DNA from: a virus
Length of the DNA stretch: 26,556 nt
Virus genome (UHGV): UHGV-0062447
Direction: 5' to 3' (one strand)
Within the stretch, counting starts at the first letter, position 1; each line of letters opens with the position of its first letter. The notes under the pieces are model-generated. The model saw only the letters and a program-made list of their open reading frames with translations, searched no databases and was not told the DNA's origin. Below, in pieces: positions 1-26,556 of this stretch. The position numbers were made by a program, and so were the translations under genes.

Positions 1-470
1 GACTGACAGGTGCCTTACCTGCTGCAAGGTCATATGCCGCCTTCACTGCCTTTGGTGTGGCAGCCTGCGTTTCTGACGTGCTGTTAGTGGCGCTGCTGAG
101 TTGCACGGTGCCTTTTACCGTCAGTGAAGCTGCAGGCACATCCGTTATCTGGCTCCATGGGTGCGTGTGACTGACAGGTGCCTTACCTGCTGCAAGGTCA
201 TATGCCGCCTTCACTGCCTTTGGAGTGGCAGCCTGCGTTTCTGATGTGCTGTTAGTGGCGCTGCTGAGTTGCACAGTGCCTTTTACCGTCAGCGAGGCTG
301 CAGGTACACCTGTTATCTGATTCCACGGGTGTGTGTGACTGGCGGATGCTTTACCTGCTGCAAGATCATATGCAGCCTTTACAGCCTTCGGTGTTGCGGC
401 CAGTATTTCGGATTCACTGTTGGTCGCACTGCTTAACTGAGTAAAACCTTTTGCGGTCAGCGAGGCGTCC
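1..470. repeat. 168-bp (56-codon) in-frame tandem repeat, about 2.7 copies (units start at 1, 169 and 337; third copy diverged)
   Basis: Direct reading: 1-168 and 169-336 are near-identical (a few substitutions); 337-470 is a diverged copy. Lies within the H coding sequence. Confidence 0.85.
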
Positions 471-967
471 GGGTGACGTCGTGACTGTTCGTGCTCTGAT
501 ATTTTGTCATCCACATACTTGCGGGTTGCCAGCACTACGGCAGGGTCAATTTTCAGGGTGATATTGTCCGTACTGCTGGTAATCAGCACCATGCGCACGG
601 TCTGGGTGCGCCCGCTGCCTTCAGCCAGTTGCGGTTTATAACTTTCCGGGCAGTTCCCCACGGCAATCAATGCCCCTGACTCATCAAACAGGCCCACTTC
701 ACGTATCCACCAACCGCCCTCGTTTTCAGGGATCACCTGTTCAGCAATAATCTGGCTGCTGTTCTGCGGGTCGATATAGAGCATATTCAGCGCAGCCCGG
801 CGTTTCTCATTTACCAGTGCAGTCTGCTTTGCGTCCGGCGTCGGCAATGCTCCGCCGCCATCGCCCACCGCCATATGGGTTATTTTTAGCGGCACACCAA
901 GCGCGGCGGCGCTGGCAAGTTTCGCCGCGCCAATATCCGTCAGCAGGGTATAAAATTTTGTGCTCAT
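1..967 (-). CDS. H: Tail fibre protein H, N-terminal 322 codons (3-prime part outside window)
   Basis: Reverse-strand translation from ATG at 965-967 gives MSTKFYTLLTDIGAAKLASAAALGV..., which resembles the P2 gpH N-terminus as I recall it; it continues into 56-aa repeats (ASLTVKGTVQLSSATNSTSETQAATPKAVKAAYDLAAGKA...) typical of tail fibres. Open to the window edge, so absent from the ORF track. Start overlaps the stop of I (ATGA). Confidence 0.8.
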   Translation of the reverse strand, partial: MSTKFYTLLTDIGAAKLASAAALGVPLKITHMAVGDGGGALPTPDAKQTALVNEKRRAALNMLYIDPQNSSQIIAEQVIPENEGGWWIREVGLFDESGALIAVGNCPESYKPQLAEGSGRTQTVRMVLITSSTDNITLKIDPAVVLATRKYVDDKISEHEQSRRHPDASLTAKGFTQLSSATNSESEILAATPKAVKAAYDLAAGKASASHTHPWNQITGVPAASLTVKGTVQLSSATNSTSETQAATPKAVKAAYDLAAGKAPVSHTHPWSQITDVPAASLTVKGTVQLSSATNSTSETQAATPKAVKAAYDLAAGKAPVS

Positions 968-1569
968 GGATTCACTCTCATTGTGTCAATAACATGGACC
1001 GCCCCGCCTTCATGCGCGGTGCCGCCGGAAATAATTGTTTCGTTGATATACGGATAGATCGTGATTTCTTCGCCAAGATAGCTGGCGGCTCCCACCCAAT
1101 GCGGGCCGCTGGTCTGCAGGTTGATGGACATGCCGCTCATGTGACGGCTACATGGTTTGGCATCGCTTATCAGTCGCTCAAGTTCTAGATAGGTATCTTC
1201 AGTGATGCCCTGGTCCTGCACGCCGATATCCAGACGAAACGTGCCCGGTGCCTCTCCGGTCTGCCACCACTCAATAATGCGGATCAGAAAGCCGAACGGC
1301 TCCACCACCCGCCGCACGGCACTGGTGGTCCCTTTATGCTGATGAATATAAAAAGCATCCTTCACTACCTGGCGTTTGACGCTTTCTGTCCAGCCCTCGT
1401 CCCAGCGATCCACAGAGAACGCCCAGGCGAGATAAGGCAGGAAGCTGACCGGACAGGTAGCCGGATTCCACAAGTCACGCAGCGGCACCTGCAGATCAGA
1501 AATCCCACTGCAGGTTTGCGCCAGTCGTCGCTCCAGTGAAGTTGAACCCGGTGGCAGCAGACTATTCAT
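964..1569 (-). CDS. I: Baseplate assembly protein I
   Basis: ORF 964..1569 (201 aa), ATG at 1567-1569; position between J and H and gpI-like translation; start overlaps J stop. Confidence 0.8.
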   Translation of the reverse strand: MNSLLPPGSTSLERRLAQTCSGISDLQVPLRDLWNPATCPVSFLPYLAWAFSVDRWDEGWTESVKRQVVKDAFYIHQHKGTTSAVRRVVEPFGFLIRIIEWWQTGEAPGTFRLDIGVQDQGITEDTYLELERLISDAKPCSRHMSGMSINLQTSGPHWVGAASYLGEEITIYPYINETIISGGTAHEGGAVHVIDTMRVNP

Positions 1570-2470
1570 CCGTTCCTCCGTTGGTCACGCTCCACTGCGT
1601 ACATGATGCCGCCTGCGTTTTGTTCAGAACCACATCCGCCAGCGGAGAAGCCAGTTCCACACGTTGAACACCCTCAACATGCAGCGCGGCAAAGATGGCA
1701 CTACGGCGAATATCCCGACCGAGCCGCGTCTGACTGGCGATGTACCTCTGCAGGCTGACTTTTGCCGCTGCCATTACCGGCTCTGCTTCCGGTCCCGGAT
1801 AAAGAAAAATGGTGGCTTCCACACGGTACGGGATGATTTCTGCGCTGCGAACCGTCAGACGGTCAGCCACCGGGCGGACGTTCTCACTGTTCAGGGCTTT
1901 CTCCACCACATCCAGCAAATCTTTTTCTGCTGTTCCGTCGCCTTCACGGCTCAGGATAGTCAGTACCACCTCTGCAGGTGCCGGACTGGTTGCACTGGCA
2001 TCCGCCACCCGACCGTCGGCGCTTCGGGCATGAAATTCATAAGCGGCAGTTGGTCCCGCAACTGAAAGCCCCTCAAAGGCTGCAGGCACACGCAGGCGTA
2101 ACGCTTCATCGCTTTCCATCACTGCTGCAACGGGCGGCACAGCGTTATTATCAGCAGGCGTCACCGTCAGGCGTTTCACGTTGTAGTTGGCAGCGATCTG
2201 GTCAAGATCGCCGCCCATCGCGTAAGCCACCATTACCGCCTGCGCGGCTTCGTTAATGCGCTGGCGCAGAAGCAACTCACGGTAAGCGTTCTCCTGCAAC
2301 AATTTGGTGACGGGTTCAGATTCCAGTTCCAGCGTGCGGATCACTGCTTCCTGCTCAGCTTTCGGATGAAGCGCCACAAATTCTGCCTTGCGTTCGGCAA
2401 GCAGCGTCTCAAAGTCCGGCACATCCACAATCTGCGGTGCAGGCAACTGCGAAAGGTCAATCACTGCCAT
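1562..2470 (-). CDS. J: Baseplate protein J
   Basis: Translation from the internal ATG (MAVIDLSQLPAPQIVDVPDFETLLAERKA...) aligns along its length with P2 gpJ as I recall it (302 aa). The ORF track's longer form begins at an upstream start that overlaps W. Confidence 0.85.
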   Translation of the reverse strand: MAVIDLSQLPAPQIVDVPDFETLLAERKAEFVALHPKAEQEAVIRTLELESEPVTKLLQENAYRELLLRQRINEAAQAVMVAYAMGGDLDQIAANYNVKRLTVTPADNNAVPPVAAVMESDEALRLRVPAAFEGLSVAGPTAAYEFHARSADGRVADASATSPAPAEVVLTILSREGDGTAEKDLLDVVEKALNSENVRPVADRLTVRSAEIIPYRVEATIFLYPGPEAEPVMAAAKVSLQRYIASQTRLGRDIRRSAIFAALHVEGVQRVELASPLADVVLNKTQAASCTQWSVTNGGTDE

Positions 2471-2816
2471 TCTCTGCTCCTGTTGATACTGAAAGGGACA
2501 CAGGCACACCGTTATTCCGCCGCCCGGTCAGCTCCACCACCATTGAACCGTCAAAATTGCTGTTAATAGTGATGGAATCCAGCGTCAGCCGTGGCTCCCA
2601 GCGACTCAGTGCCACATACACAGCCGACATAACCTGCAGGCGTAACGCCGGATTTTGTGGCTGATCTATCAGTGCCGACAGCAGGGAACCATATTCCCGA
2701 CGGGCAATGCGGCTACCCTGCGGCGTCAGCAGAATGTCCCGCACCGACTGGCGCAGATGGTCAATATCAGTAATGGCTTTACCGCTGGTATTGTTCATCC
2801 CGCTATAAAGCGTCAT
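2457..2816 (-). CDS. W: Baseplate wedge protein W (gp25/GPW family)
   Basis: 119-aa ORF, ATG at 2814-2816 overlapping V stop; size and position match P2 gpW (about 115 aa). Confidence 0.75.
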   Translation of the reverse strand: MTLYSGMNNTSGKAITDIDHLRQSVRDILLTPQGSRIARREYGSLLSALIDQPQNPALRLQVMSAVYVALSRWEPRLTLDSITINSNFDGSMVVELTGRRNNGVPVSLSVSTGAENGSD

Positions 2817-3391
2817 ACCGGGCCTCCGGTTGTGTCGCCGCCTTTCAGGACGCCAGTATGCTGATGCGCATCAACCACGATCCCGTTAGAACTCATCGCT
2901 CCGCCGCCCTGGGTAACGCCACCATTGATCACCACTTCGCTGTTAATGCGCGTGCGGTCAGCCTCCAGTACAAACTCACTGGTTTTCAGGGTGATGTTGC
3001 CAGCGGCCTCAATGACCATTGATTTGATGCCCCTGACATACCAGCGCCCGGTGGCGGGTTCGTATTCAAACCAGCCACCGTCAGGATGTTCTGTCACGCA
3101 GGCGTCCGCCGACGTCGACGGTGGCGCGAACTGATTCGAATAGATGGCGGGTAACGCAAAGGCTGTTTCCAGATTGCCGCCCAGACTAAGCAGCACCACC
3201 TGCTCACCTTCCGATGGTCGCCACCATGTGCGGGCATTCCCGGCACGCAGCGTCAGCCAGCTGATCCAGTTGGTTTCAAGCTCGCCCGTTTTCACCCGGC
3301 AAAGCCAGTTCTCCCGGTCCACTTCGGTGACTACCCCAGTGCGGATCAGGTTGGTGATAAGGCGCATGATTTCGGTTAGTTGTGCGTTCAT
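2813..3391 (-). CDS. V: Baseplate spike/hub protein V
   Basis: From ATG at 3389-3391: MNAQLTEIMRLITNLIRTGVVTEVD...WWRPSEGEQVV...HQHTG... aligns with P2 gpV as recalled; the ORF-track upstream extension (36 codons) is probably not translated. Confidence 0.85.
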   Translation of the reverse strand: MNAQLTEIMRLITNLIRTGVVTEVDRENWLCRVKTGELETNWISWLTLRAGNARTWWRPSEGEQVVLLSLGGNLETAFALPAIYSNQFAPPSTSADACVTEHPDGGWFEYEPATGRWYVRGIKSMVIEAAGNITLKTSEFVLEADRTRINSEVVINGGVTQGGGAMSSNGIVVDAHQHTGVLKGGDTTGGPV

Positions 3392-3437
3392 AGGGTTAGG
3401 TTGCACGGACCTTGAATCTATGGCATCAATACGTCCT

Positions 3438-3455
3438 TGTGTGGTAAATGACACA
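3438..3455. promoter_or_regulatory. TGT-N12-ACA dyad (P2 Ogr / 186 B late-activator-type site) upstream of V
   Basis: Sequence TGTGTGGTAAATGACACA read directly; P2 late promoters carry TGT-N12-ACA upstream of the -35 region. Spacing to the V start (about 55 bp to the ATG) is shorter than expected, so tentative. Confidence 0.3.
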
Positions 3456-3486
3456 AATACAATTCCAATCGAAGAAAGGTAAAAGA

Positions 3487-4017
3487 ATGAGCCATCCAAT
3501 TGATTATTACGCTATAGAAGAACACGCAAGAATAATTGAGCAATTATGCTGTTCATCTGAATTTTATTTACAGCGTATATATTCCACACAGAAAGTATAT
3601 GATGGTTCTATAGTAACTGAATTTGAAATGGAGGAGTTATCGTACAACGGATGGTTGGAATATACCATTAGCAACAATCTTATTAGCCTTTGTACAAAAC
3701 TACGAATTCTCCAAGACACTAATGAACATGAGTGGAACCCAGATTACTCACCTGAGAAAGAAGCATTTGAAGAACATGAAAATATACTTTTTGTTATAGA
3801 TGGTCATGTTAAAGGTTCTATACGCGAATGCTGCAATAAAATTATTCACGCATTAAGTTTTGAGTTAACAAAAAAGACCGGCAAAAATGGAATAAAATAT
3901 TGGGATGGTTCTATTATTGCTTCTGGGGTTCAAAACAAAAAAAACTGGAAAATTAAAATAGACCTTTTCCCTTTTTGCCAAAGCATAAAAAGTTATTTAA
4001 GTTTATTAAGTGCGTAA
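3487..4017 (+). CDS. Hypothetical protein (176 aa), low-GC cargo gene between V and S on the opposite strand
   Basis: ORF 3448..4017; preferred start ATG 3487 preceded by AAAGG (gaaaggtaaaagaATG); alternative ATG at 3448. Coding sequence is very AT-rich relative to flanking core genes. No motif recognised. Confidence 0.65.
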   Translation: MSHPIDYYAIEEHARIIEQLCCSSEFYLQRIYSTQKVYDGSIVTEFEMEELSYNGWLEYTISNNLISLCTKLRILQDTNEHEWNPDYSPEKEAFEEHENILFVIDGHVKGSIRECCNKIIHALSFELTKKTGKNGIKYWDGSIIASGVQNKKNWKIKIDLFPFCQSIKSYLSLLSA

Positions 4018-4022
4018 ACATT

Positions 4023-4475
4023 CTAATTTTTCATCAAAAAATACTTTAAAAGTAAATCTCTTACTTCATTTTCAGTATGTTCATTTAAACCCAGCAATTT
4101 TCGGGATGGATACTTAATGACTCCCCCCTTTGGACTGACGCGATCGCGCAGGCCGTAATGATGAACGCGGGCAATGCGCTGCACCTTACCTTCAAACTGT
4201 ACGCTGGCAGAATCCGCGCTGGCGGCGGTTTTCAGGTATTTTGTGGTGCGCAGCTTTGCAAACATCTGACGTTTGATGCGCCCTTTTTTACTTCGTGCTG
4301 TTACCCGTCGCGGTTCATAGCTGCTGCCGTCAGGGTTGCGCTGCATCCTGATATTCTGCTGCTGTGTCCGGCGCAGTTCCTGCGCCAGCTGGCGCATCAT
4401 GCGGCTTCTGGCGGCTGGTTCCAGATTCGCCAGCAAGGCACTCAGCCAGTCGTCCACTTTCTGCAGTTCAGCCAC
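4023..4475 (-). CDS. S: Tail completion protein S
   Basis: 150-aa ORF with GTG start at 4473-4475 overlapping R stop; gpS-like translation and position. The last ~35 codons (4023-4130) are AT-rich. Confidence 0.8.
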   Translation of the reverse strand: MAELQKVDDWLSALLANLEPAARSRMMRQLAQELRRTQQQNIRMQRNPDGSSYEPRRVTARSKKGRIKRQMFAKLRTTKYLKTAASADSASVQFEGKVQRIARVHHYGLRDRVSPKGGVIKYPSRKLLGLNEHTENEVRDLLLKYFLMKN

Positions 4476-4899
4476 GTTTCACCGTCCACATTTCTTCAGG
4501 TTCATCGGGTTCCGCTACAGCTTCAACGCTCGACACACTGCCGTCAGTGCTGACCAGCACACGTTCCGTCAGTTGCAGGTTAAGGCTGATATCACAGACA
4601 TCGTTGCGCAGAATATCCACCTCAAAGGTGAATAGTTTTTCCCGTAACGCCGGGTTATTGATGGCATCGGGCTGGTTATCCCTCAGCCACAGCAAAACCG
4701 GGGCCATCAGCAGATTCTGGTCGCCGCTGAAATCCTCAATCACCGCGTTCAGTGTGTAACGGTACTCCCACGACATGGAGCTGGCCCCCGTGGCAACCAG
4801 CGAACCGTTATCCACAAACAGATGCAGTTTGTCCGGGTTATTGCGGACATAAGGCACCGCTTTATTGAGGGCGTGGCGCAGGGATTGTGGTTTGTTCAC
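4468..4899 (-). CDS. R: Tail completion protein R
   Basis: Translation NKPQSLRHALNKAVPYVRNNPDKLHLFVDNGS... resembles P2 gpR; GTG start at 4897-4899 preceded by GGAG 8 nt upstream. The ORF-track TTG extension is unlikely. Confidence 0.8.
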   Translation of the reverse strand: MNKPQSLRHALNKAVPYVRNNPDKLHLFVDNGSLVATGASSMSWEYRYTLNAVIEDFSGDQNLLMAPVLLWLRDNQPDAINNPALREKLFTFEVDILRNDVCDISLNLQLTERVLVSTDGSVSSVEAVAEPDEPEEMWTVKRG

Positions 4900-5152
4900 T
4901 GTTTCGCTCCTGACACGCAATAATCATGTCCACTTTGTCTGCACAGACCGCCCAGGCGGCCTCCGTTTCATCCAGCAACGCATTCAGATCACCGTTAGTG
5001 CGTGGTGCTGCCTGCTCCAGCCGACACGGCGTCACTCGCGGACAACCACTGACGGTAAGCTGCACCTCCGGTGAGTGCCGGACGTTCCCGCAGCCGGATA
5101 ATGTCAGCAGGCAAAGGAGTATCAGCCCAGTGGCGTAAATCCTCGTTCTCAC
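4862..5152 (-). CDS. lysC: LysC, Rz1-like outer-membrane spanin lipoprotein, overlapping lysB out of frame
   Basis: N-terminus MRTRIYATGLILLCLLTLSGC has a signal peptide plus lipobox (LSGC); embedded in / overlapping the lysB frame as in P2. GTG start; exact start uncertain. Confidence 0.6.
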   Translation of the reverse strand: MRTRIYATGLILLCLLTLSGCGNVRHSPEVQLTVSGCPRVTPCRLEQAAPRTNGDLNALLDETEAAWAVCADKVDMIIACQERNSEQTTIPAPRPQ

Positions 5153-5423
5153 GTTTCAGTTCCTCGATCCGGCGTTGTCGTTGTCTCAGCTGTGCGCTGG
5201 TCTGTTCTGCTTCGGCATAGAGCCGCGCCTGCTCCCGGTTATTGGTTTCAGTCAGAATGGACAGGCTGATAAGCTGGCTGTTGCTCTTTGCCAGTGCCTG
5301 GCTTTTGCTCTGCAGCTTGTTTGCCTGCGTGCTGATGGTCTGGCTGGCATCAGCCAGCCGCCACGTCTGCCAGCCCAGCGCCGCCAGTAATAACGCCAGC
5401 ACAACCAGCAGCAACCGGTTCAT
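4995..5423 (-). CDS. lysB: LysB, Rz-like inner-membrane spanin
   Basis: 142 aa with an N-terminal TM segment (LLLVVLALLLAALGW) and a coiled-coil-like remainder; ATG 5421-5423 overlaps lysA stop. Confidence 0.75.
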   Translation of the reverse strand: MNRLLLVVLALLLAALGWQTWRLADASQTISTQANKLQSKSQALAKSNSQLISLSILTETNNREQARLYAEAEQTSAQLRQRQRRIEELKRENEDLRHWADTPLPADIIRLRERPALTGGAAYRQWLSASDAVSAGAGSTTH

Positions 5424-5797
5424 GCTGATACCTGTTGCGCCATCTGATTACGGGTCATCCAGAAGGCAATAACGGTCAGCAGATAAAAGACCAGGGTAAT
5501 AGCCCACCCCGTCCAGGCGAGACTTACAACAATCAGCAATCGCATCACCCAACTGGTAAATACGTTTTCTTTTCGGGTAATTGTCTTCAGCAAAGATGCC
5601 CTTAACTCCTGCCAGAGCGGGCCATTCTTAATTAACGCAGCCAGTGCTACCGGAATTACCGCCCATGTCAGCAAACAGGCTACCCAAACGCCGGACGCTG
5701 ACAGTACCGGAAAAATCCCCTGCGGATACACCATTGCTGCGATTAACAGCGCCATCCATAACATCAGAAATAGTCCGCTGATTAATTTCTTTTTCAT
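5420..5797 (-). CDS. lysA: LysA, small membrane lysis-timing protein
   Basis: From ATG at 5795-5797 (MKKKLISGLFLMLWMALLIAAMV...); several hydrophobic helices; position between K and lysB as in P2. Confidence 0.7.
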   Translation of the reverse strand: MKKKLISGLFLMLWMALLIAAMVYPQGIFPVLSASGVWVACLLTWAVIPVALAALIKNGPLWQELRASLLKTITRKENVFTSWVMRLLIVVSLAWTGWAITLVFYLLTVIAFWMTRNQMAQQVSA

Positions 5798-5798
5798 T

Positions 5799-6311
5799 TC
5801 AGTTTGCTCCCTGTAAACACCAGGCCATCTCCCGCGCACGGCGGTTATCCAGCCCCTGATTAAACACACCTTTTACATAAACCCAGCGCGGCAACTGTCG
5901 GCACGCATCCGCCCAGCGCCGCTGATTGAGCAATTTCACCAGCGTGGAACTACAGGCATTGCCCGTCCCCACGTTGAAGGCAAACGACACCGTAGCGTCA
6001 TACACCTTCTGTGGTGGCTGTTGCTTCACACACCTTTCCAGTGCCCGCTCCACACGCAGCACGTTGGAGATCAGCCCTTCTGCTGCCTGTCGTTCCGTGA
6101 TTGTTTTGCCGGGAATGACGCCCGATGTATTACCAATGCCGTCGGTCCAGACACTCGCGCTGCACTGATACGGCTGCAGACGACAGCCTTCGTAATCGGC
6201 AATCAGTTTCAGCCCCTCCACGGAGGTGTGAAGCTGCTGAAAACCCGGCAGCGTGGCAGCAATAGCCAGCACGGCCCCGACAAGGCAGCGTTTAACGATT
6301 GATGGATTCAT
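5799..6311 (-). CDS. K: Endolysin (lysozyme), P2 gpK-like
   Basis: 170-aa ORF, ATG 6309-6311; lysozyme-like sequence with an N-terminal hydrophobic segment; directly downstream of holin Y. Confidence 0.8.
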   Translation of the reverse strand: MNPSIVKRCLVGAVLAIAATLPGFQQLHTSVEGLKLIADYEGCRLQPYQCSASVWTDGIGNTSGVIPGKTITERQAAEGLISNVLRVERALERCVKQQPPQKVYDATVSFAFNVGTGNACSSTLVKLLNQRRWADACRQLPRWVYVKGVFNQGLDNRRAREMAWCLQGAN

Positions 6312-6507
6312 AGCCCTCCCGCGAGATCTGCCCGTCGCGCAGAAGCTGGTAGGCTTTGTGCTTGTAGTACCAGTTGATAGCCAGCATCAGCACACCAATC
6401 ATCAGGCCGCCCAGCGTTGAGGCATCCTTGATGGACAAATCGCCCAGCCAGGCCAGCACGACGGCGATGCAATACGTGATAAAGGTGCTGATTCGCTCAA
6501 GCGTCAT
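6292..6507 (-). CDS. Y: Holin, P2 gpY-like
   Basis: 71 aa, two or three TM segments and a charged C-terminus; ATG 6505-6507. Confidence 0.8.
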   Translation of the reverse strand: MTLERISTFITYCIAVVLAWLGDLSIKDASTLGGLMIGVLMLAINWYYKHKAYQLLRDGQISREGYESINR

Positions 6508-6510
6508 AAT

Positions 6511-6714
6511 TCAGTCCCATAGCTGGACGGTCTGCACGGTGGTGGTGGTCGGAATGTCCGGCAGCTCCACCTGCAGCCCGTGAGGTAAAAAGGGGCCGTA
6601 TTCGGCAAGCCCCGGATTTGCCTTCAGTACCTGCTCCGTGACACCCTGCGTGCGCCCGTAATGACGCCAGCAAAGCGCGTCCACCGTGTCATACTGATGC
6701 GCACGCACTTTCAT
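6511..6714 (-). CDS. X: Tail protein X
   Basis: 67-aa ORF between L and Y; ATG 6712-6714 overlaps L stop; P2 gpX-like size and position. Confidence 0.75.
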   Translation of the reverse strand: MKVRAHQYDTVDALCWRHYGRTQGVTEQVLKANPGLAEYGPFLPHGLQVELPDIPTTTTVQTVQLWD

Positions 6715-7178
6715 CAGATAAGCTCCACTGTGCAGTGCGGCGCATCCTGTACCCGGCTGATGGCCCAGCGTGCGTCACGCCACAAATCACCGCTGGATTC
6801 CGCCAGTTCCTCGCCTCGCTTCACACCGGATGCCGTGGCGTCATAGTCCTGGTATCGTTCGTTGAGCATGGCGCGTGCCCAGCAGTAAACCGCGTTGAAA
6901 TAGTGCTGAATGCGCTCACTTTTGCCGTCCAGCTGTTCCGCCGGAACCTCAGCCAGCGACACATACCCCAGCATCTGCTGACGTCTGCGAAACTCATACA
7001 GCTCTGCGTTGACCTCCGAAATTGCCGACAGCGCAACCTGCTTTAAACGCGGCTGCGTCACCGTGCCGTCAGTGCGCATGACACTGCGAAACTCCGACAG
7101 GTCCACATCAGGCCAGAACGGCGTATTTCTGATGATTTCCGCCTGTTCCGGTGCCTGTTCTGGCGCAACAAACTTCAT
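6714..7178 (-). CDS. L: Head completion/stabilisation protein L
   Basis: From ATG 7176-7178 (MKFVAPEQ...) preceded by AGGAGA; gpL-like; the ORF-track N-terminal extension is probably untranslated. Confidence 0.75.
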   Translation of the reverse strand: MKFVAPEQAPEQAEIIRNTPFWPDVDLSEFRSVMRTDGTVTQPRLKQVALSAISEVNAELYEFRRRQQMLGYVSLAEVPAEQLDGKSERIQHYFNAVYCWARAMLNERYQDYDATASGVKRGEELAESSGDLWRDARWAISRVQDAPHCTVELI

Positions 7179-7273
7179 GCTGCTTTCTCCTGAAATAGAG
7201 GGCGGTGGACGGGGTTTTGATGTGGCAGTGCCTTTCGCCACCCCGTGCCGCCCGTGCGCGGGGGCACGTTCTG

Positions 7274-7924
7274 TCAGCGGCTGTCATTGCGCAGTCTGCG
7301 CTCCAGCTGCTGTTTGTCTTTTTTCACGCCACAGCGGGGATCGAGCTGTAACGCATGGTTGAGATGATTAAGGGCGGAAGCCGGATTGCTTTCACTCAGG
7401 ACAGCGCCAATCGCTTTATGCAGACGCGCCCGTGACTGGTCCGGCATATCCAGACCGTCTGTCAGCTCCAGCGTCTGCAACAACAGATCGGCATCAAAGC
7501 CGGTGGCGGCAAGCATTGCGCTCTGCGCGGCGTCTGCCATTTCCTCTGCCAGCACGGTCTGCACATTGCGGTTACCCAGTGGCATCACCCAGCCATGACG
7601 CAGGGCATGACGCCCGATCTCCAGCGCCCCGGCATAATCTCCGGCATCAATGCGCCACAGCATCACGTACATCAGTACGTCATCCTGTTGAGTGCCTCCG
7701 GCAGCCAGGACGCCCTCTGCCCAAGCGGCGTACTTCGGCAGCAGCTCCACCTTTATTTCCGCTTTTTTCACCGTGGACTGAACGCCCTTGAGACGGCGGC
7801 GGTCTTCCGCCAGTTGCAGCAGCATCAGGTCATAGCCCGACGCGTGGCGAACACTGCCGCCCTCACGGGCGGCCTGTTCAGCCTGAACGCGCAGGCGATG
7901 CTGCCGTGCGGGACTCAGGCTCAT
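7274..7924 (-). CDS. M: Terminase endonuclease (small) subunit M
   Basis: 216-aa ORF, ATG 7922-7924; gpM-like translation; between N and L. Confidence 0.8.
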   Translation of the reverse strand: MSLSPARQHRLRVQAEQAAREGGSVRHASGYDLMLLQLAEDRRRLKGVQSTVKKAEIKVELLPKYAAWAEGVLAAGGTQQDDVLMYVMLWRIDAGDYAGALEIGRHALRHGWVMPLGNRNVQTVLAEEMADAAQSAMLAATGFDADLLLQTLELTDGLDMPDQSRARLHKAIGAVLSESNPASALNHLNHALQLDPRCGVKKDKQQLERRLRNDSR

Positions 7925-7927
7925 GGA

Positions 7928-8986
7928 TTACGCTCCGGTTTCTGCTGCGGCGGCGCTGAAGTCGCCAATCTGGATGTTTTCCACCAGTGCGGCGCAGCGG
8001 TAGTCCTCAACCACATAGGCTTCGTTAACGGATTCAAAATTTTCAATCCGGTCACGTTTCGGGTTGTCGATAACTGAACGGCGGCGGGTGTCTTCCTGCC
8101 AGTAGATGGACAGGTTATCCAGACGGGTGATTAGCAGCGCATTCGGCGGGAAGAACGGCGCACGCACGGCCTGCAGGCCACCCATGCGTTTCTGACTGAT
8201 GATCATATCGGCAGCGAGTTTTTCACTGTTTTCCTGCTCTTTGTTGACCAGCGGGAAATACTTGTCAGACAGCAGTTCACGACCGCAAATCACCACCAGA
8301 TCGTCATCGTCCTGGTAGACTGCGTCGATAAGCTCATTAACGGCATCCATCACCACGGCGTCCAGGTTGGCATATTCGCCACCTTTACCGACTTTCACCG
8401 CGCCCGGTGTGGTTTCACCGCCCGTGGTGGTGCTGCCCATGACGTGATCCGGTGCATCCTCACGGATTTTCTGCAGCCAGCCTTTGTTCACATCCTGCAG
8501 CAGCGGGTTTTCACTACGGTTGGAGGTTTTCGCACGCTTCACGCCGTTAAAGCCGATCATGATGCGGTCCAGTGCCTGACGTTTCACGATGGCGTCACGG
8601 ATACGCACCTGGAAATCCTGAAACTTCGCCCACAGGTCCAGCTTCGCGTAGGTCAGCACCGTGTCAAAGTTGGTCTGCTCGCATTTATATTCCACATCGA
8701 CCATCAGCGTCGGATCGACAGGTTCACGCTCTTTCGCGGTGGTGTCAGTGGTTCCGGCAATGGTGCTGCCAACACCCAGCCCCAGCAGCTGACCGGACTG
8801 CTCAGTCACTGGCGTGACGTTAATCAGCGTCAGGAAAGCGGCGGACTGCTGGATCTGGTCTTCCAGCGTCTGCTGCACAGACGGCTCCACAGTGAACTTG
8901 CTGGACAGTTCTTCAACTGCCACACCGTTCAGACGCGCCAGCTGCTGCAGGTAAGCGTTAAAAGCAAAGCGGGTATTCTTCTTCAT
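7928..8986 (-). CDS. N: Major capsid protein N
   Basis: 352-aa ORF, ATG 8984-8986; P2 gpN-like translation. Confidence 0.85.
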   Translation of the reverse strand: MKKNTRFAFNAYLQQLARLNGVAVEELSSKFTVEPSVQQTLEDQIQQSAAFLTLINVTPVTEQSGQLLGLGVGSTIAGTTDTTAKEREPVDPTLMVDVEYKCEQTNFDTVLTYAKLDLWAKFQDFQVRIRDAIVKRQALDRIMIGFNGVKRAKTSNRSENPLLQDVNKGWLQKIREDAPDHVMGSTTTGGETTPGAVKVGKGGEYANLDAVVMDAVNELIDAVYQDDDDLVVICGRELLSDKYFPLVNKEQENSEKLAADMIISQKRMGGLQAVRAPFFPPNALLITRLDNLSIYWQEDTRRRSVIDNPKRDRIENFESVNEAYVVEDYRCAALVENIQIGDFSAAAAETGA

Positions 8987-9002
8987 CAGGTTTTGTGCTC
9001 CA

Positions 9003-9836
9003 TCAGCAATTGGTCAGAGTGTCAGCGGGGGCGTTACCGCCTGTTGCACGCTGGCGGTAGTCCTGGCGGCTGTCTTCTTGACTCAGCTTATTCACCAGCT
9101 CGTTAAAGGCGGTTTGCTGCTCCTGCAGAGCAGTCTCCAGCTCAGACAGGCGTTCTTCCTGCTCAGACAGGGATTTTTCGGTGCGCACGCTCAGGTTTTG
9201 CTGCTCAGTGGCAACCAGCTCCACGGCCTTATGCACATCAGAGAACCGGGCGTCATCGGACTGCTCTTTTTTGGTAAACAGCGCCGTGACACGGGCAAAC
9301 AGGGACGGTTTGTCATCCTGGATTTCTTCCAGTTCGATCACCGTTTCCTCTGCAGCGGTAAAAAGATTGGCGGGATTCTGCTTGCGGTTTGCCAGCGGGT
9401 TATGGGCTGCACTGGCGCTGAATGTCAGCATTTCCGTACCCAGACTGGCGGGATCATCAGTGGCAGCCAGGCCGACCAGGTAGGCTTTGCCCGTATCAGC
9501 AAACTTCGGGCTGACTTCCATAGAGGTGAATAATTTCTGGCCTTTTTTCACCAGCTCCACCAAGGACTCCGTTGGCTCAACGTCGGCATACAGTGCCATC
9601 TTGCCCGCCAGCGGACCTTCCGTGATTTCTTCAGCAAACAGCGCCGTCACCTTGCCGTAGCGGTTAAAGGTGCTGTCCGGCAGATAAGACTTGATATGCT
9701 CAAGGTTAATCAGCGCGGTATACACCGCCGGGTTGTAGCTGGCTGCCATCTGTTCCAGCCATTCACGCTGGATTTCACGTCCGTCGGTGGTGGCACCTTC
9801 CACCCCGATGCGAAAACGCTTTGCTTTCACTGTCAT
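9003..9836 (-). CDS. O: Capsid scaffolding protein O
   Basis: 277 aa; MTVKAKRFRIGVEGATTDGREI...YLVGLAATDDPASLGTEML...ATGGNAPADTLTNC aligns with P2 gpO as recalled; ATG 9834-9836. Confidence 0.85.
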   Translation of the reverse strand: MTVKAKRFRIGVEGATTDGREIQREWLEQMAASYNPAVYTALINLEHIKSYLPDSTFNRYGKVTALFAEEITEGPLAGKMALYADVEPTESLVELVKKGQKLFTSMEVSPKFADTGKAYLVGLAATDDPASLGTEMLTFSASAAHNPLANRKQNPANLFTAAEETVIELEEIQDDKPSLFARVTALFTKKEQSDDARFSDVHKAVELVATEQQNLSVRTEKSLSEQEERLSELETALQEQQTAFNELVNKLSQEDSRQDYRQRATGGNAPADTLTNC

Positions 9837-9914
9837 GAGCCGTGCTCCGTTAGAAAAAACTTACTGGAGCCTTATGGTTGCGGTGATGGGGGCAGTGAAA
9901 CAATGCGCGGTATT

Positions 9915-9932
9915 TGTACCGACAACCACACA
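9915..9932. promoter_or_regulatory. TGT-N12-ACA late-activator-type dyad in the divergent O/P intergenic region
   Basis: TGTACCGACAACCACACA read directly; centred about 85 bp upstream of the O start codon, where P2 has the divergent late promoters PO/PP. Confidence 0.35.
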
Positions 9933-9978
9933 AACCGCAGGCGGGGAAAGCCTTCATTCAAGGCTGTAGGTTTGTGCC

Positions 9979-11745
9979 ATGAACACCACACTGACACCCA
10001 CAGATCTCGATCCCCGTCGGCAGGCCATGCTGCTGTACTTTCAGGGATACCGCGTAGCCCGCATTGCTGAAATGCTGGGCGAGAAAGTTGCAACCGTTCA
10101 CAGCTGGAAGAAACGCGACAAGTGGGGTGACTATGGGCCGCTGGATCAGATGCAGCTCACCACCGCCGCCCGCTACTGCCAGCTCATTATGAAGGAGCAC
10201 AAAGAAGGGAAAGATTTCAAAGAGATTGACCTGCTGGCGCGCCAGTCGGAACGCCACGCGCGGATCGGCAAGTTTAACAATGGCGGCAACGAAGCCGACT
10301 TAAACCCTAACGTCGCCAACCGCAACAAAGGCCCGCGCCGTCAGCCGGAAAAGAATGTTTTCACCGATGAGCAGATTGAGAAGCTGGAAGAAATCTTCCA
10401 TTCCTCCATGTTCAACTACCAGCGCCACTGGTGGGAAGCCGGAAAAACCAACCGCATCCGCAACCTGCTGAAATCACGCCAGATCGGCGCGACCTTTTAC
10501 TTTGCCCGTGAAGCCCTGATTGACGCTCTGCTTACCGGACGTAACCAGATTTTCCTTTCCGCCAGTAAGGCACAGGCCCACGTCTTTAAGCAGTACATCA
10601 TCGACTTCGCCAAAGAAGTCGAGGTGGAGCTGAAAGGCGATCCGATGGTGCTTCCTAACGGGGCCACGCTTTACTTCCTCGGCACCAATGCCCGCACGGC
10701 CCAGAGTTACCACGGCAACCTGTATCTGGATGAATATTTCTGGATACCGAAATTCCAGGAGCTGCGCAAAGTGGCTTCCGGTATGGCTATTCACAAAAAA
10801 TGGCGACAAACCTATTTTTCCACGCCATCCAGCCTGACACACAGTGCTTATCCGTTCTGGTCCGGTGCGCTGTTCAACCGGGGGCGCAACAAAGCCGATA
10901 AGGTGGACATCGACCTGTCCCACAGCAATCTGGCCCCCGGCCTGCTGTGCGCAGACGGGCAGTACCGCCAGATAGTCACCGTGGAAGATGCGGTGCGCGG
11001 CGGCTGTAACCTGTTCGACCTTGACCAGTTGCGCATGGAGTACAGCCCGGACGAATACCAGAACCTGCTGATGTGCGAGTTTGTGGACGATCTCGCGTCC
11101 GTGTTTCCGCTCAGCGAGCTGCAGGCGTGCATGGTGGACAGCTGGGAAGTCTGGACCGACTTTCATGCACTGGCGCTGCGCCCGTTTGGCTGGCGCGAGG
11201 TGTGGATCGGTTATGACCCGGCAAAAGGTACGCAGAACGGCGACAGCGCCGGGTGCGTGGTGGTGGCACCGCCAGCCGTGCCGGGCGGTAAGTTCCGCAT
11301 TCTTGAGCGTCACCAGTGGCGCGGGATGGACTTCCGCGCTCAGGCTGACGCCATCAAAAAACTGACCGAACAGTACAACGTGACATATATCGGCATCGAC
11401 TCGACAGGTGTCGGTCACGGAGTTTATGAGAACGTGAAAGCGTTCTTTCCTGCCGTCCGGGAGTTTGTCTACAACCCCAACGTTAAAAACGCCCTGGTAC
11501 TCAAGGCCTACGACATTATCAGCCACCGCCGTCTGGAGTTTGACGCCGGACACACCGACATTGCGCAGTCATTCATGGCAATCCGTCGCGCAACCACCGC
11601 CAGCGGCAACCGCCCGACCTATGAAGCCAGCCGCAGCGAAGAAGCCAGCCACGCCGATCTGGCCTGGGCAACAATGCACGCACTGTTTAACGAACCGCTG
11701 CAGGGCGAATCCGCCAATACCAGCAATATTGTGGAGATTTTTTGA
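9979..11745 (+). CDS. P: Terminase ATPase (large) subunit P
   Basis: 588-aa ORF, ATG 9979; P2 gpP-like translation; stop overlaps Q start (ATGA). Confidence 0.9.
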   Translation: MNTTLTPTDLDPRRQAMLLYFQGYRVARIAEMLGEKVATVHSWKKRDKWGDYGPLDQMQLTTAARYCQLIMKEHKEGKDFKEIDLLARQSERHARIGKFNNGGNEADLNPNVANRNKGPRRQPEKNVFTDEQIEKLEEIFHSSMFNYQRHWWEAGKTNRIRNLLKSRQIGATFYFAREALIDALLTGRNQIFLSASKAQAHVFKQYIIDFAKEVEVELKGDPMVLPNGATLYFLGTNARTAQSYHGNLYLDEYFWIPKFQELRKVASGMAIHKKWRQTYFSTPSSLTHSAYPFWSGALFNRGRNKADKVDIDLSHSNLAPGLLCADGQYRQIVTVEDAVRGGCNLFDLDQLRMEYSPDEYQNLLMCEFVDDLASVFPLSELQACMVDSWEVWTDFHALALRPFGWREVWIGYDPAKGTQNGDSAGCVVVAPPAVPGGKFRILERHQWRGMDFRAQADAIKKLTEQYNVTYIGIDSTGVGHGVYENVKAFFPAVREFVYNPNVKNALVLKAYDIISHRRLEFDAGHTDIAQSFMAIRRATTASGNRPTYEASRSEEASHADLAWATMHALFNEPLQGESANTSNIVEIF

Positions 11746-12773
11746 TGGGAAAGAGTAAGAAGAACCGCGCTGCGGCGACGAAACAGCTCCAGCTTAAAAA
11801 CCAGACTACAGCCGAAGCATTCAGCTTCGGCGATCCCGTTCCTGTTCTGGACCGCCGAGAACTGCTGGACTATGTGGAATGCGTACAGATGGATCGCTGG
11901 TATGAGCCGCCCGTCAGCCTTGACGGACTGGCACGAACCTTCCGCGCCGCCGTGCATCACAGCTCACCAATTGCGGTGAAATGCAACATTCTGACCAGTA
12001 CCTACATCCCTCACCCGCTGCTCAGCCAGCAGGCTTTTTCACGTTTTGTGCAGGACTATCTGGTATTTGGTAACGCCTACCTGGAGAAACGCACGAACCG
12101 CTTCGGTGAAGTTATCGCCCTTGAGCCTGCTCTGGCAAAATACACCCGACGCGGGTTAGACCTGGATACCTACTGGTTTGTACAATACGGCATGACTACG
12201 CAGCCGTATCAGTTCACGAAAGGCAACATTTTTCATCTGATGGAACCGGACATCAACCAGGAGATCTACGGCCTGCCCGGTTATCTTTCTGCAATTCCGT
12301 CAGCTCTGCTCAACGAGTCCGCCACGCTGTTCCGCCGCAAGTATTACATTAACGGCAGTCATGCAGGCTTCATCATGTACATGACCGATGCAGCGCAGAA
12401 CCAGGAGGATGTGAACAACCTCCGCAATGCGATGAAAAGCGCCAAAGGTCCTGGTAACTTCCGTAACCTGTTTATGTACTCGCCTAACGGTAAAAAGGAC
12501 GGGCTTCAGATTATTCCTCTGTCAGAAGTCGCGGCAAAGGATGAATTTTTGAATATCAAGAACGTGAGCCGGGATGACATGATGGCAGCACACCGAGTGC
12601 CGCCGCAAATGATGGGGATAATGCCGAATAATGTTGGGGGATTTGGGGATGTGGAGAAGGCTAGTAAGGTTTTTATGCGTAATGAATTGATACCGCTACA
12701 AAACAGAATAGAAGAACTCAATAAATGGCTCAAAGATGACATAATAAAATTCATGCCATACAGTTTCATATAA
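11745..12773 (+). CDS. Q: Portal (capsid vertex) protein Q
   Basis: 342 aa from ATG 11745; P2 gpQ-like; the last ~110 bp of coding sequence are markedly AT-rich. Confidence 0.85.
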   Translation: MGKSKKNRAAATKQLQLKNQTTAEAFSFGDPVPVLDRRELLDYVECVQMDRWYEPPVSLDGLARTFRAAVHHSSPIAVKCNILTSTYIPHPLLSQQAFSRFVQDYLVFGNAYLEKRTNRFGEVIALEPALAKYTRRGLDLDTYWFVQYGMTTQPYQFTKGNIFHLMEPDINQEIYGLPGYLSAIPSALLNESATLFRRKYYINGSHAGFIMYMTDAAQNQEDVNNLRNAMKSAKGPGNFRNLFMYSPNGKKDGLQIIPLSEVAAKDEFLNIKNVSRDDMMAAHRVPPQMMGIMPNNVGGFGDVEKASKVFMRNELIPLQNRIEELNKWLKDDIIKFMPYSFI

Positions 12774-12778
12774 AACTA

Positions 12779-12799
12779 AGGGCCGAATACCTCGGCCCT
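12779..12799 (-). terminator. Rho-independent terminator hairpin (8-bp stem AGGGCCGA/TCGGCCCT) with U-tract on the minus-strand transcript
   Basis: Stem-loop read directly, immediately 3-prime of the 557-aa minus-strand gene; the T-run on the minus strand overlaps the last codons of Q. Confidence 0.6.
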
Positions 12800-12804
12800 C
12801 TACA

Positions 12805-14478
12805 TTAAGATTTATGGCTAAAGAGTATACCTGTAACAGAACGTTGATAGGCATCAAGCTTCTCTTGCCTCTGCTTAAATTTAGATTTGATATCACTAAT
12901 ACTCGGAATACCTATTACTCCAAGGCCTGCACTTAACGTCGCTAAAGTAGTATTGCCAGTCAGCGCTCCAGCAATTGCTATAGCACCATTTGCGATACAT
13001 GGTAGGACATCTAGTCCGTAAATTCTCAATTTCTCTTTTTGGGCTTTTGCAAGAATCCTTTGATGTTCAATAAAAGCCCGGTCTACATTATCAATTACTT
13101 TTTGCGTTGTCCTCGAAAAGCTCTCTGCCGAAGAATTGATTAAAGAGTCAACACCATTTGATAAGATGGATCTTACATCCTCCATCAATTTGTTACGTCT
13201 CAACTCAATTATTTTATTGACCGGTACATTTCCTAACCATGAAAAACCATCTTGCATACCAGCAGATAACGCATGAACCATATGCAAATTTTTTAGTTCA
13301 ATATCATTGACATCAAAATTAAGAGATTCGTACTCAATAAGCCAAGTATAATAGAGCCAAGATGTGTCTGCATTTATATATGGAGTACTACCAAGTTCTT
13401 GTGCATTACATTTTGCTGAATAGGCTTGCGGCATTCTTCCAATGCAGGAAAGGAAAACCTCCATTCCAGCATGATCACCAACAACATTACGTGATATTCT
13501 TTTTTTATCAGATAGTAGTTTTTCTAATTGAGTTTTTGGATTTAGCCCCCATGCTGTATCAAAAATAAGTCTATCTGCTCTCTTAATATTTTTAAGAACA
13601 GCATCAATATCATTCATCGAATAACTAAAATCTTGAAATTCATCGTAGCTTTCGAACCGTCGATCATAGAGATATTGCGCATGAGTCAGAGCATAAGGCT
13701 CACAAAAACTCATCAAATTTTTTTTGCTCTCAGTTTCAAAATCTCTTCTATCCGGCAAAATTAATACTATTGCTGGCTCTATATCTTCAAGCGCTACTTC
13801 TTTATATGTCATACATGTTAGGACATGCTTTAGAAGTATCCTTGTAAACTCAGCCTTATCTGACTTTTCATAGAGACGACCGACTCTTAATATAGGACAT
13901 GGAAGTGAAATAGTATCAACATACAACCCTGCAATAGAGACAGCATTCTCATCAAATGCAGGAAATAAGTCACCAGAAAAATTAGCTTTAAACTGAGAAC
14001 CATCCTGCAAATGTATTACACCAATATCGGATGTTACCTGCCAAAACTCTATTACCTGATTATATAACTCAGGAAAAACATCTTCTATTTGCTTAACATA
14101 TTCTTCTTGTTGAGAAAAAAAACTTGATGCTTTATGTGGCGTTGCATTAGTTTTTTTCATCAGATAAAACAACTCGCCAAAATTACTAAAAAGAATATTA
14201 AAGTAAGAACTTTGCAAGTCCTGAATAGAGTATTTGTTTTTTATATCTTCTCTTTCTAAAAAGTGATTAACCGCTGCTCCCATAGCCTTTATTCTGCCAT
14301 CAACAGTAGAAGGGTCAACTTTACCATCCTGTCGCAGCCTTATTCTTTTAAAACTTTCAATAAAACCTTCTACAAGATGATGAGCTATTTTTAGTTTTCC
14401 CGCTTCCAGTTGTTGCTTAATGAGAAAAACACGCTCAGTTAAATCGTCTACATATTCCTCATCTTGATATTTTTCCAT
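12805..14478 (-). CDS. Hypothetical 557-aa protein with C-terminal hydrophobic/glycine-rich hairpin; low-GC cargo gene between Q and cos
   Basis: Single long ORF, ATG 14476-14478 with GGAG 6 nt upstream; very AT-rich; C-terminal segment ...LPCIANGAIAIAGALTGNTTLATLSAGLGVIGIPSI... is hydrophobic; no Walker motif or other domain recognised by eye. Confidence 0.8.
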   Translation of the reverse strand: MEKYQDEEYVDDLTERVFLIKQQLEAGKLKIAHHLVEGFIESFKRIRLRQDGKVDPSTVDGRIKAMGAAVNHFLEREDIKNKYSIQDLQSSYFNILFSNFGELFYLMKKTNATPHKASSFFSQQEEYVKQIEDVFPELYNQVIEFWQVTSDIGVIHLQDGSQFKANFSGDLFPAFDENAVSIAGLYVDTISLPCPILRVGRLYEKSDKAEFTRILLKHVLTCMTYKEVALEDIEPAIVLILPDRRDFETESKKNLMSFCEPYALTHAQYLYDRRFESYDEFQDFSYSMNDIDAVLKNIKRADRLIFDTAWGLNPKTQLEKLLSDKKRISRNVVGDHAGMEVFLSCIGRMPQAYSAKCNAQELGSTPYINADTSWLYYTWLIEYESLNFDVNDIELKNLHMVHALSAGMQDGFSWLGNVPVNKIIELRRNKLMEDVRSILSNGVDSLINSSAESFSRTTQKVIDNVDRAFIEHQRILAKAQKEKLRIYGLDVLPCIANGAIAIAGALTGNTTLATLSAGLGVIGIPSISDIKSKFKQRQEKLDAYQRSVTGILFSHKS

Positions 14479-14579
14479 AAACGCTCCATTAAAATATTTA
14501 ATAATGCATATAAGAATAGTTAATAATATTTACAGTAACTATATCACATTAGATCCAGATTGTTACACTGTTGCGCGCG

Positions 14580-14598
14580 CTCGTATCCCCGCCACGCC
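14580..14598 (-). other. Putative cos site (cohesive-end sequence)
   Basis: Minus-strand sequence GGCGTGGCGGGGATACGAG; the first 13 nt match the P2/186 cohesive-end sequence as I recall it (GGCG[A/T]GGCGGGGAAAGCA[C/T]), followed by a CGCGCGC tract as in the P2 left end. Location between Q and A is as expected. Confidence 0.5.
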
Positions 14599-14640
14599 TG
14601 CCCGCTTTATGTAGCGGTTTTCATGCGCCTGCATGACATA

Positions 14641-14667
14641 AGCAAAAGCCCGCCACTCCTGGCGGGC
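14641..14667 (-). terminator. Rho-independent terminator (GCCCGCC-ACTCCT-GGCGGGC stem-loop, T-run on minus strand)
   Basis: Read directly; lies about 95 bp 3-prime of the 203-aa minus-strand gene. Confidence 0.65.
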
Positions 14668-14758
14668 CTCAGCTAAAACGATCCTCAAACGATCATGCGG
14701 ATTCATGCGGCATAGACATGCACAATCTCCAAAGCGGGCATCGAGACTTTTTGGAAAC

Positions 14759-15370
14759 CTACGTAACCACAGTTAATGTGTGCATCCTGTCTCGAATTGC
14801 ATCACACGTCTCATCAAAAAGCTTGGTGATGGTTGTACAGTTCAACTCCGCCTCTTTCCAATAATTTTGCCCGTCAAATTCTGGATCGCTATGCTTAAAC
14901 GATATTGACTCTGAAAGGCATTCCTTCCGGAAACGGTCCAAGATTATATAAACCTCTGGTGAGATGAACGGTTTGTTAGATTCAACACTTGTAACAAAAG
15001 TGTTAAATGCATCAAAAAAAACTTTCAACCTTCTAAATTTTCTCTCTTCAAATGGTTCGTTGGGGTCAACATGATCCAGCGCAGGCCTCAGCTTAAGCAC
15101 GCTTTCTCTGGTTTCAAACATCGAATTCCAAATGAGACTATATGCTGATAACTCCTTATCAAAATACGCTTTCGTTACATAAACAGAATTGTCTAACTTA
15201 GCCTTTATTCTTTCATTAGTTGCACTCAGTTGTGATTGAAATTCAGCAATATCTTTGTTTAGCCGCGACTTATATCTTTCTAAATAAACTTTCCCGATCC
15301 AAACAAATATGCCAGATGCAACAAAAGACACCCCACCCAACGAAGCCAGAACTTTAAAGACTAAATCCAT
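14759..15370 (-). CDS. Hypothetical 203-aa membrane-anchored protein (N-terminal TM helix); low-GC cargo gene between cos and the SOS operon
   Basis: ATG 15368-15370 preceded by AGGTGGGGG; N-terminus MDLVFKVLASLGGVSFVASGIFVWIG is a predicted TM helix; AT-rich; nothing recognised in the remainder. Confidence 0.8.
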   Translation of the reverse strand: MDLVFKVLASLGGVSFVASGIFVWIGKVYLERYKSRLNKDIAEFQSQLSATNERIKAKLDNSVYVTKAYFDKELSAYSLIWNSMFETRESVLKLRPALDHVDPNEPFEERKFRRLKVFFDAFNTFVTSVESNKPFISPEVYIILDRFRKECLSESISFKHSDPEFDGQNYWKEAELNCTTITKLFDETCDAIRDRMHTLTVVT

Positions 15371-15399
15371 TGCGCCCCCACCTGCAAAAATAGTATTCC

Positions 15400-15427
15400 A
15401 TTATAAGCTAATACATTTTTAATCAAA
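15400..15427 (-). promoter_or_regulatory. Sigma70-like promoter for the 203-aa gene (-35 TTTGAT, 16-bp spacer, -10 TATAAT)
   Basis: Read on the minus strand: ...cctgTTTGATtaaaaatgtattagctTATAATgg...; about 25-30 nt upstream of the ATG. Confidence 0.5.
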
Positions 15428-15634
15428 CAGGGGATAATTCGCGTCAACCTCATCACTTCTCTGCTCTACCCTAGTGACTTCCATCAAAAACCCCAGGCCG
15501 TCATATAGCGAAACGGGGAATTCCAGCTCAAGCCAGAAGCAGTCTTCATAGATGCGGCCCAACCAAAAACCTCCGCCACACTCCTTTGGGCGTTGAAAGA
15601 AGACCCAGTCGCCAAGGGTTAAACGTTCCAGCAC
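15419..15634 (-). CDS. Hypothetical small protein (71 aa, GTG start); possible third cistron of the SOS operon
   Basis: ORF-track entry only; no ATG start and a weak RBS. Confidence 0.3.
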   Translation of the reverse strand: MLERLTLGDWVFFQRPKECGGGFWLGRIYEDCFWLELEFPVSLYDGLGFLMEVTRVEQRSDEVDANYPLFD

Positions 15635-15752
15635 CTAGCCCCGATAAATAATCTGGTGATTACTGTCTTTTTTACCCATGGCTAACGCCTCGCTACTCTC
15701 GTTGTTCAACCTTGCTGACGTCAGATTCAAGTTCTTACATCAGGAACGTTCC

Positions 15753-15986
15753 TTAGTGCAGCCAGCTGTCGTCTTCCCAAACCTGTTGCATAATTTCCAT
15801 CACCCGCTTTTTGTCTTCATCAAGCTTTAAGCCACTCAGCTCAACGCCGTTTGCCGCCCCTTTACGGATGCGGATAGCGGTCTTGGGATAGATGGGTTGC
15901 AGGTTGCGGTAAAGCTCGGACTCCAGAGCGTCCAGGGTAGACTGGCTAATCTTCTGCTCTTTATCGATCATTATTTCAATGCGCAT
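15753..15986 (-). CDS. DinI-family protein (77 aa), 186 Tum C-terminal-like
   Basis: From ATG 15984-15986: MRIEIMIDKEQKISQSTLDALESELYRNLQ...GAANGVELSG...EDKKRVMEIMQQVWEDDSWL parallels E. coli DinI (MRIEVTIAK...DALAGELSRRIQ...AAANNLSVIG...EDKQRISEILQETWE) as I recall it; SD GAGGTGA upstream. Confidence 0.8.
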   Translation of the reverse strand: MRIEIMIDKEQKISQSTLDALESELYRNLQPIYPKTAIRIRKGAANGVELSGLKLDEDKKRVMEIMQQVWEDDSWLH

Positions 15987-15996
15987 AAAAGTCACC

Positions 15997-16185
15997 TCAA
16001 CTGATGACATCCATTGAGCGGTTGTATTCGTGGGTTCTGATTTTTGCCATGAGTTCATCTGTTAGTTCAGAAACCCACTGCAAAGCCAGCCCCTTCTCTT
16101 CATCACTACACTCACTAGCCGCTACAAGCTTAAGAAAAAAATCAATGCGCTGGAGCTTCAAAGACTCCAAAAAATAGTCCTGCAT
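15997..16185 (-). CDS. Small protein (62 aa), first cistron of the LexA-controlled operon
   Basis: ATG 16183-16185 preceded by GGAGGAAAAATG; ends 10 nt before the dinI-like ATG. Confidence 0.6.
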   Translation of the reverse strand: MQDYFLESLKLQRIDFFLKLVAASECSDEEKGLALQWVSELTDELMAKIRTHEYNRSMDVIS

Positions 16186-16228
16186 TTTTCCTCCTATGAC
16201 ACCACAAGCAATACTGTATACATAACCA

Positions 16229-16244
16229 CTGTTTATATTTACAG
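16229..16244. promoter_or_regulatory. LexA box (SOS operator) CTGTTTATATTTACAG
   Basis: Perfect CTGT-N8-ACAG with AT-rich centre, read directly, inside the promoter region of the small-ORF/dinI-like operon. Equivalent to the LexA-repressed p95/tum promoter of phage 186, located between A and cos. Confidence 0.8.
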
Positions 16245-16338
16245 TATATAATAATCTTACTGATGTAAAACGTTTTTTTACGTTCATCAGCCTGATATGC
16301 CTGGTATTATTAAGAGCACGAATTGTTAATCAGCGTAA

Positions 16339-18753
16339 TTAATACATGTTCCGCCATTTATCATCCTCCTGCAGACGCTGGTTCCGATAGAAGATACGCA
16401 GGCCTGCTCCTGACGGAATACTGCCACCGCGAAGGAGCAACTCGACCTCTTTCTCGCTGCCATCAAATCCTCTGGACTTCAGTTCATAGACAAGCTGCTG
16501 TCGCTGATGGTCTGTAATTCGCTGTTTGTAGTCTTTACGCCGTTTCGGTTTCACCAGGCGTAACCTTGCTGCCAGTTCCCGGCGATCTTTTTTGCTCATA
16601 CTGTGCAGGTAATCGTGCAACTCCTTGTCATTCATACGGGTAATATCCGTTCTGGAGTCCCCATCAGCTGATTTGTTTTTCCCTTGTTGGTTCAAATTTT
16701 CAGCAAGGGGACAGTTATTGCCACGAGTCCAAGGGGCGCAAGCGCCCTGGTCGGCTGCCGCCTCCTGAACGTCAACGGCCTTACGAACCATTTTCCACTT
16801 CACCGCATGAGTGCAGATCTTGCCCTCTGCAATGGGTGACCAGATGCCATAAATACGAATACCGTGATCGCCATAGGCGGTTGGCTCTTCGTTGATTTCA
16901 TAAGCGGTTCTGATGAGGTGATATTTACGGGGAACCAGTACGCCGCCCTGCTTCATGATATAGGTGGCAAAACAACCAGCATCAGCAGCAGCCAGAATGG
17001 CATCAAGGCGCGGGTTATCCAGTACCGGCGCACCTGCTTTTTTGTCACCCTGTTGCCTTGCCGCCTGACCAGCCAGCAATCGCAGTTCACGGTAAGCCTG
17101 ACGCCCCGGAATGCCAAAGAAGCGGAATTGCTGAACACGATGCAGAGACGCCCAGGCATTAACGTATTCAGCGTTATCACGCAGGGATTTACCCGTTTCC
17201 TTGCTGATCTCCCCAGCCAGACCACGCCCGTCAATGTTCTTACTGATGTATTTCGCGATATAGCTTGTTGGCGTACCTTTGCGCGGGTTTATCAGCTCAG
17301 ACTTAAAGCGTGGTCCCGTGTTATTGCCCAGCTCCTCGCGGTCTTCACGGATGGCAAACTTACGCAGTAATGCAGTGATGGCGCGGCGGTCTTTTTTACG
17401 CATGAAACACATGAGATGCCAGTGCACAGTACCGTCATGATGCGGCTCAGCTACCCGCACGCCATACCAGCGCAACTCGGCTTTATGCATAGCCTTACGA
17501 AATGCAGCAAACATGCCGACCAGATAATCGCTACTTTGTCTTACCGTCGCGTTTGTCCAGGTCGGGTTTGGTCTGCCGTTATTGAGCGTGGAATGGAAAC
17601 GCGACGGACAGGTGATAGTGTAGAAAACGGCACAGTCACTGCGCATTTCCGCGATAAGCTCCAGACCTTTAACACAGGCCATCATCTCATTGCGGCGATG
17701 CGCCGGGTTGCTGCTGCTGGCGTTTACCACATCTTCCATATCCAGCGTGTCGCCGTCTTCGTTCACCAGTTCATGAGAACGAAAAAACTCCAGCGACTTA
17801 CGGCGCTGCTCACGTTTATGCATCACGGCTTCATAGCTGACATAGGGGGATGCTTTTTTGCTGACCAGGCAGACAGCACGCAACTGCTCTTCCCGCCATT
17901 CGCAACGCATCTTCCATAATTTCCGATACCACCAGTCGGCACACAACATACGCGCCAGCGAACCCGGGATGAGTTCATAGGGCACTGGTTTGCGGCGGTT
18001 TCTTTTCCGACGAAGTTTCTCAAACGCAGGCGGGATAACATCCAGACGCAGGGTTTCCGCTGCCACCTTTTCCCATGTCTTGCGGATTTCTTCTGGCTTA
18101 ACGTCATCGGTGGCATACAAGTCACCACAAGCGTCCTCAAGACACATGCTCATATGCGCTGCTACCAGGGTGGACAGGCGTTTCACCTGATCCTGGCTCA
18201 TTTCAGGCAGGATCAGCAGACCCTCCAGCCCTTGATGGCTTGCCATAAAACGGAAAGAAACAGATAGCTGACTGTCACGTACACAATCCAGTCGCTCCAG
18301 ACATGGCTTAATCGTCTCACGCAAATAGCGGGAATAAGCCTTTGGCCTGCCCAGGCTGCTGAAGTATTCAATACGTTGCATCAGCGGCTTGCTGATATGG
18401 GAAGGCTGGGCGTTTACGTCCGCCAGAATGACCATGTCCGGATTAAAACGCTGCTGCTCATGCGCCAGCTTTGCCCGGCTAATGAGCTTATCCTGCTCCA
18501 TTTCGCGCTGGACAGGATCACGGGATTCATTAAAGAAATAACGCTCCCAGACCTGCTCACTCAGTGCCTCGCGGCGCAGTTGTTCCTGCTCGTTATCGGC
18601 AGCGTACAGAGTGATCAGGTTTGAAAGTGCAGACTCCGGCGCAACTTCCGCCGGGTCCAGATAAGGGTTAATGGCCTTTTTCGAGCCGTTCCATGAAAAT
18701 GCTGCGGCGGCCTCGTTAAAGCCGCTGCAATTGTTCATATCGTCATGACTCAT
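16339..18753 (-). CDS. A: Replication initiation protein A (rolling-circle endonuclease), P2/186 gpA-like
   Basis: 804 aa from ATG 18751-18753 (overlaps dam stop as ATGA); large protein in the expected position, with translation recognised as P2/186 gene A family. Confidence 0.85.
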
Positions 18754-19607
18754 ACACACACTCCGTACACGGCAGAACTATCCACGCCACGCGAAGGATC
18801 AAATCCCAACCAGCAGCTCGGCCCGGAAACAGCAATGATTTCTGTTGCAGATTTACCCTCGCCAGCTGACACGCCGATGCTGCGTTTTGCCTTGATATAG
18901 TGGTGAGTAAAATTGCGATACAGCGAACGAATCAGGGATGTGTCATTGTTAGAAACAATGACCGGATGTCCTTCTGATGACCGATGTTCAAGAATGGATG
19001 CCAGGTGATACTGGTCATCTTCAGTGAAACCATCAGTGTGATAGCCGGAAAACGTACCGTCATACGGCGGATCGCAATACACCACATCCCCCACCTGCAG
19101 CATCGCCAGCGTTTCATCAAAGCTCGCGCAGATAAACGTTGCCCGCTGGGCTTTCTCTGCAAATGCGCGAATTTCTTTTTCAGGGAAATACGGATTTTTA
19201 TAATTACCGTAGGGAATGTTGAAATACCCGCTCTTGTTATAGCGACATAAACCACGGTAACCGTGACGATTGAGATACAGGAAATATATCGCCTTCATGA
19301 AATCAGTAATTTCAGTTGAGTAATTAAACTCCTGTCTTATGTTGTAATAAGCCAGCTCACTGTTTGCTTCCTCAAATAAAACTTTGGCACGAGATATAAA
19401 CGCTTCGCAATCAGCGGCAATCTTTTTATAGAGGTTGATTAAATCAGGATTAATATCCGCAACCAGATAGCTGGGGTAATCCGTCGCCATCATCACAGCA
19501 CAAGAACCCGCGAAAGGTTCAACCAGTCGCGGGCCAGCAGGAAGGTATTTTTTCAGTTCGGACATAATGGCGGTTTTATTACCCGCCCATTTCAGGATGG
19601 TGCTCAT
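18750..19607 (-). CDS. dam: DNA adenine methyltransferase (Dam-like, N6-adenine MTase)
   Basis: From ATG 19605-19607: [23 protein letters not shown]...FAGSCAV... and a DPPY catalytic motif ([14 protein letters not shown]). Confidence 0.85.
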
Positions 19608-19831
19608 ACAGCACCTCCGTTGTAATGTTTGCCTTTCAGCTCTGCGATTTCCTGGCAGGTAATGCAAAGCTGCACTCCAGGAATGGCACGGCGGCGTGCT
19701 GGCGGAATTGGCGCTTCACACTCAACGCAAAGCACGCGGGACACGCCCGGCGTTTTGGCGCGGGCAGCACGGATATGACGCTGGCGTTCTTCTTCAACGC
19801 GCTGCTGTACGAGATCCATTGCATCAGCCAT
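19604..19831 (-). CDS. TraR/DksA-family C4 zinc-finger protein
   Basis: 75 aa with CVEC...CITC motif; ATG overlaps the upstream stop; stop overlaps dam start. Confidence 0.75.
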   Translation of the reverse strand: MADAMDLVQQRVEEERQRHIRAARAKTPGVSRVLCVECEAPIPPARRRAIPGVQLCITCQEIAELKGKHYNGGAV

Positions 19832-20064
19832 CAGTGGATCTCCTGCGCTTCGTTCTGGATTGCTTCAGCAGTCACACGCAGCAGTTCTGCCACTTCGACG
19901 TGGTTTAGCTGGCGGGATGTGATATGACACGCCAGGCTATCAAGGCGAGCTGCCATTGCTTCAGCCCTTGCCCGGCGTTCTTCCAGACGAGCCTCTGTCA
20001 GTAAAATATTAAGCCCTGCATCATCCGGTCCGGTTTTAGTCGTGAGGGTTTCAATATTACGCAT
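19831..20064 (-). CDS. Hypothetical early-operon protein (77 aa)
   Basis: ATG 20062-20064 with GGAG 9 nt upstream; the ORF-track TTG extension is unlikely. Confidence 0.6.
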   Translation of the reverse strand: MRNIETLTTKTGPDDAGLNILLTEARLEERRARAEAMAARLDSLACHITSRQLNHVEVAELLRVTAEAIQNEAQEIH

Positions 20065-20131
20065 AATCAATTCTCCTGAATTTAGATAAAGGGATGCCTG
20101 GCGGGTTTACGCCATGAATTTCATTAGTTGG

Positions 20132-20473
20132 TTAATTCGGCATGGTTAGCCGTCTGGGAAATAAGCTCACCACTGCACGAAAATGATTCATTGCTTTAAT
20201 CAGCTCCCGCTTTTCGTCAGTGGTCAGCTCATTAATGCTGATGCTATGACGTTCAGCTGGAATTTTTGCCATAAAGAATATGGCAGCCAGTGCCCGTTTA
20301 TTTTGTTCATTATTGATATCCCGTGGATCACGCATATCTTTAATAAACCGCTCAAGCTCTGACTCAATATTCAGGCCAAAAACTTTCGCTCTTAATTCCG
20401 CAATGTGATTAAGTCCATTCAGGCGTTCACCGGGGCTTAATGGAACAGTCGCCGCAGCGCCATTAATTGCCAT
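20132..20473 (-). CDS. Hypothetical early-operon protein (113 aa)
   Basis: ORF with ATG 20471-20473; phage-backbone GC content. Confidence 0.6.
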   Translation of the reverse strand: MAINGAAATVPLSPGERLNGLNHIAELRAKVFGLNIESELERFIKDMRDPRDINNEQNKRALAAIFFMAKIPAERHSISINELTTDEKRELIKAMNHFRAVVSLFPRRLTMPN

Positions 20474-20495
20474 AATTCATATCCCCAAAACGCAA

Positions 20496-20720
20496 CTATC
20501 GTTCTTTGTTCTTACGGTAACGCTCAAGGGGAGATACATTTTTTCGTACCGTCTCTTTAACCTGCTCTCCCCGTAAAAACGTCCCATCCTTTAGTGTGAA
20601 AAAGTAACTGCCATCGCCCGACAACGACGGATAACAACAGAGCAAATCATCTTCAGGTACTGAATAACTATCCCCTCTGTAACGAAACTGATAAACCACT
20701 TCACTTTCTGCCGCATACAT
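20496..20720 (-). CDS. Hypothetical early-operon protein (74 aa)
   Basis: ATG 20718-20720 preceded by GGAGAAAG; overlaps out of frame with an 80-aa ORF (20591..20833) that starts inside the direct repeat. Confidence 0.5.
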   Translation of the reverse strand: MYAAESEVVYQFRYRGDSYSVPEDDLLCCYPSLSGDGSYFFTLKDGTFLRGEQVKETVRKNVSPLERYRKNKER

Positions 20721-20810
20721 TTGGACTTTCTCCGTTTCCTCGTGGTCACTTCAGACAGCAATTCATCTTGTGAATAACATGGATGCCAGCGTTTACCATC
20801 CTCACCCATG

Positions 20811-20870
20811 ATCCAGCCGTGACCGTAGTGCATTGCCGGGCTTTGTTTTACCAGCAGCGATGCAAATGAT
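20811..20870. repeat. 60-bp direct repeat, copy 1 (59/60 identical to 21614-21673)
   Basis: ATCCAGCCGTGACCGTAGTGCATTGCCGG[G/A]CTTTGTTTTACCAGCAGCGATGCAAATGAT read at both sites; a weaker GGATGCCA match lies about 25 bp further out at each copy. Confidence 0.9.
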
Positions 20871-20960
20871 TGTGCCGGGAATTTTTCTACACGCCCGGCG
20901 CGTGCCTCAGTGGTAGACTATTTGTGCTAACAATCATCTACCCCTCAAAGGAGAAAACTG

Positions 20961-21041
20961 ATGTCAGAAACAGACAACTTTCATGTACTCCCTCGCCCGG
21001 CTCCAGCACCTCAGCCTGAACCGGGGCAAGAGAAGAAATAG
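20961..21041 (+). CDS. Mini-ORF (26 aa, MSETDNFHVLPRPAPAPQPEPGQEKK) with a strong RBS, immediately upstream of the 2-TM protein gene
   Basis: AAAGGAGAAAACTG-ATG (consensus-like SD); stop TAG 9 nt before the next ATG. Not in the ORF track (too short). Confidence 0.4.
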   Translation: MSETDNFHVLPRPAPAPQPEPGQEKK

Positions 21042-21050
21042 GAATCCGGC

Positions 21051-21509
21051 ATGACTAAACAAAGCTCCGAATACTTCCAATTACACTACTGTTATTACCT
21101 TGAACTAATGACAGCAACGTTCCATGGTCGAGCTGATAAATTAATGACAGCAATCCAACTTATAAGCGGAACAGCTGTATTTGCTAATACAGGTCTGGAA
21201 TGGTTGTTCGCTTTTCCTGTTGTTGTAATCGCAACAATCCAACTTGTATGGCAACCAGCTATTATTGCGGAACGAGCAAGCGTACAAAGCCGACAATATG
21301 GTGAGTTGCTTTACGCCGAGGATGAATTGTCTCCACAGTTCATTGCACAAAAATTGAAAGCTTTGCATCACTCTGACTCCACAACATTCGGATCTTTGTT
21401 AAACCCTGCCTACAAAAGAGCTGCTATTGCCTGTGGTCGGGTTGACGATGTAAACCTCAGCTTCCAAGAAAAACTTTTCGCTTGGTTCGCAGGTTGTTTG
21501 CCACGTTAA
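21051..21509 (+). CDS. Hypothetical membrane protein (152 aa, two predicted TM helices), opposite strand to the early operon
   Basis: ATG 21051 with AGGAAT upstream; hydrophobic segments LMTAIQLISGTAVFANTGLEWLFAFPVVVIATIQLVW; lower GC than the surrounding backbone; followed by hairpin CCCCGG-N11-CCGGGG (21545-21567). Confidence 0.65.
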   Translation: MTKQSSEYFQLHYCYYLELMTATFHGRADKLMTAIQLISGTAVFANTGLEWLFAFPVVVIATIQLVWQPAIIAERASVQSRQYGELLYAEDELSPQFIAQKLKALHHSDSTTFGSLLNPAYKRAAIACGRVDDVNLSFQEKLFAWFAGCLPR

Positions 21510-21613
21510 CCATAAATCTTTGTAGGAATCGCTTTTTATTTCTTCCCCGGTAAGCCTGTTGCCGGGGTTGTAATTCAAAACTTGGATGCCACTTTTTCCC
21601 ACAAGGTAAATAA

Positions 21614-21673
21614 ATCCAGCCGTGACCGTAGTGCATTGCCGGACTTTGTTTTACCAGCAGCGATGCAAATGAT
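21614..21673. repeat. 60-bp direct repeat, copy 2
   Basis: See copy 1; lies just downstream of the cII stop. Confidence 0.9.
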
Positions 21674-21697
21674 GGTTCTTTCGTCAGCATAAGCACC

Positions 21698-22207
21698 TCA
21701 CAGCAAACCGAATGAAGCACCGAGGCCAGTCACGGTATCAACTGCACTCGCCATCGCAGGATTAGCCTGTAAACGGGCCTGCAATGAAACAGCAGCCAGC
21801 GCCATCAGTCGTGTTACAGAGTTAATGCTGCTGATAGCATCACGACGACCTGCACTGGTTTTTACATCGCCAGATACCGCACCTGCAGCAACACGTCCGA
21901 TCTCTGCGGTTGCACTCATGACGTAATGTGGCAGTTTCTCTTTTGCTACCTCATTAATCGGTACACATGGCAGACAGTGAATCTGAGCCAGAAAGCCATC
22001 TACCAGCGTCGAATCTTCAGTCAGATCGGTAAGCAGCCAAATTTCTGGTGCGGTTAATAAATGAGGTTGAGCAGGGTTCAACTTGTTTCGCAGAATCTGC
22101 ACATTCATTCCTGCACGTCCTGCCAGCTGCACCAGGTTGTGGCGCAGTGCGAATGCACGACAGGCTTCATCAAAATGTGGATGTTTGGAAACTTGGTAAT
22201 CAAACAT
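21698..22207 (-). CDS. cII: CII-like lysogeny-establishment regulator (186 CII family)
   Basis: From ATG 22205-22207: [24 protein letters not shown]...[15 protein letters not shown]...[26 protein letters not shown]... closely parallels 186 CII (169 aa) as recalled. Confidence 0.85.
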
Positions 22208-22271
22208 GGTTTTCAATTCCGAACTTATCGCAAAATCGAACTCAGCGTCTTATTGCGAAAATAGACGTCTA

Positions 22272-22475
22272 TTAAGCAGACAAAGCATCAACAGTCAGAG
22301 CAGCCAGGTTAATCATTACCTTTTCACGTTTTTTGTCTTTACGAAGACGATGACGAGGTAGTCGGCCATCAGCCAACATGTCGTTAATCGTATCAATAGA
22401 AAGGCCAGTCAGTTCGCTATAACGTTCGATTGTGACATGTGGTGTATTCAGAGTAATTGAAATGTTAGGTGTCAT
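22272..22475 (-). CDS. apl: Apl/Cox-like excisionase and lytic-promoter repressor
   Basis: 67-aa HTH protein, first gene of the lytic operon, divergent from cI; ATG 22473-22475. Confidence 0.7.
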
Positions 22476-22564
22476 AAGGCAACATTCCTTCTAGATATGG
22501 CTTGTGGCGAGCCGTTGTTTGTCGTGATTAGTAGTGAAGGCTCCAAAAGAAGACTTCTGGTTCA

Positions 22565-22593
22565 ACTTTAAGATCGCTTTTGGAATCTGTCAA
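22565..22593 (-). promoter_or_regulatory. Lytic promoter (pR-like): -35 TTGACA, 17-bp spacer, -10 TAAAGT on the minus strand
   Basis: Read on the minus strand: TTGACAgattccaaaagcgatctTAAAGT. Directed toward apl and located inside the cI leader, the face-to-face arrangement described for 186 pR/pL. Confidence 0.55.
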
Positions 22594-22620
22594 CGAATTT
22601 TGGATTTCTTTGGAGGATTT

Positions 22621-23190
22621 GTGGATTTCAATAGCGGCGGTAAGAAAGCCATAGAACGTTTGGTTGAAGCATACGGGTTCGGTACCCGTCAGGCTCTCTG
22701 TGATCATTTAGGTGTTTCTAAGAGCACCATGGCAACGCGTTATATGCGTGATATTTTTCCGGCAGATTGGGTAATCCAGTGCGCCCTTGAAACGGGTACC
22801 TCGCTTAATTGGCTAACAACAGGGCATGGTTCAAAGCAAGCATCAGCAAATACAAATACTATAGAAGTAGTAAAATATTTATTGTCTGATGGAGCATTGC
22901 AGGAAGACGGTTTTTATATTTTTGATAAGGGATTTCTACCCTCTACGTTTAAAAAACCTTTTGTCATCACAGATAACAATTCTGAATTTATTTGTGATAA
23001 AGAATTTGATGATATACGTGATGGTAAATGGGTAATAAGTATTGATGGCGAAATAACAATCCGCGACATCACTCGTTTACCCGGTGGAAGAATTTTCGTT
23101 GAAGGTGGAAACAGAGCCTTCGAGTGCAAGATAGAAGATGTTGAAATAATTGGAAAAATTATAAGCTTAACAGTTAAGTATGTTAGATAA
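22621..23190 (+). CDS. cI: CI immunity repressor (186 CI family)
   Basis: Preferred GTG start at 22621 preceded by GGAGG (ORF-track start 22534 is also GTG). N-terminal HTH region (...AIERLVEAYGFGTRQALCDHLGVSKSTMATRYMR...ALETGTSLNWLTTGHG) and C-terminal pattern (WVISIDGEITIRDITRLPGG...GGNRAFECKIEDVEIIG) parallel 186 CI; C-terminal half is AT-rich. Confidence 0.8.
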   Translation: MDFNSGGKKAIERLVEAYGFGTRQALCDHLGVSKSTMATRYMRDIFPADWVIQCALETGTSLNWLTTGHGSKQASANTNTIEVVKYLLSDGALQEDGFYIFDKGFLPSTFKKPFVITDNNSEFICDKEFDDIRDGKWVISIDGEITIRDITRLPGGRIFVEGGNRAFECKIEDVEIIGKIISLTVKYVR

Positions 23191-23205
23191 TACCTGGAGG
23201 AAACT

Positions 23206-23388
23206 ATGCTTGGTAAGTTTTTTTTTGTGGTTTTATCATGCTCTTTGTTATTAAACCCACTAACTACCTATGCTAAAAATTATCCTTGTTCTGGGAAAAA
23301 GGGAGGTGTCTCTCACTGTACCTCTGATGGAAAATTTGTTTGCAATGATGGAACCATCAGTAAATCCAAAAAAACATGCATCAAATAA
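23206..23388 (+). CDS. Small predicted secreted Cys-rich protein (60 aa: signal peptide plus ~37-aa mature peptide with 4 Cys)
   Basis: ATG 23206 with GGAGG 5 nt upstream; [60 protein letters not shown]; AT-rich; starts 15 bp after the cI stop. Confidence 0.65.
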
Positions 23389-23401
23389 TAAGGAAATATG
23401 A

Positions 23402-24733
23402 ATGAGCACAGATATAACTTTCGATATACGTGATGAATATAAAAGAAAAGCCATTGCAGAAAAAATAATAAGTTTGCTAGAGTCTAATATTCCTGTTTCA
23501 CCTATGGTCATAGATGGGGACTGGGGGACTGGAAAAACAGAGTTTTCAAAAAAGTTAGCATCCTTAATTGAAATAAACTCGACCAATCATAAAGTAGTTT
23601 ATATAGATGCTTTTACTGAAGATCACAACGATGCTCCCATACTTACAATAATGGCCGCAATTGCAGCTCTATATAATAGCGATGAAAAAAAGGAATTAAT
23701 ATCTAAGGCATTGCCAGCCCTCAGATTCGGACTTAAGACTGTACTCAAAGCTGGTGCTGGTTGGGTATTAAAACAAAATGCGGATGAAATTAATGAGGAA
23801 TTTGAAGAGGTTATCAAAGACGCTGCAAATTCAGCTATCGATGGAACCATCGAGGCTCTGTTAGAAGATCATATCGAGGCACAAAAGAACGTTCTTGCTC
23901 TAAAAGAAGTACTAACCAAATTAGCTGGAGAAAGTAAACTAACAATAATTATAGATGAGTTAGACAGATGTAAGCCTAGTTTTGCCATTTCTATTATTGA
24001 AAATATAAAACATGTTTTTGATATAAAAAACATTAACTTTTTATTAATTGCAAACACAACTCAACTAAAAGCATCCATAAATCATATCTATGGCTCTTCT
24101 GTAGACTCCAACCGTTATCTTGACAAATTTATAAAATTTACATACAGCCTTCCTGTTACCTTTAAGGAAGATAATTATAATGACACTTTAACTTCCAAAA
24201 ATCATTGGATGATGCTATGTGAGCAATCTGAAAGGCTGACCGCTGCAGTAGAAGCCAGCGAAGATATTTTCTTACAGTTCATTGAAAGTAGAAAATTATC
24301 ATTACGTGAGGTTGAAACACTTGCTAGATATGTTGAAATATACCAACTACTATCAGGCGACAAAATTAGCAACAAATATATTTATGGATATTGTTATTAC
24401 AGGACTCTAGCGATAATAATCTACACTTTTAACCGAGAGTTAGCTCTCAACTTTCTTGAAGATAAAGTTGATGCTCAATCAATCATGAAATTGTTTGGTT
24501 TGTCTAAATTTTCATATCAAACAAGTGAATATAATGTAGATAATTATGAATATGCTATATTTGGAATAGTTTACAAATACTTATCTGAAAACTCATCTCT
24601 TTTACCTACTGAGGAAAATATAAAAAGACAATGGGCAGAAATGAGTGAATACCATTTTTTAAAAGGTAGTGGCGGTATTGGTGAACCAACAAATATTGTG
24701 AAAGATGCTTTAAAAGTTTTTTTACTTCAGTGA
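23402..24733 (+). CDS. KAP-family P-loop NTPase (443 aa)
   Basis: Walker A in the KAP-typical form GDWGTGKT and Walker B IIIDELDRC (DxLDRC); AT-rich; ATG 23402 preceded by AGGAA. Confidence 0.75.
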   Translation: MSTDITFDIRDEYKRKAIAEKIISLLESNIPVSPMVIDGDWGTGKTEFSKKLASLIEINSTNHKVVYIDAFTEDHNDAPILTIMAAIAALYNSDEKKELISKALPALRFGLKTVLKAGAGWVLKQNADEINEEFEEVIKDAANSAIDGTIEALLEDHIEAQKNVLALKEVLTKLAGESKLTIIIDELDRCKPSFAISIIENIKHVFDIKNINFLLIANTTQLKASINHIYGSSVDSNRYLDKFIKFTYSLPVTFKEDNYNDTLTSKNHWMMLCEQSERLTAAVEASEDIFLQFIESRKLSLREVETLARYVEIYQLLSGDKISNKYIYGYCYYRTLAIIIYTFNRELALNFLEDKVDAQSIMKLFGLSKFSYQTSEYNVDNYEYAIFGIVYKYLSENSSLLPTEENIKRQWAEMSEYHFLKGSGGIGEPTNIVKDALKVFLLQ

Positions 24734-24759
24734 TATGTATGGCTATACAAATTCATACA

Positions 24760-24788
24760 TTGACACTGGTTATATATACAGTAAAAAT
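24760..24788 (+). promoter_or_regulatory. Putative sigma70 promoter upstream of int (-35 TTGACA) overlapped by a LexA-box-like dyad CTGGTTATATATACAG
   Basis: Read directly: TTGACA-CTGGTTATATATACAG-TAAAAAT; the dyad differs from CTGT-N8-ACAG at one position. Confidence 0.35.
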
Positions 24789-24812
24789 GCTCTCCACTGG
24801 AGGGCATTTTTT

Positions 24813-25865
24813 ATGGCTGTACGAAAACTCACCACAGGAAAATGGCTTTGCGAATGTTACCCCGCCGGACGTAGTGGGCGTCGTGTGCGTAAACAATTCG
24901 CCACCAAAGGCGAAGCACTGGCTTTTGAGCGTCACACGATGGAAGAAACCGAAGCAAAGCCCTGGCTGGGTGAATCAGTGGATCGTCGAACACTGAAAGA
25001 CGTGGTTGAGCTATGGTTCAAACTACATGGTAAATCTCTGACTGCTGGGCAGCATGTCTATGACAAATTGCTGCTGATGGTTGACGCTCTGGGCAATCCC
25101 CTTGCAACTGATCTAACCTCTAAAATGTTTGCCCACTATCGAGATAAACGCCTGACAGGTGAGATCTACTTCAGCGAGAAATGGAAGAAAGGAGCAAGCC
25201 CGGTCACCATTAACCTGGAGCAAAGCTATCTAAGTAGTGTTTTTAGCGAACTATCCCGCCTGGGCGAATGGTCGTATCCGAACCCACTGGAGAACATGCG
25301 AAAATTCACCATCGCAGAAAAAGAGATGGCATGGCTTACCCATGAGCAGATTGTTGAATTACTGGCTGATTGCAAACGTCAGGAGCCAATTCTGGCACTG
25401 GTAGTTAAGATATGCTTAAGCACAGGCGCACGCTGGCGAGAAGCCGTAAATCTTACCCGCTCACAGGTGACCAAATACCGAATTACCTTTGTAAGAACGA
25501 AGGGGAAGAAAAACAGAAGCATCCCTATCAGTAAAGAGCTTTACGAAGAGATCATGGCGCTTGATGGATTCAATTTCTTCACAGACTGCTATTTTCAATT
25601 TTTATCCGTGATGGAAAAAACGTCTATCGTGCTCCCTCGCGGTCAACTCACACACGTTCTGCGCCATACGTTTGCGGCGCACTTCATGATGTCGGGTGGA
25701 AACATTCTGGCCTTACAAAAAATTCTCGGACACCACGATATAAAAATGACTATGCGTTACGCACATCTGGCACCGGATCATCTGGAAACGGCGCTCCGTT
25801 TCAATCCTCTGGCAACGCTGCCAAGTGGCGACAAAGTGGCGGCAGCGGTTGGCATTACCCCGTAA
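24813..25865 (+). CDS. int: Tyrosine integrase (P2/186 Int family)
   Basis: From ATG 24813: MAVRKLTTGKWLCECYPAGRSGRRVRKQFATKGEALAFE... parallels the P2 Int N-terminus (MAIKKLDDGRYEVDIRPTGRNGKRIRRKFDKKSEAVAFE) and contains the catalytic-region motifs STGARW, HVLRHTFA and MRYAH. Confidence 0.9.
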   Translation: MAVRKLTTGKWLCECYPAGRSGRRVRKQFATKGEALAFERHTMEETEAKPWLGESVDRRTLKDVVELWFKLHGKSLTAGQHVYDKLLLMVDALGNPLATDLTSKMFAHYRDKRLTGEIYFSEKWKKGASPVTINLEQSYLSSVFSELSRLGEWSYPNPLENMRKFTIAEKEMAWLTHEQIVELLADCKRQEPILALVVKICLSTGARWREAVNLTRSQVTKYRITFVRTKGKKNRSIPISKELYEEIMALDGFNFFTDCYFQFLSVMEKTSIVLPRGQLTHVLRHTFAAHFMMSGGNILALQKILGHHDIKMTMRYAHLAPDHLETALRFNPLATLPSGDKVAAAVGITP

Positions 25866-25888
25866 TAACCACCACTGACCACCAACCC

Positions 25889-25920
25889 AACTTATTGTTT
25901 TTACTCTAACTTATTGTTTT
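25889..25920. repeat. Two copies of AACTTATTGTTTT (25889-25901, 25908-25920) in the int-proximal attachment region
   Basis: Read directly, between the int stop and the TetR gene; candidate integrase arm-type or core-adjacent sites. Followed by hairpin AACCC-N12-GGGTT plus a T-run (25925-25952). Confidence 0.4.
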
Positions 25921-25969
25921 CATTAACCCGTTTACATAAATGGGTTTTTTGTTGCCTGAAATTTATCTA

Positions 25970-26506
25970 CTACCCAGCAATCCTCTCAACCATCCTCAAA
26001 ATCTCCTCGCGTGATAGCGGCTTACGGTCGGTGACAAAATGCAGCGTCATCCCCTCAATAAACGCATCAAGCGCGCGGGCGGTTCCGGGTTCAAACCATT
26101 GTTCGAGCGTTTGTTGACTGCGCTGCATCCAGTTTTGCATTACCGTTTTTAAGAGCGGTTTTCGGCTAGCCAGCGCGTAGAGCTGGTACATCAGCTCCAT
26201 ATTATCCGGCGTTGCGACCTGTGAGCTGTAGATCATATCGGTGATAGCCTGGCATGCGCCTGGAGCATCACTAACATCGCTAAAAAATGCCTGATATTGC
26301 CGGGACATGATCTCAGTAAAACGGCTGAACGCCTCCAGCAACAACTCATCAATTCCTGAAAAATAGTAGGTCATCGATCCCAACGGCACCCCGGCAAGGG
26401 TAGCAATTTTGCGGTGTGTAACAGCATGTATTCCGTAAAGTTTCACCGCCTCCAGCGTGGCCTGGATAATTTTTTCTCGCCGTTGCGGATCGTTAGCGCG
26501 ACGCAT
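25970..26506 (-). CDS. TetR/AcrR-family transcriptional regulator, probably host chromosome flanking the prophage
   Basis: From ATG 26504-26506: [49 protein letters not shown] has a TetR-type N-terminal HTH; backbone GC; lies outside the phage gene order. It may correspond to an enterobacterial rcdA/ybjK-type gene, but I cannot confirm that. Confidence 0.7.
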
Positions 26507-26556
26507 GTCATTTCCTCTCTCTGCAATTGTGTACAAATGTACACAGTCTTGCTAAT

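What the first reader, a model, noticed from the sequence alone, without database searches (positions are those of the whole stretch)
23402..24733. KAP-family P-loop NTPase inserted in the lysogenic cI-int operon
In 186-type phages cI and int are close together on the pL transcript. Here about 1.6 kb of AT-rich DNA separates them and encodes a 443-aa protein with the KAP-type Walker A (GDWGTGKT) and Walker B (IIIDELDRC) signatures. Co-transcription with cI would give expression in every lysogen, the expected behaviour of a lysogenic-conversion or superinfection-defence gene. KAP NTPases are poorly characterised and have no phage core role that I know of.
Basis: partly seen in the sequence, partly recalled or inferred. 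Interest (0 to 1): 0.8.

Follow-up and report, generated by a model that had tools for sequence, protein, structure and literature searches.

The report
Prophage-borne KAP NTPase, candidate anti-phage gene
A 186-like E. coli prophage carries, directly behind its repressor gene, a 443-residue KAP-family ATPase from a family already listed as an untested anti-phage defence candidate (PADLOC PDC-S20), in a slot where sister prophages carry proven defence genes, so it is a sound but fairly ordinary defence candidate.

Summary
ORF 23402-24733 (+) encodes a 443-aa KAP P-loop NTPase (Pfam PF07693, E=1.4e-53) with intact Walker A (GDWGTGKT) and Walker B (IIIDELDRC). It lies in 1,622 AT-rich bases between cI and int, which abut in phage 186.

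The insert is two separable cargo genes: a 60-aa secreted YdcA-like peptide and a 1.35-kb KAP cassette (23375-24724). About 584 other complete E. coli genomes carry the peptide without KAP.

The protein matches PADLOC candidate family PDC-S20 over its full length (E=2.6e-171); that family is computational and untested. In related prophages with the same integrase, the slot holds PD-Lambda-1, a GmrSD+HEPN pair (PD-T4-2-like), PDC-M11 or other PDC-S20 variants. Homologues also sit in the lambdoid Q-holin slot and beside type I R-M.

Most likely it is a lysogen-expressed, phage-sensing NTPase switch. Expression, phenotype and effector step remain inferred. Verdict: new member of a known kind, moderate-low interest.

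The parts
22621..23190 (+). cI immunity repressor (189 aa, GTG start with GGAGG Shine-Dalgarno), first gene of the lysogenic transcript
   Evidence: Pfam Phage_CI_repr 3.3e-31 and Phage_CI_C 1.6e-28. RefSeq start mapped from L001. Translation checked.
23206..23388 (+). YdcA-like secreted peptide (60 aa; N-terminal signal sequence, four Cys). An independent cargo gene that is the commonest occupant of this slot.
   Evidence: GGAGG lies 7 nt upstream of the ATG. NCBIfam PRK10040.1-2 at 8e-32, above its cut-off, and phrog_6000 at 2e-32. Kyte-Doolittle 19-residue maximum of 1.74 at the N-terminus. Present without KAP in about 584 complete E. coli genomes and in phage HP2 directly after cI.
23402..24733 (+). 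KAP-family P-loop NTPase, 443 aa, PADLOC PDC-S20 family (the finding)
23516..23539 (+). Walker A motif GDWGTGKT (residues 39-46)
   Evidence: G39, W41, G42, G44 and K45 are invariant in 39 homologues.
23942..23971 (+). Walker B block TIIIDELDRC (residues 181-190)
   Evidence: D185, E186, L187, D188, R189 and C190 are invariant.
24350..24730 (+). Hypervariable all-helical C-terminal domain (residues 317-443), the putative specificity or sensor module
   Evidence: Mean pairwise identity is 22% here against 50-58% for the rest of the protein. It is helical with high pLDDT in the model.
23375..24724 (+). The KAP cassette proper: the segment that replaces 121 nt of spacer in otherwise 90-96% identical prophages that carry only the YdcA-like gene
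   Evidence: blastn breakpoints against L033-L035. No transposon-type flanking repeats.
24760..24788 (+). Promoter-like site TTGACA-17-AAAAAT in the int leader, conserved in relatives whatever their cargo
   Evidence: 10 of 12 consensus match. The block CATTGA..ACTG..ATACAGT.AAA is conserved across 6-11 loci. Function not shown.
24783..24811 (+). Terminator-like hairpin (13 bp, 3-nt loop, then U6) whose 3' arm holds the int Shine-Dalgarno GGAGGG. It ends 1 nt before the int ATG.
   Evidence: MFE -16.2 kcal/mol, z -4.3. Inverted repeat I7. Four sequence-different versions in relatives fold in the same place.
24813..25865 (+). Tyrosine integrase (350 aa). The prophage end and attachment site follow, next to host rcdA (25970-26536, minus strand).
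   Evidence: Pfam Int_N 3.7e-32 and Phage_integrase 1.5e-21. RefSeq context. This integrase type is present in 1,120 of 5,426 complete E. coli genomes.
22272..22475 (-). Apl/Cox-like gene (67 aa), divergent from cI. The pR/pL switch region lies between it and cI (22476-22620).
   Evidence: Its position matches 186 apl and K139 cox. CII (Phage_CP76, 1.9e-41) lies downstream at 21698-22216.

Best explanation
The gene is prophage cargo that most likely protects the lysogen against other phages.

Inferred from gene order: it is made in every lysogen as the last gene of the repressor (pL) transcript, cI - YdcA-like peptide - KAP. That transcript probably stops at, or is translationally silenced by, the hairpin in front of int.

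Shown: the product is a soluble cytoplasmic P-loop NTPase of the KAP family. It has a conserved catalytic core, a conserved amphipathic helical insert between Walker A and Walker B, and a fast-evolving helical C-terminal domain.

Inferred mechanism: the protein idles until its variable C-terminal domain meets a phage-made trigger. Nucleotide-dependent assembly into an RdrA-like ring, or a conformational switch, then shuts down the infected cell or the infecting phage. There is no fused or adjacent effector. The effector step is therefore either intrinsic to the NTPase and its helical insert (energy or membrane collapse, as reported for the KAP-type proteins PifA and Tmn) or recruits a host factor. 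The neighbouring YdcA-like peptide is a separate envelope-acting cargo gene, not a partner.
For: Identity:
- Pfam KAP_NTPase E=1.4e-53.
- PADLOC PDC-S20 model PDLC04956 E=2.6e-171 over residues 1-441 of 443, with weaker hits to PifA (7e-16) and QatA (1.5e-11).
- PDC families were derived from genes embedded in BREX, DISARM and type I R-M loci (10.1101/2024.01.29.577857).

Same slot in prophages sharing this integrase and the rcdA site:
- PD-Lambda-1 at 3e-120.
- GmrSD plus HEPN, matching NsnA/PD-T4-2_A and PD-T4-2_B.
- PDC-M11A and B.
- A second PDC-S20 subfamily, a 505-aa KAP with 28% identity to ours.
- KAP alleles at 71% and 56% identity, and a Yersinia allele at 51%.

Precedent: K139 carries glo (periplasmic, phage exclusion) in the PL operon between cI and int. 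This slot is described as a defence hotspot in K139-like phages (PMC9122126). The int-primase interval holds 8% of P2 defence systems (PMC13586616).

Other contexts of homologues:
- The lambdoid Q-holin cargo slot, on the opposite strand, in Cronobacter, Citrobacter and Klebsiella.
- Next to type I R-M in Vibrio.
- Next to DUF4238 in Photobacterium.

Protein features:
- All Walker residues are invariant.
- dN/dS is 0.06 over the core against allele B.
- The C-terminus has 22% mean pairwise identity against 50-58% elsewhere.
- There is no transmembrane segment; the Kyte-Doolittle 19-residue maximum is 0.93.

Operon packing: 15-nt and 13-nt gaps, each gene with its own Shine-Dalgarno, and no terminator predicted before 24783.

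Other KAP-domain proteins with shown defence activity: EF_KAP, which depends on Walker B (PMC12632615); Tmn (PMC13001434); Reve, in P4 hotspots (PMC13586616); and PifA (PMC8594841).
Against: - No member of PDC-S20 has been tested in any paper I could find. 'PDC-S20' returns no paper at all, and the PDC set is explicitly described as untested.
- Guilt by position is not proof. The commonest occupant of the slot (the YdcA-like peptide) and one 314-aa occupant (L048) have no defence annotation.
- The protein has no recognisable effector domain and no transmembrane helices, unlike the validated KAP defences EF_KAP and Tmn. The killing or blocking step is therefore pure inference.
- The structural matches cover only the generic NTPase core: about 240 aligned residues at 14% identity, TM-score about 0.4.
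- Transcription from pL and expression in lysogens were not measured.
Confidence: 0.6

Rival explanations
1. Two-component system: the secreted YdcA-like peptide and the cytoplasmic KAP NTPase work together. The peptide would sense or block at the envelope and the NTPase would execute. This is the 'peptide/NTPase pair' the first reader proposed to test.
For: The two genes are adjacent, co-oriented and 13 nt apart. Allele B (71% KAP) also has a YdcA-like gene upstream, at 68% identity. Many KAP NTPases have membrane-spanning inserts with periplasmic loops (10.1101/2022.08.21.504612), so a split version is conceivable.
Against: - The genes occur apart far more often than together. The YdcA-like gene is found without KAP in about 584 complete E. 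coli genomes and in Haemophilus phage HP2.
- KAP occurs without the YdcA-like gene in allele C, with a 31-nt gap after cI; in Yersinia, where a different 160-aa gene sits upstream; and in all lambdoid and non-prophage contexts.
- The cassette boundary falls between the two genes.
Confidence: 0.07
2. The NTPase serves the prophage's own life cycle rather than defence. It could tune maintenance, induction, integration or excision, or interfere with P4-type satellites that parasitise P2/186-like helpers.
For: It sits inside the lysis-lysogeny control module, between cI and int. RexAB and PifA have been argued to have primary roles other than immunity (PMC8594841). P2-like phages are the helpers of P4 satellites (PMC9122126).
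Against: - The gene is dispensable. Most prophages with the same integrase lack it (34 of 1,120), and 186 has nothing there.
- Homologues sit in unrelated lambdoid prophages and in chromosomal islands next to R-M. That does not fit a function specific to 186-type regulation.
- An anti-satellite role would itself be a form of defence.
Confidence: 0.12
3. Lysogenic conversion unrelated to phages: a host-fitness or virulence factor carried as cargo.
For: AT-rich cargo expressed from a prophage repressor transcript is also the pattern seen for fitness genes such as lambda bor and lom (my own knowledge). Several carrier strains are gut or extra-intestinal isolates.
Against: It is a cytoplasmic NTPase with no secretion signal. 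Its family associates with R-M/BREX-type loci, which is the basis of the PDC set, and with defence genes. The alternative occupants of the same slot are overwhelmingly defence systems.
Confidence: 0.1
4. It is a core phage ATPase for packaging, replication or clamp loading that happens to be encoded here.
Against: The phage has its own large terminase, portal, capsid, scaffold and GpA replication protein. The gene is absent from 186 and from most relatives. The top structural hits are the defence ATPases RdrA and BrxC, not replication proteins. The Pfam assignment is KAP, not terminase or RFC.
Confidence: 0.01

Closest known systems
PADLOC phage-defence candidate PDC-S20 (single-gene KAP NTPase family; Payne et al., guilt-by-embedding set)
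   Same: Full-length profile match: PDLC04956, E=2.6e-171, residues 1-441 against profile positions 1-447 of 450. Same size, same single-domain architecture, stand-alone gene.
   Different: Nothing structural differs. The family itself is an untested prediction. Here it sits in a prophage lysogenic operon rather than embedded in BREX, DISARM or R-M.
RdrA, the KAP-type ATPase of the RADAR defence system
   Different: RdrA is about 800-900 aa and works with the adenosine deaminase RdrB. No RdrB-like gene is nearby; the neighbours are cI, the YdcA-like gene and int. Only about 240 residues align, at 14% identity.
PifA of the F plasmid (T7 exclusion)
   Same: KAP NTPase, single gene, carried by a mobile element, thought to sense phage proteins and abort infection (PMC8594841). 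There is a partial profile match at 7e-16 over residues 11-252.
   Different: The PifA profile is 720 positions long and only its NTPase part matches. The C-terminal halves are unrelated. It is not a PifA orthologue.
Tmn and EF_KAP (membrane-anchored KAP/YobI-type defence NTPases)
   Same: P-loop NTPase whose Walker motifs are needed for defence, and single-gene systems (PMC12632615; PMC13001434).
   Different: Those proteins have transmembrane helices, and EF_KAP also has a 322-aa effector region. This protein has neither.
K139 glo/orf2 and the cI-int defence hotspot of K139-like and P2-like phages
   Same: Same genomic slot and the same logic: accessory genes co-transcribed with cI upstream of int, one of them (Glo) with a shown exclusion function (PMC9122126; PMC13586616).
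   Different: The proteins are different; Glo is a 137-aa periplasmic protein. The E. coli rcdA-integrating 186-like lineage was not singled out for this slot in those papers, as far as the held text shows.
QatA of QatABCD
   Same: KAP-type NTPase. Weak profile matches: PADLOC 1.5e-11, and NCBIfam QatA at 41 bits.
   Different: The NCBIfam cut-off is 600 bits, so the match is far below threshold. No qatB, qatC or qatD genes are nearby.

Membership tests
KAP family P-loop NTPase (Pfam PF07693) | Profile match above the curated threshold across the whole domain | tested here: met
   E=1.4e-53, 182.5 bits against a cut-off of 20; residues 15-316 align to profile positions 1-291 of 293.
KAP family P-loop NTPase (Pfam PF07693) | Intact Walker A (GxxGxGKT/S) and Walker B (hhhhDE) with the family's DELDRC extension | tested here: met
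   GDWGTGKT and IIIDELDRC are present and invariant in 39 homologues.
KAP family P-loop NTPase (Pfam PF07693) | Two or four transmembrane helices inserted into the NTPase domain. This is typical of many but not all members, as described for Tmn and by Aravind et al., cited. | tested here: not met
   The highest 19-residue Kyte-Doolittle mean is 0.93, so no transmembrane helix is predicted. The insert (residues about 79-178) is a long amphipathic helical hairpin of low model confidence. This places the protein in the soluble subset, like RdrA and PifA. It does not exclude family membership.
PADLOC PDC-S20 | Full-length match to a PDC-S20 profile; a single gene with no required partner | tested here: met
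   PDLC04956 at 2.6e-171 and 569 bits, residues 1-441 against profile 1-447 of 450. Homologues stand alone in many contexts.
PADLOC PDC-S20 | Demonstrated anti-phage activity | not testable with these tools
   The PDC set is described as 145 untested candidates. No paper in the library mentions PDC-S20.
RADAR (RdrA/RdrB) | RdrA ATPase encoded next to an RdrB adenosine deaminase | tested here: not met
   Fold similarity is confined to the NTPase core. The neighbours are cI, the YdcA-like gene and int. There is no PADLOC RdrA hit.
PifA | Full-length similarity to F-plasmid PifA (profile of about 720 positions) | tested here: not met
   Only residues 11-252 match profile positions 17-255 of 720, at E=7e-16.
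QatABCD | QatA scoring above the NCBIfam cut-off, with qatB/C/D neighbours | tested here: not met
   41.3 bits against a cut-off of 600. No such neighbours are present.
Prophage defence hotspot (cI-int slot of P2/186/K139-like phages) | Conserved flanks, with different co-oriented cargo in related elements, enriched for defence systems | tested here: met
   The flanks are conserved (81-93% on the cI side, 92-97% on the int side), with at least seven cargo types between them. Five of these match defence or defence-candidate profiles.
Lysogenic (pL) operon member | Transcribed with cI in the lysogen | not testable with these tools
   Gene order, 13-15-nt gaps and the absence of a predicted terminator support it. 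The 186 and K139 records annotate pL/PL operons that run through this position. No transcript data are available here.

The most novel reading that the evidence does not exclude
This compact architecture of about 445 aa has no transmembrane helix, no effector domain and no obligate partner. It is found in more than 3,500 clusters at 50% identity. It could be a self-contained immune protein whose NTPase ring is itself the effector. For example, a phage trigger bound by the hypervariable C-terminal domain could unleash runaway NTP hydrolysis. Alternatively, the conserved basic amphipathic insert (LPALRFGLKTVLKAGAGWVLKQ) could be released onto the membrane or onto nucleic acid. That would be a defence mechanism not yet described for KAP NTPases, and the smallest sensor-plus-effector unit of the STAND/KAP type.
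Probability: 0.15. Interest if true: 0.7.

Novelty: new member of a known kind. Interest (0 to 1): 0.35.

Why it matters
If the protein does defend, it would be an experimental entry point into PDC-S20, a large and widespread family of minimal KAP NTPases that nobody has tested. It comes with a natural allelic series in one genomic slot: alleles at 100%, 71%, 56% and 51% identity that differ mainly in the C-terminal domain. That series is well suited to mapping what determines phage specificity.

The work also documents that the cI-int junction of the very common rcdA-integrating 186-like prophages is a cargo hotspot expressed with the repressor. This integrase type is in about 21% of complete E. 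coli genomes.

None of this overturns current views. PADLOC would flag the gene automatically, and prophage hotspots of this kind are well described.

Tried and rejected
- Sequence search of the PDB with a 39-sequence profile gave only generic Clp P-loop matches (E>0.2). No solved close relative exists.
- The Foldseek afdb50 library was not available. Foldseek against BFVD gave only one KAP-annotated giant-virus protein and generic clamp loaders.
- Rfam had no match in 22000-26556.
- RNAalifold on the int-leader hairpin failed, because MAFFT put the four hairpin classes out of register. I folded the classes one by one instead.
- A search for transposon-like repeats around the cassette found only chance-level short repeats.
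- The promoter scan found no more sites than shuffled sequence would give (10 against 11.3 expected), so no internal promoter for KAP can be claimed.
- I could not obtain the sequence of the validated KAP system 'Reve' because no supplements are held. Whether it belongs to the same family is unknown.
- The papers on DefensePredictor and on the P2/P4 hotspots do not mention a KAP protein of this kind. 'kap' in Rousset 2022 matched only the author name Kapfhammer.
- dS between alleles is saturated, so dN/dS for the C-terminal domain could not be estimated reliably.
Full report
**1. What is in the sequence**

The Walker A octapeptide GDWGTGKT is encoded at 23516-23539, and the Walker B block (T)IIIDELDRC at 23942-23971. 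Pfam assigns residues 15-316 to KAP_NTPase (PF07693) at E=1.4e-53, covering 291 of the 293 profile positions.

The gene order on the + strand is:
- cI, 22621-23190, with both Phage_CI domains;
- a 60-codon ORF, 23206-23388;
- the KAP gene;
- a tyrosine integrase, 24813-25865.

Host rcdA follows on the other strand. The gaps are 15 nt between cI and the small ORF and 13 nt between the small ORF and KAP. Each downstream gene has its own Shine-Dalgarno sequence. GC content is 32.7% for KAP and 33.9% for the small ORF, against 48.6% for int and 49.2% for the whole window.

The rest of the window is a P2/186-type phage. It has its own large terminase, portal, capsid, scaffold, baseplate gpV, tail gpS and GpA replication protein. 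It also has Apl/Cox-like, CII and Fil genes.

**2. Is it an insertion?**

Yes, by two comparisons.

In phage 186 itself, cI and int overlap by one base. Both are annotated as part of the pL/pE lysogenic operon.

More tellingly, about 584 other complete E. coli genomes carry a prophage at the same rcdA site with only the small ORF between cI and int. These include B-lineage laboratory strains. Against such a prophage (L033), the window is 90% identical through cI and the small ORF up to position 23374, and 96% identical again from 24725 onward. In between, 1,350 nt in the window (23375-24724) replace 121 nt in L033. That defines the KAP cassette. It has no transposon-type terminal repeats.

The complete cI-peptide-KAP-int segment occurs at 99.8-100% identity in 34 of 5,426 complete E. 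coli genomes. The integrase type occurs in 1,120 of them.

**3. The small ORF is not a partner of the NTPase**

It encodes a signal-peptide-bearing, four-cysteine peptide of the YdcA family (NCBIfam PRK10040.1-2 above its cut-off; phrog_6000).

- It occurs without KAP in hundreds of E. coli prophages.
- It occurs as an unannotated ORF overlapping the stop of cI in Haemophilus phage HP2.
- KAP homologues occur without it in allele C, in Yersinia behind a different 160-aa gene, and in every lambdoid or chromosomal context examined.

The two are therefore independent cargo genes that happen to be stacked.

**4. What family is the NTPase?**

PADLOC's profile for the phage-defence candidate PDC-S20 matches the protein end to end (E=2.6e-171). 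PifA and QatA match only the NTPase core, at 1e-11 to 1e-16. The NCBIfam QatA score of 41 bits is far below its 600-bit cut-off.

PDC families are computational candidates. They were derived from genes embedded inside BREX, DISARM and type I R-M loci and are explicitly untested. I found no paper that mentions PDC-S20.

An exhaustive profile search finds more than 3,500 clusters (at 50% identity) at E<=1e-30. The best 150 are almost all 430-470 aa, so the compact stand-alone architecture is the norm for this family.

In an alignment of 39 homologues:
- the N-terminal motif, both Walker motifs, the DAF..DH block, the amphipathic segment LPALRFGLKT.LKAG.GW.LKQ and LSLREVET are conserved;
- the last 127 residues average only 22% pairwise identity, against 50-58% for the rest;
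- the core is under strong purifying selection, with dN/dS 0.06 against allele B.

No 19-residue window exceeds a Kyte-Doolittle mean of 0.93, so the protein has no transmembrane helix.

**5. Context as evidence of function**

Prophages sharing this integrase (92-99% nucleotide identity at int) and this integration site carry a variety of genes in the same slot, all co-oriented with cI:

| Cargo between cI and int |
|---|
| PD-Lambda-1 (DUF4041 + T5orf172; PADLOC 3e-120); also in phages vB_EcoM-813R9 and KP12 |
| GmrSD-type nuclease plus a HEPN protein, matching NsnA/PD-T4-2_A and PD-T4-2_B |
| PDC-M11A and B, plus a DUF3644-like gene |
| A cI-like gene plus a 505-aa KAP of another PDC-S20 subfamily, 28% identical to ours |
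| KAP alleles at 71% and 56% identity |
| A 314-aa protein of unknown function |
| The YdcA-like peptide alone |

Vibrio phage K139 carries orf2 and glo in the same place in its PL operon; glo encodes a periplasmic protein involved in phage exclusion. Rousset et al. describe the cI-int interval of K139-like phages as a defence hotspot (PMC9122126). A 2026 survey places 8% of P2-encoded defence systems between integrase and primase (PMC13586616).

Outside P2-like phages, homologues at 42-46% identity are found:
- in the lambdoid Q-holin cargo slot, on the strand opposite the late genes, in Cronobacter, Citrobacter and Klebsiella;
- next to a type I R-M system in Vibrio;
- next to a DUF4238 gene in Photobacterium.

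This is the distribution expected of a mobile, self-sufficient defence gene.

**6. How it most likely works**

Shown:
- an intact, conserved KAP NTPase;
- a soluble protein;
- no fused or adjacent effector;
- a hypervariable C-terminal helical domain;
- tight packing behind cI.

Inferred:
- Transcription from pL in lysogens.
- Recognition of a phage trigger by the variable domain.
- Nucleotide-dependent assembly or switching. The RdrA resemblance suggests rings.
- An outcome that stops the infection. By analogy with other KAP-type defences, this could be collapse of membrane or energy state. PifA is thought to sense T7 proteins and kill by membrane depolarisation (PMC8594841). Tmn raises ATP turnover and exports Mg2+ (PMC13001434). 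EF_KAP needs its Walker B motif (PMC12632615). Those proteins have membrane anchors or effector regions that this one lacks, so the effector step is the weakest link.

I put 0.6 on 'anti-phage defence gene' and much less on any particular effector mechanism.

**7. Rivals**

- A joint peptide-NTPase system is contradicted by the independent distributions (section 3).
- A role in the prophage's own regulation, or against P4 satellites, cannot be excluded. It fits poorly with the occurrence of the family in lambdoid prophages and chromosomal islands.
- A phage-unrelated fitness function is unlikely for a cytoplasmic NTPase whose family tracks defence loci.
- A core packaging or replication role is excluded by the presence of those genes elsewhere and by the gene's dispensability.

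**8. A side observation that bears on the 'operon'**

Between the KAP stop codon and the int start codon lies a conserved leader, with homology to all relatives from 24725-24752 onward. It contains two elements.

- A promoter-like TTGACA-17-AAAAAT at 24760-24788.
- A 13-bp hairpin at 24783-24811, followed by six U residues. Its 3' arm contains the int Shine-Dalgarno GGAGGG.

Relatives carry four sequence-different versions of this hairpin in the same place, and all of them fold stably. In 186, by contrast, cI and int overlap.

In this lineage, then, the repressor transcript may end after the cargo, and int may be controlled separately. That would make the slot a convenient place to express cargo in lysogens without expressing integrase. 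This is inference from sequence only.

**9. Novelty and score**

- RefSeq already labels the protein a KAP family NTPase.
- The family is already a catalogued, though untested, defence candidate.
- The type of hotspot is already described.

What is new is modest. It consists of a precise delimitation of the cassette, evidence that the peptide and the NTPase are separable, a first sampled census showing that the cI-int junction of the common rcdA-integrating E. coli prophages is a defence-rich cargo slot, and a natural allelic series suited to experiments.

I rate it 'new member of a known kind', with interest 0.35.

Noticed in passing
window 23206-23388 (+); L031 (phage HP2) 2486-2668 (-); L033-L035 and L042: The YdcA-like 60-aa secreted four-Cys peptide is the commonest cargo directly behind cI. 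About 584 further complete E. coli genomes carry it at 90-99% nucleotide identity without KAP. An unannotated homologue overlaps the cI stop codon in Haemophilus phage HP2/S2, and homologues occur in Moraxella and Acinetobacter temperate phages. Its position matches that of K139 Glo, a periplasmic phage-exclusion protein. Its function is unknown.
   Followed up: partly
window 24734-24812: Conserved int leader: a promoter-like TTGACA-17-AAAAAT, then a 13-bp hairpin plus U6 that buries the int Shine-Dalgarno and ends 1 nt before the int ATG (z -6.4 for the 97-nt leader). Four sequence-different hairpins in relatives fold at the same place. This suggests int is insulated from the cI-cargo transcript, unlike in phage 186, where cI and int overlap.
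   Followed up: partly
window ~22800-23190 (C-terminal half of cI); L044, L045, L047, L048: In several relatives, nucleotide homology stops inside cI just after the HTH domain. The cI C-terminal domain therefore swaps together with the cargo. Some relatives have a cI of about 300 aa or a second cI-like ORF ahead of their cargo.
   Followed up: no
window 12805-16300 (- strand): AT-rich island (GC 33-44%) between the portal gene and gpA, which is the classical P2 old/tin hotspot. It holds a 557-aa ORF (12805-14478) with only a weak PADLOC DitB hit (5.9e-10), a 203-aa ORF (14759-15370, phrog_26391, function unknown) and a DinI-like gene (15753-16058).
   Followed up: partly
window 3448-4017 (+): A 189-aa ORF in an AT-rich patch (GC 32%), on the strand opposite the flanking baseplate gpV and tail gpS genes. 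It matches phrog_18838 (function unknown) and has no Pfam or PADLOC hit. It looks like another cargo gene inside the tail module.
   Followed up: partly
window 21051-21509 (+): A 152-aa ORF (phrog_6315, function unknown) with a hydrophobic central segment, on the strand opposite the early lytic genes, between two Fil-like ORFs. Several otherwise similar prophages lack it (L012-L016).
   Followed up: no
window 18750-19667 (-): A Dam-like orphan DNA adenine methyltransferase (PADLOC oMTase, 1e-109) in the early operon, conserved among the relatives examined.
   Followed up: no
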